DNA of 64,000 bases from Candidatus Dojkabacteria bacterium. GTDB lineage: Bacteria > Patescibacteriota > Dojkabacteria > SC72. The notes beneath the pieces were generated by a model, which was not told the DNA's origin, did not search any database, and saw only the letters and a list, made by a program, of their open reading frames with translations. Position 1 is the stretch's first letter, and the number at the start of each line of letters is the position of its first letter. The translations under genes were made by a program, and so were the position numbers. The stretch is taken from contig JAXGOY010000004.1 in assembly GCA_040767225.1 (NCBI GenBank), positions 6,180 to 70,179 on the forward strand, in the 5' to 3' direction. Below are positions 1 to 64,000 of the stretch, piece after piece.

Positions 1-200
1 TAAAAAAATATATGCAAGACAATGGTTGCAGGTATCAAAGCATTATGCACTAGATGGAGATATTAAGAATACATTTAAGTATCTTCATACCTCCTTATCA
101 CATGGAATACTTTTTTCAAATAAATACAAATTCTTGATATTAGAAAACTATATTGCTCTCCCTTATCACTTATTAAAAGGTTTAATTAAAGGAGAAAGAA

Positions 201-1265
201 ATGAAAGATAAAAAGAGAATTTTAATAATTGCAGGATGTACAGATAAAAAGCTGATATCAAAAATATCCCCTGTACTTGATAGTAAGTATGTTGAAAAAG
301 TATATCTTGTCCGAAATACAAAAATGCAATATTCTCATTCTAAATTAGTACAGTATTCTGTGTTTAAACCATTTAGAAAAATACTTCCTCTTAGAGAAAC
401 AAATAGGGTAATTAGTAGTGTATATATTCTTTTGTTTAAGAGAATTGATATTATTCTTAGTATTCACTTTCTAATGCATGGTGTGTATGGGTATTTTCTT
501 TCAAAGATATTTAAGAAAAAGCATATATTCTTGTTTATTGAAAGTCCTAGGAAGTATAAAAAGGATAAATTAATGCTGAAGATGTTAAAAAATGCTGAGA
601 TTATAGGGGTAAGAGGAAGTGATTCTATGCAATATCTTCTTGAAAAAGGAATTGCAAAAGACAAAATCTTTATACCTCCTAATGAATTTGAGATACATGA
701 TATTGGAATAAGGAAGGAGAAGAAGATATATGATTTAATTTACATTGGTAACTTTGTAGATGTAAAAGATTTGCCCTTGTGGGTTGATACTGTAGAGTGT
801 ATTAAAAGAGATATTCCTAATATTAAATGTATAATGGTGGGTGATGGAGAAAGGTTTAATGATATTAAAGAAAGAATACATAGCAAGGGGTTAAAAGATA
901 ATATTGAGCTTGTTGGAAGAAAGAATAATGTAAATGAATATATTAAGAAGTCTAAACTTCTCCTTATGACATCTAAGAGTGAGGGTCTTCCTATGGTAGT
1001 TGTTGAGTGTATGGCATATGGTGTTCCTGCTGTTGTTCCTAATGTTGGTGATGTTAAAGATTTAGTTATACATGGGAAGAATGGAATAATTGTAAATAAA
1101 AGAGATGCTAAGGAATTTGCTAAGGAGATTATAAATATTTTAAGAGATGAAAAGAGATATAGAGAAATGTCACAGGAGTGTATAGAATCAATAAAAAGAA
1201 TGGTAAAGGATACATCACATGACAAGCTGGTTAAGTTGTGGGATTGTTTATTAAAAGAAATATAA
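201..1265 (+). CDS. Glycosyltransferase family 1 (GT4-type)
   Basis: 354 aa ORF; C-terminal GT1 signature EGLPMVVVECMAYGVPAVVPNVGDVKDLVIHGKNG (EX7E-type). Confidence 0.8.
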   Translation: MKDKKRILIIAGCTDKKLISKISPVLDSKYVEKVYLVRNTKMQYSHSKLVQYSVFKPFRKILPLRETNRVISSVYILLFKRIDIILSIHFLMHGVYGYFLSKIFKKKHIFLFIESPRKYKKDKLMLKMLKNAEIIGVRGSDSMQYLLEKGIAKDKIFIPPNEFEIHDIGIRKEKKIYDLIYIGNFVDVKDLPLWVDTVECIKRDIPNIKCIMVGDGERFNDIKERIHSKGLKDNIELVGRKNNVNEYIKKSKLLLMTSKSEGLPMVVVECMAYGVPAVVPNVGDVKDLVIHGKNGIIVNKRDAKEFAKEIINILRDEKRYREMSQECIESIKRMVKDTSHDKLVKLWDCLLKEI

Positions 1266-1267
1266 CT

Positions 1268-2746
1268 ATGGCAGTAATTAAGAATACAACAATATATTTT
1301 AGTGTAAGTATTATTCAATCATTGATAAGCTTTTTGCTTTTACCTGTATTTACACATTTTCTTACTAAAGCACAGTTTGGATTAGTAAGTGTTGTTAATT
1401 CAATATCTGCACTACTTGCCATTTTCTTTATATTTGGTACACAAGCTGTTGTAAGTAGACTTTATTTTGAATACAAAGATAATGAAGAAAAGCTGAAAAC
1501 ATTCTTAGGAACAGTATTTCTTTCTAAAATCATATGGAATATTATTTTAGCTACAGTTCTTATACTTGGAAGAAACATTATATTTCCATTGATAGCTAAA
1601 GATATTAATTTTTATCCATTTCTTTTAATTGCAATAGGAATAGGATTTTTCTCTGTGATATTTAAAATATATCAGACACTGCAACAAACAGAGCAGAAAA
1701 GCAAAAGCTATGCAATTGATCAGATATTGTATCTTGTGCTTAATAATGGGATTACTGTTTTGCTCTTGGTTGTCTTTGATATGAAGGCAGAAGGGGTAGT
1801 ATTAGGTACTCTTATTGCAGATTTCCTTATGACTTTGGTTGTTTTCTTTAGATTGAAGAAAAGAATGATTCTTAAAATAGACAAAGATATTCTTAAAGAG
1901 TCTTTCTCATACTCTTGGCCGATATTCTTTCATGCCCTTTTTGGATGGGGGCTGGCTTCTGTAAACAGGTTAATACTTAATAATCTTGTATCTATTGAAA
2001 CTGTAGGTGTATATACCATTGGTTTTACAATAGCAGGTGTTGTTAACATGATTACTGTTGCACTAAATCATTCATATACTCCTTGGTTTTATAGCCAGAT
2101 GAAAAAAGAGAAGAGAGATAATAGTAATATTGTTAGATTTGCTGAGTTTATTATTCTTATATATTCAATTCTTTCTTTATGTATCTCTCTGTTTTCTCCT
2201 GAAGTAATCTACTTGTTTATAAATAAGGGGTATGTACAAGCATGGAAAGTAATTCCTTTTATATCATTCGGATATGTATTTAATGGGTTGTATTTCTTTT
2301 TTATTAACATCTTTAACTATACAAAAAAGGCGGTTAAGTATGTTCCGCTGTACTCTCTTTGCTGTTCACTAATAAATATTGGCTTAAACTATGTGTTAAT
2401 TCCTCGATATGGAATGATTGGTTCTGCTATTGCTACTATGATATCTATGTTTGTTTTAAGTTTAACTACATGTATTGGTTCAAAACAGTTTATTGATGTA
2501 GGGTTTAAGTACAAAAGGATGATATCTTTAATACTTCTTCCTTTCTTAATGTCATTGTTTGTGTTTATAAATCTTAATTTAAATTTCTGGGTTGTTTTAA
2601 TTATTAAAATCATATATGTATTGGTTTGTATCTTAATTCTGCTGTTAGTAAACAGAAAGCAATTTGGAGGAAGTATTGCACATCAAATAGATAATCTGAA
2701 AGTATATTTACATGGAATCAAAGGAGATAATAAAAATTCTAAATGA
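1268..2746 (+). CDS. Polysaccharide flippase (Wzx / MOP superfamily)
   Basis: About 490 aa, 12-14 hydrophobic helices. N-terminus FGLVSVVNSISALLAIFFIFGTQAVVSRLYFEY is typical of Wzx. ATG at 1268 chosen over the overlapping 1238 start. Confidence 0.7.
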   Translation: MAVIKNTTIYFSVSIIQSLISFLLLPVFTHFLTKAQFGLVSVVNSISALLAIFFIFGTQAVVSRLYFEYKDNEEKLKTFLGTVFLSKIIWNIILATVLILGRNIIFPLIAKDINFYPFLLIAIGIGFFSVIFKIYQTLQQTEQKSKSYAIDQILYLVLNNGITVLLLVVFDMKAEGVVLGTLIADFLMTLVVFFRLKKRMILKIDKDILKESFSYSWPIFFHALFGWGLASVNRLILNNLVSIETVGVYTIGFTIAGVVNMITVALNHSYTPWFYSQMKKEKRDNSNIVRFAEFIILIYSILSLCISLFSPEVIYLFINKGYVQAWKVIPFISFGYVFNGLYFFFINIFNYTKKAVKYVPLYSLCCSLINIGLNYVLIPRYGMIGSAIATMISMFVLSLTTCIGSKQFIDVGFKYKRMISLILLPFLMSLFVFINLNLNFWVVLIIKIIYVLVCILILLLVNRKQFGGSIAHQIDNLKVYLHGIKGDNKNSK

Positions 2747-4127
2747 AATTGAAGAGAAATTTCCAGTAGATAAATGGAGTGTTGATGATTTAGATATATG
2801 GCCATATGTAAGGTTTAGGATTGGTTCAAAGCTTTCTGAAAGTAAATCTCCATCACAAAAGAATATTCTTTATGAGAGATATATTAAGAATCTTTATAAG
2901 TATTACAAGAATAATCTTAAGAATTGGTTAAAGAACAAAGACAAGAATGTTGATTTTTTGTTTGTTGAGAATGGTGTTCATATTGCAGATATAAAGGGGA
3001 AATATTACTTTACTAGAACAGATCCACTAAGGGATAAATTTGAAAAATCAGGTTATAAATGTAAGACAATAATAGGAGGGTATAAGGTGGAGACACCTTT
3101 GTATAATAGTGGAGAGTTTTTTCAATTCAGCTTGGATATGATGTTTGTACTTGATAAAGTGAAAATTTATTTTAAAAAGCCTCCTTTATTAAATTACAAA
3201 CTTGAGAATTATAGTGAATTTATTAATTTTCTTAAGCAAAATAATATATATTCAGAAGAGCTTGAGTTAAAGAACCTTTTAGCGCAAGTGAGTAGAATAA
3301 AAAGGATAGAGAAGTATTTTACTAAGAGGTTGAAAAAATTAAAACCTAAAGCAGTTTTCATACTTTGTTATTACAGTACATATGGTTTTGCCCTTGTATC
3401 TTCATGTAAAAAATTGTCTATTCCTGTAATTGATATCCAGCATGGAGTACAAGGAGATTTGCATTATGCATATGGTAGTTACAAAAGAGTTCCTAAAAAT
3501 GGGTTTAATCTACATCCTGATATCTTCTATGTATGGAGTGATGAAGAAAAGAGCTCATTATTAAAATGGATAAAAGGAAATACAAAGGTATTTGTAGGAG
3601 GAAATAATTTTTTAGAAATGTGGAAAGATGATAGTAATGAGGTAGTTCAATATTATACTAATATGCTTAAAGAGAGGTATTTACTTAGTAAATATTCAAA
3701 AGTAATTCTTTATACAGTTGATCCTCAAAATGGTCATGATAGGGAAATTATAAGGGCAATACAGCATAGTCCTTCTGATTGGTTTTGGTTTGTTAGAGTT
3801 CATCCTAAGAGAGTAGATATGCTTGAATATACTAAGAAAAGAATAGGAGATACAAAGTGTGGTTTTGCAATTGATAATATTTATCTCTTACCTTTGTATT
3901 CTTTTTTTAAGGTTTGTGATGTTCATATAACAGAGAGGTCTTCTACTATAATTGAAGCAGCTAATTTGGGTATAAAATCAATTGTTACATCAAAATATAG
4001 TTATGAAAGGTTTAAAAGGTTTGTTGATAGTGGAAAGATTGTATATTGCTGTGAATGGAAAGAGATTCTTAAATGTGCTAAAGGGTTAAAAAGAGATAAG
4101 TATGATATAAAAGAGGAAAGAAGATGA
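2712..4127 (+). CDS. Hypothetical protein in glycan-biosynthesis cluster
   Basis: 471 aa ORF between flippase and GT genes; no motif I can name with confidence. Confidence 0.5.
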   Translation: MESKEIIKILNEIEEKFPVDKWSVDDLDIWPYVRFRIGSKLSESKSPSQKNILYERYIKNLYKYYKNNLKNWLKNKDKNVDFLFVENGVHIADIKGKYYFTRTDPLRDKFEKSGYKCKTIIGGYKVETPLYNSGEFFQFSLDMMFVLDKVKIYFKKPPLLNYKLENYSEFINFLKQNNIYSEELELKNLLAQVSRIKRIEKYFTKRLKKLKPKAVFILCYYSTYGFALVSSCKKLSIPVIDIQHGVQGDLHYAYGSYKRVPKNGFNLHPDIFYVWSDEEKSSLLKWIKGNTKVFVGGNNFLEMWKDDSNEVVQYYTNMLKERYLLSKYSKVILYTVDPQNGHDREIIRAIQHSPSDWFWFVRVHPKRVDMLEYTKKRIGDTKCGFAIDNIYLLPLYSFFKVCDVHITERSSTIIEAANLGIKSIVTSKYSYERFKRFVDSGKIVYCCEWKEILKCAKGLKRDKYDIKEERR

Positions 4128-4184
4128 TATTATTAAACTTGTAAAAATGATTGAAGAGATTTAGTTAAGTTTAGATGTTTTTAT

Positions 4185-4667
4185 ATGGTTGATATTTTAA
4201 TATATGTGTTTTTATGTATTCTAGCTATTGGTGGAATAATTCTTACACTGTTTTCATTTCCTGGTGTATGGCTTGTGTATATTGCTATAGTTATTCTTGC
4301 ATTCTATGGAGATTTTTTAATTATTACTCCAGTAATATTAATAATACTGTTTTTTCTTTCACTTCTTTCTACCTTTATTGATAATATAACTGTTGCTCTT
4401 GGTGCTAAGAGTCTTGGAGGAAGTAAATATGGAGCAATTGGGGCAGTAATTGGATTGATGCTTGGGTCTATTATGGGAGGTATTGCAGGTATGCTCATAG
4501 GTTCTTTCTTGGGAGCTTCACTTGGTGAGTATCTCTTTTCTAAAAAAGATGCTCATAATAGTTTAAAAGCTGGTCTTGGGTCATTTATTGGTATAGTTAC
4601 AAGTATTGTATTGAAGATTGGGGTGTGTATCGGTATGATTATATATATACTTACTTTAATAATTTAA
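4185..4667 (+). CDS. Small glycine-rich integral membrane protein (DUF456-like)
   Basis: 160 aa with about 4 TM helices; G-rich stretch GAKSLGGSKYGAIGAVIGLMLGSIMGGIAGMLIGSFLGASLG. Confidence 0.45.
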   Translation: MVDILIYVFLCILAIGGIILTLFSFPGVWLVYIAIVILAFYGDFLIITPVILIILFFLSLLSTFIDNITVALGAKSLGGSKYGAIGAVIGLMLGSIMGGIAGMLIGSFLGASLGEYLFSKKDAHNSLKAGLGSFIGIVTSIVLKIGVCIGMIIYILTLII

Positions 4668-4670
4668 ATT

Positions 4671-5849
4671 GTGCATATTATTGTTGACTGTACCACAACT
4701 CAGAATCAGTTAAATTTCCATGGTATTGGGAAGTATACAAAACATGTTGTTAAGGGATTAATTGAAAATGGTATTGATCTTACTCTTTTAATGTTTGATG
4801 GACCGTCAACTATAGATGAGTATATTAAGAGTAGTAATGTAGAAGTTTACAGATTAGGAGAGTTAAGGGTTTCTGATTACAAAAATATTATTACATACCA
4901 CAGTAAAATACTCCCTGCTATTAGAAAGGTAAGAAGACAGGATTCTATATATTTCTGTCCGTATTTTTGGATTGGTGTTCCTTCAAGGCATATTTCTACT
5001 GTTCTTATGGTTCATGATTTCATACTACCCATCTTTAACATATATTCAGAAAAAGGAGCTATTCAAAACTTTATTAAAAAGATTTTGTATTGGATTGAAA
5101 TGAGGAAAGCTAAATATTGTAGTGCAGTAATTGCTAATTCAAAATATACTGCAAAAGATTTCAAGAAGTACTTTCCTAAATATCCTAAAGAAAAAATATT
5201 TCCAATATACTTAGATGTTGAAACTGATATTGATGGGAATACAACTGGGTGGGATAGTAAATTACCAGAAGATTACAAGGAGAGGGGGTATTTTATATAT
5301 AGTGGGGGCGGTTTAACAAAAAACAAAAATTCTATTGGGGTTATAAGGGGGTATAGAGAGTTTCTTGCTAGGGTTAAGAATGATAAAAGGGCTCCGTATC
5401 TTGTAATTGCAGGAAAGGATTTTACAAAGGATATTAATCCTGAGGCTGTAAGATTTAAGAATATAGTTAAGTGTTTAGGATTGAAGGAGTATGTTATTTT
5501 TATTGGTTTTTATGAGGATAGTCATATTAAACCTTTGTTGCAAAATAGTATATCTTCTGTTCATTTATCTTTGTATGAGGGTTTTGGGATGGCTGCTGTT
5601 GAAGCAATGAGGTATGGTACACCAATTATTGCTCATAGAGGGTCTTGTTATCCTGAGATATTAGGTGATTGTGGTATTTTAGTTGATGGTTTGAATGAGA
5701 AGGAGGTTGGTGATGCTATGTATAGGGTATATTCTGATGAGGAGTTTAGAGATGGGATAATTAAGAAGGGTATTAAGAGGGCTGAAATGTTTTCATGGGA
5801 GAGGGCGGTTAAAGAAACAATAAGGGCATTTAAATCTTTAGACAAATAA
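4671..5849 (+). CDS. Glycosyltransferase family 1
   Basis: GTG start; C-terminal FGMAAVEAMRYGTPIIAHRGSCYPEILGDCGILVDG GT1 motif. Confidence 0.8.
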   Translation: MHIIVDCTTTQNQLNFHGIGKYTKHVVKGLIENGIDLTLLMFDGPSTIDEYIKSSNVEVYRLGELRVSDYKNIITYHSKILPAIRKVRRQDSIYFCPYFWIGVPSRHISTVLMVHDFILPIFNIYSEKGAIQNFIKKILYWIEMRKAKYCSAVIANSKYTAKDFKKYFPKYPKEKIFPIYLDVETDIDGNTTGWDSKLPEDYKERGYFIYSGGGLTKNKNSIGVIRGYREFLARVKNDKRAPYLVIAGKDFTKDINPEAVRFKNIVKCLGLKEYVIFIGFYEDSHIKPLLQNSISSVHLSLYEGFGMAAVEAMRYGTPIIAHRGSCYPEILGDCGILVDGLNEKEVGDAMYRVYSDEEFRDGIIKKGIKRAEMFSWERAVKETIRAFKSLDK

Positions 5850-5963
5850 CCTAGGATAGGTTTCTTAAGTTAGGTCGAAATAGTTGAATACAACGAAGCA
5901 TTTTATAATTAAACGAAATTTTAGTATAATTTAGCATTTTATATAAATTAAAATAAAGTATTA

Positions 5964-6959
5964 ATGGAAGAAGAAAAGCTAATAGATACAAATAATACAC
6001 AAGAAAAAGTTGATATATCAGAAAGATTTGAAGTTAATGATTTAAAGAGCCCAAGATTTGAGGAGAGGCCACTCTTAGAAGAGCTTAAAATAGGTGAGAT
6101 ATCAGGTGCTCCACTATATACTTATCCACAAGCTGATTTTAAAACAGAGCCAGATCTTACCTTGGGAAGAAGATTAAATTCAATAATGGATGCTTCTTCA
6201 AAAACAGAGGTATTTCTAAGATTGGGTCTTATTGCTGGAAGTACACCTGCATTGTGGTCTCTTTTAACTAAAGGGATTTCTTCTGGTTTATCAAATGGGA
6301 CAATGGATATAATATATAGGATAAATGTTCCTCCTAAGGTAAACGGTTTACTAGATAATCTTGATATTGCGGTAGGATGTCTTCAGAGAAGAATTGTTAT
6401 TAGTAATGTTATTGCAAAAAATATAGCAGATAATGAAATTCAGAGAATAGTTTCTATAGCAGGTGGAAGTTGTATAATTCCTATTGAGGCTATTTATCAG
6501 ACTGGAAAATATGGTATGCAGATAGTAAGTGTAGATTATTCTCCTAAGGCAAATGAAAAAGCAGAAGCTATTAAAAAGGCTGGAGAAGAGTATAAAGATT
6601 TAGGTGTGGGAATAAAATATCTGTCCTCAGATTTGATAAATGAGGGGATTCCGTCAGAAATAGAGAGTTCTAAATCACAGCTTTTTGAATGTACTGGCTT
6701 TTGGGAGTATCTTAATCCAGATGATAGGAAAAAATTCTTGGATCGTATGTCAGAAGCTATGAAAGATTCTGATACCTTTATTTTGACAGCACTAGTAGAT
6801 AACCCTCAGCAGGCACTCTTTGATAAAATGGGATTTAAGCAGTTGCATCCTCAGAAAACAGAGGAATTTATAAAACAAATAGAGGAAGCTGGTTTACATG
6901 TTAAAGAGGTATATCTTACGCCTAATAAGGCATATGCTACTGCAATTATTAATCGTTAA
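5964..6959 (+). CDS. Hypothetical protein, possible class I SAM-dependent methyltransferase fold
   Basis: 331 aa; Gly-rich IAGGSC segment plus acidic motif pattern. Weak inference only. Confidence 0.35.
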   Translation: MEEEKLIDTNNTQEKVDISERFEVNDLKSPRFEERPLLEELKIGEISGAPLYTYPQADFKTEPDLTLGRRLNSIMDASSKTEVFLRLGLIAGSTPALWSLLTKGISSGLSNGTMDIIYRINVPPKVNGLLDNLDIAVGCLQRRIVISNVIAKNIADNEIQRIVSIAGGSCIIPIEAIYQTGKYGMQIVSVDYSPKANEKAEAIKKAGEEYKDLGVGIKYLSSDLINEGIPSEIESSKSQLFECTGFWEYLNPDDRKKFLDRMSEAMKDSDTFILTALVDNPQQALFDKMGFKQLHPQKTEEFIKQIEEAGLHVKEVYLTPNKAYATAIINR

Positions 6960-7000
6960 AAAAAATTAAAAACTACTTATAAAATTAAAAACTGCCTATA

Positions 7001-9247
7001 ATGGAAAGTTATGTATATGCATTAATGTTTCTATCTATTGTTAATATCATCTTTGGTATATACACACTAAAGGAATCAAGAGTTACAACTTATATTAAAT
7101 ATTTTGCAGGAAGTTTGTTTTGTGTTGGCTTCTGGGGTATAGGACTAGGAGGCTTTTTAGCTGCTAAGTCACCTGAGGTGGCAATGTTATGGGCAAAGTT
7201 TCATTATGTCGCATCTATTTTGGTTGCATATTATTTACTAGTATTTGCACTGTCCTTAGCAAAAGAGAAACCAATTAAACCTTTTTACAGAATTTTACTC
7301 ATATTACCAATTCTTGCCATATCGGTAATTACTGTATGTTGTAATGATTTACTTCTTAAACAGGCAGTTATAGAAGAGGGTGGGAATGTGATGATACTTT
7401 ACAAACCAGGACATATAGTATATGCAATTGTGTTCGCTTCATATTTTATAGCAACTTTAGTTGTAGTGCTGAATAAGCTGTTAAAATCGTCAGGTATTAT
7501 TCAGAAGCAGATGATTTTGATTTTTGTTGGTCTCCTTATTTCAGGTGTTCTTGGAATGGTATACAATCTCATTCTTCCCCTTTTAGGAAATTATAAGCTG
7601 GTCTGGGTTGGTCCTCAGTTTACTGTTGTTTTCTTAGCTCTTATGTTCATTGGTATGGTTAGGTATCAACTGTTTAATATTAGACTCCTTGCTGGAAAGA
7701 TTCTTTTTACTGTACTTACATCAGTCATGATGTTTTTGGCATTTTTGTTTTTTACAAATATAGATAGGATTGTTTTTGAGGAAAGTGTAATTAATTTAGA
7801 ATTTGTTCTTTTTGGTTTGTTCTGTGCTTTCTTGTATTCAATCTTTTATGAAAGTTTTAGAGGTTTTGTATTAAATAAAATTCAATCTAAAATTATTACT
7901 CCTGGTTTGGATACTTCATTTGTATTGAAAGAGTACAATAGAAAGTTGGGCAAGTTATCTGCTAAAAATGAAATTCTTAATGAGTTTGCTGAAACTCTTA
8001 AGAAAGCACTTTCTCCAGAGTATATATCAATAATTACAAAAGAGGGTAATGAAGTTATAAATAAGCAGTATATTGAGTATCGTGATATTAATTACGAACT
8101 AATTTTTGAAACTATAGAGAAAGAAGAGGACTTAAAAGATATGAAATATCTTGCTCCTCCAACCTTGATGAGTATTCTTCAGGATGAGAATTCGTCAGCA
8201 GTTCTCTCTCTTGAGGAATTCATTAATGAGTTGCAAACTAAGGGATTAGTACTACTTCTACCTATAGTGTATGAACATGACCTTTTAGCAGTATGTGTTC
8301 TTGGGGAAGGAAATTCTTCTAGTTCAACTTATATAGATGAGGAGATAGAATTTCTAGAGTCATTATCTGATACAACTGCTGTGTATTTAACTCGTGCTAT
8401 TTTGTTTGAGCAACTGTCGGAATTTAATTCTGTACTTCAGCAGAAGGTAGATGAACAGACAAAGGAGTTACAGATAAAGGTGAAGGAGTTAGAAGAAGCA
8501 AGGAGAAAAGAGAATGACATGATAGATATAATGGGACATGAATTAAGGACACCAGCAACAATAGTAAAGTTGAATGCAGAGATGTTAAGGAAGTATATAG
8601 ATAGTAATCCTGAGGAGTATGCGAAGTATTTGGATAGAATAAGGAAGGCAATAGATACAGAGATAGGGTTAATAAATACACTTCTTACCTCTGCTAAGTT
8701 AGAAGGGAATAAGGTGGAGATAAGGAGAGAGAAGGTAGATATAAAAGAGAGTATAGAGATGTCAGTACATGGCAATGAGAGTGATTTAAAAGATGGTGTA
8801 AAGATATATACAGATATAGAGGAAGGACTTCCTTTTGCATATGCAGATAAGGTAAGAGTAATAGAGGTATTAAATAATTTAATAAGTAATGCAGTAAAGT
8901 ATACAGATAAAGGTAGAATAGATGTGAAGGCTAGATTTGATGAGAAGAACATAATAGTGAGTGTAAGTGATACAGGTAAGGGGATACCTAAGGAAGATAT
9001 ACCTAAATTAGGTAGTAAGTTTTACAGGGCGAATAATTATTTAGAATCAAAGATAGTAAGACCAGGAGGAACTGGCTTAGGTTTGTATGTAACTTTTAGA
9101 TTAGTGAAATTAATGGGAGGAAAGATAAATGTAGAGAGTGAAGAGGGTAAGGGTAGTACATTTACATTTACACTACCAAGATATATCAATCAGAAATTGG
9201 ATAATACAGATACGGTGGATAAATTTACTAAATTAGGACTTAAATAG
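7001..9247 (+). CDS. Sensor histidine kinase (polytopic membrane N-terminus, HisKA + HATPase_c)
   Basis: H-box MGHELRTPAT, G-boxes DTGKGIP and GGTGLGLYV, about 7 N-terminal TM helices. No response regulator adjacent. Confidence 0.85.
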   Translation: MESYVYALMFLSIVNIIFGIYTLKESRVTTYIKYFAGSLFCVGFWGIGLGGFLAAKSPEVAMLWAKFHYVASILVAYYLLVFALSLAKEKPIKPFYRILLILPILAISVITVCCNDLLLKQAVIEEGGNVMILYKPGHIVYAIVFASYFIATLVVVLNKLLKSSGIIQKQMILIFVGLLISGVLGMVYNLILPLLGNYKLVWVGPQFTVVFLALMFIGMVRYQLFNIRLLAGKILFTVLTSVMMFLAFLFFTNIDRIVFEESVINLEFVLFGLFCAFLYSIFYESFRGFVLNKIQSKIITPGLDTSFVLKEYNRKLGKLSAKNEILNEFAETLKKALSPEYISIITKEGNEVINKQYIEYRDINYELIFETIEKEEDLKDMKYLAPPTLMSILQDENSSAVLSLEEFINELQTKGLVLLLPIVYEHDLLAVCVLGEGNSSSSTYIDEEIEFLESLSDTTAVYLTRAILFEQLSEFNSVLQQKVDEQTKELQIKVKELEEARRKENDMIDIMGHELRTPATIVKLNAEMLRKYIDSNPEEYAKYLDRIRKAIDTEIGLINTLLTSAKLEGNKVEIRREKVDIKESIEMSVHGNESDLKDGVKIYTDIEEGLPFAYADKVRVIEVLNNLISNAVKYTDKGRIDVKARFDEKNIIVSVSDTGKGIPKEDIPKLGSKFYRANNYLESKIVRPGGTGLGLYVTFRLVKLMGGKINVESEEGKGSTFTFTLPRYINQKLDNTDTVDKFTKLGLK

Positions 9248-9793
9248 CCATACTCTTTTATCTTCTCCAATTATAATCTTTTTAGTTTTATCATTGTTAA
9301 ACCATTCTTTTGTATCTTTAATATTCTCTTTTATCTCTTTTAAACTATCTTTTTTAATATCTAAGATATAGCTATGTTGTTCTAGATTAGGATCATTAGT
9401 ATGAAGAAGAATAGAAGAGCTTCCGCATTTTACTGGAGCTACTGTCTGAAATATATCTTTACTGTAAAGAAGCTGATTGTTAATATCAAAAATTTCAATG
9501 GTTGTACTAAATTGATCTTTGCTTTTAATATCTCTATTTATATATTTGCAGTATACAAAGTTTTTATCATATCCATATATACAATTCTCACATGTATCTA
9601 TAATACTACTATCCCTATTCTCTGTATTAAATAACTGGGTGTATCCGTATGAGCTAAGGAGTACATTAGTATTATCAATCCAAAAAACCTCTACTGGGAG
9701 ATACTTTGTGTTTATCATATATTCCCTTGTATACTGTTCCTTTTGAGAAGGAAATATGAGGGAGAGAATGTAAAAAAGAATTTCTTTAAACAT
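9233..9793 (-). CDS. Hypothetical secreted protein
   Basis: 186 aa with N-terminal signal-like MFKEILFYILSLIFPSQ. Confidence 0.5.
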   Translation of the reverse strand: MFKEILFYILSLIFPSQKEQYTREYMINTKYLPVEVFWIDNTNVLLSSYGYTQLFNTENRDSSIIDTCENCIYGYDKNFVYCKYINRDIKSKDQFSTTIEIFDINNQLLYSKDIFQTVAPVKCGSSSILLHTNDPNLEQHSYILDIKKDSLKEIKENIKDTKEWFNNDKTKKIIIGEDKRVWLFKS

Positions 9794-9802
9794 ATATTTT
9801 CT

Positions 9803-11317
9803 TTAAAAATTAGGATGAGGATTATCTCCTGTAAGTCTGCCTGGAAACTGTTTGTACTGGAGTGTAGGAATTAAGTTCCAATCAACATTAACATATTTAA
9901 CAGGGTCTGTATGTGTCGATGAAGAGAGCCCTTTTCTTGTTTCAAAATGTAGATGATACCCAAGAGGCTGGCAGTTTTTCATTCCGCTATTTCCGCTTAT
10001 ACCAATAACTTGACCTTTCTTTACTGAATTCCCTTTCTTTACTAAAAAAGAGTCTAAGTGAATATATGCAGAGTACATACCATTTGTATGCTTGACAATG
10101 ATATATCTTCCTCCTTGGTTGCACTCTCCCCCATATTTATCAAAACCAATGTCTGCAACAATACCATCTCCAACTGCAATTACATTATGTAACCTAGCCC
10201 CAAAATCAATTCCTTTGTGAGGACACTGATATTGAGTACACCCATGCCATTGAGTGACCCCTATAAGTTTACTTAGTGGAAAGGAAAAAGGTTTTACAGC
10301 AGCAGCTTTAACTGCAGTTGGTATAGTTATACTTTTTTGTGTTGTATATGCAAGATCAATCCATTCTTTGCTTTTAAATTGAGAATAGATACTAAAATAT
10401 ACTTTTACATCCTGCTTTGATATGTCATTTACAAAGGTACTTCTTGTCTGAAATTCTGAATCTGTGAAATTAAAATTAGTAAGAGTTCCTGCTTTGTTGT
10501 TAGCATATATTTTTCCAAAATATATTAAATTAATATCTCCTGTATATGTATCAGTAAGAACTTCTTTGCATTTATTCCATGTATTAATGTCTGTAATACT
10601 AAACTTCTTGCACTCATATATTTGTATTTCTGCTTTAATACTTTTGGGGTATTTTCCTTGTATTTCTAATGAGTAGTATTTATCCCAATCAATGTATTTA
10701 ATAGTTGATACCTCTATATCAATATCACAATCCCACTCCTTTATCTTTGTTTCTTCATTTTTAAGTACTGATATTTTACATGTATCACTGTTATCTATTT
10801 CTTGCTTTCTTTGTGTATCTTCTTTTTTAAATATGTCAGCTATTTTCTCTCTGAAATCAGGAATAGTGGGAAGCTGAAATTTAATTTGTTCTAATGTCTC
10901 TTGTGTATTTTCATTAGGTGTGTTTACCTCATCATCCTGTTCTATCTCATTTTCTGGTTCATTTTCTGGCTCATCTTCTATTGGGGGAGGGTTCTCAGGA
11001 CCGTCTTCACTTAAAATTCCTTCTTGCAGGTTAAGATAAAACTGACCTAAGTACCAGTAGCTATATATTTCTGGTGTATTTGGGTTATAGTACTTTATCC
11101 TTTGGTAATATTTTCCTGAGTGATAGAATACAGGGTCTATATGTGTTTTAGTTGTGGGTGGTAAAGTAAGGTAAAGCTTTGTTAGTTCCCAGTCTGTGTA
11201 TGATTCAAACTCATATACATATCCTTCTCCTTTACTTTCCCATGAGAAGTGTACACTCTTACTTTCCCAGACAGGTGTTAGTGCTAAAATGGTAGAGAGA
11301 AGTAACGGTACTATCAT
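9803..11317 (-). CDS. M23 family metallopeptidase (LytM-like) with signal peptide and acidic linker
   Basis: C-terminal M23 core HKGIDFGARLHNVIAVGDGIVADIG...GISGNSGM...GYHLHFE, N-terminal signal peptide, EDEPENEPENE acidic repeat. Confidence 0.85.
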   Translation of the reverse strand: MIVPLLLSTILALTPVWESKSVHFSWESKGEGYVYEFESYTDWELTKLYLTLPPTTKTHIDPVFYHSGKYYQRIKYYNPNTPEIYSYWYLGQFYLNLQEGILSEDGPENPPPIEDEPENEPENEIEQDDEVNTPNENTQETLEQIKFQLPTIPDFREKIADIFKKEDTQRKQEIDNSDTCKISVLKNEETKIKEWDCDIDIEVSTIKYIDWDKYYSLEIQGKYPKSIKAEIQIYECKKFSITDINTWNKCKEVLTDTYTGDINLIYFGKIYANNKAGTLTNFNFTDSEFQTRSTFVNDISKQDVKVYFSIYSQFKSKEWIDLAYTTQKSITIPTAVKAAAVKPFSFPLSKLIGVTQWHGCTQYQCPHKGIDFGARLHNVIAVGDGIVADIGFDKYGGECNQGGRYIIVKHTNGMYSAYIHLDSFLVKKGNSVKKGQVIGISGNSGMKNCQPLGYHLHFETRKGLSSSTHTDPVKYVNVDWNLIPTLQYKQFPGRLTGDNPHPNF

Positions 11318-11397
11318 TTTTAAATTGTATATATTAATGATTAAAAAATACTTAAATTACCTTGTATGAAATTAAATTACTGATATAATCAGAAGTT

Positions 11398-14337
11398 ATG
11401 ATAAAAATATTCGAAGGGCTGTTTGATTCTAATGAGAAACAAATAGCAAAAATTCAAAAAATAGTAGAACAGATAAATCTTTTAGAAAAGGATGTAAGCA
11501 GATTAAGTGATGATAAGCTTAGGGAAAAGACTGAGTATTTTAGAAAACAGATAGGGGTAAACTTGGATAGTGCAAGGCTGGATTTTAATAATTACAACAG
11601 GGAAGAGCTTAAAAAGATTTTAGATAGTGAAAAAGTAAGACTCAGGGAGATACTTCCTGAGGCATTTGCTGTTGTAAGAGAAGCATCTAAGAGGGTTGCT
11701 AATCATAGACATTTTGATGTTCAGCTTATGGCAGGTTATGTTTTGTTTGATAACAAGATTGCTGAGGTGTTTACTGGTGAAGGAAAAACTCTTGCTGCTA
11801 ACCTTCCTCTTTATCTTTATGCTTTAACTGGCAGGGGTGCTCATTTAGTTACTGTTAATGATTATCTTGCTAAAAGAGATGCTGAGTGGACAGGACATAT
11901 ACTTAATAGTCTGGGAATGACTACTTCTGCAATTAATTCTGGTACACAGTACAGGTTTATTTCTGACGAAGAAGCTATAAAGCTGAAAGGGGATGAGGCT
12001 AAGAAGTTAATTGATGAGAGAAACAGAAGGGTAAAGGAAGAGGGAAGACTTAAGTATGACCATATGAGTGGTGTTAATCTGATTGAGTGTACTAAAAAAG
12101 AGGCATATGCTTGTGATGTTGTATATGGTACTAACAATGAATTTGGTTTTGATTATCTTAGGGATAATATGGTTTCTGATTTAGATGACAGAGTGCAGGG
12201 ACCAAGATACTTTGCAATAGTTGATGAAGCAGACTCCATTCTCATTGATGAGGCAAGAACTCCTTTGATTATTTCTACAAGTGCTCAAGCATCAAATGAG
12301 ATGTATAGGCAGTTTGCGAATCTCGTAAATCAGCTTCAAAGGGAGAAGCATTACTCTGTTGATGAGAAATCTAACTCTGTGTCTTTGACTGATGAGGGTG
12401 TAGATTATGTAGAGAAACTTCTTAAGGTTAAGAATATATATGAAGATCCTCAAATTGCATATCATTTAGATAATGCACTTAAAGCAAAAGAGCTTTACAA
12501 AAGGGATGATGAGTATATGGTTAAGGATGGAGAGGTTTTAATTGTTGATGAATTTACAGGGAGAGTACTTCCTGGAAGAAGGTATAGTGAGGGATTGCAT
12601 CAGGCAATTGAAGCAAAAGAGGGTGTAGAGGTAAAGAGAGAGAGTAGAACTATGGCAACTATTACACTACAGAACTATTTTAGGCTTTACTTCTATCTTT
12701 CTGGTATGACAGGTACTGCACTTACTGAGGCTGAAGAGTTTGCATCAATATATGGGCTTGATACTATCGTTGTTCCTACAAACAAGCCTGTGGTAAGAAA
12801 AGATTACAATGATGTTGTATATAGAACTCAAATGGGTAAGTTTAAAGCTATTGTAGAGGATGTAAAGGAACATCATAAAAAGGGACAGCCTGTACTCGTA
12901 GGTACTACTTCTGTTGAGAAATCTGAAATTCTCTCTGATATGCTTTCTAAGGAGGGAATTAAGCATGAGGTACTAAATGCTAAATATCATGAGAAAGAGG
13001 CTAAAATCGTGGCTCAGGCAGGCCAGAAGGGTGCTGTAACTATTGCTACTAACATGGCAGGTAGAGGAACAGATATTGCACTTGGGCAGGGTGTCAGAGA
13101 GCTTGGTGGGCTGTATATAATTGGTTCTGAGAGGCATGAATCAAGAAGAATAGATAATCAGTTAAGAGGAAGGTCTGGAAGACAGGGAGATCCTGGTGAA
13201 TCTGTCTTTTATGTTTCATTTGAAGATGACCTTATGAGACTTTTTGGAGGTGATAGGATGCAGATGATTATGGCAAGTGTAGGGCTTGATGATAACACCC
13301 CTATATCCATGGGTATATTAGGTAGAACTATTGAGAATGCTCAAAAGAAGGTAGAATCTCATAACTATGATATTAGAAAACATCTTGTTGAATATGATGA
13401 TGTTCTTAATCAGCAGAGAAACATTATATATGATCTTAGAACAAAGGTTTTAGAAATATCAAAACAGCCGTATGTTGAAAGCAAGGTTGATTTAGAGAAG
13501 GATATTAAATATGTACTGTCTATAGATATTGATAGACTTCAAGATGAGCTTGATAGTTTTTCTCTTACTAGGAATGAAACTTGGGATATATCACTTCTTA
13601 ATGATTTAAAGTTTAAGCTTACTCCTCTTGATATATTCGTATTAAAGAAAATTCTAGAACATATTGATTTCCTTATATCTTCCCAGCTTGAGGATGATAT
13701 GAAGATAGATAATATTGAAGAAAGAAACTTGTATATTCAGATTAAAAATCTCATTACAGATGAGATATTTGAAAAAGCTACTAAAAGACTTAAGTTTAAG
13801 GATAGTGTTGAGTATTTTAGAGATTTGTACGGTAAAGATTCTGCACAGAGGGGTTCCCAATTGAAGAAGCTTGCTCTTGTTGCCTTTATTGAGCATATAT
13901 ATGGAATTGGTACACTTCCTATGAGAGAACTGTCTAAGGTTTTAATACTTCAGAGTATTGATAGATACTGGATGGAGCATTTGGATAATATGCAGGATTT
14001 AAGAGAGGGTATTTCTTTAAGAAATCTTGCACAGAGAGATCCGTTGGTAGAGTATAAAAATGAAGGATTTAGACTTTTTGATTCTATGTTAAGTAGTATT
14101 GATAATGACCTTGTAAATAGATTCTTTAAGGTAAGAGTTGTTAAAAGAGAAGATCAATTAAGAGCTCCTATTAGAGTACAGAAAGAGCAGGTAAAAAGTT
14201 TAAATGATAATAGGCCTGGGAATGTAGACAAACAGCAGACTGTAAAAAGGTCTCAGAAAAAAGTAGGAAGGAATGATCCATGTCCATGCGGAAGTGGAAA
14301 GAAATACAAGAAATGCTGTTATCCTAAATACGGCTAA
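11398..14337 (+). CDS. secA: Preprotein translocase ATPase SecA
   Basis: 979 aa; DEAD motor motifs MAGYVLF...[20 protein letters not shown] and GRGTDI; C-terminal Zn finger [13 protein letters not shown]. Confidence 0.97.
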
Positions 14338-14459
14338 TCTAGTTAATATGCTGTTTTTAGCTGATTCGAACTTTTAAAGAATATGGGACATATATTATGG
14401 GTTTATTGACCTATATCTCCAAATTGTAATATCCTAGATTACAACAACTTATTATTACA

Positions 14460-14936
14460 ATGGCAAAAGAAGAAGAAATACAAAAGGTGGTTCCCCAAAG
14501 ACAGAGTGTACATGTAGTTTTCTTTTCATGTCCTAACTGCGGAGAAGAAGTAGATTATATACAATTCTGTCCTGACTGCGGTAAACCTATGAGAGTAATT
14601 GATGTCGTTGAGAAGTTTGGAGATGAAGCTGAGCAGTTTATTAAAAAAGTAGAAGATAGACTTGCGCAGGAGAAGATTGCTAATGGAAAAGAAGAAGATG
14701 ATTTAATAGATATTATTGATCAACCTGAATCTACCACAATTATTCTTGATGAGCAGGAGAATGATAGTAATGAGATTGATACCTTAGAAGACATATTCCC
14801 TGATGATGATTCTGATATTGATGTAAAGATTGAAGCAGTAGATGATTTAGATGATATTGTTGCAGAACTTGATAAGGAAGAAGATGATGATTTCCCAATA
14901 GATGACTTTGGTGATGGCGGTCTTCCAGAACTTTAA
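14460..14936 (+). CDS. Zinc-ribbon protein with highly acidic C-terminal tail
   Basis: CPNCGEEVDYIQFCPDCGKPM (CxxC-x10-CxxC), then a D/E-rich tail. Confidence 0.55.
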   Translation: MAKEEEIQKVVPQRQSVHVVFFSCPNCGEEVDYIQFCPDCGKPMRVIDVVEKFGDEAEQFIKKVEDRLAQEKIANGKEEDDLIDIIDQPESTTIILDEQENDSNEIDTLEDIFPDDDSDIDVKIEAVDDLDDIVAELDKEEDDDFPIDDFGDGGLPEL

Positions 14937-15016
14937 TATTCATTAAAGTATATTTCTCTTAAAATTATTAAAAATAATAGGTATAATAGGGAGATTTTAA
15001 TATTTCTTAATTAAAT

Positions 15017-16192
15017 ATGCCTAAGGTACAAAATTATAATATTGCAGTAGTAGCAGATCCACTTTACAAAAAGGGAGGGGCAGAAGTTCATCTTAAATAT
15101 ATACTTGATACATTTGATAACAAAACACTTTTCACAGCTTTTTGTGATAAAGAATTTGTTAAAAGAGAGTTTCCTAATGTAGTAGTTAAAACCTCTTTTA
15201 TGCAATATTTCCCATGGAAATTTAAGTTAAAGCATTTTTACAATTTGTTTTTACCTTTAGCATATAGATCTTTTAGATTTAATGGATATGATGCAATAGT
15301 ATCATTATCAATATCATTTGCTAAGTTTGCTCATGGGAGTATACCTCATATAAATATATGCATGTCTCCTCCTAAGTTTTTATGGGACAAAGAAAAGAGA
15401 AGCATTAAAAGTAGTGAGCAGCTTAAGGGAGTAAATAAGTTCTTGTTTAAGATATACTCTCTTTTTGAGAATACCTTTATTGAAGATAAATGGAGAGATA
15501 AAGATAAAAGAGCTGCACAAAGAGTTGATAGAATGATTGCAATATCTAATGCAGTTAAAGAAAGAATTAAGAAATACTATGATATAGAGGCAGATGTAAT
15601 ATATCCTCCTGTTGATGTAACAGGAATTGAAAAAGCAAGCAGGGGGTATCGTAAAGAGAACTGGTTTTTGTATTTAGGGAGGGTTGAAACTTACAAGGGT
15701 GTAGAGCTTGCAATTAGGGCAGCATATTCTGCTAAAGTACCACTTAAAATTGGTGGTATAGGTGATGATTTAGATAGAATGAAGAATCTTGTAAGAGATT
15801 TAAATGCTAAGGGATTAGTAAAGTTTTTAGGATATTTCTCTGATGAAGAAAAGCCTGTTCTACTTGCAAAAGCAAAATCTTTAATATTTCCTGTTAAAGG
15901 GGAAGATTTTGGAATAATACCTGTTGAAGCTAATGCTGCAGGTACTCCTGTAATAGCATACAGGGATGGTGGTGTAGTTGAGACTATTTCTGATACAAAT
16001 CCTAAAACGGGGATATTTTTTGATAAATATAAATACAAGTCATTAGCAAAAGTATTAAAGAAGTTTGATGAAAAAGAGTTTAAGCCTGATAACTGCAGAA
16101 AACAGGCAGAACAGTTTGCATCTGAGATATTCCAGTACAAATTAAGAACATATGTTGAAGACGTACTAAAGGAGAGACAAAATAATGGCTAA
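15017..16192 (+). CDS. Glycosyltransferase family 1
   Basis: GEDFGIIPVEANAAGTPVIAYRDGGVVETI GT1 motif. Confidence 0.8.
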   Translation: MPKVQNYNIAVVADPLYKKGGAEVHLKYILDTFDNKTLFTAFCDKEFVKREFPNVVVKTSFMQYFPWKFKLKHFYNLFLPLAYRSFRFNGYDAIVSLSISFAKFAHGSIPHINICMSPPKFLWDKEKRSIKSSEQLKGVNKFLFKIYSLFENTFIEDKWRDKDKRAAQRVDRMIAISNAVKERIKKYYDIEADVIYPPVDVTGIEKASRGYRKENWFLYLGRVETYKGVELAIRAAYSAKVPLKIGGIGDDLDRMKNLVRDLNAKGLVKFLGYFSDEEKPVLLAKAKSLIFPVKGEDFGIIPVEANAAGTPVIAYRDGGVVETISDTNPKTGIFFDKYKYKSLAKVLKKFDEKEFKPDNCRKQAEQFASEIFQYKLRTYVEDVLKERQNNG

Positions 16193-16802
16193 AGATACTG
16201 TTATAGTCTTAAAATCTGTAAACTATTCTGAAGCAGATAAGGTGCTTACTGTACTTGGAAAGTATACAGGAAAGTTTTCTTTATTTGCTAAGGGTATAAG
16301 GAAGATTAATAGTAAGAACAGAGGTAATATGCAGACATTAAGTATTTCGGATATTTCTTTTTATGAAGGTAGAGGACTTCCAGTTTTAACAGAGTCTCAA
16401 CTAATATTTTCCTCTGATATAGATGTTGTAAAAGATAGAATAGGAGATATTAAAAGAATATTGGATATGATTAGTAAAATAATGCAGGAGGGTGACCCAA
16501 ATGTAAAAATTTTTAATATGCTTGAGAGCCTTTGTAAAAAGAACTTTGATATTGAGAGTGTTAATAGGTTTAGGCTACTGTTTTTAAAAGAGATGGGATA
16601 TTTAAGTGATTTTACTGTTTGTAGTGTATGCGGAAGTAAAGAGAATCTAGAGTATCTTGACACTAGTAGCTTTGCTCTTCTGTGTAAAAACTGCTACAGT
16701 AAAAGAGGAAGTGGTATTAAGATAGGGGGTGATATATATAAGAGCAGGGAGTTTAGCACAGCTTTGGATGTATATATAAAGAAAATTATTGAAGAAAATT
16801 AG
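16185..16802 (+). CDS. recO: DNA repair protein RecO
   Basis: N-terminal OB-fold VLKSVNYSEADKVLTVLGKYTGKFSLFAKGIRK; C-terminal zinc motif CSVCGS...CKNC; about 200 aa. Confidence 0.75.
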   Translation: MAKDTVIVLKSVNYSEADKVLTVLGKYTGKFSLFAKGIRKINSKNRGNMQTLSISDISFYEGRGLPVLTESQLIFSSDIDVVKDRIGDIKRILDMISKIMQEGDPNVKIFNMLESLCKKNFDIESVNRFRLLFLKEMGYLSDFTVCSVCGSKENLEYLDTSSFALLCKNCYSKRGSGIKIGGDIYKSREFSTALDVYIKKIIEEN

Positions 16803-17126
16803 ATATGAGATTTAAAACTGCCTTTGTAAAAATTTTAACTTTTTTCCTGCTATCTTTTTCTTTCTTTTAGTTATAGGAAATGTTAATGCACAAAGGCAAA
16901 CACACTTCCTGTTACTGTTAATGGGCAGATAACTGCTGATATATATTCTACTTTAAATATTAATCCTGTTACTGTAGAGATTTATCAGCCAAGTACAGTT
17001 ACAGTTAGAATACTATCTTCATCAGGAGTAGGTATACAAGGTAGAACTGTTGTTATAGTTTCTCCAACTCTAGTTATTACTCAGCCGACTTTACCTACTG
17101 ATTCTTCTGGTAGAGCAACAGGCTGG

Positions 17127-18881
17127 GTGTATTCAACAAATCCTGGTACATTCACTGTGAGTGCCTTGGATACTACATTGGGTTTTAATATTGAAATTCA
17201 AAATACTAAAACACTTTATGTTGTTCCTGTTCCTGTACCTATACTTCTTCCTGAGCCTTACTATACAAAGGGTACTGTAAATACTGTTGTTTGGAGTAAT
17301 GTGGGGTCCCAGTATGCTTACTATGCTGAGGTAGCACTTGATCCTGACTTTAATAATGTAGTTGGTAATTCTGAATGGATTAATTCTACATCATATGAAT
17401 TTACCAATCTTGAGAATGAAAAGATGTACTTTTATCGTGTTAAGGCAAGAAATCAATGGGGAGGAGAAAGTGCATGGTCAAGCTCTGTATTTAGTGTACA
17501 AGATGCCTTAGTCCCTGAGATTAAAACAATTGATATTGGGGGAGTTGGTGAGAATAACACAGTTGATTGGGATACAAACTTTACTGTTGAGATGCTTTTT
17601 TCAGTAAGAGATAACCTTCAGCTTAACAGTGCAGTATTTATGTGTCTTGACTCTAGAGGTCATACATATCATTGTACTTCGGATTATCATATGGAGGGAG
17701 ATCTTCTCATTGTTAAAGTTAAACTTGGGAATCTGGAGAGAGTATCAGGGGTTTATCTAAGAGACAGCTATGAATTTTGTGTTGAAGCAAGTGATGCTGC
17801 TGGCAATATTAGAAGGGTATGCGGTATAGAATTAAAAATACCTCATGAGCAGGAAGAAATTACAGAGCCTACAATTATTGATAGAGTAGATAAGGTAGTA
17901 GAGGATATAACGAATAATCTTGATGAGACAATAGGACAACTGCCTTCTGGTAATCTTACTGCTATCACTGCTACAACAAGTATTGTTACCTCTTTAATAG
18001 CATTCTTGCTTGCATTTGGGAGTCTGCTTAATCTTCCGTTTGCTTTTGTTCAATTCTTTATACATCTTCTCTCATGGCTTGGTTTTAGAAAAGGTGCAAA
18101 ACCTCTAGGATATGTATATGATTCTCTTACAAAGGATCCAATACCTCAAGCAATTATTAGAGTATACAGTGAAGATGGAAGAATGGTGTGGACAGATGTT
18201 ACTGATTCTAAAGGGTATTTTTCAGCAAAACTTAGTGGTGGAAGGTATAAAATTGTTGTTACTGCACAAGGGTATATTTTTCCTTCTTCAATTGTTTTTG
18301 GTAAAGATGATTATCCTCTAAAAGATGTATATCATGGAGAATATTTTGAGGTTAAGGAGAATGAGGAGTTTAACTTTTCTATTCCACTAGATCCTCGGGA
18401 TGTTTCTAAGTTTAAAGCATGGGAAGAAATTTTAAAGGGAAGGATAAGAGTATTTTTAAATATTTTAAATATTTTCCTTTTTATAGTTGGTTTAATATTT
18501 GCAATATATGCATTTTCTAAAGATCCATACTGGCTTACACTTTTAATACTTCTTCTTTATATTCCCTCATTGATTTTAATGATGAGAGGAACTTTTAAGA
18601 AGAGAAGTAAATATGGTGTAGTTAAAGATACAGATGGGAATGCTGTAAGTAGTGTTGTGATTGGTTTAAGAGAGCTTGAGTTTGATAGGATTGTACTTAA
18701 GAGGGTAACTGATAATATGGGTAGGTATAGAATGCTTGCAGAGAGTGGAAGGTACAGGTTGGAGGTTCTGGATACTAATTACAAGGTTGTAGAGATTGAG
18801 GGTGATAGTGAGATACTGGTTGATAAAGATGAGGAGTGGATCACAAAGAATATTGTTGTTTCAAAGATTGGTAAGGTTTAA
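17127..18881 (+). CDS. Large surface protein with FN3-like and carboxypeptidase-regulatory-like domains and internal TM helices; N-terminus disrupted
   Basis: FN3-like YFYRVKARNQWGGESAWSS; CarboxypepD_reg-like GYVYDSLTKDPIPQAIIRVYSEDGRMVWTDVTDSKGYF...VTAQGY. The frame is open with no start codon back to 16887. A 21 aa signal peptide (MRFKTAFVKILTFFLLSFSFF, 16805-16867) lies upstream in another frame, so the gene probably spans 16805-18881 with two frameshifts. Confidence 0.7.
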   Translation: MYSTNPGTFTVSALDTTLGFNIEIQNTKTLYVVPVPVPILLPEPYYTKGTVNTVVWSNVGSQYAYYAEVALDPDFNNVVGNSEWINSTSYEFTNLENEKMYFYRVKARNQWGGESAWSSSVFSVQDALVPEIKTIDIGGVGENNTVDWDTNFTVEMLFSVRDNLQLNSAVFMCLDSRGHTYHCTSDYHMEGDLLIVKVKLGNLERVSGVYLRDSYEFCVEASDAAGNIRRVCGIELKIPHEQEEITEPTIIDRVDKVVEDITNNLDETIGQLPSGNLTAITATTSIVTSLIAFLLAFGSLLNLPFAFVQFFIHLLSWLGFRKGAKPLGYVYDSLTKDPIPQAIIRVYSEDGRMVWTDVTDSKGYFSAKLSGGRYKIVVTAQGYIFPSSIVFGKDDYPLKDVYHGEYFEVKENEEFNFSIPLDPRDVSKFKAWEEILKGRIRVFLNILNIFLFIVGLIFAIYAFSKDPYWLTLLILLLYIPSLILMMRGTFKKRSKYGVVKDTDGNAVSSVVIGLRELEFDRIVLKRVTDNMGRYRMLAESGRYRLEVLDTNYKVVEIEGDSEILVDKDEEWITKNIVVSKIGKV

Positions 18882-18929
18882 TGTATTGAAAAAAGTACAT
18901 TTCACTGGTATTATTCATTGTTTATTTAT

Positions 18930-19002
18930 GGGTGTATGGCTCAATTGGTAGAGCAAACGGCTCTTAACCGTTAGGTTCAGGGTTCGAGCCCCTGTACACC
19001 CA
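18930..19002 (+). tRNA. tRNA-Lys (anticodon CTT)
   Basis: 73 nt cloverleaf folded by hand: acceptor GGGTGTA/TACACCC, D-arm GCTC-AATTGGTA-GAGC, anticodon stem AACGG/CCGTT with loop CTCTTAA (CTT), T-arm CAGGG-TTCGAGC-CCCTG, discriminator A. No encoded CCA. Confidence 0.9.
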
Positions 19003-19072
19003 TTCTTGTTTCTATTTCTCCATATGTGTTTTATAATAGATATGTATTAATATATTATGTATAAATATATAC

Positions 19073-20563
19073 ATGAAGAAACAGGAGCTGAATAAAATAA
19101 TAAGTATATTCTCTATATCTGTTTTACTAGGTATTCTTTTTGATTATTTCTTTTATGATAAAGGTCTTGGTATTGCTTTTCCTCTTTACATATTATTAAT
19201 AGTATTTGGTCTTTTTGGTATATCATATGTGTATAAAAAGAAAATTAAAAAAGATGCACTCTTACTTTTAATACCCCTGTTTTTCTTTAGTGTTATGACT
19301 GCTGTTCGTTCAAGTGAACTGCTTACTTTCTTAAATGTTGTTGCTTGTATATATCTTTTACTGTTAATTGCCGATTTATGTTTTGATAAAAAGATAAGTA
19401 ATTACTTAATCAGAGATTATATAGTTGTACCGTTTACTCCCTTTAAGTTTGTTACTCCTTTTTTCAAAAGTGTTTCAGAGTTATCCTCTTTGAAAAAGGA
19501 GAGTAAAGATAAAAAGGTGTCATCTCAGATTGTAAGAGGCATATTAATTTCTATTCCTTTCTTGATTATTTTCATACTTCTTTTTTCCTCTGCAGATTTA
19601 GTATTTCAGAAATATATGTCTGATTTAGTAAATATAAATGTAGAGGGAGAAACTATTGTTAGGATATTACTTGTTTTGCTGGTATCTTGTGCATTTGTTG
19701 GTGCATACTCATATATTTTTAATGTTAAGAAAGAGGTAATTGGTAGTAAAGAGAGAAAATTAAGGATTGGGAGTATAGAGAGTTATATTCTTCTTGGCTC
19801 TGTTAATCTGTTATTTCTCATTTTTATATCTGTTCAAATTACTTATCTTTTTGGTGGACAGAGTAATATATCTTCTTTAGGTTTTACATATGCACAGTAT
19901 GCAAGAAGAGGCTTCTTTGAATTAATTGGTGTTGCTGTTATATCTTTCTTTCTTCTTTTTGGGCTTGATAGGTATATACACAGAGAGAAGGGTAGTAGTT
20001 TAAGAATATTTAAGATATTAAGTTCTTTATTAGTTGTAGAGGTAATTGTAATAATGGTATCTGCATTTATGCGTCTTTTGCTTTATGAAGATGCATATGG
20101 TTTTACTACTTTGAGGTTGTATAGTCATGTTTTTATTATCTTTCTTACCGTTGTTTTTGGTTTGCTTATTTACAAAGTATTAAAGAATGGGAAAGAGAGT
20201 AATTTTAGTTTAGGAGTGTTTCTTTCCGCTATTCTTTTTCTTGTTGGAATGAATATATTAAATCCTGATGCTTTTATTGCACAGAAGAATATACAGAGGT
20301 TTAATAATGGAAAAAAGCTTGATGTTTACTACTTAACTACTTTATCTGATGATGCTTTGCCTGTTACGGTTAAGATGTTAGATATATCTGATGAGAGTGT
20401 AAAGGGAGAGTTTGCATATTATATGTACTGGAGAGTACAAGGAAAGGGTTCTTCAAATAACTGGCAGTCTTTCAATGTTTCTCACAGGAGAGCAAAAGAG
20501 ATAATTGCTCCTAAAATGGAGGTGCTGGAAGGGTATAAGGAATATATAGAGGAGTTTGAGTAG
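19073..20563 (+). CDS. Polytopic integral membrane protein of unknown function
   Basis: 496 aa, at least 10 predicted TM helices. Confidence 0.6.
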   Translation: MKKQELNKIISIFSISVLLGILFDYFFYDKGLGIAFPLYILLIVFGLFGISYVYKKKIKKDALLLLIPLFFFSVMTAVRSSELLTFLNVVACIYLLLLIADLCFDKKISNYLIRDYIVVPFTPFKFVTPFFKSVSELSSLKKESKDKKVSSQIVRGILISIPFLIIFILLFSSADLVFQKYMSDLVNINVEGETIVRILLVLLVSCAFVGAYSYIFNVKKEVIGSKERKLRIGSIESYILLGSVNLLFLIFISVQITYLFGGQSNISSLGFTYAQYARRGFFELIGVAVISFFLLFGLDRYIHREKGSSLRIFKILSSLLVVEVIVIMVSAFMRLLLYEDAYGFTTLRLYSHVFIIFLTVVFGLLIYKVLKNGKESNFSLGVFLSAILFLVGMNILNPDAFIAQKNIQRFNNGKKLDVYYLTTLSDDALPVTVKMLDISDESVKGEFAYYMYWRVQGKGSSNNWQSFNVSHRRAKEIIAPKMEVLEGYKEYIEEFE

Positions 20564-21053
20564 AATTAAGTTAATTTGGACTACCATGATATCAAGGGAA
20601 GATTTAAAGAAGCTATTAAGAGAGTTTAACGAGAAGGGGTATTCAGATCCTAATTCTAAGTATATTGATAATGGTAAAAATGGAAAGGTACTTAAGCTTA
20701 ATATTGGGGAATATTCATATGAAGATGAATACTATGGAGGGGAGCCATATTGTGGGAATGAAACGATATGGGAGAAAGGGATAGATATATTTAGATGTGT
20801 ATACTGGGGTAAGGTTGTAGATGGTGTTGATTTTGGTAGCATATATGGTTTCTTAAGAGAAGCTTTATCTAAAGGTCCTGATGGTGAATTGGTACATAGG
20901 GGTCCTACTGAATATACTAATGGAGATTTTAGATATACAAATGAAATAGTGGGAGATATATTTGAATTTAGGCAAGTTGAAAGAATATATTTAAATGATA
21001 CTGAGGTATATACTGCATATTTTATAGGGGGTAGGATAAATGTAAGGAAATAG
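20556..21053 (+). CDS. Hypothetical protein
   Basis: 165 aa ORF overlapping the upstream stop. Confidence 0.5.
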   Translation: MSRIKLIWTTMISREDLKKLLREFNEKGYSDPNSKYIDNGKNGKVLKLNIGEYSYEDEYYGGEPYCGNETIWEKGIDIFRCVYWGKVVDGVDFGSIYGFLREALSKGPDGELVHRGPTEYTNGDFRYTNEIVGDIFEFRQVERIYLNDTEVYTAYFIGGRINVRK

Positions 21054-21137
21054 CTATTATTAAAAGATTTTGTTGATATATTGTATAATACATATGTTCC
21101 CTGCACTTGAAAAATAGAAGAATAAAGGAGAAAAAAT

Positions 21138-21341
21138 ATGCCGTTAAATGTCGGTTTAATATTAGTAGGTATGTTTTTGCTTATTGTGATTGTTCTTTTG
21201 GACAGATTAATGAATGTAAAGAACATTCAAAGTAAGATTTCAGAAGGGGTTTATATGTTTATAGTCCAATTGGAAATGAGTATTTGTGCTTTTGCTCTTT
21301 TGATGACAGCAGTGGGGATAATATGGTTAATAATAGAATAA
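21138..21341 (+). CDS. Small two-helix membrane protein
   Basis: 67 aa with a strong Shine-Dalgarno AAGGAG 8 nt upstream. Confidence 0.45.
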   Translation: MPLNVGLILVGMFLLIVIVLLDRLMNVKNIQSKISEGVYMFIVQLEMSICAFALLMTAVGIIWLIIE

Positions 21342-21482
21342 ATAAGTGCAGGAGAAGCCTAGAATTAGGAATATATATGAGCTTTTGCTCTTTATCCTTA
21401 ATATTTCTAGGCTTTTTTCATAATTATTGGGTGTCAGATTTCATATCTTCTGTTGAGCAGGTTAATACTCCAGAGGAAATTC

Positions 21483-23093
21483 TTAAATTTCTTTTGACAT
21501 ATACAGTAGTCCATCAGTAAATTGAAGCTTTCTATAATACTGTCTTGTGCCTACTGCAGATATTACAGATATTTTTCTAAAACCATTTCTCTTTGAAATA
21601 TCTTCTGCTATTTTAATCATCTTTCTGCCTAAACCAAGATGTTGTACATTACCATTATCTTTTTCTCCAATATTTACAACATTACCATATACATGTACCT
21701 CCCTTATAACAGAGGAATTCTTTAATTCATCAATAAATGGTTCTCTCAAAGGAATTGATAATCTTAAAAATGAGCATATCTTATCATTATCTTTTGTTTT
21801 GTAAGAGATAAAATACTCTTCTGAAACAGATGTTTTGTAAGTTATTATCTCTAACTGTAAGTTGTTTAGTACAATACTCTCATCTTTTATCTCTCTGCTT
21901 CTAATATCTTGAAGCTTTTTCCCTTTCTTTAATATCTCCTTTTCTGCTATTTCTCTAAAGTTACTTATTTTATTCCCACTTATAATCTCCCCTGCAGGAA
22001 TATCTCTAACAATTCTTGATAATCTACAATATCTTGGAGTAAGAGGGAGTATTGATGTAAAAAGGGAAAGAAGCTCATTATATGTATATGGAGTATATTT
22101 TCCTTCATTAAAGTATTTCTCTAATATTGTGTTCTTTATAATAGATGTAGGATATATCTTTAATTCATCAGGACAGAAGTCCTTGCTCCAAAGTTTTTTA
22201 AAATCTTTAATATCCTCCTTAACAGTTGAGCCATACAAATTAGGCATCCAATGAGCATGAATTTTAAATCCTGCGAGTCTAAGAAGTTCAAAAGCCTTTT
22301 CTGTTTCTTTAACTGTATGACCTCGATTATTAAGCTTAAGTATTTCGTCATTAAGACTCTGTACCCCTATCTGTATTTTTGTTGCTCCAAGTTTTCTTAA
22401 TCTTACAATTTCATCTTTTGTAATGTAATCTGGTCTTGTTTCAAATACTAGTCCTACATTTCTGCATTTAGAAATCTCATTTATTTTTTGAGAGTTAAAA
22501 AGATCTTCCCATGTTATATTTTCAATACCACTGTCTTTTTCATATGAAGTTTCCTCAAAACTATTCATTGCATCAAAACATCTTTTAGTAAACCAGATTA
22601 GATAGTCTTGCGGATATACTGAACAGGTTCCTCCGAGGATAATTAGTTCTATTTTATCTGTACTATGCCCTATATTTTGTAATGCTAATATTCTGTTGTA
22701 TGTTTGAAGATATGGATCAAAGTTATTCTTTAATGCTCTTTGTGCTCCTGGTTCCGATGATATGTAAGATTTAGGCATATTAGGTTCATTTGGGCAGAAT
22801 ATACAGTTTCCTGGACACATATATGGTTTCATCATTACAGTAACTGTTGCTACACCAGAGTGTGTTCTTGTTGGCTTCATCCTTATTCTTTTCTCTACCA
22901 TTTTATCAGGGTGTATCTTCTTTTCATCAGTTAGTTTTTTATACTCCCTTACTAATTCATCATGTCTGTAAAGGCCTTTTCCTTCTTTAGGATACTTTTT
23001 AAGTATTTTTTGCAAAGAGTCTTTATCCCATTTACTTTTACTTTGTATTTCTTTAAATATATTTTCAAAATCATTCATGCACAAATTATACAT
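21483..23093 (-). CDS. elp3: Elp3-like radical SAM / GNAT acetyltransferase (tRNA wobble-U modification family)
   Basis: Radical-SAM Cys cluster CPGNCIFCPNEP..SEPGAQRA; C-terminal GNAT GLGRKMIKIAEDISKRNGFRKISVISAVGTRQYYRKLQF matches the Elp3 C-terminus. Confidence 0.8.
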   Translation of the reverse strand: MYNLCMNDFENIFKEIQSKSKWDKDSLQKILKKYPKEGKGLYRHDELVREYKKLTDEKKIHPDKMVEKRIRMKPTRTHSGVATVTVMMKPYMCPGNCIFCPNEPNMPKSYISSEPGAQRALKNNFDPYLQTYNRILALQNIGHSTDKIELIILGGTCSVYPQDYLIWFTKRCFDAMNSFEETSYEKDSGIENITWEDLFNSQKINEISKCRNVGLVFETRPDYITKDEIVRLRKLGATKIQIGVQSLNDEILKLNNRGHTVKETEKAFELLRLAGFKIHAHWMPNLYGSTVKEDIKDFKKLWSKDFCPDELKIYPTSIIKNTILEKYFNEGKYTPYTYNELLSLFTSILPLTPRYCRLSRIVRDIPAGEIISGNKISNFREIAEKEILKKGKKLQDIRSREIKDESIVLNNLQLEIITYKTSVSEEYFISYKTKDNDKICSFLRLSIPLREPFIDELKNSSVIREVHVYGNVVNIGEKDNGNVQHLGLGRKMIKIAEDISKRNGFRKISVISAVGTRQYYRKLQFTDGLLYMSKEI

Positions 23094-23135
23094 TAGATGT
23101 GATACAATAACTAAATAATTTGATATATAAATAGT

Positions 23136-23732
23136 ATGTTGGAAAAGAACAAAGAGAAGACTTTAGTAATATTTAAACCTGATGTCTTACAAAGACAAAT
23201 AGTAGGGGAGATAATTAGTAGGTTTGAGAGAAAGGGATTTAAGATTGTAGCTATGAAAATGCTTACTCCTAGTAGAGAAATGGTAGGAAAGCATTACAGC
23301 GATGATCCTAAATATTTAATTGAAACAGGTGAAAAGGCTAAAAAGGGAGCTGAAGCAAGAGGTGAGGACACTTCTAGCTGGGATTCTCTTGAGAGAGGAA
23401 AGTGGATTAGGGAGTCAAATATTAATTATTTAACTTGTGGCCCTGTGCTTGTAATGGTTCTTCAAGGTTTTGGTGTAATTGCAGGTGTAAGAAAGATGCT
23501 TGGGAGTACAAGTCCTGCAGATGGTGATGTTGGTACAATTAGGGCTGATTACTCTCTTGATTCTTTTGCTCTCGCAGATGAACAGGGCAGGGTTACAAGG
23601 TCTATGCTTCATGCTTCTGATAGTGTAGAGAATGCAGAAAGGGAGATTGGGATATGGTTTAATGCAACAGAGATATCAGAGTATGAGACAGCTGCAGAAA
23701 AGATCTTTTATGATGTAAGCTGGTCTGATTAG
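23136..23732 (+). CDS. ndk: Nucleoside diphosphate kinase with about 45 aa internal insertion
   Basis: LVIFKPDVLQRQIVGEIISRFERKGFKIVAMK and active-site region HASDSVENAEREIGIWF. 198 aa against the usual roughly 140. Confidence 0.8.
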   Translation: MLEKNKEKTLVIFKPDVLQRQIVGEIISRFERKGFKIVAMKMLTPSREMVGKHYSDDPKYLIETGEKAKKGAEARGEDTSSWDSLERGKWIRESNINYLTCGPVLVMVLQGFGVIAGVRKMLGSTSPADGDVGTIRADYSLDSFALADEQGRVTRSMLHASDSVENAEREIGIWFNATEISEYETAAEKIFYDVSWSD

Positions 23733-24367
23733 AGTTTAAGTATTTCGTTAATTAAAAGCTGTTTTTCTTTTTGATTATCGTCTTCATTTTCTAAAGGCTG
23801 TATTTTACCATCAAGAAAATCTTTAAGTTTATAGAAGTCTTCTTGTAGTGTTTCTTTAAGAGTAGGGTTGTAAAGAGCAGCTGCAGGGTGATACATTGCA
23901 AAAACAGGAATACCACTACTGTGTATAAATACTTGCCCATGGGCTATTGATACATGCTCTTGTGGTAAGAATCTTTCTAATGCATGTCTTCCAAGAGCAA
24001 CAATCACTTTAGGTTTAATAAAGAGAAGTTCTGCATTTACCCATACCCTGCATGCTTCTTTTTCTTCTGGTAAAGGTTCTCTATTTTCTGGTGGTCTGTA
24101 TTTAACTACATTTGTTACATACACATCTTCTCTTGTATATCCAATACTTCTTAGCATTTCATCTAACAATTTTCCTGCCGCTCCTACAAAAGGTTTCCCT
24201 TGTTTATCTTCATTTACTCCAGGTGCTTCTCCAATGAATACTATTCCTGATTTAGGAGGTGTTAGTTCATATACAGGTTGTGTTGCATATTTTTTTAATG
24301 TACAGCTGTTGTGCAGTGCAAAGTACTCATGTATTTCTTTTAGGCTCTTAAAATCTTCAAGTTTCAT
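23729..24367 (-). CDS. Uracil-DNA glycosylase, family 4
   Basis: GEAPGVNEDKQGKPFVGAAGKLL family-4 UDG motif. Confidence 0.85.
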   Translation of the reverse strand: MKLEDFKSLKEIHEYFALHNSCTLKKYATQPVYELTPPKSGIVFIGEAPGVNEDKQGKPFVGAAGKLLDEMLRSIGYTREDVYVTNVVKYRPPENREPLPEEKEACRVWVNAELLFIKPKVIVALGRHALERFLPQEHVSIAHGQVFIHSSGIPVFAMYHPAAALYNPTLKETLQEDFYKLKDFLDGKIQPLENEDDNQKEKQLLINEILKL

Positions 24368-24413
24368 CTCTTTTATTATATATTAATTTATTGTTTAGTG
24401 TATAATTAGCAGT

Positions 24414-25421
24414 ATGAAAAAGAATGAATACAAAGTACATGTTTTTACTGGTATAAGGCCATCAGGTGGTCTTACGATTGCAAATGTAATTGGTTCTGTT
24501 AATACCATTGTGTCTTTACAGAAAGAAAAAAAGATAGAAAGGCCTATGGTTTTTGTAGCAGATCTTCATGCAATTACTGATGCAAAACCTGAGGATACTC
24601 AAAAGTATGTAGTGGATATTATTAAGGATTATTTCGCTCTTGGTCTTGATAAAGATAATTGTGATGTGTTTATACAATCTCATCTGATTGAAGAGATTTC
24701 TGAACTTAATCTATACCTTTCTAGGTTAATTAGTATTTCAGAGCTTTTAAGAGTACCTACTCTAAAAGAAAAAATAAAGAGAAATATTGATGTATCTAAT
24801 GCTTCTTTACTCCTTGCAATGTATCCAGTTATGATGTCTTGTGATATTCTGCTTCAGAAGGCAGAGTATGTTCCAGTTGGAGAGGATCAGAGTGCTCATA
24901 TTGAAATGGCAAGATATCTAGCAAAAAGATTTAATAGTGAGCATGAAGAGGTATTTCCAATGCCTAAGATGCTCTCGTTGGGTGAGCCAGTAAGGATTAT
25001 GTCACTGATTGGTGAAGGTAAAATGAGTAAGAGTAATCCTAATGGAGCAATACTGCTTGATGATCCAGTAGATGTTTCATTGAATAAAGTAAAGAGGGCA
25101 CAGAGTGCATTTGCTGGTGAGATGTCAGAGTCTTTAGATTCATTGATTAAAATAGGGAAGTTTGTTTCTGATGAAAGTGGTCAGAAAAAGATTGATGAGC
25201 TTGTAAGTAAGCATATGAATGGAGAGGGTGTTATGAAAGAGTTAAAGGATGTAATAATGGAGTCTTTAAGGAAGTATTTAACAGATTTTCAAGAGAAGAA
25301 ATCACAAATGTCTGATTCTGAAGTTTTAGAAATAGCTGAAAAAGGAGGAATGATTGCAAAGAAGAATGCTAAAGAAACTATACAGGAAGTAAGAGATGCT
25401 GTTGGTTTGAAGTATATTTGA
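24414..25421 (+). CDS. trpS: Tryptophan--tRNA ligase
   Basis: Class I aaRS: HIGH-region-like FTGIRPSGGLTIANVIGSV; KMSKS present; 335 aa. Confidence 0.9.
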   Translation: MKKNEYKVHVFTGIRPSGGLTIANVIGSVNTIVSLQKEKKIERPMVFVADLHAITDAKPEDTQKYVVDIIKDYFALGLDKDNCDVFIQSHLIEEISELNLYLSRLISISELLRVPTLKEKIKRNIDVSNASLLLAMYPVMMSCDILLQKAEYVPVGEDQSAHIEMARYLAKRFNSEHEEVFPMPKMLSLGEPVRIMSLIGEGKMSKSNPNGAILLDDPVDVSLNKVKRAQSAFAGEMSESLDSLIKIGKFVSDESGQKKIDELVSKHMNGEGVMKELKDVIMESLRKYLTDFQEKKSQMSDSEVLEIAEKGGMIAKKNAKETIQEVRDAVGLKYI

Positions 25422-25429
25422 TTTTTTGT

Positions 25430-26134
25430 ATGGCAAATGAAGGTCGATTCTGTTTACAGGATGTAAGAGATATTATAACTACGAGAAAAGGGTTACTGTT
25501 TGATTTTGATGGTACATTAGTTAATCTTGATAAACTAAATGTTGATGCATATGCTTTTGTGTTTAAGGAGATGTTTAATCTTAATTTTACTAGAGATGAT
25601 TTTATGAAATATATTTCAGGAAGAGGATCAAGGGAAGGAATAATAGAGTATTTAGCTTCTAAGGGTATTACAGAGTTTTCAAGTCAAGAATTAAACGATG
25701 ATTTGTTTTATAAACACAAGAATGAATTAATTAAGGAAAAGATGAATAGTGAGATATATTTACTACCAGGTATTAAAGATTTTTTAGAGAGTAGTATTAT
25801 TGAAAAGAAGAGAAAAGTAATTATTACCTCATCTAGAAAAGGTCATGTAGGGAATATTCTTACCCATTTTGGGATATATAGCTACTTTGAAAAAGTAATT
25901 GACAAAGATTTGATGTTGTTAAAGGTAAGCCTAGTCCTGAGGCATATCTTAAGGGGTTGGAGTATTTGGGCTATACAGAAACAGAGTGTGTTGCATTTGA
26001 AGATTCTTTTGGGTTTACAAGCATCTAAGGGAGCAGACATTTTTACAATTGGAATTTTAAACGATGGCTGGAATGATGATTTTGTATATCAATTATCTGA
26101 TTTTGTTATTGATGATTACAGAGTTCTTATTTAA
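25430..26134 (+). CDS. HAD-superfamily hydrolase (beta-phosphoglucomutase-like) with compensated internal frameshift
   Basis: Motif I FDFDGTL in the ORF frame. Motifs III/IV (VVKGKPSPEAYL...FEDS) are encoded in an alternative frame for about 100 nt (25909-26014); the ORF frame resumes at GLQASKGADIFTIGI. Confidence 0.7.
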   Translation: MANEGRFCLQDVRDIITTRKGLLFDFDGTLVNLDKLNVDAYAFVFKEMFNLNFTRDDFMKYISGRGSREGIIEYLASKGITEFSSQELNDDLFYKHKNELIKEKMNSEIYLLPGIKDFLESSIIEKKRKVIITSSRKGHVGNILTHFGIYSYFEKVIDKDLMLLKVSLVLRHILRGWSIWAIQKQSVLHLKILLGLQASKGADIFTIGILNDGWNDDFVYQLSDFVIDDYRVLI

Positions 26135-26142
26135 ACATCCCC

Positions 26143-27456
26143 TTATACTAATACATTACCAATATGTTCTGGATTTTGTAAAAACATCTCTTTACTCATG
26201 GAAATACCATTGTAAAAGTAATCAACATAACCCATTCCTAAAGCATCTCTTCCAAGTAATTTCTGTGTGCAGTAAGAAACTCTGTTCCACCATATTCCAT
26301 CATCACTGTTTTTACCAAAGGTATGTCCTCCTTTAAAGAATTTTAAGGATTCAAGTATATCCATGCGATCTCTGTATCTCATTAATGTCCATACTCCTAC
26401 CTCTATACTTACTTTATCATTGTTATAAAGGTCGCCATATGTATGGTTAGTTCCATGTACCGCATTGTAGTCTTCTAAATGTCTCCATTGAGGAACAAGC
26501 TGATACCATCCTAATGCTCCTGAATCTTGTGATTCTTTGTATATTCCTCCACTACTTTCTGTCATTGCTACAGATACAAAAAGTGCTGCAAGTTCTGCTC
26601 TACTAAGTTTGGGATTTCTGTTATTTTCATCATTGTAATATTTATCGGCTTCACTGATAAATACTTCTTTAGCATATTTAATATTTGTTTCAGGCCAGTA
26701 TTGTACTGCTTTATTAAGAACTTCTTCTGCAGATTTATCTGTATTTTCTTTTCCCTCAAGGACATTTAATGTTTTTTGATATAGCTCATAATTAGATCTT
26801 AAATAACTGTAGTCATCAATATTTAAATTGTTTTTAACAACATTTATTAACTCACCTGTTTGGTCATAATACTGTGCTAGAACTAAAGTGAACATATCTT
26901 TGTTCTTTCCATCATTCTTTATATTTTGTAATGCATACATAATACTTTCCTTTCCCATTAGTATATTGATAAAAGAGTCTTCAAATTGCTGTAGGGAGTA
27001 TAGTTTAGAATCATTTGTCATTTTCTTTATAGCTGCTTGTGCATGAGCTGGATAAAGCTGCATAGGGCCTGTTCTTTGGTAGTATGGGTCTTTATTTGGG
27101 TCTTTTATTTCCCAATTATTTAAGTTTGCAGTTATTATTGAAGATATTATTGTTCTCATTGCATTGCTATCAACTTTATAATCTCTTTCAGCATACTGTG
27201 AAGCTGTATCAATAGATGGTATATATTGCTCAAATTCAGGATATTGATTTTTAAATCTATCATATGAGAAGAGACCTGTTTCTCTTTCATGTAAAAGATA
27301 TTGTTTGTTTAGTTCCTGTATATTATCTTTAAGATTGTCTTTTTCTGATTCAGTTCCAAATGTATTTTTAGGTGCACATCCTCCAAAGGCCAATGCAGCT
27401 ACCGAGACACCTAAAAATTTAAGGAAATCTCTCCTATTCATTTTTGTTTCAGCCAT
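26143..27456 (-). CDS. Lytic transglycosylase (SLT domain) lipoprotein with Tat-like signal
   Basis: N-terminus MAETKMNRRDFLKFLGVSVAALAFGGC (RRxFLK plus lipobox-like Cys); C-terminal SLT motif ESSGG...SGALGWYQL. Start chosen at the internal Met. Confidence 0.65.
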   Translation of the reverse strand: MAETKMNRRDFLKFLGVSVAALAFGGCAPKNTFGTESEKDNLKDNIQELNKQYLLHERETGLFSYDRFKNQYPEFEQYIPSIDTASQYAERDYKVDSNAMRTIISSIITANLNNWEIKDPNKDPYYQRTGPMQLYPAHAQAAIKKMTNDSKLYSLQQFEDSFINILMGKESIMYALQNIKNDGKNKDMFTLVLAQYYDQTGELINVVKNNLNIDDYSYLRSNYELYQKTLNVLEGKENTDKSAEEVLNKAVQYWPETNIKYAKEVFISEADKYYNDENNRNPKLSRAELAALFVSVAMTESSGGIYKESQDSGALGWYQLVPQWRHLEDYNAVHGTNHTYGDLYNNDKVSIEVGVWTLMRYRDRMDILESLKFFKGGHTFGKNSDDGIWWNRVSYCTQKLLGRDALGMGYVDYFYNGISMSKEMFLQNPEHIGNVLV

Positions 27457-27659
27457 CTTAGAGAGTGGATTAACTGTGTTCTCTTCTGTATTTACTTTTG
27501 TATTTCCTTTATCTACAAGGTCAACCTTAGGTATAGTTTTGTCATTTTCAATTTCTTCCATGTATATACATTATCAGAAAAGGTATGCAGTAGGAAATAT
27601 GGATGTAATACTATAGGGGAAAGTGGTATAATAACCTGTTTATTTGTTATTTTATTCAT

Positions 27660-28142
27660 ATGTCTATTGAGAATAATGCTGAAAATATACAGGATGATGT
27701 TACTATGGAGTTCCCATGTATTACTGTTGAGAATGATAAAAATACCATATTCTCATGGGAAGATGATGGACTTAAAAAACCTTCTTCTGATAGAGCATTT
27801 GCAATACAAACAGAAAATATGCCGTCAAACTCCCTTCCTCTTTTATTTCAAATAACTAATGTAAATGAAAAGAGTGCTGAAGCGAGTAAGAGATTATGGA
27901 AGCTTCATATGTGCAATCCTGAGGTATATGAAGTTTTGGTTAGTACAGGGTTAGGAATTGTGGAAGAGGTTAATACAATATTTTTTACTGATAAAACACC
28001 TATTTCTGCTTTCTCCAAAGTAGTTAAAATTGAAAATGATTATTATAGAATCACATACATGCCTGAGAGTGTAAAACTGATAGATGGTACTTCTATGAGA
28101 GATAATTATGTAAATAGAATAGAAAAAAAGAGAAGGAGATAG
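27660..28142 (+). CDS. Hypothetical protein (paralog of next gene)
   Basis: 160 aa; C-terminal TYMPESVKLIDGTSMRDNYVN aligns with TYMSEHIVLPSGYSMRDVYSD of 28174-28683. Confidence 0.5.
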   Translation: MSIENNAENIQDDVTMEFPCITVENDKNTIFSWEDDGLKKPSSDRAFAIQTENMPSNSLPLLFQITNVNEKSAEASKRLWKLHMCNPEVYEVLVSTGLGIVEEVNTIFFTDKTPISAFSKVVKIENDYYRITYMPESVKLIDGTSMRDNYVNRIEKKRRR

Positions 28143-28173
28143 ATATCTGTTCTAAGCTTTAAGTAATACATGT

Positions 28174-28683
28174 ATGTCATTTGAGGACAATTTCGAAGAA
28201 GAAGGACCTTTTGATGTTACAGATTACTTTGATAGCAGAGGATATCGTATTCGTGGATTGGCATTTCCATTGGGAGGAGACTATTTATATTTTTATAGTT
28301 TACTAAAGAAAGGTTCAGATATACCATTTGCATTTTGGACATATGGTATGGTTACTCCATATTTGTTTAAACTCTCTCCTAATGGGGTGGAAAAGAAAGA
28401 TATTCCTAATATTTTAAGAGCGGTAGATTTAAGAGATGAGGAAACAGCAATGGATTTGTTATTTACATCTATAAAGATAGCAGACAAAATGGATAGGGCA
28501 GAGAACAAAATTACAGCAATGACTCCTTGGGTGTTAAATAAAGAGACAATTGATATACTTGGTATTGAGTTTGATGTTACATATATGTCAGAACATATTG
28601 TTCTTCCTTCAGGTTATTCAATGAGAGATGTTTATTCAGATGAAATTGTTGATAGATATGAGGGTTTCTATCATGGTCATTGA
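28174..28683 (+). CDS. Hypothetical protein (paralog of previous gene)
   Basis: 169 aa; shared C-terminal motif with 27660-28142. Confidence 0.5.
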   Translation: MSFEDNFEEEGPFDVTDYFDSRGYRIRGLAFPLGGDYLYFYSLLKKGSDIPFAFWTYGMVTPYLFKLSPNGVEKKDIPNILRAVDLRDEETAMDLLFTSIKIADKMDRAENKITAMTPWVLNKETIDILGIEFDVTYMSEHIVLPSGYSMRDVYSDEIVDRYEGFYHGH

Positions 28684-28741
28684 AGTTTTTAAAGGGAGAA
28701 AAGTATAATATGTTATTAAATAATTTTATATTATAAATATA

Positions 28742-29299
28742 ATGACAGAGTTTGAAAGTAAAGAAAGAGATGAACTTAACCATGACTTTGAATTTATTTC
28801 TCTTAAAGATTTTGAAGGGTTAAGTGAAATAGAAATTACTCCATATGAAGGGGAGGGTGAGATGTCATTTTCATCAAAGTATGATAGGCAGAAAGTTGAG
28901 TATTTAAACGGCATTGGGGTAACTGTACCTAATGAGATGTTTAAAGAAAATGGAGAAGTTATAGAGAATTGTCAAGCATTAGTTAGTACTATGTTTATAA
29001 CAACAGGGCATATATTAGCCATGGAGAAAGCTAGGAGGGTTTTAATAGAGAGTAATCCTGAAAATTATCAAGAGAGATTTAATCAATTAGTAAAAGATTC
29101 TAATGTTTTTTTGCTTGATAGGGTAGATATGTGTGGTAGAAGAACTGAAATATTATATGGTACCATGTTTGAAGATATTAAAAGAGGTTTAGGTTTTTCT
29201 GCTAATCCTCAGAGAAAAGTTTCTAGAGAGGAGCTTCATTATATTGTAGGTTATGTATTTGATTCTTTGAAAAAGCAAAAAGAAGAAGATTTTGTTTAA
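28742..29299 (+). CDS. Hypothetical protein
   Basis: 185 aa ORF, no recognised motif. Confidence 0.5.
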   Translation: MTEFESKERDELNHDFEFISLKDFEGLSEIEITPYEGEGEMSFSSKYDRQKVEYLNGIGVTVPNEMFKENGEVIENCQALVSTMFITTGHILAMEKARRVLIESNPENYQERFNQLVKDSNVFLLDRVDMCGRRTEILYGTMFEDIKRGLGFSANPQRKVSREELHYIVGYVFDSLKKQKEEDFV

Positions 29300-29377
29300 C
29301 AATTAATATATAGAGGTTGTGTTGAAAAATTTCTCTACTTGTATTAAAGTAAGGTTCTGTATTTGAATGTTGCTTAT

Positions 29378-31117
29378 ATGCTGAAACTTTTTAAATATTT
29401 AAAACCGTATATTCTTCATATTCTTATCCTTATTGGACTTACATATGTTCAAGTTATGGCAACTCTTAGGCTTCCTGATTATATGTCAGATATTGTTAAT
29501 ACAGGCATTATTGGTCAGGATATGGATTTCATATGGAATACAGGTCTTAAAATGCTTGGTGTTACAGCAATTGGTGCTTTGTGTGCTGTAATTAATGGGT
29601 ATTTAGCATCTAGAATCGGATCAGGGTTTTCTAAAACTATGAGAAGAGATGTATTTAGTAAGGTTGAATCTTTTTCTTTAGCGGAGTTTAACAAGTTTTC
29701 TATTGCTTCTCTTATTACTAGATCTACAAATGATATACAGCAGATACAGATGGTTTTAATTATGGCTATGAAAATTGTTCTTGCCGCCCCTATTATGGGT
29801 ATAGGTGCTGTACAAAAAGCATATGCTATTGCTCCATCAATGACATGGATTATGGCTATTGCTGTCGGTGTTCTTACTGCTTTAATTGTCTTTTTGTTTG
29901 TGTTTGCTGTTCCTAAATTTGAACTTATGCAGAAGTTAATTGATAAGTTGAATCTTTTTACTAGACAGAATCTTACTGGTATTAGAGTTATAAGGGCATT
30001 TAACAGACAGGAGTATGAGGCAGAGAATTTTGATGGATTAAACAAACAACTGTCTAAGGTACATCTTTTTGTTAACAGAGTACTTGGTATGATGCAGCCT
30101 GTAATGATGCTTGTTTTTAATATGACTACAATATTGATTGTATGGGTTGGGGCACATTTAATAGAGAAAAATAGTTTGTATGTAGGGGATATGATGGCAT
30201 TTATGCAGTATGCTATGCAGGTTATTATGGCATTTCTAATGATTTCTGTTATCTTTATTATTGTTCCTCGTGCTTCTGTTTCTATAAAGAGAATATCGGA
30301 GGTTTTAGATACCAAAATATCAATACTAGATCCTGACAAGCCAAAGAAACCAAAAGGAAAAACAAAGGGACTTGTTGAGTTTAAGAATGTTACATTTAAA
30401 TATCCAGATGCAGATGTTCCTGTTCTATACAATATTTCTTTTACTGCTAAACCGGGAGAAACTACTGCAATAATTGGAGGAACAGGGAGTGGAAAGTCTA
30501 CTGTAGTAAATTTGATACCAAGATTTTTTGATGTAACTTCTGGGCAGCTTCTTATAGATGGTATTAATGTTAAGGATATGAAACAGAAAGATTTAAGAAA
30601 AAGAATAGGGTACATACCTCAGAAGGGAGTTCTCTTTTCTGGAACAATTGAATCAAATATTAAGTATGGAAATCCTCGAGCAACTGATAAAGAGATGGAG
30701 AGAGCTGCAAGAATATCTCAGTCTATTGAGTTCATCTCAAAACTTGAAGAGAAGTATAACTATCCTATTGCACAAGGAGGGACTAATGTTTCAGGTGGTC
30801 AGAAACAAAGGCTTTCTATTGCAAGAGCAATGCTTATAAATCCTGATATCTATATCTTTGATGATAGTTTTTCTGCATTGGATTTTAAAACCTCTTCAAA
30901 GTTGTATAGAGATTTAAGAAAAGAAACTAAAGATGCAACTGTAATAATTGTTGCTCAAAGAATTGGTATGACTATTAATGCAGATCAGGTTATTGTTCTT
31001 GATGAAGGAAGAATTGTTGGTGTCGGAAAGCATAAAGAATTGCTTAAAACATGTAAGGTATACAAAGAGATTGCGTTATCTCAATTATCTCAGAAGGAGA
31101 TTGAAGAAAATGGATAA
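29378..31117 (+). CDS. ABC exporter, fused permease/ATP-binding (MsbA/MdlB type)
   Basis: Six-TM N-terminal domain; Walker A GGTGSGKST; signature VSGGQKQRLSIARA; Walker B IYIFDDSFSALD. Confidence 0.85.
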   Translation: MLKLFKYLKPYILHILILIGLTYVQVMATLRLPDYMSDIVNTGIIGQDMDFIWNTGLKMLGVTAIGALCAVINGYLASRIGSGFSKTMRRDVFSKVESFSLAEFNKFSIASLITRSTNDIQQIQMVLIMAMKIVLAAPIMGIGAVQKAYAIAPSMTWIMAIAVGVLTALIVFLFVFAVPKFELMQKLIDKLNLFTRQNLTGIRVIRAFNRQEYEAENFDGLNKQLSKVHLFVNRVLGMMQPVMMLVFNMTTILIVWVGAHLIEKNSLYVGDMMAFMQYAMQVIMAFLMISVIFIIVPRASVSIKRISEVLDTKISILDPDKPKKPKGKTKGLVEFKNVTFKYPDADVPVLYNISFTAKPGETTAIIGGTGSGKSTVVNLIPRFFDVTSGQLLIDGINVKDMKQKDLRKRIGYIPQKGVLFSGTIESNIKYGNPRATDKEMERAARISQSIEFISKLEEKYNYPIAQGGTNVSGGQKQRLSIARAMLINPDIYIFDDSFSALDFKTSSKLYRDLRKETKDATVIIVAQRIGMTINADQVIVLDEGRIVGVGKHKELLKTCKVYKEIALSQLSQKEIEENG

Positions 31118-33100
31118 TACACAGAAACATCACAATTTAGGAAGTTCACACTCACGACAGCAAAGAGGTGGAATGGGTATGATGAGAAGAGGAGAGAAGG
31201 CAAAAGATTTTAAAGGTACAATTAAAAAACTTATAAAATATCTTTCTCCATATATAAAAGCTTTTGTTGCTGTTTTTATTCTTGCTATTGCAAGTACAAC
31301 ATTTTCTATTATTGGTCCTAAGATATTGGGAAATATAACAAACCAGATTGTTGATGATTATATCCATATTACTGTTTATGACGAGATTATGAAAAATCTC
31401 CCACAGGGTTATGTACTGCCTCAGGGAACTAAAGGTACTGATGTATTAAAGCAGCTTCCTCAAGATAAATTAAATAAAATACCTAAGGATGTATTAAGTA
31501 GAGTTGAGGGTATGGATCTTTCTGTTAAACCTTCAATGGATTTTGATTATATTGGGAGTAAAATAGTGCTTCTTGTTGGTATATATTTTGCTAGTGCAGT
31601 ATTTTCTTACATTGTTGAATGGATAATGTCAGGAATTACACAAAAGGTAACATATAAACTAAGGAAGGAAATATTTGTAAAGATATCAAAACTTCCTCTT
31701 AAATATTTTGATACAAATTCCTATGGAGATGTTTTAAGTAGAATGACAAATGATGTTGATACAATAAGTCAGACATTAAGCAGAGGGATCGTACAGGTAA
31801 TTACCTCTGTTACCATGATCATAGGTATTCTTATTATGATGTTTAGTATTAATTCTATTCTTACAGTTATAGCTCTTGTTATACTTCCGTAAGTGCACTA
31901 CTGGTCTCTTTAGTTGTAAAAAGATCCCAGAAGCTGTTTGTTGCTCAACAGGAGTATCTTGGAGAAATAAATGGTCATATTGAGGAGATGTATGGAGGCC
32001 ATGTTATTGTAAAAGCATTTAATGGTGAAGAGAGAGCAATTAAAAAATTTGAGACAATAAATGAAAAGCTTTATGAGAGTTTTGGAAGTCTCAATTTTTT
32101 GCTGGTTTACTTATGCCTATTATGAATGTAATCAGCAATGGCGGTTATGTAGCTATAGCTGTACTTGGAGGAAAATTTGCAATAGAGGGAAAGATAAATA
32201 TTGGGGATATACAAGCCTTTATGCAGTATATGAATCAATTTACTCAGCCAATAACTCAGACTGCCAATATCAAACATTTTTAATCTATGGCAGCATCTGC
32301 AGAAAGAGTCTTTGAATTTTTAAATGAAGATGAAGAGAAAGAGAGAGTAAGAGAGTTTAAGGAGATAAAAGAAGTAAAAGGGAATATTAAGTTTGAGAAT
32401 ATTAAATTTGGATATAATCCAGATAGAATTATTATTAAAGGTTTTAGTGCAGATATTTCTGCAGGACAAAAAGTAGCAATAGTGGACCTACTGGTGCAGG
32501 GAAACTACAATGGTAAATCTTCTTATGCGATTTTATGATATTGATAGTGGAAGTATTAAGATTGATGGTATAGATATAAAGGATATAAGAAGAGATAATG
32601 TTAGAAAGCTTTTTGGAATGGTATTGCAGGATACATGGCTTTTTAATGGTACTATTAAAGAAAATATTGCATATGCAAAACCTGATGCAACGGAGGATGA
32701 GATTATTGAGGCAGCAAAAAGTGCATATGCTGACCACTTCATACGTACTCTTCCTGAAGGATATGATACTGTAATAAATGAAGAGGCAGATAATATATCT
32801 CAGGGAGAAAAGCAGCTTCTTACAATTGCAAGAGCAATGCTTGCTAATCCTCCAATGCTTATTTTAGATGAAGCAACTAGCTCTGTAGATACAAGAACTG
32901 AACTTTTAATTCAAAAAGCTATGGATAAGCTTACAGAAGGGAGAACTACATTTGTAATAGCTCACAGACTTTCAACTATTAAGAATGCTGACTTAATTCT
33001 AGTTATGAATTATGGAAACATTGTAGAAAAAGGGAACACCAGCAGCTTCTTGAGAAGAATGGATTCATGCTTCCGTTGTATAATAGTCAGTTTCAATTGA
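31110..33100 (+). pseudogene. Second MsbA-type ABC exporter broken by at least 6 frameshifts
   Basis: Homologous fragments lie in alternating frames at 31110-31892, 31893-32290, 32287-32538 and 32510-33100. Walker A is only recovered (AIVGPTGAGKTTMVNLL) if single bases are restored in gg/aaa runs. The signature motif [14 protein letters not shown] is intact in the last fragment. Confidence 0.75.
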
Positions 33101-33136
33101 CTAATGGACAGGAGTAATATATAGAAGGAAATATAA

Positions 33137-34843
33137 ATGGAAAAAGAGAACAGCAAGAAACAAAAAGAAGATTCTATACAGAGTTTTGTTTCTAAAAAAT
33201 CAGTAATGTTAAAAAAGATGCTAAATTAAGAAAAGAAGTACTTCATGCTGCACAAAGATATGCAGAGGAACTTAAGAGTTTAGATAACAAAGAGACGAAA
33301 ATACATATAAATGAAGTTACTTCACAGGTAGCAAAGTTTTATGAGAAAGTTAGAAAAGTAATTGATTGGAAAGATGATAATGCTCTAAGGAGAGGTGCAA
33401 TTGAAAGGATTTTAAAAAGGAAGCTATTCCCTAAACTCGTATCAGGTTCTTTTAAAAAAGAAGATTCTTTTAAACTTGCACAAACAATTACACAGGAGCT
33501 TATTCGTGGAGGACATTTACCAAACCATGAAGTTCCATAAATCAAGAATAGATGATGTATCTAAGGCATTAACGAAGTATTTAATCATGCTTCAAAGAGT
33601 AATTACATCATCAGAGATTAAAAGTGTAAAGAAAGGAAATAATGCAACAACATTTATTATGGAGTTAGCTACATGTGAAATAGAGGAGATTTTAGCAAGA
33701 CCTGTTAAAGAGTATGAAATAATAAATGCGATGGCTACTATCATGAACGATAGAATTAAGATTATTCCTCAAGATAAACTTACTGATGATGTTAAATTGG
33801 ATTTAATTAAAGTATCTGTCCAAAGAACACTATATCACTTAGATAACGATTATATTATCTACACCTATCTTAGAAGAAAGTATCCGGATTGGGATAATTT
33901 GTCTGATGAGCAGTATACATGGTTTGCAGATAATATACTTTCTATTAAGGATATAAGTGAGAGATATATAAATAGCAAAATTGCGAGGAGATTTGATGAA
34001 GTTACTGAACAGTATAGCACTGTGTTTATGCTCTTTGACGATGTCCTGGAGAGTTTGAAAAATAATCCTGACAATATAGTAGATACTGTGAAAAGTGGGG
34101 ATCATCTTCTTCCATTAATAAGAGAGTGTTACTTAAAAAGGATAAGTACACTTAAAACAAGATTAAAAAACTCTGCAATATTCTCAACTCTTTCTGTAAT
34201 TCTTACTAATTTTGTAACATTCTTCTTAATTGAGGTACCACTAGCAAAATTGTTTTATGAAGGATTTAATACAGTTGCTACAATTGTGGATTTTCTGCTT
34301 CCTGCCTTAGTTATGTTTCTTCTTATTGCTTTTATTAAACCACCACCTGAGGATAATTTAGATAAGGTTTTTTCTGCTTGTGCAGATTTATTATTTGAAG
34401 ATACTGAATATGAACATATTGAACTTAAAGTATCTGAAAGCGGGTCTAAATTAAGTAAACTTTTGTTTAATATCTCATATATACTCTTAACCATATTGTT
34501 ATTTGTATCTATTGGTTATCTTTTTTACATTGCTCAATTACCAATGACTTCTGTTGTGTATGATACATTTACAATTGCTCTAACTTTTTATGCTGCACTT
34601 GGTGTAAGGAAGAAATCTAAAGAGTTGTATATAGGGGAGAGTACAACATTTAAGGATTTAATATTTGATGCATTTACTGTTCCTGTTGCTAGGGTTGGAG
34701 AGTATCTTTCTTCTAAATGGAGAGAGTATAATGTAGCAGCTACATTTACAAACTATTTAGTGGAGATCCCTTTTGCAGCTCTTCTTGATTTTATAGATTT
34801 ATGGAGTAATTTTCTTAAAGAAAGAAGATCTGAAATCTCTTAA
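33137..34843 (+). CDS. Membrane protein of unknown function, N-terminal part frameshifted
   Basis: Main ORF 33476-34843 (455 aa, C-terminal TM helices). Upstream coding-like segments 33137-33230 and 33200-33540 are in other frames and join at A-runs. Confidence 0.5.
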
Positions 34844-34906
34844 ATTGACGGCTAGTAATTGATAGAGGTATATTTAAAGAGATTTAATTTATTTTAAGAA
34901 AGAGAT

Positions 34907-37324
34907 ATGTCTCAGGAATCAGTGGATATATCAACATATTTTTCACAAAGAGCAAAGGATATTATACAAATGGCAGCTGAGAAAGCTGTTGATAGTGGGA
35001 GTAGGAATATTGATACCGAGCATCTATTGTGGGCAGCAGTAAATTATGATGATGTTGTTGTAAGAGTACTTAAAGAGTTGAAAGTAGATAATGAACTACT
35101 GCAAGATCAGTTAAATGAGGTGATTGGAAGTGATGAAGGTATTACACATGGTACTCCAGGGCTTACCCCAAGGGCAAAGGAGGTATTACAACTTGCATTT
35201 TATGAATCTCAAGAGTTAGGTCATCACTATATTGGAGGGGAGCATATTCTTCTTGGTCTTATCGAAGAAGGTGAAGGTATAGCTGCACAGATATTTGAAA
35301 AGTATGGGATATCTCTTACACAGGCAAGACAGGCAGTAATAAAAGTTGTGGGAGAAGGAGATGAAAGTGGTGAAAAGGTTGAGGAATCCTCTATTACCCC
35401 TACACTTGATAAATATTCAAGGGATTTAACTAAGTTAGCGAAGGAAGGGAAAATAGATCCTGTAATTGGAAGAAGTGATGAGATAACTAGAGTAATACAA
35501 ATACTTTGTAGAAGAAAAAAGAATAATCCTGTTTTAATAGGAGAGCCAGGAGTAGGTAAAACTGCAATTGCAGAAGGACTTGCATATCGTATTGCAACAG
35601 GAAATGTCCCTGAGGTACTTCTTCATAAAACAGTAAAGGAGCTTGATGTTGCAGCACTCATAGCAGGAGCAAGCCACAGAGGAGAGTATGAAGAGAGAAT
35701 ACAAAAAGTACTTAAGGAGCTAGAGAAATCAGGAAGAGATACAATTCTTTTTATAGATGAACTTCATACAATTGTAGGAAGTGGTGCTCCTGAAGGACAA
35801 ATGGATTTATCTAATATGCTTAAACCCGCACTTGCAAGAGGAGATATACAAATCATTGGAGCAACTACACTAAGTGAGTATAAAAAGTATATTGAGAAAG
35901 ATGCAGCACTTGAAAGAAGATTCCAAATAGTACTTGTAGGAGAACCTACTGTAGATCAAACAATTGAAATACTTAGAGGTTTAAGAGATAGATATGAGGC
36001 TCACCATAGAGTAAAGATTTCTGATGAGGCAATAACTGCTGCTGCTGTACTATCAGAAAAGTATATACAAGACAGATTTTTACCAGATAAAGCAATTGAT
36101 TTAATTGATGAAGCTGCAAGTAAGGTTAAGCTGGAAGTATCTTCTGAGCCTGAAGAGTTAAGAGAGTTAAAAAGAAAGATTGAGAGTATGGAGAAAGAGA
36201 GAGAAGCTCTCACAAGGAGTGGTAATTATGAGAAAGCAGCTGAGATAAAAGTGGAGATTGAGAAACTTAAAACTAAGCTTGAACCACTTGTTGAGAAATG
36301 GAATAAGGTAAAAGGAACTGGTACACCAGTTGTTAAGACAGAAGATGTAGCAGAGGTTCTTTCAAGAGCAACAGGTATTCCTGTAACAGAGCTGTGTGAG
36401 GAAGAAAAGGATAGACTTCTTAAGCTTGAAGAAACACTACATCAAAGAGTTGTAGGTCAAGATGAAGCTGTAAAAGCAGTTTCAGAGGCAGTAAGAAGGT
36501 CTAGAGTAGGGCTTAAAGATCCACGAAAGCCTATTGCTTCCTTTCTTTTTATGGGACCTACTGGTGTGGGAAAAACATTGCTTGCAAAAGCATTGGCTAA
36601 GCAGATATTTGGTGATGAAGATGCAATTATTCGTATAGATATGAGTGAATACATGGAGAAATTCTCTGTATCCAGACTTATTGGCTCTCCTCCAGGATAT
36701 GTTGGTTATGAAGAGGGAGGACAGTTAACAGAGGCTGTCAGAAGAAAACCATATTGCGTTATTCTTCTCGATGAAATAGAGAAGGCACATAGTGATGTAT
36801 TTGATATTCTTCTTCAAGTTCTTGATGACGGTAGACTTACTGATGCACAAGGAAGAACAGTTAGTTTTAAAAATACCATTATTATTGCAACAAGTAATAT
36901 TGGTGCAAACAAAATACAAGAGTTTGTAAAAAAGGGAGAAAAGGATTGGAACAAGTTAAAAGAAGAGTTAATGGCAGATCTTAAATCATATTTTAAGCCT
37001 GAATTTCTTAATAGGCTTGATGACATCATTGTTTTTAAGAGTTTAGATAAGAAACAGATTAAAGAAATTGCAAGAATACTTTTAGAAGATGTTAAGGGTC
37101 TAGTAAAAGCTCAAGGTATGGAGATTGAATTTGATGATAGTGTAATTGAGCTTGTTGCTAGTATTGGTTATGATCCTGAATTTGGTGCAAGACCTATGGA
37201 AAGAGTAATTCAAAATGTAGTAGAGAATCCTTTAGCAGATGCATTGCTAGAAGGGAAATTTAATAAAGGAGATACTATTTTTGCAACAGTAAAGGACGGT
37301 AAGATAGTTTTTGAGAAAAAATAA
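34907..37324 (+). CDS. clpC: ATP-dependent Clp protease ATP-binding subunit ClpC (class III Hsp100)
   Basis: Two Clp_N repeats; NBD1 [15 protein letters not shown]; short UVR-like middle domain; NBD2 [15 protein letters not shown]; 805 aa. Confidence 0.9.
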
Positions 37325-37336
37325 GTTATATACCTC

Positions 37337-37370
37337 TTGACAATTAGCACTCAATATGCTACATTGCTAA
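37337..37370 (+). promoter_or_regulatory. CIRCE-like inverted repeat overlapping a TTGACA -35-like hexamer
   Basis: TTAGCACTC-N9-CATTGCTAA against the CIRCE consensus TTAGCACTC-N9-GAGTGCTAA (left arm perfect, right arm 6/9). TTGACA sits directly upstream. Confidence 0.35.
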
Positions 37371-37561
37371 TAGGACAATGACTAAGGAGTCTGTTTGAGA
37401 TTTCTTGGTTATTTCCAAGTAATTTCTACAGATTTTCCTTTGTCTTGTTCACCTTTATATACTATTTAACTTGTAAAAGTTGGTAGTATATGAAGAGGAC
37501 AATCTTCTTTTAGTGGCTTCATCTAATGCCACAAGCAATTTTAACAATTTAAAATTTGCGT

Positions 37562-37605
37562 TTACCTGATGCAGGTCAGGTAATACTGAATATCAATTCA
37601 GTATT
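37562..37605 (+). promoter_or_regulatory. Two adjacent perfect hairpins in the hsp20 5' leader
   Basis: TTACCTGA-tgcagg-TCAGGTAA, then ATACTGAAT-atca-ATTCAGTAT, about 25-70 nt upstream of the hsp20 start. Confidence 0.3.
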
Positions 37606-37630
37606 GTGGTTGTAAGTCACTAAGAAAGCC

Positions 37631-38158
37631 ATGTCTCCTCGGCTTTTAAAAGATAGAGGAGAGTTTGTATTTAAATTGTTATTTAGTATGCCTATGGAAA
37701 CTAAAAGAAGAAAAAATACAAACAAAGAATTAGCTACAACATCTTACTCTCCTGTAAGGAATATAATTGATGATTTCTTTACACTTCCTTCTGTATTTGA
37801 TTCATTAGTAAATAGATCAATTATGCCAAGCTACAATACATTAATGGCAGATGTATGGGAGGAAGGAGATAATTACTTTGTAAAAATGGCTATGCCTGGT
37901 ATATCTAAGAAGGATATTACAATTGAGCTGGATGGAGATACAGTAAGAATTAGAGGAGAGAAGAAAGAAGAAGAAAAAGAAGAGGGAAAGAAAAAGTATT
38001 ACTTCAGAAGTCTTGAGAGCCAGTTTGAACAGGTATTTAATCTGCCAACTGTAATTGATGCTGATAAAGCAGAGGCTTCTGTAAAGGATGGTGTTTTACT
38101 TATTAAACTTCCTAAGGCAAAAGAGTATATGCCTAAGAAGGTAGAGATAAAGGAGTAA
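37631..38158 (+). CDS. Small heat-shock protein, Hsp20/alpha-crystallin family
   Basis: ACD core DVWEEGDNYFVKMAMPGISKKDITIELDGDTVRIRGEK...LLIKLPK. Alternative start at the Met at 37688. Confidence 0.85.
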   Translation: MSPRLLKDRGEFVFKLLFSMPMETKRRKNTNKELATTSYSPVRNIIDDFFTLPSVFDSLVNRSIMPSYNTLMADVWEEGDNYFVKMAMPGISKKDITIELDGDTVRIRGEKKEEEKEEGKKKYYFRSLESQFEQVFNLPTVIDADKAEASVKDGVLLIKLPKAKEYMPKKVEIKE

Positions 38159-38165
38159 GTTGTAC

Positions 38166-38197
38166 AGGGAGAGGGCTTAGCTCTCTCCCTTCTATAT
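38166..38197 (+). terminator. Putative intrinsic terminator after hsp20
   Basis: AGGGAGAG-ggcttagct-CTCTCCCT stem-loop followed by a T-rich stretch. Confidence 0.45.
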
Positions 38198-38264
38198 ACT
38201 CTTAAGATTTTACAATGCTCTTTTTTTTGTATACTATATAGTATTAATATCTAAATGCATAAAA

Positions 38265-38762
38265 ATGAGTAAAAATATAAAGAGAATTCTTGGTACTGTT
38301 TCTATCTTTGTTTTATTCTTTTCTTTAGTTTCTGCAGGTAGAATATATGCTCAAACAGAAGAGTTAACAAACGAAGAAGAGTTTAACCTTGATTATGAGT
38401 ATGATCAGCCTGTTTTATATGATTATCAAGATGAGAAAGTAGTAGATACTGGCAGGAGATGTGAATGTAGATATGATAATTTAAGTGGTTCTGTTATTAC
38501 TGTTATTTTCTTTTTGTTCTTTTTTATTTTTGCTATTGTTATAGCTTCTCTTGTATTTAATATTGTTATGATAGTTGATTGTATAAATAGAGATGAGAAG
38601 GATTTTAAGGATAGGACTATATGGCTTGTTGTATTAATAGTAGGTGGTTTTACAGGTTTTGGGTTAATAGTTTCTTTAGTATATTTCTTTGCTGTTAAGA
38701 AGAAATTAGATGAGAAGGGGAAATCAGAGAAAAAAGATGTTGAGAATTCTCAAAAGAGATAA
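38265..38762 (+). CDS. Secreted/membrane protein with PLDc_N-like C-terminal domain
   Basis: Signal peptide, acidic region, then VMIVDCINRDEKDFKDRTIWLVVLIVGGFTGFGLIVSLVYFF (phospholipase-D N-terminal-type TM motif). Paralog at 62062-62637. Confidence 0.6.
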   Translation: MSKNIKRILGTVSIFVLFFSLVSAGRIYAQTEELTNEEEFNLDYEYDQPVLYDYQDEKVVDTGRRCECRYDNLSGSVITVIFFLFFFIFAIVIASLVFNIVMIVDCINRDEKDFKDRTIWLVVLIVGGFTGFGLIVSLVYFFAVKKKLDEKGKSEKKDVENSQKR

Positions 38763-38991
38763 TTTTATTTATTTTTAATTTACACTGAAAATAGTATGAA
38801 GAAGTTAAATAGTTTAAAGTTATATTATTATTAATAATAGCAGTACTTTCTATTGGTATATTTGTAGTAGGAGATACTTTAGCAGAACAGAGTAGTGGTA
38901 CTCCTGATTCTGGGAAAATTCTATATTAAAAGAAACATATGATAATTTAAATGATTTAGGGTATGGTAGTGAGGAGGGTAGTTATGGCGGT

Positions 38992-39639
38992 ATGTGGAAT
39001 AGGATAATATCTTCTGCTAATTGGGTGCCTAATGGTACAGTTTCAGAGGATACTGTAGTATCTGGTTATACCTTTTATGATGAGAGTCGTACAGAGAAGA
39101 CTGGTACCTTAGATTTTCCAAATTATGAGGCACAATCCCTGCAAGCTAAAGACTTTAGGGATCAAAATGGCTCTGATTCTTGGTCTTCTTGGAAAAAGGC
39201 AAATACAAATCCAGAGGTTTGGTACGATAGTAGGACTGGTTTATATTGGAGTGCAAGTCAAAGTTCTCAGACAAATCAGTTTACAATTTCAACATGTGAT
39301 TTCTTTACTACTACATCTAGGGGTGATTATGATGGCTCTGATCCTGATTGTGGTAATGCTATTAACACCTGTGGGACTCTCGTATTAGATGCTGATGGAG
39401 ATGGTACTGCAGATACTTCTTGGTATCTTCCGACCCAGGCAGAATTGATGCAGGCCTATCTAAATGGTATATATCTTGGTACTAGTACTGCATGGGTTAC
39501 AGGGAACAATTTTTGGTCGAGTACTGAGAATCAGGTTAATACTAGTTACGCTTGGTATACAGGTCTGTACCGTGGGTATACGTACCCTACTAATAAGACT
39601 ACTAGTTATTCAGTACGTTGTGTCCTTAGGGATTTATAA
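38992..39639 (+). CDS. DGR target protein, DUF1566 / Lcl-like C-type-lectin fold, variable C-terminus
   Basis: SWYLPTQAELMQAYLNG and C-terminal ...NNFWSSTENQVNTSYAWYTGLYRGYTYPTNKTTSYSVRCVLRDL (Fib_succ_major/DUF1566 ending). A signal peptide (MKKLNS.KVILLLIIAVLSIGIFVVG) is encoded upstream at 38796-38930 in shifted frames. Confidence 0.85.
   Translation: MWNRIISSANWVPNGTVSEDTVVSGYTFYDESRTEKTGTLDFPNYEAQSLQAKDFRDQNGSDSWSSWKKANTNPEVWYDSRTGLYWSASQSSQTNQFTISTCDFFTTTSRGDYDGSDPDCGNAINTCGTLVLDADGDGTADTSWYLPTQAELMQAYLNGIYLGTSTAWVTGNNFWSSTENQVNTSYAWYTGLYRGYTYPTNKTTSYSVRCVLRDL
39506..39627 (+). repeat. DGR variable repeat (VR)
   Basis: Aligns base for base with 39906-40027. It differs at 15 positions where TR has A, at codon positions 1/2 of TR AAY codons, plus one T/C mismatch near the 3' end (39621). 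Confidence 0.85.
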
Positions 39640-39644
39640 TATGA

Positions 39645-39673
39645 ATGGATACTGGCGTAAGTCCAGTAGCCAT
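39645..39673 (+). promoter_or_regulatory. Hairpin immediately downstream of VR (DGR homing structure candidate)
   Basis: ATGGATACTGG-cgtaagt-CCAGTAGCCAT (10/11 bp stem) starting 6 nt after the target stop. Confidence 0.4.
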
Positions 39674-39905
39674 ACCAAATTATTTTTAATTTAAAATTTG
39701 AGCTTGCAATCTGTACAGGAATATGAAAGTATGTATCCATGCAAGATCTTACACTCTCAACCTCGGCATAGGCAATGGCTTGTAAGGGAGGCATAAATAT
39801 ATAATCCTACCTGTTATACCCAAGTGGTATAGAGATACAAAAGATCTTTTACACTAAATATGTCTAGTATCAGGTCTTTGGTGGAGTTAAAAAATTAGCA
39901 GGTTT

Positions 39906-40027
39906 ACAATTTTTGGTCGAGTACTGAGAATCAGAATAATAATAGTAACGCTTGGTATACAAATCTGAACAATGGAAATACGAACAATAATAATAAGACT
40001 ACTAGTTATTCAGTACGTTGCGTCCTT
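39906..40027 (+). repeat. DGR template repeat (TR)
   Basis: A-rich at variable positions (aat aat aat agt aac ... aac aat gga aat acg aac aat aat aat). Ends directly at the avd start codon. Confidence 0.85.
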
Positions 40028-40041
40028 AGGGAGTATATAAT

Positions 40042-40398
40042 ATGCCTCAAGCAGATTTAGACAAACCAATATATCTAGCTTTATACAAACTCATTCTTTA
40101 TCTTTATACATGTATTAGAAATTTTCCTAAAGAGTACAAATACACTCTTGGTCAAGACATACTTTCTCTTGCTTGGAAAACCTTAGATTGGGTAATACTC
40201 GCTAATACGGTAGAGAATAGAGAAAAGAAGAAATATATTGCAAAAGCAGTTTCAACCTTTAATAGTTTAAAATACAGATTTCGAGTTGCTAGTGATACCA
40301 AAATTTTAAGCCACCAGAAATATGCCTATATCATTAAACAGTCCGTTGAAATAGAGAAAATGTTAAAAGGATGGTTTTCTTGGTCTAAAAGATTCTAA
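40042..40398 (+). CDS. avd: Accessory variability determinant (Avd-like four-helix-bundle protein)
   Basis: 118 aa, basic, helical. FPKEYKYTLGQDILSLAW resembles the Avd / 23S-IVS family motif FPKEEKYGLTSQIR. Immediately 3' of TR. Confidence 0.7.
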   Translation: MPQADLDKPIYLALYKLILYLYTCIRNFPKEYKYTLGQDILSLAWKTLDWVILANTVENREKKKYIAKAVSTFNSLKYRFRVASDTKILSHQKYAYIIKQSVEIEKMLKGWFSWSKRF

Positions 40399-41565
40399 AT
40401 TACCCTGTACTTCTATATACTCATTTAATTCCCCAAAATGATTGAAGTAAAGGTCTTGCCTTAGGTTATATGAATTACTCCATTTTAGATGTCCAAATGT
40501 AGAATTTATACTATTACAAATTGTTGTGATTTCTTCTTCAGTTGGAGGTGAGTGTATTTCAACTGCCTCCTCTTTACACATAGATCTATCTATTAGAAAT
40601 CCTTTGTTAAAATAGTGTAGTTTTCTTTTTAGATTATGGACTGTACGGTTTCGAGCTAGTATATAGTTTGGTCTGACTATATAGCCAATAAAATCTATGC
40701 CTTGATATACACTCCCATAGGTGGTCTTTTCTGACTTTATTTTAAGTAACAACTCTTTTTCAAGGAATTCTGTAACAGCTTTTTCAATTTCTTCTAATTC
40801 TTTTATATCTTTTGAGAGAAACAGTAGGTCATCTGCATATCTTAGATAGTATTTAATTTTTAATTCTCTTTTGACAAATTGATCTAACTCGTTTAGGTAT
40901 AAATTAGCAAAAAATTGTGATGTTAAGTTCCCAATTGGTAGTCCTTTATTTTCATCTGTGGTAAAAAGACTCTTGTTGGGAGGGAGCTTCTGTATTAGCT
41001 GTAAATCTCCTTTAGGTATATATTTTGTACAAGGATTATGAAGAATTATCTGCTTTGAGAGTTTTAATAATTCCCTTTTCTGTTCTTGGTCATATGGAAG
41101 TTTGTATATGCTGTCAGATAGGATGTCCAGTAATTTTGATTTGTCTATACTGTAGAAGAAACTACTTATATCTAATTTTAGGTAGTAAGAATTAGATTTT
41201 TTATTGTTTGTAACTTTATTTAGAAAGTATTGCAATCGTTTGACTCCACATATGACTCCATGCTCTTTTCTACAGGCAAATGAGTCGTAGATAAAGGTTT
41301 TATCGATTGGGGGTTCGATATAGCTAATTAAGAGATGATGTACAACTCTATCTATGAAGTTAGCAGCAAAGATTTCTCTAGTGGAGGGGTATGTTATGAT
41401 AAAGCATATGGAGTTACCAATCGTATAGGAATTATTCTTAAGTTCTTTTTGTAAACTTACCAAGTTATATTCAAGATGATTTTCAAATAGAAGTTGGTAT
41501 GTGCTATTCCTTTTTCCTTTTCTACATGAGTAGTATGCAGAGATAATGGATTCTAAATCAAACAT
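40363..41565 (-). CDS. DGR reverse transcriptase
   Basis: RT motifs: LKLDISSFFYSID (RT3), GLPIGNLTSQFFANLYLNELD (RT4 with DGR-type SQ in place of group II QG), YLRYADDLLFL (RT5), GIDFIGY (RT7). 400 aa, no maturase or endonuclease domain. Convergent with avd, overlapping it by 36 nt. Confidence 0.85.
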   Translation of the reverse strand: MFDLESIISAYYSCRKGKRNSTYQLLFENHLEYNLVSLQKELKNNSYTIGNSICFIITYPSTREIFAANFIDRVVHHLLISYIEPPIDKTFIYDSFACRKEHGVICGVKRLQYFLNKVTNNKKSNSYYLKLDISSFFYSIDKSKLLDILSDSIYKLPYDQEQKRELLKLSKQIILHNPCTKYIPKGDLQLIQKLPPNKSLFTTDENKGLPIGNLTSQFFANLYLNELDQFVKRELKIKYYLRYADDLLFLSKDIKELEEIEKAVTEFLEKELLLKIKSEKTTYGSVYQGIDFIGYIVRPNYILARNRTVHNLKRKLHYFNKGFLIDRSMCKEEAVEIHSPPTEEEITTICNSINSTFGHLKWSNSYNLRQDLYFNHFGELNEYIEVQGNLESFRPRKPSF

Positions 41566-41949
41566 TGTTTTGTGTATTATTCATTATGCTGTTAATCGTG
41601 GGGTATTTGGTCGAGCCTTCAATCCCACAGAGTTGGTATTTACACTATACCATTAACAACTATTGTTCCTTAGGTTAAATGAGTCTCCTTTCTTATTACA
41701 AATTTATGATGAATTGTACATTGCTACTAGATAAATTAATGTTAAAATGAATAATAGCTATGTAATATATTTCCAATATTGATATTATGTTTCTCTAAAT
41801 ATCTCTTTTAAGGCACCATCTACATACATCTTTAATTCTTTCATATCCTACTTTGTGTTCCTCAAAGGTCGGGAGTCCTTTTTCTTTTACCCATCTTTTA
41901 TTCTCATCCAATATAAAGCAAACGATAAGAATTAATTGAAATTTGATAT

Positions 41950-42310
41950 ACTAGAGATTTGAAAATAGTAGAAAACAAAATTAGCATTCAAGAATTAAAA
42001 GAGATGGCGTCTAAGATGTTTGGTAGTCTTGTTTTAGATAGAGAAGAGAGAATAGAGTTTGACTCAATGATTAATCTAAGACCATAGAACTTTTTGATTT
42101 ATCTAAAGAATCAAAATTAACATCTTCACAGTATAGAGAATTAACTAGAAGTAGGGAGATATGGGGAGATTATTTTAAATATGATAATCAATATTCATCC
42201 ACAGCTCAGTCTATGAATAACTACTTTATGTATTTAACTATTGCTTACAAAAACAGTGGGAAGGAATCCCCTATTATTTGTTTAAGAAATTCATTTGTAT
42301 GTATTTCCTA
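41950..42310 (+). pseudogene. Decayed copy of the two-gene cassette found intact at 48089-48745
   Basis: Translates to KIVENKISIQELKEMASKMFGSLVLD...REERIEFDSMINLRP* ... ELFDLSKESKLTSSQYRELTRSREIWGDYFKYDNQYSST, collinear with 48089-48430 and 48437-48745 but with internal deletions and stops. Confidence 0.6.
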
Positions 42311-42379
42311 AATACAGTTTATACACCTACACGCAAGTTGTTGAATTTAGAACGAATTTTATGATATCCTTTTATAACT

Positions 42380-45300
42380 ATGAAGGATACTGTCCATATA
42401 AGGATACCAATATTAATATTGTTTGTTGTTGTAATAGGCATTACATTTGTATTATTAATAACTAATGTATTTGCTTTAAATAATACATCTGTTTTAGGAA
42501 GTGCTACTGTAATAAATACACAGAATAAAATATTCTTTACGTCTCAAACATATGGTGCAAATGTAGTAATATCAGATCCTGATCCTGAGAATAATAATAA
42601 AAGAACAATATCTGGATATGCATGGTCTCAAGATATAGGATGGATAAAATTTACACAGGGAGAAACAGATGGAGTGTTTGTTGAGTATGATACAGGAAAA
42701 GTTTCAGGTTCTGCATATGTAATAAATACTGGAAATAGAATAGAGTTTAGCTCAAATAATGCTAATGTGGTAGTTAATACAGAAACAGGAAAGTTTACAG
42801 GATATGCATGGTCTAAGGATATAGGGTGGATAGATTTCGGAGTTAATAATGTGTATGTAAAAGATAGTACTCCTCCGAATAATCCTACAGAGGCAAAGGC
42901 ATATACAGACGGGAGTAGAGAAAAAGAGATACCAGTATCTGCTGATAAATTTTTTAGTTTTACATCAATACATTTGTATTGGGATAAGCCTCAAGACCCT
43001 AGTGGAGAATCTCATGGATATAGTGCAAGTGGGATATCTGGCTATTATGTATATTGGGGAGTAAGCAGTACTGCAATACCATCTTCTTCTGGCAGTTTTA
43101 TTACTGACAACTTTGTTGATGTAGATATTCCTTCTAGTGGAACATACTACTTAAATGTTCAGGCAGTTGATAATCAAGGGAATATGTATACCAACACTGA
43201 TCAGGACTATACAATATTAGAGTATAATGCTGACTTGGTTTCTCCTACTAATGTTAAGTATATAACTACACCTGGGGGTAATTTCGGAAATATTGATGAT
43301 ATGTTTTTTAGCTGGCCAAGCTCTGCTGGTGTTACAAGTGAAGATGAAAATGGTATATTAGGTTGGCAGTATAGTTTAAATGGGGTTAATAACTGGACAG
43401 GACCAGTACACGATGATTGGCTTAATCTAGATTATATCCCATACAAAGATTCTACATATATTCATTATTTTTCTAATGAGAAGGACGGGGAGAAAATAGT
43501 AGTAGGTAATAATATTATATATTTTAGAACAATAGATAAAGCAGGAAATACAAGCGGATATATTAGTGGAGGTATATCCTATGGAGGTCTTGCTCCTATA
43601 TTTGAAGAGGATGCACAGGTAATTATTACTCCTTCTGAGAATACATCGAATGAGTTTGCACTATCATGGTCTCCTGCTATTCCATTTGAAGGGAGAGTGA
43701 TTGCTTCTTACTATTATATGGTAAACTCTCCTCCTCCTGCTACATATGAGACATTAATAAGTAACTCTTCATTGTATATTCCAGTGCAGGGTACTTCTGT
43801 GTCAAAGAGAATGCTTCCTGGTGCAATTAAAGGTGAAAATATAGTATATGTTATTGCTGTTGATAATGAAAATGGATACTCTCCTAGTAATTATATTCAA
43901 GCGAAGTTTACATTAAATAGTACTTTACCTGACCCTGTAACTGATTTGAGTATAGCGGACACATCAATTAAAGATGCTAAACTGTGGAGAGCAAGTATTA
44001 CATGGAATGAGCCTGTGTATAAAGGGGATGGGAAGCTTACATATATTGTTCAGAGAAGTTTTAATGGAGTTGATTGGACAACTGTTGGAAGCACCACAGG
44101 TATTACATATTCAGATATTGTTCCTTCAAGCAGACTTTATTACTATCGGGTAGGTGTAATGGATGGAACAGATCAGAGTAAAGAGAAGCCTACTTTTTCA
44201 ATATCTCTTTCTGCAATGATAGAGGGAAGATATACACAGCCTGCGAAATTAGTTTCTGAGGTTGAAATTGTAAACTTAGGAACAAGAAAAGCAACAATAG
44301 TATGGGTAACTGAAAGAAATAGTGATACAAAAGTTGCATATGGTTTAACAAGCGGGGAGTATTTTGAAGAGGAAGCATACAACTCTAAACAGGTAACTGA
44401 GCATGAAATTACATTAAATAATCTTCAGCCAGAAACAACATACTACTTTAAGGCTAAGTGGAGTGATTCTGATGGAAATACTGGAGAAAGTCAGGAGATA
44501 TCTCTTAGAACTGCAGATTCTCCTCAGGTATACTCCAGTAAGGTTGATATGGTTGGTTTAAACTATGCAGTTATTTCTTTTGAGGTATTTGGTGCTACAA
44601 AAGCTTCCGTTATATATGGAAGGTCTTTTGCATATACTGCGCAAAAAGAGATAAATACATCACCTACAAGAAGCAAGTACTCTGTTGTTTTAGATGGTTT
44701 AGATGATGGGGTGCAATATAGTTATAAGATAAGGCTGACAGATGCTGATGGATACATATATGATTCTATTGAAAACAATACATTTACTACACCCCCTAAA
44801 CCTAAGATATCAAATGTAAGAGTACAGGAGATACGAGATGTTGCAAGTCCTACCGTAGTATTTAGCTGGGATACTAATACACATACCAATTCTATTGTAA
44901 GATACAGAGAAGATGTTGAAGGATCAAGGGAAATTGATAAAGTGGATATGAAGATGGTAAAGGGAGAACATAAAATGGAGATATCTGGTTTAGTACCAAC
45001 AACCAACTATATAGCATATGTTGAAGGAGTTGATGATTATGGGAATAAGGCTGTATCTGAAACAGTAAGATTTACTACTCAAACTGATACTAGACCTCCA
45101 AAGATATTTAATGTTAAAGTTGAACAGGATCTTTTGGGTAGGTCAATTCAAACAGATAGAAGCAGGAGTGCTCAATTGATAGTAAGCTGGGAAACTGATG
45201 AGCCTGCTACAAGCAAGGTAAACTTTGGTGAGGGCGGTGCAGGTGTATATACATCTAGTTCTAGAATGGATCAGGAACAAAGAACAGATCATTTGGTTAT

Positions 45301-45469
45301 AGTCTCAGGCTTAACTCCATCTAAGGTGTATAGTTTAGAAATTGAATCTGGTGATGATTCAGGCAATATCAGTAAATATGGTCCTCTTGTTTCAATTACT
45401 CAAAAATCATCTAATACTGTTTTAGAAACAATATTGAACTCTATCTCTAATATATTTAACATATTCTAA
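42380..45469 (+). CDS. Very large secreted/anchored protein with multiple fibronectin-III-like domains
   Basis: 1029 aa; N-terminal TM/signal IPILILFVVVIGITFVLLI; several FN3-like units (YYYRVGVMDGTDQS, TTYYFKAKWSDSDGNTGES). Confidence 0.75.
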   Translation: MKDTVHIRIPILILFVVVIGITFVLLITNVFALNNTSVLGSATVINTQNKIFFTSQTYGANVVISDPDPENNNKRTISGYAWSQDIGWIKFTQGETDGVFVEYDTGKVSGSAYVINTGNRIEFSSNNANVVVNTETGKFTGYAWSKDIGWIDFGVNNVYVKDSTPPNNPTEAKAYTDGSREKEIPVSADKFFSFTSIHLYWDKPQDPSGESHGYSASGISGYYVYWGVSSTAIPSSSGSFITDNFVDVDIPSSGTYYLNVQAVDNQGNMYTNTDQDYTILEYNADLVSPTNVKYITTPGGNFGNIDDMFFSWPSSAGVTSEDENGILGWQYSLNGVNNWTGPVHDDWLNLDYIPYKDSTYIHYFSNEKDGEKIVVGNNIIYFRTIDKAGNTSGYISGGISYGGLAPIFEEDAQVIITPSENTSNEFALSWSPAIPFEGRVIASYYYMVNSPPPATYETLISNSSLYIPVQGTSVSKRMLPGAIKGENIVYVIAVDNENGYSPSNYIQAKFTLNSTLPDPVTDLSIADTSIKDAKLWRASITWNEPVYKGDGKLTYIVQRSFNGVDWTTVGSTTGITYSDIVPSSRLYYYRVGVMDGTDQSKEKPTFSISLSAMIEGRYTQPAKLVSEVEIVNLGTRKATIVWVTERNSDTKVAYGLTSGEYFEEEAYNSKQVTEHEITLNNLQPETTYYFKAKWSDSDGNTGESQEISLRTADSPQVYSSKVDMVGLNYAVISFEVFGATKASVIYGRSFAYTAQKEINTSPTRSKYSVVLDGLDDGVQYSYKIRLTDADGYIYDSIENNTFTTPPKPKISNVRVQEIRDVASPTVVFSWDTNTHTNSIVRYREDVEGSREIDKVDMKMVKGEHKMEISGLVPTTNYIAYVEGVDDYGNKAVSETVRFTTQTDTRPPKIFNVKVEQDLLGRSIQTDRSRSAQLIVSWETDEPATSKVNFGEGGAGVYTSSSRMDQEQRTDHLVIVSGLTPSKVYSLEIESGDDSGNISKYGPLVSITQKSSNTVLETILNSISNIFNIF

Positions 45470-47616
45470 TGACTCAAAGAAAAGTAATTGAAGTTAAAGG
45501 GATAAATAAAAGTTTCTCACTGGGAAAAAGAGAAAACAAAGTATTAAAAGATGTATCACTTGATATTTACTCTGGCCAGTTAACCTGTATCTTTGGCCCT
45601 TCTGGATGTGGTAAATCCACACTACTAAATGTAGTAATGGGACTTGAACGACCTGATAGTGGTAATGTTAGAGTTTTGAGTGAGAATATCTGGGATATTG
45701 ATATTAATGAACAGACAGATTTTAGAAAAAGGCATATTGGAGTAGTATATCAGCAACAGATTTGGATTAGGTCTTTAAGTGTAATTGAAAATGTTGCTCT
45801 TCCTGCACAGCTACTGGGAATGAACAAAAGTGATGCATTAAATCGTGCAGAGAAGGTCTTACAAGATGTGGGGATGTTAAAATTTAGAGATTTCTACACA
45901 TCTGAGCTTTCATCTGGTGAGCAGCAAAAAGTTGGTTTGGCTAGAGCATTAATTACTGACCCTGAAATAGTTATCGCTGACGAGCCTACTGGTAATCTTG
46001 ATACTAAGAATGGGTATGAAGTATTAAAGATATTGAAAAACCTAGCAGGGAGGGGAGTAACAGTTGTTTTGGTTACACATAATCCTGAGTATTTAGAATA
46101 CTGTGATACTGTTGTAGTAATGAAAGATGGCTCGGTAATGGATGCACTGAAGGGGGGGAAGGAAATTTTAAGTAAGGTACAGGAAAGTTTAAATAGGAAA
46201 GATATAAAAGTGAACAATAATACAACTGAAAATAAGATTAGTAGTGAAAGTAGTGTAGATTCTGAGTATTATCCAAAGGAATCATTCTTTGAGAAGTTGG
46301 GAGGATATACTAAATTAATAGTTAGCTTTTTTACTAAGTCATTATCATTATTTGTATTATCTCTTGTAAGAAAAATTAATATTAATGGAGCTGCACAGTT
46401 AAGAAGGAGTATGACAAAATCTAATAATGGAGATATGTCATTGCTTGATTTAACAGAGCTGTCTTTTAAGAATGTCTTTTTTAAGAGGTTTAGAACTTTA
46501 ATTACAATACTTGGTGTTGGCTTAGGAGTAGGTTTTGTTGTACTACTTGTTTCAATAGGGTATGGGTTAGAGGATTTAGTAATTGAGGAGGTTACTAAAG
46601 CTCAAAACCTTAATCAAGTTGATGTTTTCCCTAAAGTAGGTAGTCAATTAAAATTAGATGATGAATTAATTAAGAAAGTTTCTGCAATATCAGGTATTAG
46701 TAAAATATATAGAATAAAGAATTTTCCTGGGAGAATTGATTACAAAGGATCTACTGTTGATGTCGTTGTGTATGGAGTAGAGAGTGGATATCTTGAGAAT
46801 TCTCCCGTTAAAAAGGTTACTGGAGAGTTCTTAAATGGGGAGTCAGACAAATTCTCTGCTATAATTAACTCTGAATATTTAAAGACACTTGGACTAGGTA
46901 CAGACATTATTGGGGAGACCCTAAATTTAAATGTTATACAATCTGTACCTGAAAGTGAATCAGAGCCTAAAAACATTCCTGTAACAATCGCAGGAGTTGT
47001 TGAAGATGATTCTCCTCCTGTTATATATCTTAAAATAGATTCTGTGAGGGAGTATACAGAGGATGAGTATTCTGCACTTTCGATTATAATTAATAAGGAA
47101 TCATCCCTTGATTTTGTCAGAAAACAGATAGAGTCTTTGGGGCTTGAGACATTTTCAATAATGGATACTGTTAATCAGGTTCAACAGATATTTACATATG
47201 TAAGATATGGTCTTTTGGCATTTGGTATTCTAGCATTTGCAATAGCTTTTCTTGGAATGATTAATACATTAACTGTATCACTGCTTGAAAGAACAAGGGA
47301 GGTTGGTTTAATGAAGATTATAGGGATGAAGAAGAATGATATACAGTTTCTTTTCATTACTGAATCCATGTTTATTGGTCTGTTAGGAGGAATTTTTGGA
47401 ATACTGTTTGGAATACTTGGAGGATATCTAGTATCACTTGCTGTGTATCTTTTGTCTTCATCTCGTGGAGTTGAGTTTATGGTAATTACTTCTTTCCCAT
47501 TTGTTACTGCACTGATTGTGATATTAGTAACAACTCTCCTATCATTCTTTACTGGGTTGTATCCTGCAAATAGAGCTGTTAAAATTCCTACTATGGATGC
47601 TGTAAGATATGAGTAA
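45469..47616 (+). CDS. MacB-type ABC transporter, fused ATPase + FtsX permease
   Basis: Walker [13 protein letters not shown], signature [16 protein letters not shown]-terminal four-TM FtsX-like domain. Start overlaps the upstream stop (TAATG). Confidence 0.85.
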
Positions 47617-47639
47617 TTAATTTTATATTTTATATTTAT

Positions 47640-47804
47640 ATGCAAAAATATAAATGTACTGTATGTGGGTATATATATGATCCACAAAAGGGAGATCCTG
47701 AATCTGGTATAAAGCCAGGTACTCCTTTTGAAGATATACCTGATAGTTGGTATTGTCCCTTATGTGGTGCAACTAAGAAAGAGTTTGTACCATTAGAGGA
47801 ATAA
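47640..47804 (+). CDS. rub: Rubredoxin
   Basis: 54 aa [49 protein letters not shown] with two CxxCG knuckles. Below the ORF-track length cutoff. Confidence 0.8.
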
Positions 47805-47844
47805 TATATAATATACTTATATTTAATTTGTTTTATTTAAACAT

Positions 47845-48069
47845 ATGAATCCTATTAAAGATACAGTAAAAGATATAACCTCCATGCTTACATTTAATGG
47901 TATAGCATTAATACTTTTTGCAGTACTCATATTTATATTTCCTGATCTTTTAAGTTATTTAGTTGGGGCATTTCTTTGTATTGCAGGTATTAGTTCATTA
48001 CTCTATGGATTTAGAATGAATAAATCATACAAGGATGCAGAAAAGTTCTGGAAGAAGTTTGAAGAGTAA
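47845..48069 (+). CDS. Small membrane protein
   Basis: 74 aa with two hydrophobic helices. Confidence 0.45.
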   Translation: MNPIKDTVKDITSMLTFNGIALILFAVLIFIFPDLLSYLVGAFLCIAGISSLLYGFRMNKSYKDAEKFWKKFEE

Positions 48070-48088
48070 AACTCTGGTATAATTAAGT

Positions 48089-48430
48089 ATGAAAATTGTT
48101 GATAAGGAGATTCACATTGAAGATCTTAAGGAGATGGCATCACAAATGTATGGGAATTTGGTTAAAGCTGTTGTAGATGTTGAAAGAGGGATATTCGTGA
48201 TAGATGGGCAGTTACATTCTGATGAAGAGGCTTATTTACTAGATTTAGGATCAAAGCAGGAAAACCTTTGGGGAATTAATATATATCCAGAGGCTAGTAT
48301 GGAAAGTAGAATAGAGTTTGATTCTATGATAAATGTAAGACCATCACAAGGAAACAACTCAAGGGGTGTAGAAGATCCTAAGATACAGGAAAAGATTTTT
48401 GCGATTGTTAATTCTAAAATAATTGAATAG
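48089..48430 (+). CDS. Small conserved hypothetical protein (DUF5674-like), cassette gene A
   Basis: 113 aa; GSKQENLWGINIYPE motif. A decayed paralog is at 41955. Confidence 0.5.
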   Translation: MKIVDKEIHIEDLKEMASQMYGNLVKAVVDVERGIFVIDGQLHSDEEAYLLDLGSKQENLWGINIYPEASMESRIEFDSMINVRPSQGNNSRGVEDPKIQEKIFAIVNSKIIE

Positions 48431-48436
48431 CTCAAA

Positions 48437-48745
48437 ATGGAATATACAAGCTGGAACAAAAGACCATTTTTAGAGCAAATGGCTAATATTGGGAGTGAGG
48501 TGTATAGAGCTATTAACTGGAGAAAGAAAGGAAATGAAGAATATGCACAATTAGCATTTTTAAGATCCCTTGAGCTTTTTGATTTAACTAAACAGTCAAA
48601 ATTAACATTTTCACAATACAAGGAACTCACAAGAATGAGAGAATTATGGGTTGACTATTTTAAATATGATAATCAATATAATTCAACGGAAAGCTTCTTT
48701 AATAATTACTTTAAATATATAACAATAGCTTGTAGAGGATTATAG
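48437..48745 (+). CDS. Small hypothetical protein, cassette gene B
   Basis: 102 aa, 7 nt downstream of gene A. A decayed paralog is at about 42100-42310. Confidence 0.5.
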   Translation: MEYTSWNKRPFLEQMANIGSEVYRAINWRKKGNEEYAQLAFLRSLELFDLTKQSKLTFSQYKELTRMRELWVDYFKYDNQYNSTESFFNNYFKYITIACRGL

Positions 48746-48755
48746 TAACATTATC

Positions 48756-49553
48756 CTATGGATACATCTTTCTAATTATATCTACATACTGATTAAAATA
48801 TTTTTGTAGACTATTCTTAATCTTTGAGTTAGATATCTTATTCAAATATTTCTTAAGGGTATTTATATCACTAATATTTAGAATCTTCTGTAATACTTTC
48901 ATATCTTCATCCGATATTATTTCTGTATTACCGATTACCTTTGCGATTTCAACACCTTCTTTTAAATATTCTTTTAATGCAGTATCAGCTCTCTGTTTTT
49001 CATATTTAAATAACCCCCTTAAATTATGCAAAGGGACTTTTATCGTATCAGTAGTCTTAAATAATTTGTTTAAATATGTTTCTACCCCAAATCTTGTTTT
49101 TGATATTTCTTCTATATATGGCTCTAAATCTTTTTTAAAGTAAGCTCTTTGGCCTGTTAAATCAGCAACAATATTTCTATTTCCTTTACCTGATATATAT
49201 CCAAGTACAGCTCTATGAGTTCCTTGTAGTAATGGTTTTAGAAGGGAGTGTATATGCTCTTCTGTTAGGTTTATAAGGTCTGCATCAATAAAAAGGAGTA
49301 TGTCTCCTTTAGAATGTTTAATTCCAACTGCTAGTGCATTTCCTTTTCCTTTGTTTTTATCTAAGTTTATTACTTTAACTTTTTTATTATCTTTAAACCT
49401 TTCTAATATTTCTTTTGTGCTGTCAGTAGAGCCATCATTAACACAGATGACTTCATTTATTACTGATGAGGATTGTAATATCGATATTACATTGAATACA
49501 GTTTTTTCTTCATTAAAGGCAGGTACTATTGCTGATACACAGTGTTTTGGCAT
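48756..49553 (-). CDS. Glycosyltransferase family 2
   Basis: SAIVPAFNEEKTV...VICVNDGSTDSTKEIL...LFIDADL (GT-A fold, DxD). Confidence 0.8.
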   Translation of the reverse strand: MPKHCVSAIVPAFNEEKTVFNVISILQSSSVINEVICVNDGSTDSTKEILERFKDNKKVKVINLDKNKGKGNALAVGIKHSKGDILLFIDADLINLTEEHIHSLLKPLLQGTHRAVLGYISGKGNRNIVADLTGQRAYFKKDLEPYIEEISKTRFGVETYLNKLFKTTDTIKVPLHNLRGLFKYEKQRADTALKEYLKEGVEIAKVIGNTEIISDEDMKVLQKILNISDINTLKKYLNKISNSKIKNSLQKYFNQYVDIIRKMYP

Positions 49554-49589
49554 AGTTTTAGTTTATTTAGAGCTAAACACATGATTATA

Positions 49590-50291
49590 TCAAATTCCTA
49601 TCCTTTTCCTTTTAAACTTTCCATTTTCAATATGTACTGCCTCAAATGTTCCATCATACATTAAAACAGCCATGCATACAGTTGCATTAGGAGGTAGCTT
49701 GTCTTTTAATCTGTAATTGAAAGCTACCAACTGTCTTAGGTCTTGTAATGAAAGGTTTAATCCTGCCTCTTTTATTCCGAACTTCTCTTTGAGTTCAGGT
49801 GATGTTTTACCTGCTAACATCTTCTGTTTTTCTTCGTCTTGTATATTAGGATGTGTATGACAGATAATATATGTATCATAATTATTATTTATTCCATTTT
49901 GAATACCCTCTTGTAGTAGTTCAGGATTAATTTCGGCATAGTTATTTTTAAGATACTGTATATTGAATGTAAATTTCATATCTTTAATCATTCCATCTTC
50001 ATCTTTTGAAGAGCCTGTTAAAAGAAATGGATATTCCTTTCCTTTTTCCTTATCTTTTATTATATCCAATAGCTCATTTAATGGTCCCTTCAAGCTTTCA
50101 TTTACAGTAATTGGTGTCTTATCTTCCTCAATTAATTCAAGAGGAATAGGAATATCAAAAAGTGTGTTTGAATCATAAATGTTTTGCTCATTTGAAACTT
50201 CTTTTATAATATCTTCAAGACCACTTTCTTTTGCTGTTTTGAGTGTTTCTTCTGTTGCACTAAATGGTTGTTCCGTTTGTTCTCCAATCAT
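49590..50291 (-). CDS. Hypothetical protein
   Basis: 233 aa ORF. ICHTHP...SLQD is reminiscent of metal-binding motifs but the spacing does not fit JAMM. Confidence 0.45.
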   Translation of the reverse strand: MIGEQTEQPFSATEETLKTAKESGLEDIIKEVSNEQNIYDSNTLFDIPIPLELIEEDKTPITVNESLKGPLNELLDIIKDKEKGKEYPFLLTGSSKDEDGMIKDMKFTFNIQYLKNNYAEINPELLQEGIQNGINNNYDTYIICHTHPNIQDEEKQKMLAGKTSPELKEKFGIKEAGLNLSLQDLRQLVAFNYRLKDKLPPNATVCMAVLMYDGTFEAVHIENGKFKRKRIGI

Positions 50292-50384
50292 ATTTTATTA
50301 TATTGATTGTTTAGTATTATTTAAAGGCATCTTTACTCATTTGAATTATTATATATTTTAATGTAATATTATGTCTTCGCAATT

Positions 50385-51047
50385 ATGTCATATATACAAG
50401 TACAAAATCTAAAAAGAAGATATGCTATTAGTAAAAGTGTCTTTGTAGATGCTTTAAGAGGTGTTACCTTTGATGTAGAAAAAGGCGAATTTATCTCTGT
50501 TATAGGTAGCTCAGGTTCAGGGAAATCTACTTTGTTAAATATCTTAGGTGGATTAGATAGAAAGTATACTGGTAGTGTATATGTAGATGAAAAAGATATC
50601 AAAGAATATGATCCTAATTATTATAGAAGATATATTGTTGGAACAATATTCCAGCAGTTTTACCTTATTCCATCTCTTAATGTAGAGGAGAATATCCTTC
50701 TTCCATTAAAATTTGGAAAGAAAGATGGAATTGATTTTGAAGAAAGATTAAACTATCTTTTAGATATTGTTGGACTTAAACATAGGGTAAAGCATTTTCC
50801 CAGAGAGCTTTCTGGAGGTGAGGCACAAAGAGTTGCAATAGCTAGAGCATTAATAGATTCTCCTAAAATAGTACTTGCAGATGAGCCAACAGGTAATTTA
50901 GACAGTAAAACGGGTAATGATATTTTGGAACTTCTAAAGGAGCTAAATAAAAAGGAGGAACTTACTATTTTACTTGTTACTCATGATCATGCAATTGCTC
51001 AAAAAACAGATAGAATTATTACTTTAGTAGATGGTAAAAATGTTTAA
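50385..51047 (+). CDS. ABC transporter ATP-binding protein (LolD/MacB type)
   Basis: Walker A GSSGSGKSTLLN, signature LSGGEAQRVAIARAL, Walker [13 protein letters not shown]. Confidence 0.85.
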   Translation: MSYIQVQNLKRRYAISKSVFVDALRGVTFDVEKGEFISVIGSSGSGKSTLLNILGGLDRKYTGSVYVDEKDIKEYDPNYYRRYIVGTIFQQFYLIPSLNVEENILLPLKFGKKDGIDFEERLNYLLDIVGLKHRVKHFPRELSGGEAQRVAIARALIDSPKIVLADEPTGNLDSKTGNDILELLKELNKKEELTILLVTHDHAIAQKTDRIITLVDGKNV

Positions 51048-52320
51048 ATATGCAGTAAGCCTTATATCAAGGAGAAAACTTAGAACATTTTTGACAAGTC
51101 TTGGGATTATGATAGCAGTTATGCTTATGACCTTTATACTTTTTGGTATGACAGATTTGCAGGATGCTGTTCTTACTCAGTTTAATTCTGTCTTTAAACC
51201 TACAGACCTTTATGTATCAAACAGCAGCTTTGCGATGGGTGGTGTATCTTCTGCTCCTAGAAAGGAAGATGTTCAAAATGAGGAAAAGGTAGTTATAGAT
51301 AATAATGTTGTAGAGAGTATTAAAAGTATAGAAGGGGTAGAGGAGATACATAGAATTTTTGTTGTAACAGGCTTTGATGTATATCTTCAAGGGGATGATA
51401 TCCCTTATCCTAGATCTCTTATTCAAGCAGTTGATTTGTCTGCGGATAATGAATTGTTTGTAAATTTTACTGGTGATGATCCTGTACTGAAAGAAAATGG
51501 TATTTTTGTAAGTAATTATGTTACTTCGTTTTTTGAGCTTTCTGCAGATGAGATTATTGGGAAAAATATAGTCTTAAGGTCGTCACAAATAAATAACTTT
51601 GGCTCGATACCTAATACCAACACTACGGCACAAGAGTATACATTTGTAGTCCAGGGGGTTGTAGAAACTGATAACAGTGCATTTTGGATTAATAGCGATA
51701 GAGCATTGGAAATACTTGCACAAAGGGGTGGTTTTAAGAATAAAGAAGAATATATTCAAACTGTTGGATACTCTCAGTTGCTTGTTTCTACACAAGATGG
51801 AAAAACTTCACAGGTAGAAGATGCATTAGTTAATGATTTAGGGCTTACAGTCATATCTACTAAAACTATTGTTGATTTTGTTTCTACATTAACAGCAGGT
51901 TTAACTATTGCTCTTATAATCTTCGGCTCTATATCTGCAATAGTTGCTTCTATTGGAATTATTAATACTATGATTATGAGTATTTATGAACAAACAAAAG
52001 AGATAGGTATTATTAAGGCAATAGGTGCATCTGATTTTCAGGTGCTAATTATATTTTTAATACAAGCAGGATTGATAGGATTAATAGGTGGTCTTTTGGG
52101 TTTGTCTATTACATATTTGTTAATGAAAGTGGCAGATCCATATGTTGTAAAACTTCTTTCTGATCAAGGTTTTACTGCTGTAACAACATTTTTCCATTTC
52201 CAGCCGTTAAATGCTTTATATATTACATTGAGTAGTATCCTTGTTGGTATTATTGCAGGTATATATCCTGCTATGAAGGCTGCAAAGCTTGATCCTGTAA
52301 ATGCACTGAGGTATGAATAA
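51031..52320 (+). CDS. ABC transporter permease, FtsX family
   Basis: N-terminal TM, large periplasmic domain, C-terminal 3-TM FtsX domain; overlaps the ATPase stop. Confidence 0.8.
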   Translation: MVKMFKYAVSLISRRKLRTFLTSLGIMIAVMLMTFILFGMTDLQDAVLTQFNSVFKPTDLYVSNSSFAMGGVSSAPRKEDVQNEEKVVIDNNVVESIKSIEGVEEIHRIFVVTGFDVYLQGDDIPYPRSLIQAVDLSADNELFVNFTGDDPVLKENGIFVSNYVTSFFELSADEIIGKNIVLRSSQINNFGSIPNTNTTAQEYTFVVQGVVETDNSAFWINSDRALEILAQRGGFKNKEEYIQTVGYSQLLVSTQDGKTSQVEDALVNDLGLTVISTKTIVDFVSTLTAGLTIALIIFGSISAIVASIGIINTMIMSIYEQTKEIGIIKAIGASDFQVLIIFLIQAGLIGLIGGLLGLSITYLLMKVADPYVVKLLSDQGFTAVTTFFHFQPLNALYITLSSILVGIIAGIYPAMKAAKLDPVNALRYE

Positions 52321-52342
52321 ACATGGAGATTGTTTCTCTTTC

Positions 52343-52392
52343 TTAGAATTTCTGACAAGACCGCTAGGCTATAGCATAGAGATAGAGAAGAA
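52343..52392 (+). repeat. Direct repeat copy 1 (TTTCTTAGAATTTCTGACAAGACCGCTAGGCT...)
   Basis: About 28/32 identical to 53318-53349. Both copies end in ...AGATAGAGAAG / ...AGATATAGAAG. Confidence 0.35.
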
Positions 52393-53185
52393 GGGTGGTG
52401 AAATGTTAGCAACGAATATAACAGTAAAGAGATTAAAGGAAAGATTGGAAGAGTTATAAGTTTTCTAGTAATTATATCAGTGGACACATATACCCTATAG
52501 TATAGACTTTTGTATTACTTTTTAGTATAATTAATATGTTCATTAAAAATTTGCACTTCTTATTTTGTTTCAACTCGAGAAATAAAAAAATAAAAGGAGT
52601 TAACAATGGAAGAAAAAAATCATCTGGTTTGACTGTCAGGTATTTAGTTTTGTTATTAGCTATAACACTAGTAATGATTATCACTTTCCCAGCAGAGAGG
52701 GACTTTCGGGAGAACTACAATAACTTGGAGTTTTCTTCCTCTATGAGGGGGTGAATTATGAAGTAAGCTTGGTTAACAAAGAGGATCCCGCTGAGTTTTG
52801 TCTCGCAGAGGGTCAAACCAATGATCTGTTGATTATTGGCACTGATTACTTCTCTATAGCTCAGAATGGTCTTGTTATTCATAGTGAAGTTAAAGACAAT
52901 ACTAGGTTGAGATACAAAAGTCTCTCTCTGGCTGTTGAGTGTTATCAGAGAAAAAGATAATCTCAAGATGCGTATCATCAATTTCTCAATGTAGACGTCT
53001 TTTTCAAGACAAGGAATAGTGGACTAGAAACACACTATACAGATGTGTATCAGCAAATATCCAAGTACATCTCAATCTCAGATTTAATAATTACATAGCA
53101 CTGACGATTGCTGTTATCTTTACATTTAAAGATATATTTGGAGAGTAAGAAAAAGTTCTAGTTTTAAATAAGAAGATGCAAATAA

Positions 53186-53278
53186 AAGCATGGGGTTTGT
53201 AAGAGAAGTATAGAGATGTTGATTAATATCAACTGGAGTTTCTACCTTAAATCTTTATATATTCTAAACCCCATGCTT
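53186..53278 (+). ncRNA. Long nested inverted repeat (candidate structured RNA)
   Basis: Outer arms AAGCATGGGGTTT / AAACCCCATGCTT (13 bp perfect) enclose an inner perfect palindrome GTTGATTAATATCAAC. No CDS on either strand. Confidence 0.3.
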
Positions 53279-53317
53279 AAATCCTTATTAAAAATTTACA
53301 CTATACTATTTATCTTT

Positions 53318-53367
53318 TCTTAAAATTTCTGACAAAACCTCTAAGCTGTGGAGCTATTAGAAAAATA
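53318..53367 (+). repeat. Direct repeat copy 2
   Basis: See 52343-52392. The two copies flank a roughly 0.9 kb low-coding segment. Confidence 0.35.
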
Positions 53368-53473
53368 TCCAGATATAGAAGTAATCAAAGAAAATAGATT
53401 AAAAACTTTGTTTTTAAAAACAGAGAGACAATATTATGATATTTCTCTTTTCCTTTCTTGTTTGTTGATTTTA

Positions 53474-53947
53474 TTAGAATTCGCTTACCCTCTTAAAGCA
53501 TTTCATATTTTTTAAAGATATCAATTGGAATAATATAGTCACAAGAATAATATACAAACTATATTCCTTAAGAAAATCTAATAGGAAATGTGGTAATACA
53601 GAAGAGAACACACCCATTAGGATACTTGCAGAACAGAAATAACCAGAAGTCCCACATACTTGGAGTGCCATTATCCCTAAACCGCTAGCTATTAGATTAA
53701 TAACGGAGTGAGTAGTCGTTCTAGCTACCTTTATTCTTTCCTTAATATTTCTAACCATGCAAGTCATGTTAAAAGAGAAGACTAATATAAAAACAATGAC
53801 TATTAGATTCCACCAAAACCCGACTAAATGTTTAGGAACTAAGAAGTAACTTAATATTAGAGATAGTAAAAATACAATCTTACAGTATTTACTCTTTAAA
53901 ATTTCTATCAATACAAAATCAAGTTTTACTTTCTCTGGGTGTTTCAT
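53474..53947 (-). CDS. Hypothetical membrane protein
   Basis: 157 aa, about 4 TM helices. Confidence 0.45.
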   Translation of the reverse strand: MKHPEKVKLDFVLIEILKSKYCKIVFLLSLILSYFLVPKHLVGFWWNLIVIVFILVFSFNMTCMVRNIKERIKVARTTTHSVINLIASGLGIMALQVCGTSGYFCSASILMGVFSSVLPHFLLDFLKEYSLYIILVTILFQLISLKNMKCFKRVSEF

Positions 53948-54104
53948 CGCATCTATATAAATAAATATCTTGCAATCATTATATCAAATAATTCCTGGTT
54001 AGAAAGTTGCTACTTGTGATGTCTATAAATAATATATTCTTACAAACCTCATGCTGTTTTTAGTATAATTTTTCAGAATATAAGTATAAAAAGTGTGAGA
54101 TGAT

Positions 54105-55124
54105 ATGAATAATGAACAAACAGATATAGCAGAGAAAATAAAGACATACATAGAAAAAGCAGAAAACATTCTTTTACATTGTCATCCTTTCCCAGATCCT
54201 GACAGTATTGGGTCAGTCTTAGCTATGAAGGAATATCTCGAGAGCAAGGGGAAAGCAGTTACTGCCATTATTGGGGATTCTAAGTACCCAGAGAATCTTA
54301 GCAATCTTCAAATTGAAAAGAAGATACTTCCTAAAAACTTTTTCGAGATAGATAGTAAGAAGTATGATCTCTTTTTAATCTTAGATAGTTCTTCTAAAAC
54401 ACAGATTTCTAGAATAGGAGAAGTGAATTTCCCAAAAGGAATGAATACAGTAGTTATTGATCATCATAGAACTAATGAAAAATTTGGTGATGTAAATCTA
54501 ATCATAGGTAATTATGCATCAACAACACAAATTATTTATGAGTTATTTAAACAATGGGAAGTGAATATATCAAAAGATATGGCATTGTATCTCTTTCTGG
54601 GTTTGTTTGCAGATACAGGAGGGTTTAAGTATTTAAATAGTACACCAGAAGTATTACAAATGGGAGCAGAGCTATCTCTTATCAATCCCAATTATCATAA
54701 GCTAGTTTTTGACTTAGAGAATAGTAGGAAACCAATAGAAATAGAAATGATGGCATTGGCATTGTCATCGATTCAGAAATATATTAATGGGAAGGTTGTT
54801 TTTACAGTAATCCCCTTTGAAGAAATTGTAAAGAGGGAATTAGATGAATCGTCTGCAATTGAAGGATTAGTTCCTGAGATATTACGCTCTGTATTGGGAT
54901 GGGAAATTGTAGCTAGCTTGGTAGAAGTAGAAAAGGGGAAAACTTTTGTAAGCTTAAGAACAAGAGATGAAGAAAAGTATGATATGAGTAAAATAGCTTC
55001 TATTGTAGGTAAAAATGGAGGAGGTCATCCAGGTGCTGCTGGGACCACTATTATGAAGAGTGCTCAAGCTGCAGTAAAAGAGTTACTACAAGCGATTAAG
55101 AAATTGTATGGTGATAAGTTATAA
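54105..55124 (+). CDS. DHH/DHHA1 phosphoesterase (NrnA-like oligoribonuclease / pAp phosphatase)
   Basis: Motif I HCHPFPDPDSIGS, motif III VVIDHH, DHHA1 GGGHPGAAG. Confidence 0.8.
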   Translation: MNNEQTDIAEKIKTYIEKAENILLHCHPFPDPDSIGSVLAMKEYLESKGKAVTAIIGDSKYPENLSNLQIEKKILPKNFFEIDSKKYDLFLILDSSSKTQISRIGEVNFPKGMNTVVIDHHRTNEKFGDVNLIIGNYASTTQIIYELFKQWEVNISKDMALYLFLGLFADTGGFKYLNSTPEVLQMGAELSLINPNYHKLVFDLENSRKPIEIEMMALALSSIQKYINGKVVFTVIPFEEIVKRELDESSAIEGLVPEILRSVLGWEIVASLVEVEKGKTFVSLRTRDEEKYDMSKIASIVGKNGGGHPGAAGTTIMKSAQAAVKELLQAIKKLYGDKL

Positions 55125-55296
55125 AGATTTATGATCTCATAAGTATTTGTAGTTAATAAGACATCTCCCTTCTTGAATATGGTATTGTTATCTCTTCTGT
55201 TAAATCTTCTCACTTTTATTATCTACTTAATTTAAAACCTCATACACTATGTATTATTTGTTAAGATTTAACAAGGAAAACGAATATTTCTTAATA

Positions 55297-55710
55297 CTAC
55301 AATACTTTGTTAAGGGTATCTATTATTTCTATTTTAGAGGGTATTAACTCCTTTATTTTCTTAAAATTCTTTTTATCTCTAGTTAGAATGTAATCACAAT
55401 TTTGATCTAGAGCAGAGTAGTACTGTAGAGTGTCTTCAAAATCAATTGAGAAGTTATTTAAGGACTGGTTAATAATTTCTTGGGAAAGGGGGACTAGATT
55501 GATTCTATTGATTAATGCCATAGATCTTCTATGCATAGATGTATTAGGCTTAATTTTAAGAATGTAATATGTAATATGTACCGAAAGAGTAGACATATAT
55601 ACTTGAGATTGTTTGAGAAAAGGAGTTATTTTATTAATAGAGATATGTTCTAAGTCTCTATCTAAAAGGATATCTATTAATATGTTTGTATCTAAATATA
55701 CCTTCTTCAT
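55297..55710 (-). CDS. PIN-domain toxin (VapC-like)
   Basis: VYLDTNILIDIL start; acidic residues at FEDT and ILTRD. 4 bp ATGA overlap with the upstream gene. Confidence 0.75.
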   Translation of the reverse strand: MKKVYLDTNILIDILLDRDLEHISINKITPFLKQSQVYMSTLSVHITYYILKIKPNTSMHRRSMALINRINLVPLSQEIINQSLNNFSIDFEDTLQYYSALDQNCDYILTRDKKNFKKIKELIPSKIEIIDTLNKVL

Positions 55711-56003
55711 CTTAGATGTTTCTTTTCCATAGCTTTTCTATACTCTTTATCATAGTCAAAAGTCTTTTTTTTCTTTTTGCTCATGTGAACACATCCGATT
55801 GCTTCAGTAAGTATCCTTTCTATCTCCTCTGTGCTTTTTGTTTTCTTATCAACTTTCACCTCATATTCAGAAGGTATGAAATATGCTAATGTTTTACCCC
55901 TATCTATTACCTCATATGCTTGTCCAGCATTAAGAGAATCTTTTAGTTGGGTAAGATTTTGTCTAAAATTTCTTAAGTTTATTTTCTTGTATTCAATGTT
56001 CAT
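55707..56003 (-). CDS. Putative antitoxin (Phd/YefM-like) of the PIN pair
   Basis: 98 aa; INLRNFRQNLTQLKDSLNAGQAYEVIDRGKTLAYFIP resembles the Phd/YefM N-terminus; coupled to the PIN gene. Confidence 0.5.
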   Translation of the reverse strand: MNIEYKKINLRNFRQNLTQLKDSLNAGQAYEVIDRGKTLAYFIPSEYEVKVDKKTKSTEEIERILTEAIGCVHMSKKKKKTFDYDKEYRKAMEKKHLR

Positions 56004-56165
56004 ATGTTAAACATTAGTTTAACATTCGTGGTGCTAATAGTCAAGAATATTTTTGTTAAATAATTATAGCTAAGTGAATATATAAAAATATTGAAACTTT
56101 ACTCCTGTTGTGTTACCTTTTAAATAGGATAGTTTATTATTGATTAAATTTAATATCTTTAATAA

Positions 56166-56648
56166 ATGGAAGAGATTATACAGCCAGCTAATGGGCAAGT
56201 AACAGATGAGACACCCAAAGAACCAATGAAGGGGAAAAAGGAATCAAAGAAGGTTATTTGGATTCTCCTCGTTATTATTTTTTTCCTACTTGCAGGAATG
56301 GTATATTTCTATATCAAAAGTAATGAGAATGTAACTCCACCAAATGTAGAAGAAAAAGAGACTATAGAAGAAGAACCAGAAGTTGAGGATAATAGCAATG
56401 TGACTTCTCCAGATGTAGAAGAAAAAGAAACTGTTGAAGAAGAACCAAAGGATAATAATGATAATGATGAAGAGAAAGACAAAACAGAAGATAATGAATT
56501 TGGATACAACTTCCCAGAGGGGTATACAGTCAGTAAGGAAAGTTGTAATACTGAAAATGCCCTAAGCAGCCTAAGTGTCACGGATTGTGTTGAAGTTTAT
56601 AAAATACAACCAGCTAACTATACTGCTCTTGAGAAAAATATCTTTTAA
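56166..56648 (+). CDS. Membrane-anchored acidic repeat protein
   Basis: One TM, then a tandem repeat NVTPPNVEEKETIEEEPE / NVTSPDVEEKETVEEEPK. Confidence 0.5.
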   Translation: MEEIIQPANGQVTDETPKEPMKGKKESKKVIWILLVIIFFLLAGMVYFYIKSNENVTPPNVEEKETIEEEPEVEDNSNVTSPDVEEKETVEEEPKDNNDNDEEKDKTEDNEFGYNFPEGYTVSKESCNTENALSSLSVTDCVEVYKIQPANYTALEKNIF

Positions 56649-56701
56649 GTGCATCTGTTATTGTTTTTAGCAGACCAAATAATGTTGTAATACCAGGACA
56701 G

Positions 56702-57073
56702 ATGACTCAGACAAGATACGATTCTCAATTAAAAAAATGGGTTTTTGAGGATGGAAATGGTGAGTTAAAGGTTTTGCCTGAAAGAATAGAGAATTCAAAT
56801 ATTATAGTTGAAACTTCTCAAGAAGGTAGCCAGAGAGGTTGGGATGATATAATTATTAGTAAGCCTAACACTTCTTCCTTACTTATACTCTCTATACCAA
56901 AATATCATAGGATAGTATGTGATTATGCTGGTCAACCCACAGCTGAGAAAACTGAGTGTGAAAGATTTTTGGCTTCTCTTGGTCTTAACCCAGAAGATGC
57001 AGGATGGTTACCAGGATCAATATATCAAACAGCATACTCTAGTTTAAGGAGTAATGCTTCAACAATTTGGTAG
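56702..57073 (+). CDS. Hypothetical protein
   Basis: 123 aa ORF. Confidence 0.4.
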   Translation: MTQTRYDSQLKKWVFEDGNGELKVLPERIENSNIIVETSQEGSQRGWDDIIISKPNTSSLLILSIPKYHRIVCDYAGQPTAEKTECERFLASLGLNPEDAGWLPGSIYQTAYSSLRSNASTIW

Positions 57074-57902
57074 CTTTGATTTAGTAGTAAAATATTTTCG
57101 AAGCAAAGAGTATAATCAATTTACTATGGCAATATATTCATATACTCTTAAAATACTTCAAGGTACATCTGAATATGTATTAAAAGAGTTAAAAGAGAAA
57201 TATCCCAATATACAAATTGTAAAAGTAGGTAAAGCTGAGATACTCTTTAATTCTGATGTAGAGGATATAAACAGCTTTAGAAATCTTTACTCTCCGACAT
57301 ATATAGAAGATAGTGATGGGAGAATATTAAATCTTTCTAAAAGAGAATGGAGAAAAGAATATGTTCCAGCAGGTATTAATCCTTCTTTAGCATATATACT
57401 TTGTATGGTAGCTGATTTAAGGGAAGAAGATATTGTATATGATCCTTTCTGTGGAGCTGGTGTAATACCAATTACAGCATTGAAACATTTTAATGTTAAG
57501 AGAGTGATATGTAGTGATATAAGTGGCAAGGCAGTTGAAAAAAGTGAGATAAATTTTAAAGCAGCATGTATTGATAAAAGTAGATACAGATTATTTAGAA
57601 GTGATATTAGGGATATTAGATTGAATAAAAGGAATGTTGATAAGATAGTAAGTAATCTTCCTTTTGGTATTAGAGTAGGTGAGCATAATGATAATAAAGA
57701 GATATATTTATCTTTAGAAAAAGTTGCTGAAAGAGTTTTGAGAAAGAAAGGTTTGTTAGTGCTTCTTACTCAGGAGAAGAAATTGTTAAGAGAGGTGTTT
57801 AGTAAAGAGAATTGGAATGTAAAAAGCGTATTAAGGGTTAACGAGGGAGGGTTATTACCAGAGGTATTTGTTATTGAGAGGAGGAATAGTAATTATTTGT
57901 AA
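57054..57902 (+). CDS. Class I SAM-dependent RNA (guanine-N2) methyltransferase, UPF0020/Trm14-like
   Basis: Motif I VYDPFCGAGVIPI; motif IV VSNLPFG. Confidence 0.7.
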   Translation: MLQQFGSFDLVVKYFRSKEYNQFTMAIYSYTLKILQGTSEYVLKELKEKYPNIQIVKVGKAEILFNSDVEDINSFRNLYSPTYIEDSDGRILNLSKREWRKEYVPAGINPSLAYILCMVADLREEDIVYDPFCGAGVIPITALKHFNVKRVICSDISGKAVEKSEINFKAACIDKSRYRLFRSDIRDIRLNKRNVDKIVSNLPFGIRVGEHNDNKEIYLSLEKVAERVLRKKGLLVLLTQEKKLLREVFSKENWNVKSVLRVNEGGLLPEVFVIERRNSNYL

Positions 57903-57973
57903 ATGGGTAAAGAAGAATTAGAGCTGATTATGAGGGCAGGGCAAAAGGGGTGTAAAAAAGATATATATAGAAA

Positions 57974-58040
57974 GAGGGTGTGAATTAGAAGATTTAAAGT
58001 GTTCTTTTTGGAACAAATCAATAATAGTAAGGGAAATAGG
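57974..58040 (+). repeat. About 65 bp direct repeat, copy 1 (GAGGGTGTGAATTAGAAGATTTAAAGTGTTCTTTTTGGAACAA...)
   Basis: About 90% identical to 62907-62971. The copies bracket a roughly 4.9 kb accessory segment. Confidence 0.6.
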
Positions 58041-58228
58041 ACTCTCATAAAGTATACTAAAAGTATACTAAATCATTTATTTAACAATGGATTTTACTTA
58101 CTTTAACATACTTTTGAGGTTTAATGATAATCTTTTGTGTATTAAAATAGTTATTAGAAATACTTGCACAATTAATAAGTATATGATATTCTGTTTCTAT
58201 AACATACGGAAAAGCGTATGCTACAGAA

Positions 58229-58843
58229 ATGAAGTATATAGATATACAAAACAATTTAAGAAGTTTAGGAGTATTTACACTAAATGATATTAGAATGCTA
58301 GATCCTGAATTTAGGGAACCAACACTAAACGATTGGTTAAATAATGGCTGGATAAAAAGAATTAGAAGATTCTGGTACGCAGACTCTAGTTTTAATCCAG
58401 AAGGCTATGACTATTTCTTTATTGCAAACAAAATATATTCTCCCTCATATATATCCCTTGAAAGTGCTTTGAGTCACTATGGCTTTATTCCTGAAACTAC
58501 TATACAAATAACTTCTGTTTCAACAAGAAAGACCAATCTTTTTGATACTCAGTTTGGAGTATTCTCTTACAAAAGTATTAAAAACAATCTCTTCTTCGGA
58601 TATGAAGTTATAGAAAACAAAGGAAGACCATTTTCATTAGCTACTTCTGAGAAGGCAATTTTAGATTATCTCTATCTTCATTCTGAAATCTCAAATATAG
58701 AGGATTTTGAGGGGTTAAGGTTTAACAAGGAAATAATAAAGAGTAGTATTAATAGAGAAAAAATTAATACCTACCTTAATCAATTTGATAATCTAGAATT
58801 AAATAATAGATATAACTTGTTACTAAAGTATCTCAATGCTTAG
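58229..58843 (+). CDS. abiEi: AbiEi-family antitoxin / transcriptional regulator (type IV TA)
   Basis: YISLESALSHYGFIPETT motif; 204 aa; overlaps the downstream AbiEii start. Confidence 0.75.
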   Translation: MKYIDIQNNLRSLGVFTLNDIRMLDPEFREPTLNDWLNNGWIKRIRRFWYADSSFNPEGYDYFFIANKIYSPSYISLESALSHYGFIPETTIQITSVSTRKTNLFDTQFGVFSYKSIKNNLFFGYEVIENKGRPFSLATSEKAILDYLYLHSEISNIEDFEGLRFNKEIIKSSINREKINTYLNQFDNLELNNRYNLLLKYLNA

Positions 58844-59615
58844 TATAGAAGAAATAAAGAAACAGTATCCAAGTGATATACATAAGTTTGAAAGAGGCTT
58901 ACTAAGAGAGTACTTACAGTTTCTAATATTAGAAATTATATTTAGCTCTGATGTTTCTACTAAGTTGTCTTTTCTAGGTGGTACATGTCTAAGAATCGTT
59001 TATGGTATTAAAAGATTTTCAGAAGATTTAGACTTCGATAATAAGAAACTTTCTTCAAAAGAATTTGTAGCCCTTGCTAACAAGATAGAGTTAGAGCTAC
59101 AACGACAGGGTTTTGATGTAGAAACAAGTGTAACTGCAAAGAAGGCTATTCATTGTCATGTAAAGTTCTCTAATATACTTTTTGAAAATAAGTTAAGTGA
59201 GATTAAAACAGAAAAGATAGATATACAGATAGATACATTTGATCAGGGATATGAATACAAACCAGAATTGTATCTTTTAAATAAGTTTAATGTGTTTAAG
59301 CAGATAAGGATAACTCCTAAAGAAATAATTCTTTCTCAAAAGTTGTGGACTATTACACAACGAAGTAAAGCAAAAGGAAGAGATTTCTATGATATTATTT
59401 TCCTATTACAGAATACTAGCCTGATATGGGGTTTCTAAATTTGAAATTTGGGACATCTAATTGGAATGAAGCCAGAGAAAAAGATTTTGAAGGGTATAAG
59501 GGATATTAATTTAGATTCTATGGTAAAAGATGTTCAGCCTTTCTTAATAGATATTAAGGAGGGTGAGAAGATTAAATATTTTAGAGATTATTTAAAACAG
59601 ATAGAGATTTATTAA
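58836..59615 (+). CDS. abiEii: AbiEii/AbiGii nucleotidyltransferase toxin, frameshifted twice
   Basis: LSFLGGTCLRIVYGIKRFSEDLDFD hallmark. The C-terminal third continues in other frames (NLKFGTSNWNEAREKDFEGYKG; DINLDSMVKDVQPFLIDIKEGEKIKYFRDYL) and ends at 59615. Confidence 0.7.
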
Positions 59616-59838
59616 TTGTAAAGTTAATTGTCAAGTTATTTGACAATATGAAATTACTACCCACAAAAGACATAGTAGGGTAAACGTATCAAGGAACAAA
59701 GTGATCTTTGAGTATAGTTTACAGGTCTATAAGGAACCAGAGGGTAATTGCGGGACATACATGTCTGGAAAATAAAATGAGACAAAAGAGACAGTATAAA
59801 AAGGAAGATAAAATGTCTCATTCTTGATATAATAATGT

Positions 59839-60582
59839 ATGGAAACAATAATACCTGAAATATCTCAGAGTGCGATATATGAATATAATCATTATATTCA
59901 ATCTCAGAAAGAAGAGGGCTATGGAAAGCAGTATAGCTTTGAAAAGCTAGGGATAGAAGATTGGTCAATAGTTGAGTTAGATGCTAATGATATCCTAAAA
60001 CTACAAACATTTGTAGAGTCTTCTCAAACTGTAGCTCCTGCATATATATTTTGGAAAGAGTGTGGGAGGCATGTGACTTTGGAAGGTGTTGCAAGAGAAG
60101 TTCTTGAAAGGGAAGAGAATATTCCTCAGGAGGCGAGAATATGGGTAAAGAATATATTGAAATCTGATTTTGACAAACAGAAGGTTGAAGAAAAGATAAA
60201 GAATGGTGAAATAGATCCTCCATTAATATTTTTTCCTGTATTTAAAGGGGAGGAATTAGAAAAAGGGTTGCTAAAAGTTGGAAACATCCTAGACGGTAAT
60301 AATAGATTGCGAGAAGTTGCTAGGTATTTATTGGAATGTAGTGAAGAAGAAAGAGAGGTTTTTAGATTGACATGCTTTTTAGGAAAGGTGGATGTTATGA
60401 AATATGCAACAATTAACGCACAATATTTTGCAAAACCTACTGTTAAAAAAGTGCAAGTATTTTTGCAGAGATTTATGGGAAAGGATGTAGAAAAAATTGA
60501 TAAAAGACATTTTATGACATTTTTTGAGAGATGGTATTTATTATTACAAAGGATTGGGTATTATAAAGATAAAAGTGAGTAA
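59839..60582 (+). CDS. Hypothetical protein with ParB/Srx-like DGNNR motif
   Basis: 247 aa; VGNILDGNNRLREVARYL resembles the DGHHR/DGQQR motif of ParB-N / DUF262 folds. Weak. Confidence 0.35.
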   Translation: METIIPEISQSAIYEYNHYIQSQKEEGYGKQYSFEKLGIEDWSIVELDANDILKLQTFVESSQTVAPAYIFWKECGRHVTLEGVAREVLEREENIPQEARIWVKNILKSDFDKQKVEEKIKNGEIDPPLIFFPVFKGEELEKGLLKVGNILDGNNRLREVARYLLECSEEEREVFRLTCFLGKVDVMKYATINAQYFAKPTVKKVQVFLQRFMGKDVEKIDKRHFMTFFERWYLLLQRIGYYKDKSE

Positions 60583-60742
60583 TTGTTTTTATGTGGTAGT
60601 CTTATTAGTAGCTCTTTTTTATTCCTCTACTGGACCCTGTTTTTAAGTAATTCCTTCTTAAGAGCAAAATAACTCAGTTTCCATAAGTATAAAAAACAAG
60701 GGAAATACATTTATTAAAAGATTCTGTAATCTTTCATAAAAA

Positions 60743-61645
60743 TTAATACTGCATATAGATTAAAGTTTTCTCTTTATTTGCTTCTCCTCTATCACCTAAT
60801 AATTCCATTATTTTACTTCTCATTTGATATTGAAAATAGAAGGATGAAGTTACATTTTGTACAAACCAATTAATAAAACCTTTATCTCTTAATACAGGAA
60901 TCATTCCATCTGAGAATAAGAGAATATAATCATTTTTCTTTAATTTAACAGAGTGTGTTTGAATAAATTCCTCTGCTTCTTTTTCTCCTGTAAAACAGCC
61001 CCATCCTACAAGATTACCTTCTTCATCAAGAGCATTTTTATTGTTTCTAAGGTAATTACACCAGCAGGGTTCCCATTGATTTTCTTTTTTTAATTTATTA
61101 ATCAATTCTTTAGGAATATAATCTTTTAATTTATCCTCAATAGAGAGTTTGTCTATATATTTACTAGCTTTAACTATCTGATAGTTCCATTTCGCAATAT
61201 TCTCTAAGTTTTTTCCTCGAAGTACATTAACATAGCAGTCTTCTAAACCACCGTAATACAATGTATGATCTTTGATTAAAGCACCAATGCCGACTGTTTC
61301 TGCTAAATCATAATTTAATGGGTCATTAAACTTTTTACCCAGTTGGATATTTAATTTTTTTATATCCTCATTAGATTTAATTAGTACATCTTTCAATGTT
61401 TTTAAAGAAAAGTCTTCTGAAGATAATTGAGTTTTACAGTGCTTAATAAAGCTTTCACAAAATGTACTTGCAGCTTCATAGCCATAATCATCAAATGGAT
61501 ACTGTTTTGTGTCGCGAATTAAACAACGGAGAGGAGAATCTGCTACTGCAAAGATTTTTAAATCATGATCTATACTCCATGCATCTCCTGTCTTTGTAAA
61601 AGAGGCTTTCCCAGAAGCATTCTCATGGTAAACAAAAGTTTTCAT
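60743..61645 (-). CDS. Hypothetical protein (weak PP2C-like motifs)
   Basis: 300 aa; IFAVADSP and ILLFSDGMIPVL are faintly like PPM phosphatase motifs. Confidence 0.4.
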   Translation of the reverse strand: MKTFVYHENASGKASFTKTGDAWSIDHDLKIFAVADSPLRCLIRDTKQYPFDDYGYEAASTFCESFIKHCKTQLSSEDFSLKTLKDVLIKSNEDIKKLNIQLGKKFNDPLNYDLAETVGIGALIKDHTLYYGGLEDCYVNVLRGKNLENIAKWNYQIVKASKYIDKLSIEDKLKDYIPKELINKLKKENQWEPCWCNYLRNNKNALDEEGNLVGWGCFTGEKEAEEFIQTHSVKLKKNDYILLFSDGMIPVLRDKGFINWFVQNVTSSFYFQYQMRSKIMELLGDRGEANKEKTLIYMQY

Positions 61646-61880
61646 ATGTTATTCTATCATAAAAGTATTTTAGCTTCGAACCAAAAGATCTTAAAAATAT
61701 CTCTTCTCCTATCTCCTCATTAAACCCAGAGAAAGTCATTCCCCCAACAAATATGATAGGGTAGTAATCATTGCTATCAGAAACTCCCTCACTTTTTGAA
61801 ACATTTCCTTTATATGCATTTAACTGTGTCCCAAAATCTGTATCAGTAGTAAGATGTTTTATATATTCGATATTGTTCAA
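61623..61880 (-). pseudogene. Duplicated fragment of the glutaredoxin-like C-terminus of gene 63006-64000
   Basis: About 90% nucleotide identity between 61650-61870 and 63010-63215. Encodes EYIKHLTTDTDFGTQLNAYKGNVSKSEGVSDS..YYPIIFVGG..FSGFNEEIGEEI. Confidence 0.55.
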
Positions 61881-62061
61881 ACCGATTAAACTGTGGGAAA
61901 GTGAGAAATTGGCTTTAAAGATATTGAATAAAAAGGTGAATGAGGGACAAAAGAGAATAATTGTGTCTTTATTAAATATCCAGATATAGAGGGATGATAT
62001 TGATTGACAAAGTATTATTATCTTGTGATAATTGAAGAATTAATTTCAAAATATTATTTCT

Positions 62062-62637
62062 ATGTTTAGAAAAATAGCGAGTATGTCAGCAGTAGTTATT
62101 TTATTGCTCCTTTCATTTAATACATATTCTCAAGCTAGGGAGAGAAGTATGTTAGCTCAAACTTTTACAGAAGAGGAGGTAAATCAACAAATGGAAGAGA
62201 CCACGATATTCTTTGAAGAGGCTCAAGAGGAAATCCAGGAGAATTTAGATACAATTATTGAAGAGCAACAGCAAGAAGAAACTTCTGATACTTTTGAAGA
62301 GCAAGAAGAGATAGTTCGTGATTTTTTTGAAGAAACAGAGGAAGAAATTGATGAGCAAAGAAACTTGATTGAAAGGATGTCAGCAGGTATATTTCTTGGA
62401 GCTACATCGGTAATTGTTTTGATAGGACTGTACTTATTGGCCGGAATAATAGTAAATGTTGTAATGCTTATGGATTGTTTAAAGAGGGATTTTAAGGACA
62501 GGACTATGTGGATTATTATTCTAGTAGTAGGGACATTACTAGGATTTGGTGCAATTCCCGGAGTACTGTATTACTTTCTCGTTAAAAAGAAATTAGAAAC
62601 TGGAGAGAAGGAAGAGAAGGAAGAGAAGGAAGAATAG
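62062..62637 (+). CDS. Secreted/membrane protein with PLDc_N-like domain (paralog of 38265-38762)
   Basis: Signal peptide, acidic E/Q-rich region, VMLMDCLKRDFKDRTMWIIILVVGTLLGFGAIPGVLYYF, C-terminal EKEEKEEKEE. Confidence 0.6.
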   Translation: MFRKIASMSAVVILLLLSFNTYSQARERSMLAQTFTEEEVNQQMEETTIFFEEAQEEIQENLDTIIEEQQQEETSDTFEEQEEIVRDFFEETEEEIDEQRNLIERMSAGIFLGATSVIVLIGLYLLAGIIVNVVMLMDCLKRDFKDRTMWIIILVVGTLLGFGAIPGVLYYFLVKKKLETGEKEEKEEKEE

Positions 62638-62906
62638 GTATTAAATTGAATGAATGAATATGAAGGGACTCATAAAGAGTCCCTTTTTAATATTTCTATT
62701 TTAAAAATTTCCTTAAAGGTAAATGCCATCCGTGGGTTATAACTTACTCTCTTAATTTCAACTATTTTAACAATATCAAGAGAAGGCTTTGCCAGCGAGC
62801 CAGTTACTACTGTAGGTCTAAAGTCATCGTTATGTTTGTACTGTGATTACTAGGTTCTAATGCTCTGTTTGTTCAGTTTAATATGTCTGCTCCTACTGTA
62901 ATTGAG

Positions 62907-62971
62907 GAGGGTGTGAATTAGAAGATTAAAGTGTTCTTTTTGGAACAACTCAATAATGGCAGGGGATATGG
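62907..62971 (+). repeat. About 65 bp direct repeat, copy 2
   Basis: See 57974-58040. Confidence 0.6.
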
Positions 62972-63005
62972 AGTAATATCTGAAAATACGATATTTCTAA
63001 TAAAA

Positions 63006-64000
63006 TTATTCCAGAATCTTTAATATCTCTTCTCCAATCTCCTCATTAAATCCAGAGAAAGCCCTTCCCCCAACAAATATGATAGGGTAGTAACCATAGC
63101 TATCAGAGACTCCCTCACTTTTTGAAATATTCCCTTTATATGCATTTAACTGTGTTCCAAAATCTGTATCAGTAGTAAGATGTTCTACATATTCGATATT
63201 GTTCTCCTTGAAGAAATTAATCATCTCTAAGCACATAGGGCCAGTATTGTTATGGAATACGACTACCTCCTTATCGGTTATACTAGTTGTAATATTAGAT
63301 TCACCCTCATTTAAATCTTCTACCTTACATGGATTAGTAACATTTGGCTCCTCTTCATATGGTATTGCAGGTCTAATCTTCTCTGGAGTATATGGAGCGT
63401 TCTTGTTTACTGGAATTTGCCACATAGGCATAACTTTGTCTACACTTCCCAGAGTATCTAAATCTACCCAATCAACTTCGTAGTTATCCCAGAATCTGTG
63501 CCACATATTATTCCATCTCTCTTTTAGCCCACCAATATATGTATGAGATACCGCCATGAACTTCTCATTTAGGATTGCTCTTTTGTATTGAGACTCCATA
63601 TCCTCTGGAGAGCCATTTCTTTCATAGAAACTGTAATCGCAAAAACTTCCATATTTAAATTCAGGTACATCAATGTTTGATACAGATATTATTTTTACAT
63701 TGTATTCTTCTGGTTTGTATATTGTTGTTGCTAGTTCTGTAGTTCCCCTTGCAGTTATGTATTCAATCCCTAAAGCTTCAGCTACTTTTACAGTATTCTC
63801 ATCAGAGGCCATGTATCTAGAACTGATAACTCGTGGAGTTACACCAAGATATGTTTGTGCATTTTCAATCATGTTAGAAATAATTTCATATTGCTCATCA
63901 TATGGCATTCCCCAGAATGGTTCGAAATCATATGATGGAGCCAGCTCTACAACACCTGTCTTTAATATCTCTTTGAGAACCTCTGCATGTTTCTCTATGA
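63006..64000 (-). CDS. Partial CDS (runs off the window end) with C-terminal glutaredoxin-like domain
   Basis: The frame is open from 63006 to the window edge. C-terminus VVVFHNNTGPMCLEMINFFKENNIEY...YPIIFVGGRAFSGFNEEIGEEI has a thioredoxin-fold pattern. Confidence 0.55.
   Translation of the reverse strand, partial: IEKHAEVLKEILKTGVVELAPSYDFEPFWGMPYDEQYEIISNMIENAQTYLGVTPRVISSRYMASDENTVKVAEALGIEYITARGTTELATTIYKPEEYNVKIISVSNIDVPEFKYGSFCDYSFYERNGSPEDMESQYKRAILNEKFMAVSHTYIGGLKERWNNMWHRFWDNYEVDWVDLDTLGSVDKVMPMWQIPVNKNAPYTPEKIRPAIPYEEEPNVTNPCKVEDLNEGESNITTSITDKEVVVFHNNTGPMCLEMINFFKENNIEYVEHLTTDTDFGTQLNAYKGNISKSEGVSDSYGYYPIIFVGGRAFSGFNEEIGEEILKILE

Follow-up and report, generated by a model that had tools for sequence, protein, structure and literature searches.

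Diversity-generating retroelements (DGRs) are, to our knowledge, the only prokaryotic system of targeted protein hypermutation. Bacteria of the candidate phyla radiation (CPR) are among the richest carriers of these elements, CPR-type DGRs reportedly being the subject of Paul et al. 2017, and we know of no CPR DGR that has been studied biochemically. The locus described here lies in a window of 64,000 nt (the whole stretch of DNA analysed) and is almost certainly a chromosomal DGR of a CPR bacterium belonging to the Dojkabacteria (WS6). As a DGR it is an unexceptional member of a class already known and of modest interest on that account alone; the part worth following is the RNA leader that precedes its template repeat (TR).

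The prototype of the class, BPP-1 (mtd-avd-TR-brt), shares with this locus the adenine-specific transfer of sequence from TR to a variable repeat (VR) at the tip of a C-terminal lectin-fold domain of the target, a reverse transcriptase (RT) with an I/LGxxxSQ motif, the accessory protein Avd, and pairing between TR-flanking RNAs that joins the TR ends (Handa et al., bioRxiv 10.1101/2023.10.23.563531). It is phage-borne, whereas the DGR in the window is chromosomal, and its target is Mtd rather than an Lcl_C/DUF1566 protein. The layouts also differ, since here the target, leader, TR and avd follow one another on the forward strand while the RT gene converges on avd from the other strand (Table 1). 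The structured accessory RNA of BPP-1 is the 140-nt Sp, found 3' of TR; that of the window is about 165 nt long, comprises four helices and lies 5' of TR, and a search 3' of TR revealed no conserved structure apart from a 16-nt duplex strand. Weinberg et al. (2017, PMC5737381) catalogued structured RNAs beside DGR templates, with a proposed role in priming, as motifs RT-1 to RT-19; in BPP-1, RT-10 is situated between TR and brt. The leader described here resembles these motifs in kind, but it lies on the opposite side of TR from RT-10 and has no Rfam match.

Closer in lineage are the CPR-type DGRs (the 'CPR set' of Wu et al. 2018, PMC5758913; clade 2 of Roux et al. 2021, PMC8144416), which have in common with this locus a patescibacterial host, a cellular rather than viral location, one adjacent target and the presence of Avd. 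TR and RT are on different strands in the window, an arrangement that Wu et al. (2018, PMC5758913) note as permitted; the usual CPR layout in their account is TR-(avd)-RT (B3). That of the window is TR-avd-(RT), in which the two convergent genes overlap by 36 nt. In relatives at 47–49% RT identity the order is RT-avd, followed by (TR)(leader)(target). The target in Legionella pneumophila is a lipoprotein within an integrative element of a proteobacterium, whereas the intact relatives of the window's target are 281-aa proteins with an N-terminal membrane anchor. The Legionella DGR, with DUF1566/Lcl targets (category 'd', CLec2, in Wu et al. 2018, PMC5758913), and the DGR in the window are nonetheless alike in placing VR over a DUF1566/Lcl_C-type lectin fold.

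Table 1. Features of the retroelement, in positions of the window
Feature	Position	Strand	Description or basis
Disrupted 5' part of target gene	38798..38991	+	Three-frame translation; alignment to intact 280–281-aa homologues
Target ORF as standing, 215 aa	38992..39639	+	Lcl_C/DUF1566 C-type-lectin-fold domain
Variable repeat (VR)	39506..39632	+	Last 42 codons of target ORF
Inverted repeat (ATGGATACTGG / CCAGTAGCCAT, one mismatch)	39645..39673	+	6 nt past target stop codon
Putative promoter of leader-TR transcript	39704..39732	+	TTGCAA, 17-nt spacer ending TGa, AAGTAT
Conserved structured RNA leader, ~165 nt	39741..39903	+	Directly 5' of TR; alignment and RNAalifold
Leader helix P1	39747-39763/39770-39787		
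Leader helix P2	39809-39816/39896-39903		
Leader helix P3	39817-39821/39825-39829		
Leader helix P4	39840-39852/39867-39879		
Long-range duplex, 5' strand (GAGGCATAAATATATAATCC)	39788..39807	+	RNAduplex, covariation
Template repeat (TR)	39906..40032	+	49 adenines, 14 AAY codons
Long-range duplex, 3' strand	40030..40048	+	Last 3 nt of TR and 16 nt downstream
avd (accessory variability determinant), 118 aa	40042..40398	+	Pfam bAvd
DGR reverse transcriptase, 400 aa	40363..41565	-	Convergent with avd, 36-nt overlap; Pfam RVT_1

Repeats, target and natural variation

VR and TR form an ungapped repeat of 127 nt at an offset of 400 nt, the same spacing that a first-pass annotation of this DNA had given. 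The starts proposed there (39506 and 39906) stand, but the repeat runs 5 nt beyond the proposed ends (39627 and 40027), and the length of 138 bp that was also quoted is reached only at 39643/40044 and with one indel. The two copies differ at 16 positions, 15 of which are A in TR and G, C or T in VR, a bias that tabulation of the mismatches thus bears out (Fisher p = 1.5e-6, for a TR with 49 A in 127 nt). On recount, the A-mismatches do lie mostly at the first two positions of AAY codons, as had been claimed: 14 occupy codon position 1 or 2 of AAT or AAC, the fifteenth being the third position of GGA, and of TR's 14 AAY codons 9 read differently in VR. The VR is in frame and free of stop codons. 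Searching the window with the TR pattern, N standing at every adenine, returned VR and TR themselves (two matches, with none expected by chance) and no second target or remote VR.

The single mismatch away from an adenine, T at 39621 in VR against C at 40021 in TR, had been ascribed to an IMH/IMH* difference. It is not fixed, however, but polymorphic: among strain-level copies C or T occurs in TR and VR alike, in all four combinations, and in sister lineages VR and TR carry the same base. This behavior is consistent with a site lying at the 3' crossover or past it, and the earlier idea is thus only loosely right. In the sister lineages VR and TR agree through ...CGTCCTTAGGGA, and the polymorphic site is the one difference there in the window. 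VR and TR diverge directly past GGGA.

The inverted repeat downstream of the target stop codon (DNA fold z = −3.75) may form a hairpin used in target recognition, or it may act as a terminator. It is kept in close lineages, with a perfect stem in lineage L004, and is absent at the corresponding place in two more distant ones (L022 and L024). A scan for intrinsic terminators found none after the target gene, where there is no terminator-like T run. Wu et al. (2018, PMC5758913) report GC-rich inverted repeats after VR for just 34% of DGRs.

Identification of the target as an Lcl/DUF1566 protein with a C-type-lectin fold was upheld by Pfam (Lcl_C, E = 1.6e-11, above cut-off) and by an AF2 model (pLDDT 93.8), for which the top Foldseek match was the C-terminal domain of Legionella Lcl (8q4e_A, E = 1.2e-4), with C-type lectin-like domains ranking next. 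The WYLPTQAEL...SYSVRCV motif is present in the translation, and a sequence search of solved structures with the target gave nothing useful. The protein is identical to a member of an NCBI protein cluster (P0246). An exact-sequence look-up of all 215 aa returned no record.

The element had been called complete, with a start at 38796, and neither description survives: the ORF that bears VR begins at 38992 instead, and the target gene is truncated in the assembly. The disrupted stretch upstream holds the start codon, signal-anchor helix and linker together with two 1-nt deletions, near 38819 and 38910, because of which the ATG at 38798 and the VR-carrying ORF stand in different frames. These frameshifts remove the first 66 codons, including the membrane anchor present in the 281-aa relatives. 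With the anchor-encoding 5' end gone, the gene being diversified may be a crippled one; alternatively, the frameshifts may have arisen in assembly.

Comparison of strains showed that information flows from TR to VR at this DGR and that strain-level copies from other metagenomes, alike outside VR, carry VRs that differ at TR adenines. Heterogeneity of VR was judged from independent assemblies in place of reads, and it was found. When the full-length TR, with N substituted for each A, was run as an exact pattern against JGI metagenome contigs, it gave no match, and VR variants were obtained instead via protein clusters and a leader motif; related TRs differ at 2–3 non-A sites, and the assemblies of many samples break inside TR or VR. 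For a sister element (RT 86% identical), two assemblies spanning 2,900 nt differ at 18 sites only, all of them in VR and all at TR adenines. Within the window's own lineage, protein-cluster members that match the window outside VR differ solely in VR codons, and six strain-level DNA copies have 32 differing columns, in 29 of which all TRs have A. At one site (39588/39988) TR and VR co-vary among these six copies, a non-A polymorphism having been faithfully copied from TR to VR. In seven further lineages the in-repeat VR/TR mismatches fall at TR adenines throughout (12/12, 13/13, 14/14, 17/17, 21/21, 12/12 and 18/18), and TR is constant across assemblies with differing VRs. The many strain-level copies with differing VRs, the invariant TR and the transfer of a non-A marker together demonstrate activity in nature and make the locus a ready comparative set.

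The copy in this particular genome could nevertheless be decaying or inactive, its target a pseudogene and its VR/TR differences a record of past activity, which we consider unlikely. Many genomic DGRs are inactivated, as Wu et al. caution (2018, PMC5758913), and the deletions that take the start codon and membrane anchor out of frame, like the one non-A mismatch, would be in keeping with such a history. Against this, the RT, avd, leader and TR are intact and 97–100% identical to copies with intact targets, the reading frame of VR is open, and the 215-aa ORF retains an ATG along with the complete lectin domain. Moreover, the frameshifts lie in the most divergent and indel-rich stretch of the locus (38200–38917, with only 85–88% identity to strain-level relatives), and thus might just as well reflect errors in the consensus of a metagenome-assembled genome.

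The leader and its pairing with the end of the template repeat

The structure of the leader emerged only by comparing lineages; a single-sequence fold of the whole 266-nt spacer is no better than shuffles (z = −0.9). In the alignment, 17 of the 38 pairs show compensatory changes, compared with 6.0 ± 1.7 in shuffles (0/500) and 2–5 when the partners are slid. A further two-pair helix predicted by RNAalifold (39741-2/39791-2) was dropped because it is invariant and competes with a long-range duplex that has covariation support. The covariance model built from the leader also detects two lineages outside its training set (L043 and L044), and across the 13 sources searched it matches solely beside TRs; the leader is kept across CPR DGRs with differing gene orders. 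Rfam searches at the gathering threshold and at E ≤ 5 returned just one tRNA and two chance-level sRNA matches, and over 39400–41800 (E ≤ 5) no family was found, the RT motifs included. A search of the literature found no description of a 5' leader RNA.

The long-range duplex joins RNA segments upstream and downstream of TR, a pairing of the cPRT-stop type of Handa et al. It has RNAduplex energies of −19 to −23 kcal/mol in ten lineages, with 90% of cells paired and compensatory changes in 7 of 18 pairs (3.0 ± 1.2 when shuffled; 0/500), and in every lineage the partner is anchored on the final nucleotides of TR. Its 3' strand takes in the ribosome-binding site of avd and the ATG at 40042. No Sp-like conserved structure was found 3' of TR in the 5' coding region of avd, where the consensus energy is −1.25 kcal/mol and one pair covaries. 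Since 39788–39807 pairs with the 3' end of TR and P2 ends 2 nt before TR, both ends of TR would meet at one junction.

Upstream of the leader, a −35 element, a 17–18-nt spacer, TGn and NANNAT recur in the same layout and at equal distance to the leader in L004, L013, L022 and L024, which suggests that 39704–39732 is the leader-TR promoter. Its −10 hexamer is weak by consensus (3/6 matches), and a consensus promoter scan did not list it. Transcription from here would yield a plus-strand RNA consisting of the leader of about 165 nt, TR and avd. The RT and Avd, judging by the families to which they belong, would copy TR to cDNA with misincorporation opposite template adenines, and this cDNA would take the place of VR in the 3'-terminal part of the target, so that as many as 14 AAY codons could be recoded. 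Some 15^14 different peptides could in this way be displayed on the ligand-binding face of the C-type-lectin-fold domain, which in intact relatives hangs from the N-terminal membrane anchor.

In the DGR RNA of BPP-1, avd:Sp and TR:Sp duplexes set up cis-priming and termination, and the duplex in the window resembles them. The upstream strand of the window's duplex lies 99–118 nt upstream of TR, whereas Handa et al. looked at only 40 nt upstream (bioRxiv 10.1101/2023.10.23.563531). It is possible, and we put this forward tentatively as somewhat short of an even chance, that the DGR RNA of this CPR clade is permuted relative to that of Bordetella, with P1–P4 and the strand that anneals to the 3' end of TR all 5' of TR. 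The four helices would then be protein-binding stem-loops, 39788–39807 would pair, with the polarity of a primer, to the terminal nucleotides of TR, and reverse transcription would be cis-primed near 39807–39808 instead of from a downstream spacer. With the gene order of the window, a duplex hiding the ribosome-binding site and start codon of avd would in addition couple Avd synthesis to RNA folding, and the leader would constitute an undescribed RNA family specific to CPR DGRs. Together, the leader and the duplex at the 3' end of TR offer a testable model of template RNA organization in a DGR without a downstream spacer, one that bears on the generality of the cis-priming mechanism established for the Bordetella phage and is relevant to engineering compact DGRs.

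A plainer role for the leader outside the retroelement machinery, as a regulator in the 5' UTR of avd or an unrelated small RNA, might be suggested by its position ahead of avd on the same strand in the window, and by a duplex whose coverage of the avd ribosome-binding site and ATG would permit simple translational control. In L043 and L044, however, avd is on the other strand and downstream of the RT, and the leader is still directly 5' of TR (gap ≤ 22 nt). This placement, the constant anchoring of the duplex partner on the last nucleotides of TR and the restriction of model matches, in the 13 sources searched, to the vicinity of TRs make a role outside the retroelement improbable.

Reverse transcriptase, Avd and genomic setting

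The translated RT contains both IGNLTSQ and YADD. Its best PDB match is a 328-aa RT chain (8ub7_A, E = 2.3e-36) in which IGSLTSQ aligns to IGNLTSQ; judging by chain length and motif, the RT chain of 8ub7–8ube is probably the Bordetella phage bRT. The next-best match is a group II RT at 1e-9, with retron and Cas-fused RTs at 1e-9 or weaker, and the PHROG RT profile matches at E = 1.8e-95. All NCBIfam models for group II, retron and defense RTs score far under their cut-offs, the highest being group_II_RT_mat (TIGR04416), which covers the RT domain only. These results agree with the first-pass annotation, which had predicted a DGR-type RT with IGNLTSQ in place of the QG motif. That the enzyme instead belongs to a group II intron, retron or defense system beside an ordinary duplication can be dismissed, for although group_II_RT_mat and retron St85 (NF038233) give the top NCBIfam scores and some public records name relatives 'retron-type reverse transcriptase', those scores (93.8 and 72 bits) fall well short of the 300 and 235 bits required, the DGR-type PDB chain outscores group II RTs by 27 orders of magnitude, the motif is not QG, the window yielded no match to an RNA family of group II introns or retrons, and the repeat mismatches are adenine-specific (p = 1.5e-6).

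The 118-aa product of the gene after TR, which had been likened to Avd, matches Pfam bAvd (E = 4.8e-17; 62.8 bits against a cut-off of 40) and the PHROG 'Avd protein of DGR' (E = 1.2e-22), while the NCBIfam equivalog DivGenRetAVD reaches 66.9 bits, under its 80-bit cut-off. A sequence search of solved structures with Avd gave nothing useful.

Hundreds of public relatives share 45–99% RT identity with the locus. Relatives carry the names Dojkabacteria, WS6, Saccharibacteria and Microgenomates, in line with the CPR-like host predicted at the outset. A phage origin was considered and rejected: IMG/VR contained no close viral relative, the best viral RT there being 28% identical, and GenBank phage relatives, five Bordetella phage records among them, are 34–41% identical. 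The genes flanking the DGR encode ClpC-like and Hsp20 proteins, and an fn3 protein accompanied by an ABC/MacB pair.

Adenine-specific differences between the repeats

The variable repeat (VR) and template repeat (TR) of the diversity-generating retroelement (DGR) are ungapped copies over 127 nt (87 per cent identity, offset 400 nt), and their similarity extends to 39643/40044 if one indel is allowed. As the first-pass annotation had described, the mismatches concentrate at TR adenines: 15 of the 16 pair A in TR with G, C or T in VR, when adenines make up 49 of the 127 TR nucleotides (Fisher p = 1.5e-6). Read in the frame of the ORF ending at 39639, fourteen of these 15 affect the first or second position of an AAT or AAC codon, and the other is a silent GGA-to-GGG change. 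Of the 14 AAY codons in TR, nine are recoded in VR. Two patterns, one with N at each TR adenine and another of 29 nt taken from the constant 3' portion of the repeat, each match these same two sites only, and the 64-kb window therefore holds a single TR and a single VR.

Coordinates of the element and its surroundings (window positions)
Feature	Position	Strand	Details
tRNA-Lys (CTT)	18929-19003
Target ORF	38992-39639		215 aa; Pfam Lcl_C
VR	39506-39632		3' end of target gene
Inverted repeat	39645-39673		11 bp; z = -3.75
Leader RNA	39741-39903
Helix P1	39747-39763/39770-39787
Long-range duplex	39788-39807/40030-40048		between P1 and P2/last three TR nt plus next 16 nt
Helix P2	39809-39816/39896-39903
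Helix P3	39817-39821/39825-39829
Helix P4	39840-39852/39867-39879
TR	39906-40032
avd ORF	40042-40398	plus	118 aa; Pfam bAvd, above cut-off
RT ORF	40363-41565	minus	400 aa; Pfam RVT_1
fn3-repeat/transporter gene pair	42380-47616

The one mismatch away from an adenine, 39621/40021, is a polymorphism. It had been read as fitting a difference between IMH and IMH*, but it is not a fixed difference of that kind: strain-level copies carry C or T in TR and in VR in all four combinations, and in sister lineages TR and VR agree at this base. The most 3' mutated adenine observed is 39615/40015, so this site lies just past the proven mutagenised tract, and the 3' crossover may fall on either side of it. 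In all lineages compared the VR/TR match ends exactly after ...AGGGA. The inverted repeat that follows VR is missing in more distant lineages.

Activity was judged on independent assemblies instead of reads, and these contain the VR heterogeneity confined to TR adenines on which the first-pass annotation had staked its reading. For a sister element (RT 86 per cent identical), contigs of two samples agree throughout 2,900 nt spanning RT, avd, TR, spacer and target, save at 18 positions, each of them within VR and at a TR adenine; TR itself is identical between the samples. Within the target protein cluster of the window lineage (90 per cent identity, 16 members), P0121, P0242, P0244, P0248, P0250 and P0254 equal the window outside VR and differ from it and from one another only in VR codons. 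Among six strain-level DNA copies (TRs no more than 3 nt apart), 32 of the 127 repeat columns vary, and 29 of these are A in every TR with the VRs varying. The window TR deviates from all the others at two sites. One, 39588/39988, co-varies in TR and VR (T/T in the window, C/C in the other copies), which shows faithful copying of a non-A base from TR into VR; at the other, 40002, the window TR has C where all others have A, with the matching base in its VR (39602), which turns an AAT codon to ACT and loses one diversifiable position. In seven further lineages each VR/TR mismatch within the repeat falls at a TR adenine. Information flows from TR to VR and is randomised at adenines only. The original observation is confirmed, and its interpretation is supported once 39621/40021 and the target gene are corrected.

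Contigs of many samples terminate within TR or VR, the behaviour expected when the copies of a repeat differ within a population. In one strain-level copy (L033, JGI Ga0208824_1001533), VR has lost 51 internal nucleotides, in frame, by comparison with the TR of that copy. In two cluster members, P0251 and P0252, VR matches the translation of the unmutated TR; P0251 runs on into sequence 3' of TR (…REYIICLKQI) and is therefore an assembly chimera joining target gene to TR.

Reverse transcriptase, Avd and the lectin-fold target

The machinery is of the DGR type, as first proposed, and the reverse transcriptase (RT) is not a group II or retron enzyme. Against all solved structures its top match by far is the 328-aa 'Reverse transcriptase' chain 8ub7_A (E = 2.3e-36), which shares that place with eight sibling entries and whose IGSLTSQLFANVY aligns to the RT motif IGNLTSQFFANLY, whereas group II, retron and Cas-fused RTs score 1e-9 or weaker. 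From its length and its motif, 8ub7_A is probably the Bordetella phage bRT. NCBIfam models of group II maturases, retron RTs and defence RTs all fall far under their cut-offs, and PHROGs returns 'Reverse transcriptase' (1.8e-95). Relatives in GenBank phages are 34–41 per cent identical and include five Bordetella phage records. The 118-aa product was rightly called Avd, matching the PHROG 'Avd protein of DGR' (1.2e-22) in addition to Pfam bAvd; the NCBIfam equivalog gives 66.9 bits, under its 80-bit cut-off. The convergent avd and RT genes share 36 nt at their 3' ends (40363-40398), and an overlap of 36–39 nt is retained in relatives down to 59 per cent RT identity.

The proposed Lcl/C-type-lectin fold of the target also stands, on the Pfam match and on an AlphaFold model (75 homologues used; pLDDT 93.8) that most closely matches, in the PDB, the Legionella Lcl C-terminal domain and, after it, dozens of C-type lectin-like domains. 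The element had been called complete; the VR-bearing ORF and the cassette genes are indeed present, but the target is cut short by two frameshifts. Intact relatives are 280–282 aa with an N-terminal membrane anchor (MKKLNSLEIILLLIIAVLSIGIFV...), and two deletions of 1 nt each in the window (near 38819 and near 38910) place ATG 38798, the anchor and the remaining gene in three separate frames. The shortened product also occurs in NCBI (P0246, from a 72-kb contig). Both frameshifts fall in 38200-38917, which is merely 85–88 per cent identical to strains that are 100 per cent identical from 38918 to the VR start, and they may be either real decay or consensus error.

A conserved leader RNA 5' of the template repeat

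DGRs are well documented in bacteria of the candidate phyla radiation (CPR), with a cellular clade restricted to Patescibacteria (Roux et al., PMC8144416) and a CPR set of 126 members that mostly have avd and RT on opposite strands, in a study where TR and RT may also sit on different strands and DUF1566-type targets are listed as a class (Wu et al., PMC5758913). The element therefore belongs to a known kind and its interest as a DGR is modest; the part deserving follow-up is a leader RNA, together with the duplex that it forms with the TR end. The 266-nt VR–TR spacer contains a strongly conserved block from about 39741, retained in lineages with RTs merely 50–66 per cent identical. Aligned across 15 lineages it forms four helices with 96 per cent of cells paired, and compensatory double changes occur in 17 of 38 pairs, against 6.0 ± 1.7 in shuffled alignments (0 of 500) and 2–5 with partners slid. 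A covariance model trained on this alignment found the leader in two lineages outside its training set, L043 and L044 (E = 1.7e-18 and 6e-16), where RT and avd share one direction while the target, the leader and TR lie on the opposite strand. The leader adjoins TR there too despite the other gene order, and is thus tied to TR, not avd. No Rfam family matches it. Just 5' of the block we read a conserved promoter-like layout (TTGCAA, 17 nt ending TGn, NANNAT, 6–8 nt), which is absent from the list of a consensus promoter scan. In L043, which has the RT–avd gene order, TR (4571-4698, minus) terminates directly at the stop codon of avd (4200-4568, plus) and was annotated by the gene caller as an 82-aa 'Lcl_C (weak)' ORF.

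The leader strand between P1 and P2 is complementary to the 3' end of TR and the nucleotides beyond it. This long-range duplex has a predicted energy of -19 to -23 kcal/mol in ten lineages, with 90 per cent of its cells paired and compensatory changes in 7 of 18 pairs, compared with 3.0 ± 1.2 in shuffled alignments (0 of 500); examples are GGCAUAAAGUUU / AAACUUUAUGCC in L042 and AGCCCAAGCAU / AUGCUUUGGGCU in L044. P2 stops 2 nt short of the TR start, so that both TR ends meet at one junction. No conserved structure was found 3' of the 16-nt duplex strand downstream of TR.

There is reason to suppose that the template is a leader–TR(–avd) RNA. In the DGR of the Bordetella phage, the RNA upstream of TR pairs with that downstream, creating both a template:primer duplex and a stop duplex (Handa et al., 10.1101/2023.10.23.563531). 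Whereas protein binding and positioning fall to the 3' spacer in that phage, by analogy the 5' leader would provide them here. The leader strand would meet the TR 3' end in primer polarity, and so cis-priming from the leader is possible on the sequence. In the window gene order the duplex covers the avd ribosome-binding site and ATG, which may couple Avd translation to RNA folding. No description of a 5' leader was found in the literature; a survey of DGR RNA conservation covered 40 nt on the upstream side of TR and 100 nt on the downstream side with single-sequence folding (Handa et al., 10.1101/2023.10.23.563531), a span that would miss the upstream strand 99–118 nt from TR.

Host, neighbourhood and strain comparison

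The cassette is a chromosomal CPR DGR. Relatives of its RT and of its target carry the names Dojkabacteria, WS6, Saccharibacteria, Microgenomates and Patescibacteria, in keeping with the host first assigned, and the closest IMG/VR RT is just 28 per cent identical. The genes around it are ordinary cellular ones and encode a ClpC-like ATPase, Hsp20 and a small membrane protein, as well as an fn3-repeat protein of 1029 aa and an ABC/MacB-FtsX transporter. The last two (~1029 aa and 715–723 aa) form a gene pair that the cassette always adjoins, lying upstream of it in some lineages and downstream in others (L013, L020, L022 and L045 versus L006, L017 and L024); the diversified lectin may be functionally linked to the pair.

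Between strains the cassette (38918-42000) is 97–100 per cent identical and its flanks (38200-38917 and 43000-47000) 85–95 per cent, with a sharp boundary near 38918. This step suggests a recent recombinational spread or sweep of the cassette, or else a mosaic assembly. No RNA gene other than that of tRNA-Lys was detected in the window.

Follow-up and report, generated by a model that had tools for sequence, protein, structure and literature searches.

The window, a stretch of 64,000 nt from a contig of Candidatus Dojkabacteria, contains a chromosomal DGR of the CPR type, whose parts lie within a segment of less than 3 kb:

38798-39639, plus strand: target gene of the Lcl_C/DUF1566 type with an N-terminal membrane helix (longest intact ORF 38992-39639)
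39506-39632, plus strand: VR, a 127-nt direct repeat with TR, followed by an IMH-like homology tail to 39643
39645-39673, plus strand: hairpin directly 3' of VR, ~11 bp with a GTAA loop
39704-39732, plus strand: promoter-like motif, TTGCAA (39704-39709), a 17-nt spacer, TG (39724-39725) and AAGTAT (39727-39732)
39739-39903, plus strand: structured RNA 5' of TR (the leader), 165 nt, with covariation
39906-40032, plus strand: TR, the repeat partner of VR
40029-40053, plus strand: 3' strand of a long-range duplex, from the MFE fold, the RNAalifold consensus and cognate duplex energies
40042-40398, plus strand: avd, encoding 118 aa
40363-41565, minus strand: DGR RT, 400 aa

The assignment to the DGRs rests on an adenine-specific TR/VR pair, an adjacent RT, an Avd and a VR at the C-terminal end of the target. 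TR and VR mismatch at 16 of 127 nt; 15 of these fall on TR adenines and the remaining one is a C/T difference. Past a 1-nt indel the homology resumes and continues up to tataatATG (39633-39643 and 40034-40044), which an earlier note on this DNA had already recognized after both repeats. VR ends 7 nt ahead of the stop codon of the target, whose ORF 38992-39639 matches Pfam Lcl_C/DUF1566 with E = 1.6e-11. The gap between VR and TR measures ~262-266 nt, and avd, which scores over the curated cut-off of Pfam bAvd (E = 4.8e-17), starts 10 nt 3' of TR. The RT matches RVT_1 (E = 6e-20), a general rather than DGR-specific profile, and its translation contains IGNLTSQ and YADD, in keeping with the [I/L]GxxxSQ and YxDD motifs of DGR-type RTs. 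It converges on avd so that the 3' ends of the two genes overlap by 36 nt (40363-40398). Target/VR, gap, TR and avd on the plus strand and an overlapping RT on the minus strand is what the earlier note had described, and all these parts were found where it had placed them. Neither a second co-directional RT or TR nor a truncated RT ORF, both raised there as ways in which the layout might mislead, was encountered: a second RT, avd, TR or VR is absent from the 64-kb window, and the RT is full length when aligned with 17 relatives. Just past the RT, at 41700-42380, lie broken small ORFs.

The same note had considered this layout unusual, a view that does not survive comparison with related loci. 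At least 13 Dojkabacteria-type (CPR) contigs share the layout, with RT identities of 57-86%, and the distance from TR to the avd start is 10 nt in at least 13 relatives as well. The 36-nt avd/RT overlap recurs in ten of the related loci (L085-L093 and L096) and measures 39 nt in another (L095). More broadly, 62 of 85 related loci scanned contain an A-biased TR/VR pair, and TR lies on the strand opposite the RT in ~22 of 58 related DGRs, or about one third. Such strand-split arrangements have also been published: in Shewanella, Vibrio and Photobacterium, 'inverted' DGRs have TR and RT on separate strands (Schillinger 2012, PMC3521204), and strand-split architectures have been catalogued that include type B3, TR-(avd)-RT, which dominates the CPR set (Wu 2018, PMC5758913). 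As in these strand-split systems, the RT of the window is separated from TR, VR and target, which share the opposite strand; its order, target-TR-avd convergent with RT, differs from B3 as described in the main text of PMC5758913. CPR DGRs are known for non-canonical gene orders. Since RT and TR occupy opposite strands, the TR RNA must be produced separately from the RT mRNA, on a transcript of its own.

DGRs with this layout are active in relatives, where mutagenic retrohoming is ongoing. In one pair of near-identical contigs (L085 versus L086) all 21 differences lie in VR, and all 21 at TR-A sites. In a second such pair (L087 versus L088) there are 26 differences over 6.2 kb, 18 of them in VR, and all 18 of those coincide with TR-A sites. 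To see whether VR varies within the window's own population, we fetched contigs with a 99% identical RT; every one of them stops at the TR/VR repeat, a break that is expected for a variable population.

The hairpin at 39645-39673, which the earlier note had correctly placed directly after VR, has a folding energy of -8.5 kcal/mol when folded as DNA (z = -4.9). The closest relatives retain it with compensatory changes, among them one (L094) whose VR is placed elsewhere, and it is missing from more distant relatives; there is no equivalent after TR. What had been read as a relic ORF on the VR side does exist as an ORF of 18 codons (ATG at 39641, translating as MNGYWRKSSSHTKLFLI*). Its protein is not conserved, however, and it overlaps the hairpin, where covariation is seen at the nucleotide level.

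The 265 bp between VR and TR had been taken for a plain spacer. Instead, the gap holds a conserved structured RNA of 165 nt, the leader, which ends 2 nt before TR and consists of the following parts:

39747-39787, plus strand: P1 hairpin
39788-39808, plus strand: single-stranded, primer-like strand
39809-39816 paired with 39896-39903, plus strand: P2
39817-39829, plus strand: P3 hairpin
39836-39883, plus strand: P4 long stem-loop
39884-39894, plus strand: A-rich single strand

RNAalifold places 44 pairs in the leader, 21 of them with compensatory changes. Across the alignment 96.9% of cells are paired, compared with 30-43% in slid controls, and none of 500 shuffles reaches the observed values; G-U pairs fix the strand. 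An outer helix of P1 (AUGC/GCAU) that had appeared in the first consensus was rejected, as it is without covariation and the region around the avd start is a better pairing partner for its 3' strand. We also dropped a MAFFT re-alignment of the leader 3' domain in which distant members were misaligned. A covariance model of the leader (R1) has a single match in the window, at 184 bits. Like the RNA motifs RT-1 to RT-19 (Weinberg 2017, PMC5737381), the leader is a structured RNA in the neighbourhood of a bacterial RT gene; a search of 38000-43000 on both strands gave no match at E <= 1 to these motifs or to any other family of Rfam 15.

Covariance-model matches fall on the TR strand. Of the 37 loci where TR was mapped, 33 have a match that ends at TR or at most 16 nt 5' of it, and the other four have one that ends 35-51 nt away; four further matches are partial and lie 35-53 nt upstream. 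The leader is found 5' of TR in six gene orders of the clade, including the canonical avd-TR-RT order, where it sits downstream of avd, as well as orders that place antisense avd or the RT end after TR. P2 closes just before TR in every case. More distant architectures were scanned with R1 with filters off, and their matches are individually weak (E 0.002 to 7) and accepted mainly because of their position. Gaps across the clade have a median of 194 nt and a minimum of 97 nt on the 5' side of TR (57 loci), and a median of 27.5 nt on the 3' side (58 loci). The leader is tied to TR and not to any gene. Upstream of it, the TTGcnA, TGn and A..T positions of the promoter-like motif are kept in an alignment of 14 related loci. 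A generic sigma-70 scan did not flag 39704-39732 and a generic terminator scan returned nothing between avd and RT; we nonetheless infer from the conserved positions that the motif probably functions as a promoter, with a start at ~39739.

The leader also reaches across TR. Its strand 39788-39808 pairs with GGGA at 40029-40032, UAUAU at 40035-40039 and UAUGCCUC at 40041-40048, while GCA at 40051-40053 pairs with 39740-39742, so that the 3' strand of the duplex spans the Shine-Dalgarno-like GGGAG of avd, its start codon and codons 2-4. A single-sequence MFE fold and an RNAalifold consensus built on 13 sequences each recovered the duplex independently. If the two strands had evolved together, cognate strands should pair better than strands drawn from different lineages. 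This is indeed what we observe, with duplex energies across 13 lineages of -23.2 kcal/mol for cognate versus -13.0 kcal/mol for non-cognate combinations and none of 200,000 permutations as low; a test with a shorter strand likewise supported co-evolution. TR is thus flanked by two duplexes, one on its 3' end and one closing just 5' of it, both present, both covarying, and both drawing their partner strands from upstream of TR.

Taken together, we think it probable, though with real room for doubt, that this is a CPR-type chromosomal DGR whose 5' leader acts as scaffold RNA on a TR-avd transcript, with the RT supplied in trans. Three other explanations deserve consideration. The earlier note had suggested that, in the manner of BPP-1, scaffold and priming RNA lie 3' of TR and that the avd coding region doubles as this spacer RNA. 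The close spacing of TR and avd, which the window shares with at least 13 relatives, fits this idea, and part of it stands, inasmuch as the avd 5' UTR and the first three to four codons (40029-40053) form the conserved duplex strand. The coding region as such shows no structural conservation: RNAalifold finds only six trivial pairs over the first 200 nt of avd, no structure is conserved beyond ~+12, and synonymous sites vary freely. Where a BPP-1-type organisation would have a structured RNA, in the 200 nt 3' of TR, nothing is conserved as structure past the first ~25 nt. Moreover, what follows TR in leader-bearing sister architectures is antisense avd (L002, L009 and L010), the RT start (canonical loci) or the RT end, and the strongly covarying RNA sits 5' of TR instead. 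We therefore regard a spacer role for the avd coding region as very improbable. Another scenario would make the leader a cis-regulatory 5' UTR that sequesters the avd Shine-Dalgarno sequence and AUG without taking part directly in reverse transcription. The duplex does cover GGGAG and AUG, and one can plausibly picture a switch between use as mRNA and use as template, even alongside the scaffold model. If regulation of avd were the only function, however, we would not expect an element that tracks TR rather than avd, lies downstream of avd in canonical loci, and has a duplex 3' strand that is antisense to the avd 3' end in L009, L002 and L010 and ahead of the RT gene in L035. The duplex co-evolves in all of these loci, and P2 retains its place next to TR. 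On balance, a purely regulatory leader seems unlikely.

It might also be argued that the window copy is a decaying, non-functional DGR whose layout has no functional meaning. Compared with intact homologues, the target gene carries two frameshifts, near 38820 and 38915, both before residue 40: the intact homologues (279-284 aa) align in two different frames of the window and the start codon is in a third. The broken small ORFs past the RT point in the same direction. The frameshifts may mean that this copy is inactive; equally, both adjoin short homopolymer runs, and the assembly may hold indel errors. Against decay, nothing is broken in RT, avd, TR, leader or VR, mismatches between VR and TR are A-specific, close relatives with this layout are actively diversifying, and the contigs with near-identical RT break where a variable population would make them break. 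Decay is accordingly an explanation to which we give little credence, and we return to a leader that serves as scaffold for the copying of TR.

How would such a scaffold compare with the one in BPP-1? In this Bordetella phage DGR the order is mtd-avd-TR-Sp-brt (PMC6182149; bioRxiv 10.1101/2023.10.23.563531). A structured spacer of roughly 140 nt with the priming site comes after TR in the BPP-1 type of organisation, in which a 2'-OH of the flanking RNA serves for cis-priming and the stem-loops of that RNA bind RT and Avd. The window shares with it RT and Avd, the A-specific TR/VR pair, an IMH-like tail and a hairpin after VR. In both systems TR is bracketed by two adjacent RNA duplexes, at its 3' end and just 5' of it; in BPP-1 the template:primer duplex adjoins the cPRT Stop duplex (bioRxiv 10.1101/2023.10.23.563531). 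The parts of the leader also follow the order of parts reported for Sp in the same study: hairpin, primer-type strand, stop-duplex strand, short hairpin, single strand and long interrupted hairpin. The likeness is one of order and topology only, as leader and Sp have no sequence similarity. The two systems differ in that the scaffold RNA is 5' of TR here and 3' in BPP-1, which amounts to a swap of two modules; that avd follows TR rather than preceding it; that the RT is on the opposite strand, convergent and overlapping avd; and that the window holds a chromosomal CPR element with an Lcl_C/DUF1566 target, not a phage element with Mtd. Based on the matching order of parts we propose that the leader may be the functional equivalent of Sp, placed 5' instead of 3' of TR. 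One published result counts against a 5' leader: from single-sequence folds of 40 nt upstream and 100 nt downstream, Handa et al. (bioRxiv 10.1101/2023.10.23.563531) describe putative stem-loops for Avd binding on the downstream side of TR for many DGRs, those of CPR among them. A conserved RNA 5' of TR is described in the available parts of neither PMC3521204 nor PMC5758913.

Imagine, then, a promoter near 39704-39732 from which one plus-strand transcript is predicted to start at ~39739, running through the 165-nt structured leader, TR, the avd ribosome-binding site and avd. TR would be looped out between two helices that each use leader strands, with P2 closing 2 nt 5' of TR and a duplex of ~18-20 bp joining leader 39788-39808 to the TR 3' end and the avd Shine-Dalgarno sequence and start (40029-40048). 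The RT, made from the convergent minus-strand gene, would act in trans together with Avd on the leader-TR RNA, with protein possibly bound by the leader and priming possibly provided by it. TR would be copied with adenine-specific errors, and the cDNA would replace VR at the 3' end of the Lcl_C-type target. If TR requires nothing past ~25 nt on its 3' side, it could be followed by any gene, whichever way that gene points. To a broader reading we give about even odds: a large clade of CPR DGRs may use a module-swapped RNA, spacer then TR, with primer strand, stop duplex and protein-binding hairpins all upstream and with cDNA cis-primed from a nucleotide 5' of TR.

To our knowledge, no natural system other than DGRs hypermutates proteins in a targeted way in prokaryotes, and DGRs are under development as directed-evolution tools. 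We know of no mechanistic insight into DGRs that does not come from one phage element, in which the essential RNA is downstream of the template. A covariation-supported RNA upstream of the template, present in six gene orders of a CPR clade, suggests that the same problem has been solved in a second way, one that can be tested. With ~315 nt the leader-TR cassette is compact and self-contained, and RT and Avd could be supplied in trans. For CPR DGRs, conclusions may fail when they are based on folds of downstream sequence only; if the model is right, current searches for DGR RNAs, in which the 100 nt past TR are folded, are aimed at the wrong side of TR in this clade. An upstream leader would also explain the plasticity of gene order among CPR DGRs, as TR could then abut any gene on either strand.

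The layout set out in the earlier note is confirmed: target, VR, TR and avd of the DGR are on the plus strand and a convergent RT is on the minus strand.

38992-39639, plus strand: target ORF, Lcl_C/DUF1566 match
39506-39632, plus strand: VR, 127-nt direct repeat with TR
39906-40032, plus strand: TR, 127-nt direct repeat with VR
40042-40398, plus strand: avd, bAvd match
40363-41565, minus strand: RT, RVT_1 match

VR and TR differ at 16 of 127 nt, 15 of these at TR adenines, and past a 1-nt indel their homology extends to the tataatATG that had been noted after both copies. The RT carries the motifs IGNLTSQ and YADD and is not truncated, aligning end to end with 17 relatives; its closest relatives belong to the CPR lineage Candidatus Dojkabacteria (WS6). 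The 3' ends of avd and RT overlap by 36 nt. No second RT, avd, TR or VR was found anywhere in the 64-kb window (G+C 32%), and RT, avd, TR, VR and the leader RNA described below are all intact in this copy.

The layout had been thought unusual. To place it, we gathered 103 related loci (L001-L103) from genomes and metagenomes and mapped RT, avd and TR/VR pairs with A bias in 85 of them. The window order, RT> <avd <TR <target, in which ~10 nt separate the end of TR from the avd ATG, is also found in L001 (a partial contig), L003, L005 and L006, and in L085-L093 and L095-L097 (RT identity 57-86%); the overlap of exactly 36 nt recurs in ten loci of this order. L094 (RT identity 63%) keeps TR-avd, with the target after avd and the RT divergent.

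Gene orders, with RT pointing right, in the 58 relatives that gave both a TR and an avd (the canonical count includes 7 loci initially typed avd>RT>TR>, with an RT ORF extended too far upstream)
avd>TR>RT> (canonical): 27 loci
RT> <TR <avd: 13 loci
TR>avd>RT>: 6 loci
RT> <avd <TR (window type): 4 loci
RT>avd> <TR: 3 loci
RT>TR>avd>: 2 loci
three further orders, one locus apiece: 3 loci

By these counts, TR is on the strand opposite RT in roughly a third of the clade. Separate strands for TR and RT were reported earlier by Schillinger 2012 (PMC3521204) and by Wu 2018 (PMC5758913). The layout is, moreover, active in nature, as VR changes between close pairs of loci show: all 21 differences between L085 and L086 fall in VR and at TR-A sites, and of the 26 differences between L087 and L088 over 6.2 kb, 18 fall in the 128-nt VR, all at TR-A sites. 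The window layout is thus no oddity, but variation of a kind that is conserved, active and already in the catalogues.

Does the avd mRNA act as the DGR RNA spacer, as the earlier note proposed? Among 13 relatives, the alignment from -60 to +200 nt of the avd ATG shows ordinary third-codon variation, and RNAalifold on the avd start region returns six trivial pairs only, with no covariation. The avd coding region thus aligned shows no sign of conserved structure, and the proposal holds only for approximately the first 25 nt after TR, which enter a long-range duplex. The ~170 nt directly 5' of TR, on the other hand, are strongly conserved throughout the set of 14 loci, including L094, despite its differing upstream context, and L097, where insertions of 40-60 nt sit in loops. 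RNAalifold predicts 44 pairs in this leader, 21 of them with compensatory changes. Paired cells amount to 96.9%, compared to 30-43% in controls whose partners are shifted by 1-3 columns, pairs with two-sided changes number 21 against 2-5 in these controls, and none of 500 shuffles matches the observed values. Frequent G-U pairs indicate an RNA on the TR strand. The leader matches no Rfam family.

39739-39903, plus strand: whole leader
39747-39787, plus strand: P1 hairpin of the leader structure
39788-39808, plus strand: conserved strand of the leader
39809-39816 paired with 39896-39903, plus strand: P2, ending 2 nt short of TR
39817-39829, plus strand: P3 hairpin of the leader structure
39836-39883, plus strand: P4, long stem-loop of the leader structure
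39884-39894, plus strand: A-rich single strand of the leader

Just upstream, a conserved TTGcnA / 17 nt / TGn-A..T motif (39704-39732), which a generic promoter scan did not flag, looks promoter-like and would place the transcription start at ~39739.

The complement of the conserved leader strand (GAGGCAUA-AA-UAUAUA-A-UCCU) lies at 40029-40048 (GGGA-G-UAUAUA-A-UAUGCCUC), in the last four nt of TR, the SD-like GGGAG of avd, its AUG and five nt more (all of codon 2 plus one base of codon 3). This duplex is recovered by the single-sequence MFE fold of 39739-40050 and again, with 39740-39742 also paired to 40051-40053, by the RNAalifold consensus of 13 full-length RNAs. Its two strands co-evolve: mean duplex energy across 13 lineages is -23.2 kcal/mol for cognate and -13.0 kcal/mol for non-cognate combinations, a cognate value reached by none of 200,000 permutations, and in each of the six most divergent lineages the cognate partner ranks first by a wide margin. 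Using a shorter duplex strand gives the same outcome. The duplex is kept in L009, L002 and L010, where the 3' flank of TR is antisense avd, and in L035, where that flank precedes the RT gene. It is thus a feature of TR and not of avd.

A covariance model of the leader, trained on 13 Dojkabacteria sequences, has one match in the window. Elsewhere it matches loci of the orders RT>avd> <TR (L009, at 73 bits, L002, L010/L046, L008, L007), TR>avd>RT> (L016, L020) and canonical avd>TR>RT> (L035, L056, L058, L027). With filters off, further matches appear in L071, L019, L015, L017, L041, L061, L038, L030, L025, L048, L064, L045, L043, L029, L084 and L051. These are individually weak (E-values up to ~7), and we accepted them for their position, on the TR strand and ending at TR or at most 45 nt 5' of it; we estimate the chance expectation for such placements at <0.2 per search. 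Partial matches lie 35-53 nt upstream of TR. P2 covariation is clear among the aligned matches (for example CCUGUUA/UAGCAGG, UUCCGCCA/UUGGCGGAA, GUCCGUUU/AAGCGGAC). Clade-wide, the noncoding gap on the 5' side of TR spans a median of 194 nt and a minimum of 97 nt (57 loci), and the gap on the 3' side a median of 27.5 nt (58 loci). Judged from sequence, the leader is tied to TR and to no particular gene, and is seen in six of the clade's gene orders.

In BPP-1, the Bordetella phage DGR, these gaps are reversed: just 20 nt upstream of TR are required and a 140-nt Sp, the spacer RNA, comes after TR. By cryo-EM, Sp consists, in order, of an Avd-binding stem-loop, a primer strand paired with the TR 3' end, a cPRT Stop strand pairing with the 11 nt directly 5' of TR in a duplex that adjoins the primer duplex, a short stem-loop with adenosines, a single-stranded Thumb Ring and a long interrupted RT-binding stem-loop (Handa et al., bioRxiv 10.1101/2023.10.23.563531). 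The leader runs in the same order, from P1 through the strand pairing with the TR 3' end, the P2 strand, P3 and a single strand to P4. Its P2 strand, with a partner just 5' of TR, takes the place of the cPRT Stop strand, and P4 is likewise a long interrupted hairpin, followed by the A-rich strand. Note that the likeness is one of topology only, with no sequence similarity, and that the leader block sits before the unit of stop strand, TR and template strand, whereas Sp sits after it. Given the shared order of parts, we propose that the leader may be a spacer equivalent whose place relative to TR is swapped, with a putative role in priming and protein binding. L009, L002, L010 and L008 have a lone unpaired G between the primer-like strand and P2, opposite the G that opens the GGGA of the TR 3' end, which recalls G57 of Sp opposite TR G117; the equivalent base in the window's lineage is U. 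Downstream stem-loops have been inferred for many DGRs, CPR included, by folding individual sequences of 40 nt upstream plus 100 nt downstream (Handa et al., bioRxiv 10.1101/2023.10.23.563531), a design that would miss the leader. We found no description of an upstream DGR scaffold in the searchable literature.

The hairpin that had been noted after VR (39645-39673) is real, well beyond chance (z = -4.9), and is conserved among the closest relatives, where its stem varies in a compensatory way (GGATAC...GTATCC versus GGGTAC...GTACCC, for instance). It is also kept in L094, whose VR follows avd, was not seen in more distant relatives and has no counterpart after TR. It fits a DGR homing hairpin, though it is not G+C-rich. 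The 18-codon ORF described after VR does overlap this hairpin, but its length and sequence vary, so it is not a conserved gene, and the tataatATG common to both repeat ends is best read as an IMH/IMH*-like tail. VR/TR differences at the 3' end are located in the TR segment paired with the leader, paralleling the pairing of Sp with the TR 3' end in BPP-1. Terminator prediction finds nothing between avd and RT; given the conserved 36-nt overlap, one might speculate that convergent transcription couples the two genes.

Intact target homologues have 279-284 aa. In the window, the N-terminal part (start codon, membrane helix and linker; 38798-38992) is spread over three frames: homologue residues 7-40 and 40-280 align in two, and the start codon is in the third. 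Two frameshifts are needed, near 38820 and 38915, each beside short homopolymer runs, which points either to a target pseudogene or to two indel errors in the assembly. In L098-L103 (RT 99% identical to that of the window), all six contigs end no more than a few hundred bases past avd, at the TR/VR repeat, as expected if VR heterogeneity in those populations breaks assembly. In L097 (2371-4883), avd, whose normal frame stops after 10 codons, is covered by a gene call of 289 aa; this relative also has two genes of Lcl_C type, 113 and 363 aa long, and leader loop insertions of ~60 and ~40 nt. L046 combines an avd> <TR <VR unit as in L010 with another RT gene starting ~760 nt past VR, perhaps a tandem of two DGRs.

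The interval from the RT start to the large gene that follows (41566-42380) has only short broken ORFs, such as 41959-42087 (42 aa) and a minus-strand fragment at ~41760-41935, and a GTGGGG...CCCAC hairpin near 41598-41630; it may consist of gene remnants, or of promoter and leader of RT. Next to RT, here and in two relatives (L095:1-2348, L098:1-2186), is a 1029-aa fn3 / purple-acid-phosphatase-N protein (42380-45469) with internal GYAWSxDIGWIxF repeats at 42614-42651 and 42800-42837, which argues that the DGR lies in conserved chromosomal synteny and not in an obvious mobile element. An IS200/IS605-type Y1 transposase gene directly upstream of RT in L093 (1229-1717) hints at a route by which the cassette may be moved or rearranged.

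Overall, the 5' leader is a more interesting result than the gene layout: a covariation-supported RNA that lies 5' of TR in six of the clade's gene orders and resembles the BPP-1 spacer moved to the other side of TR.
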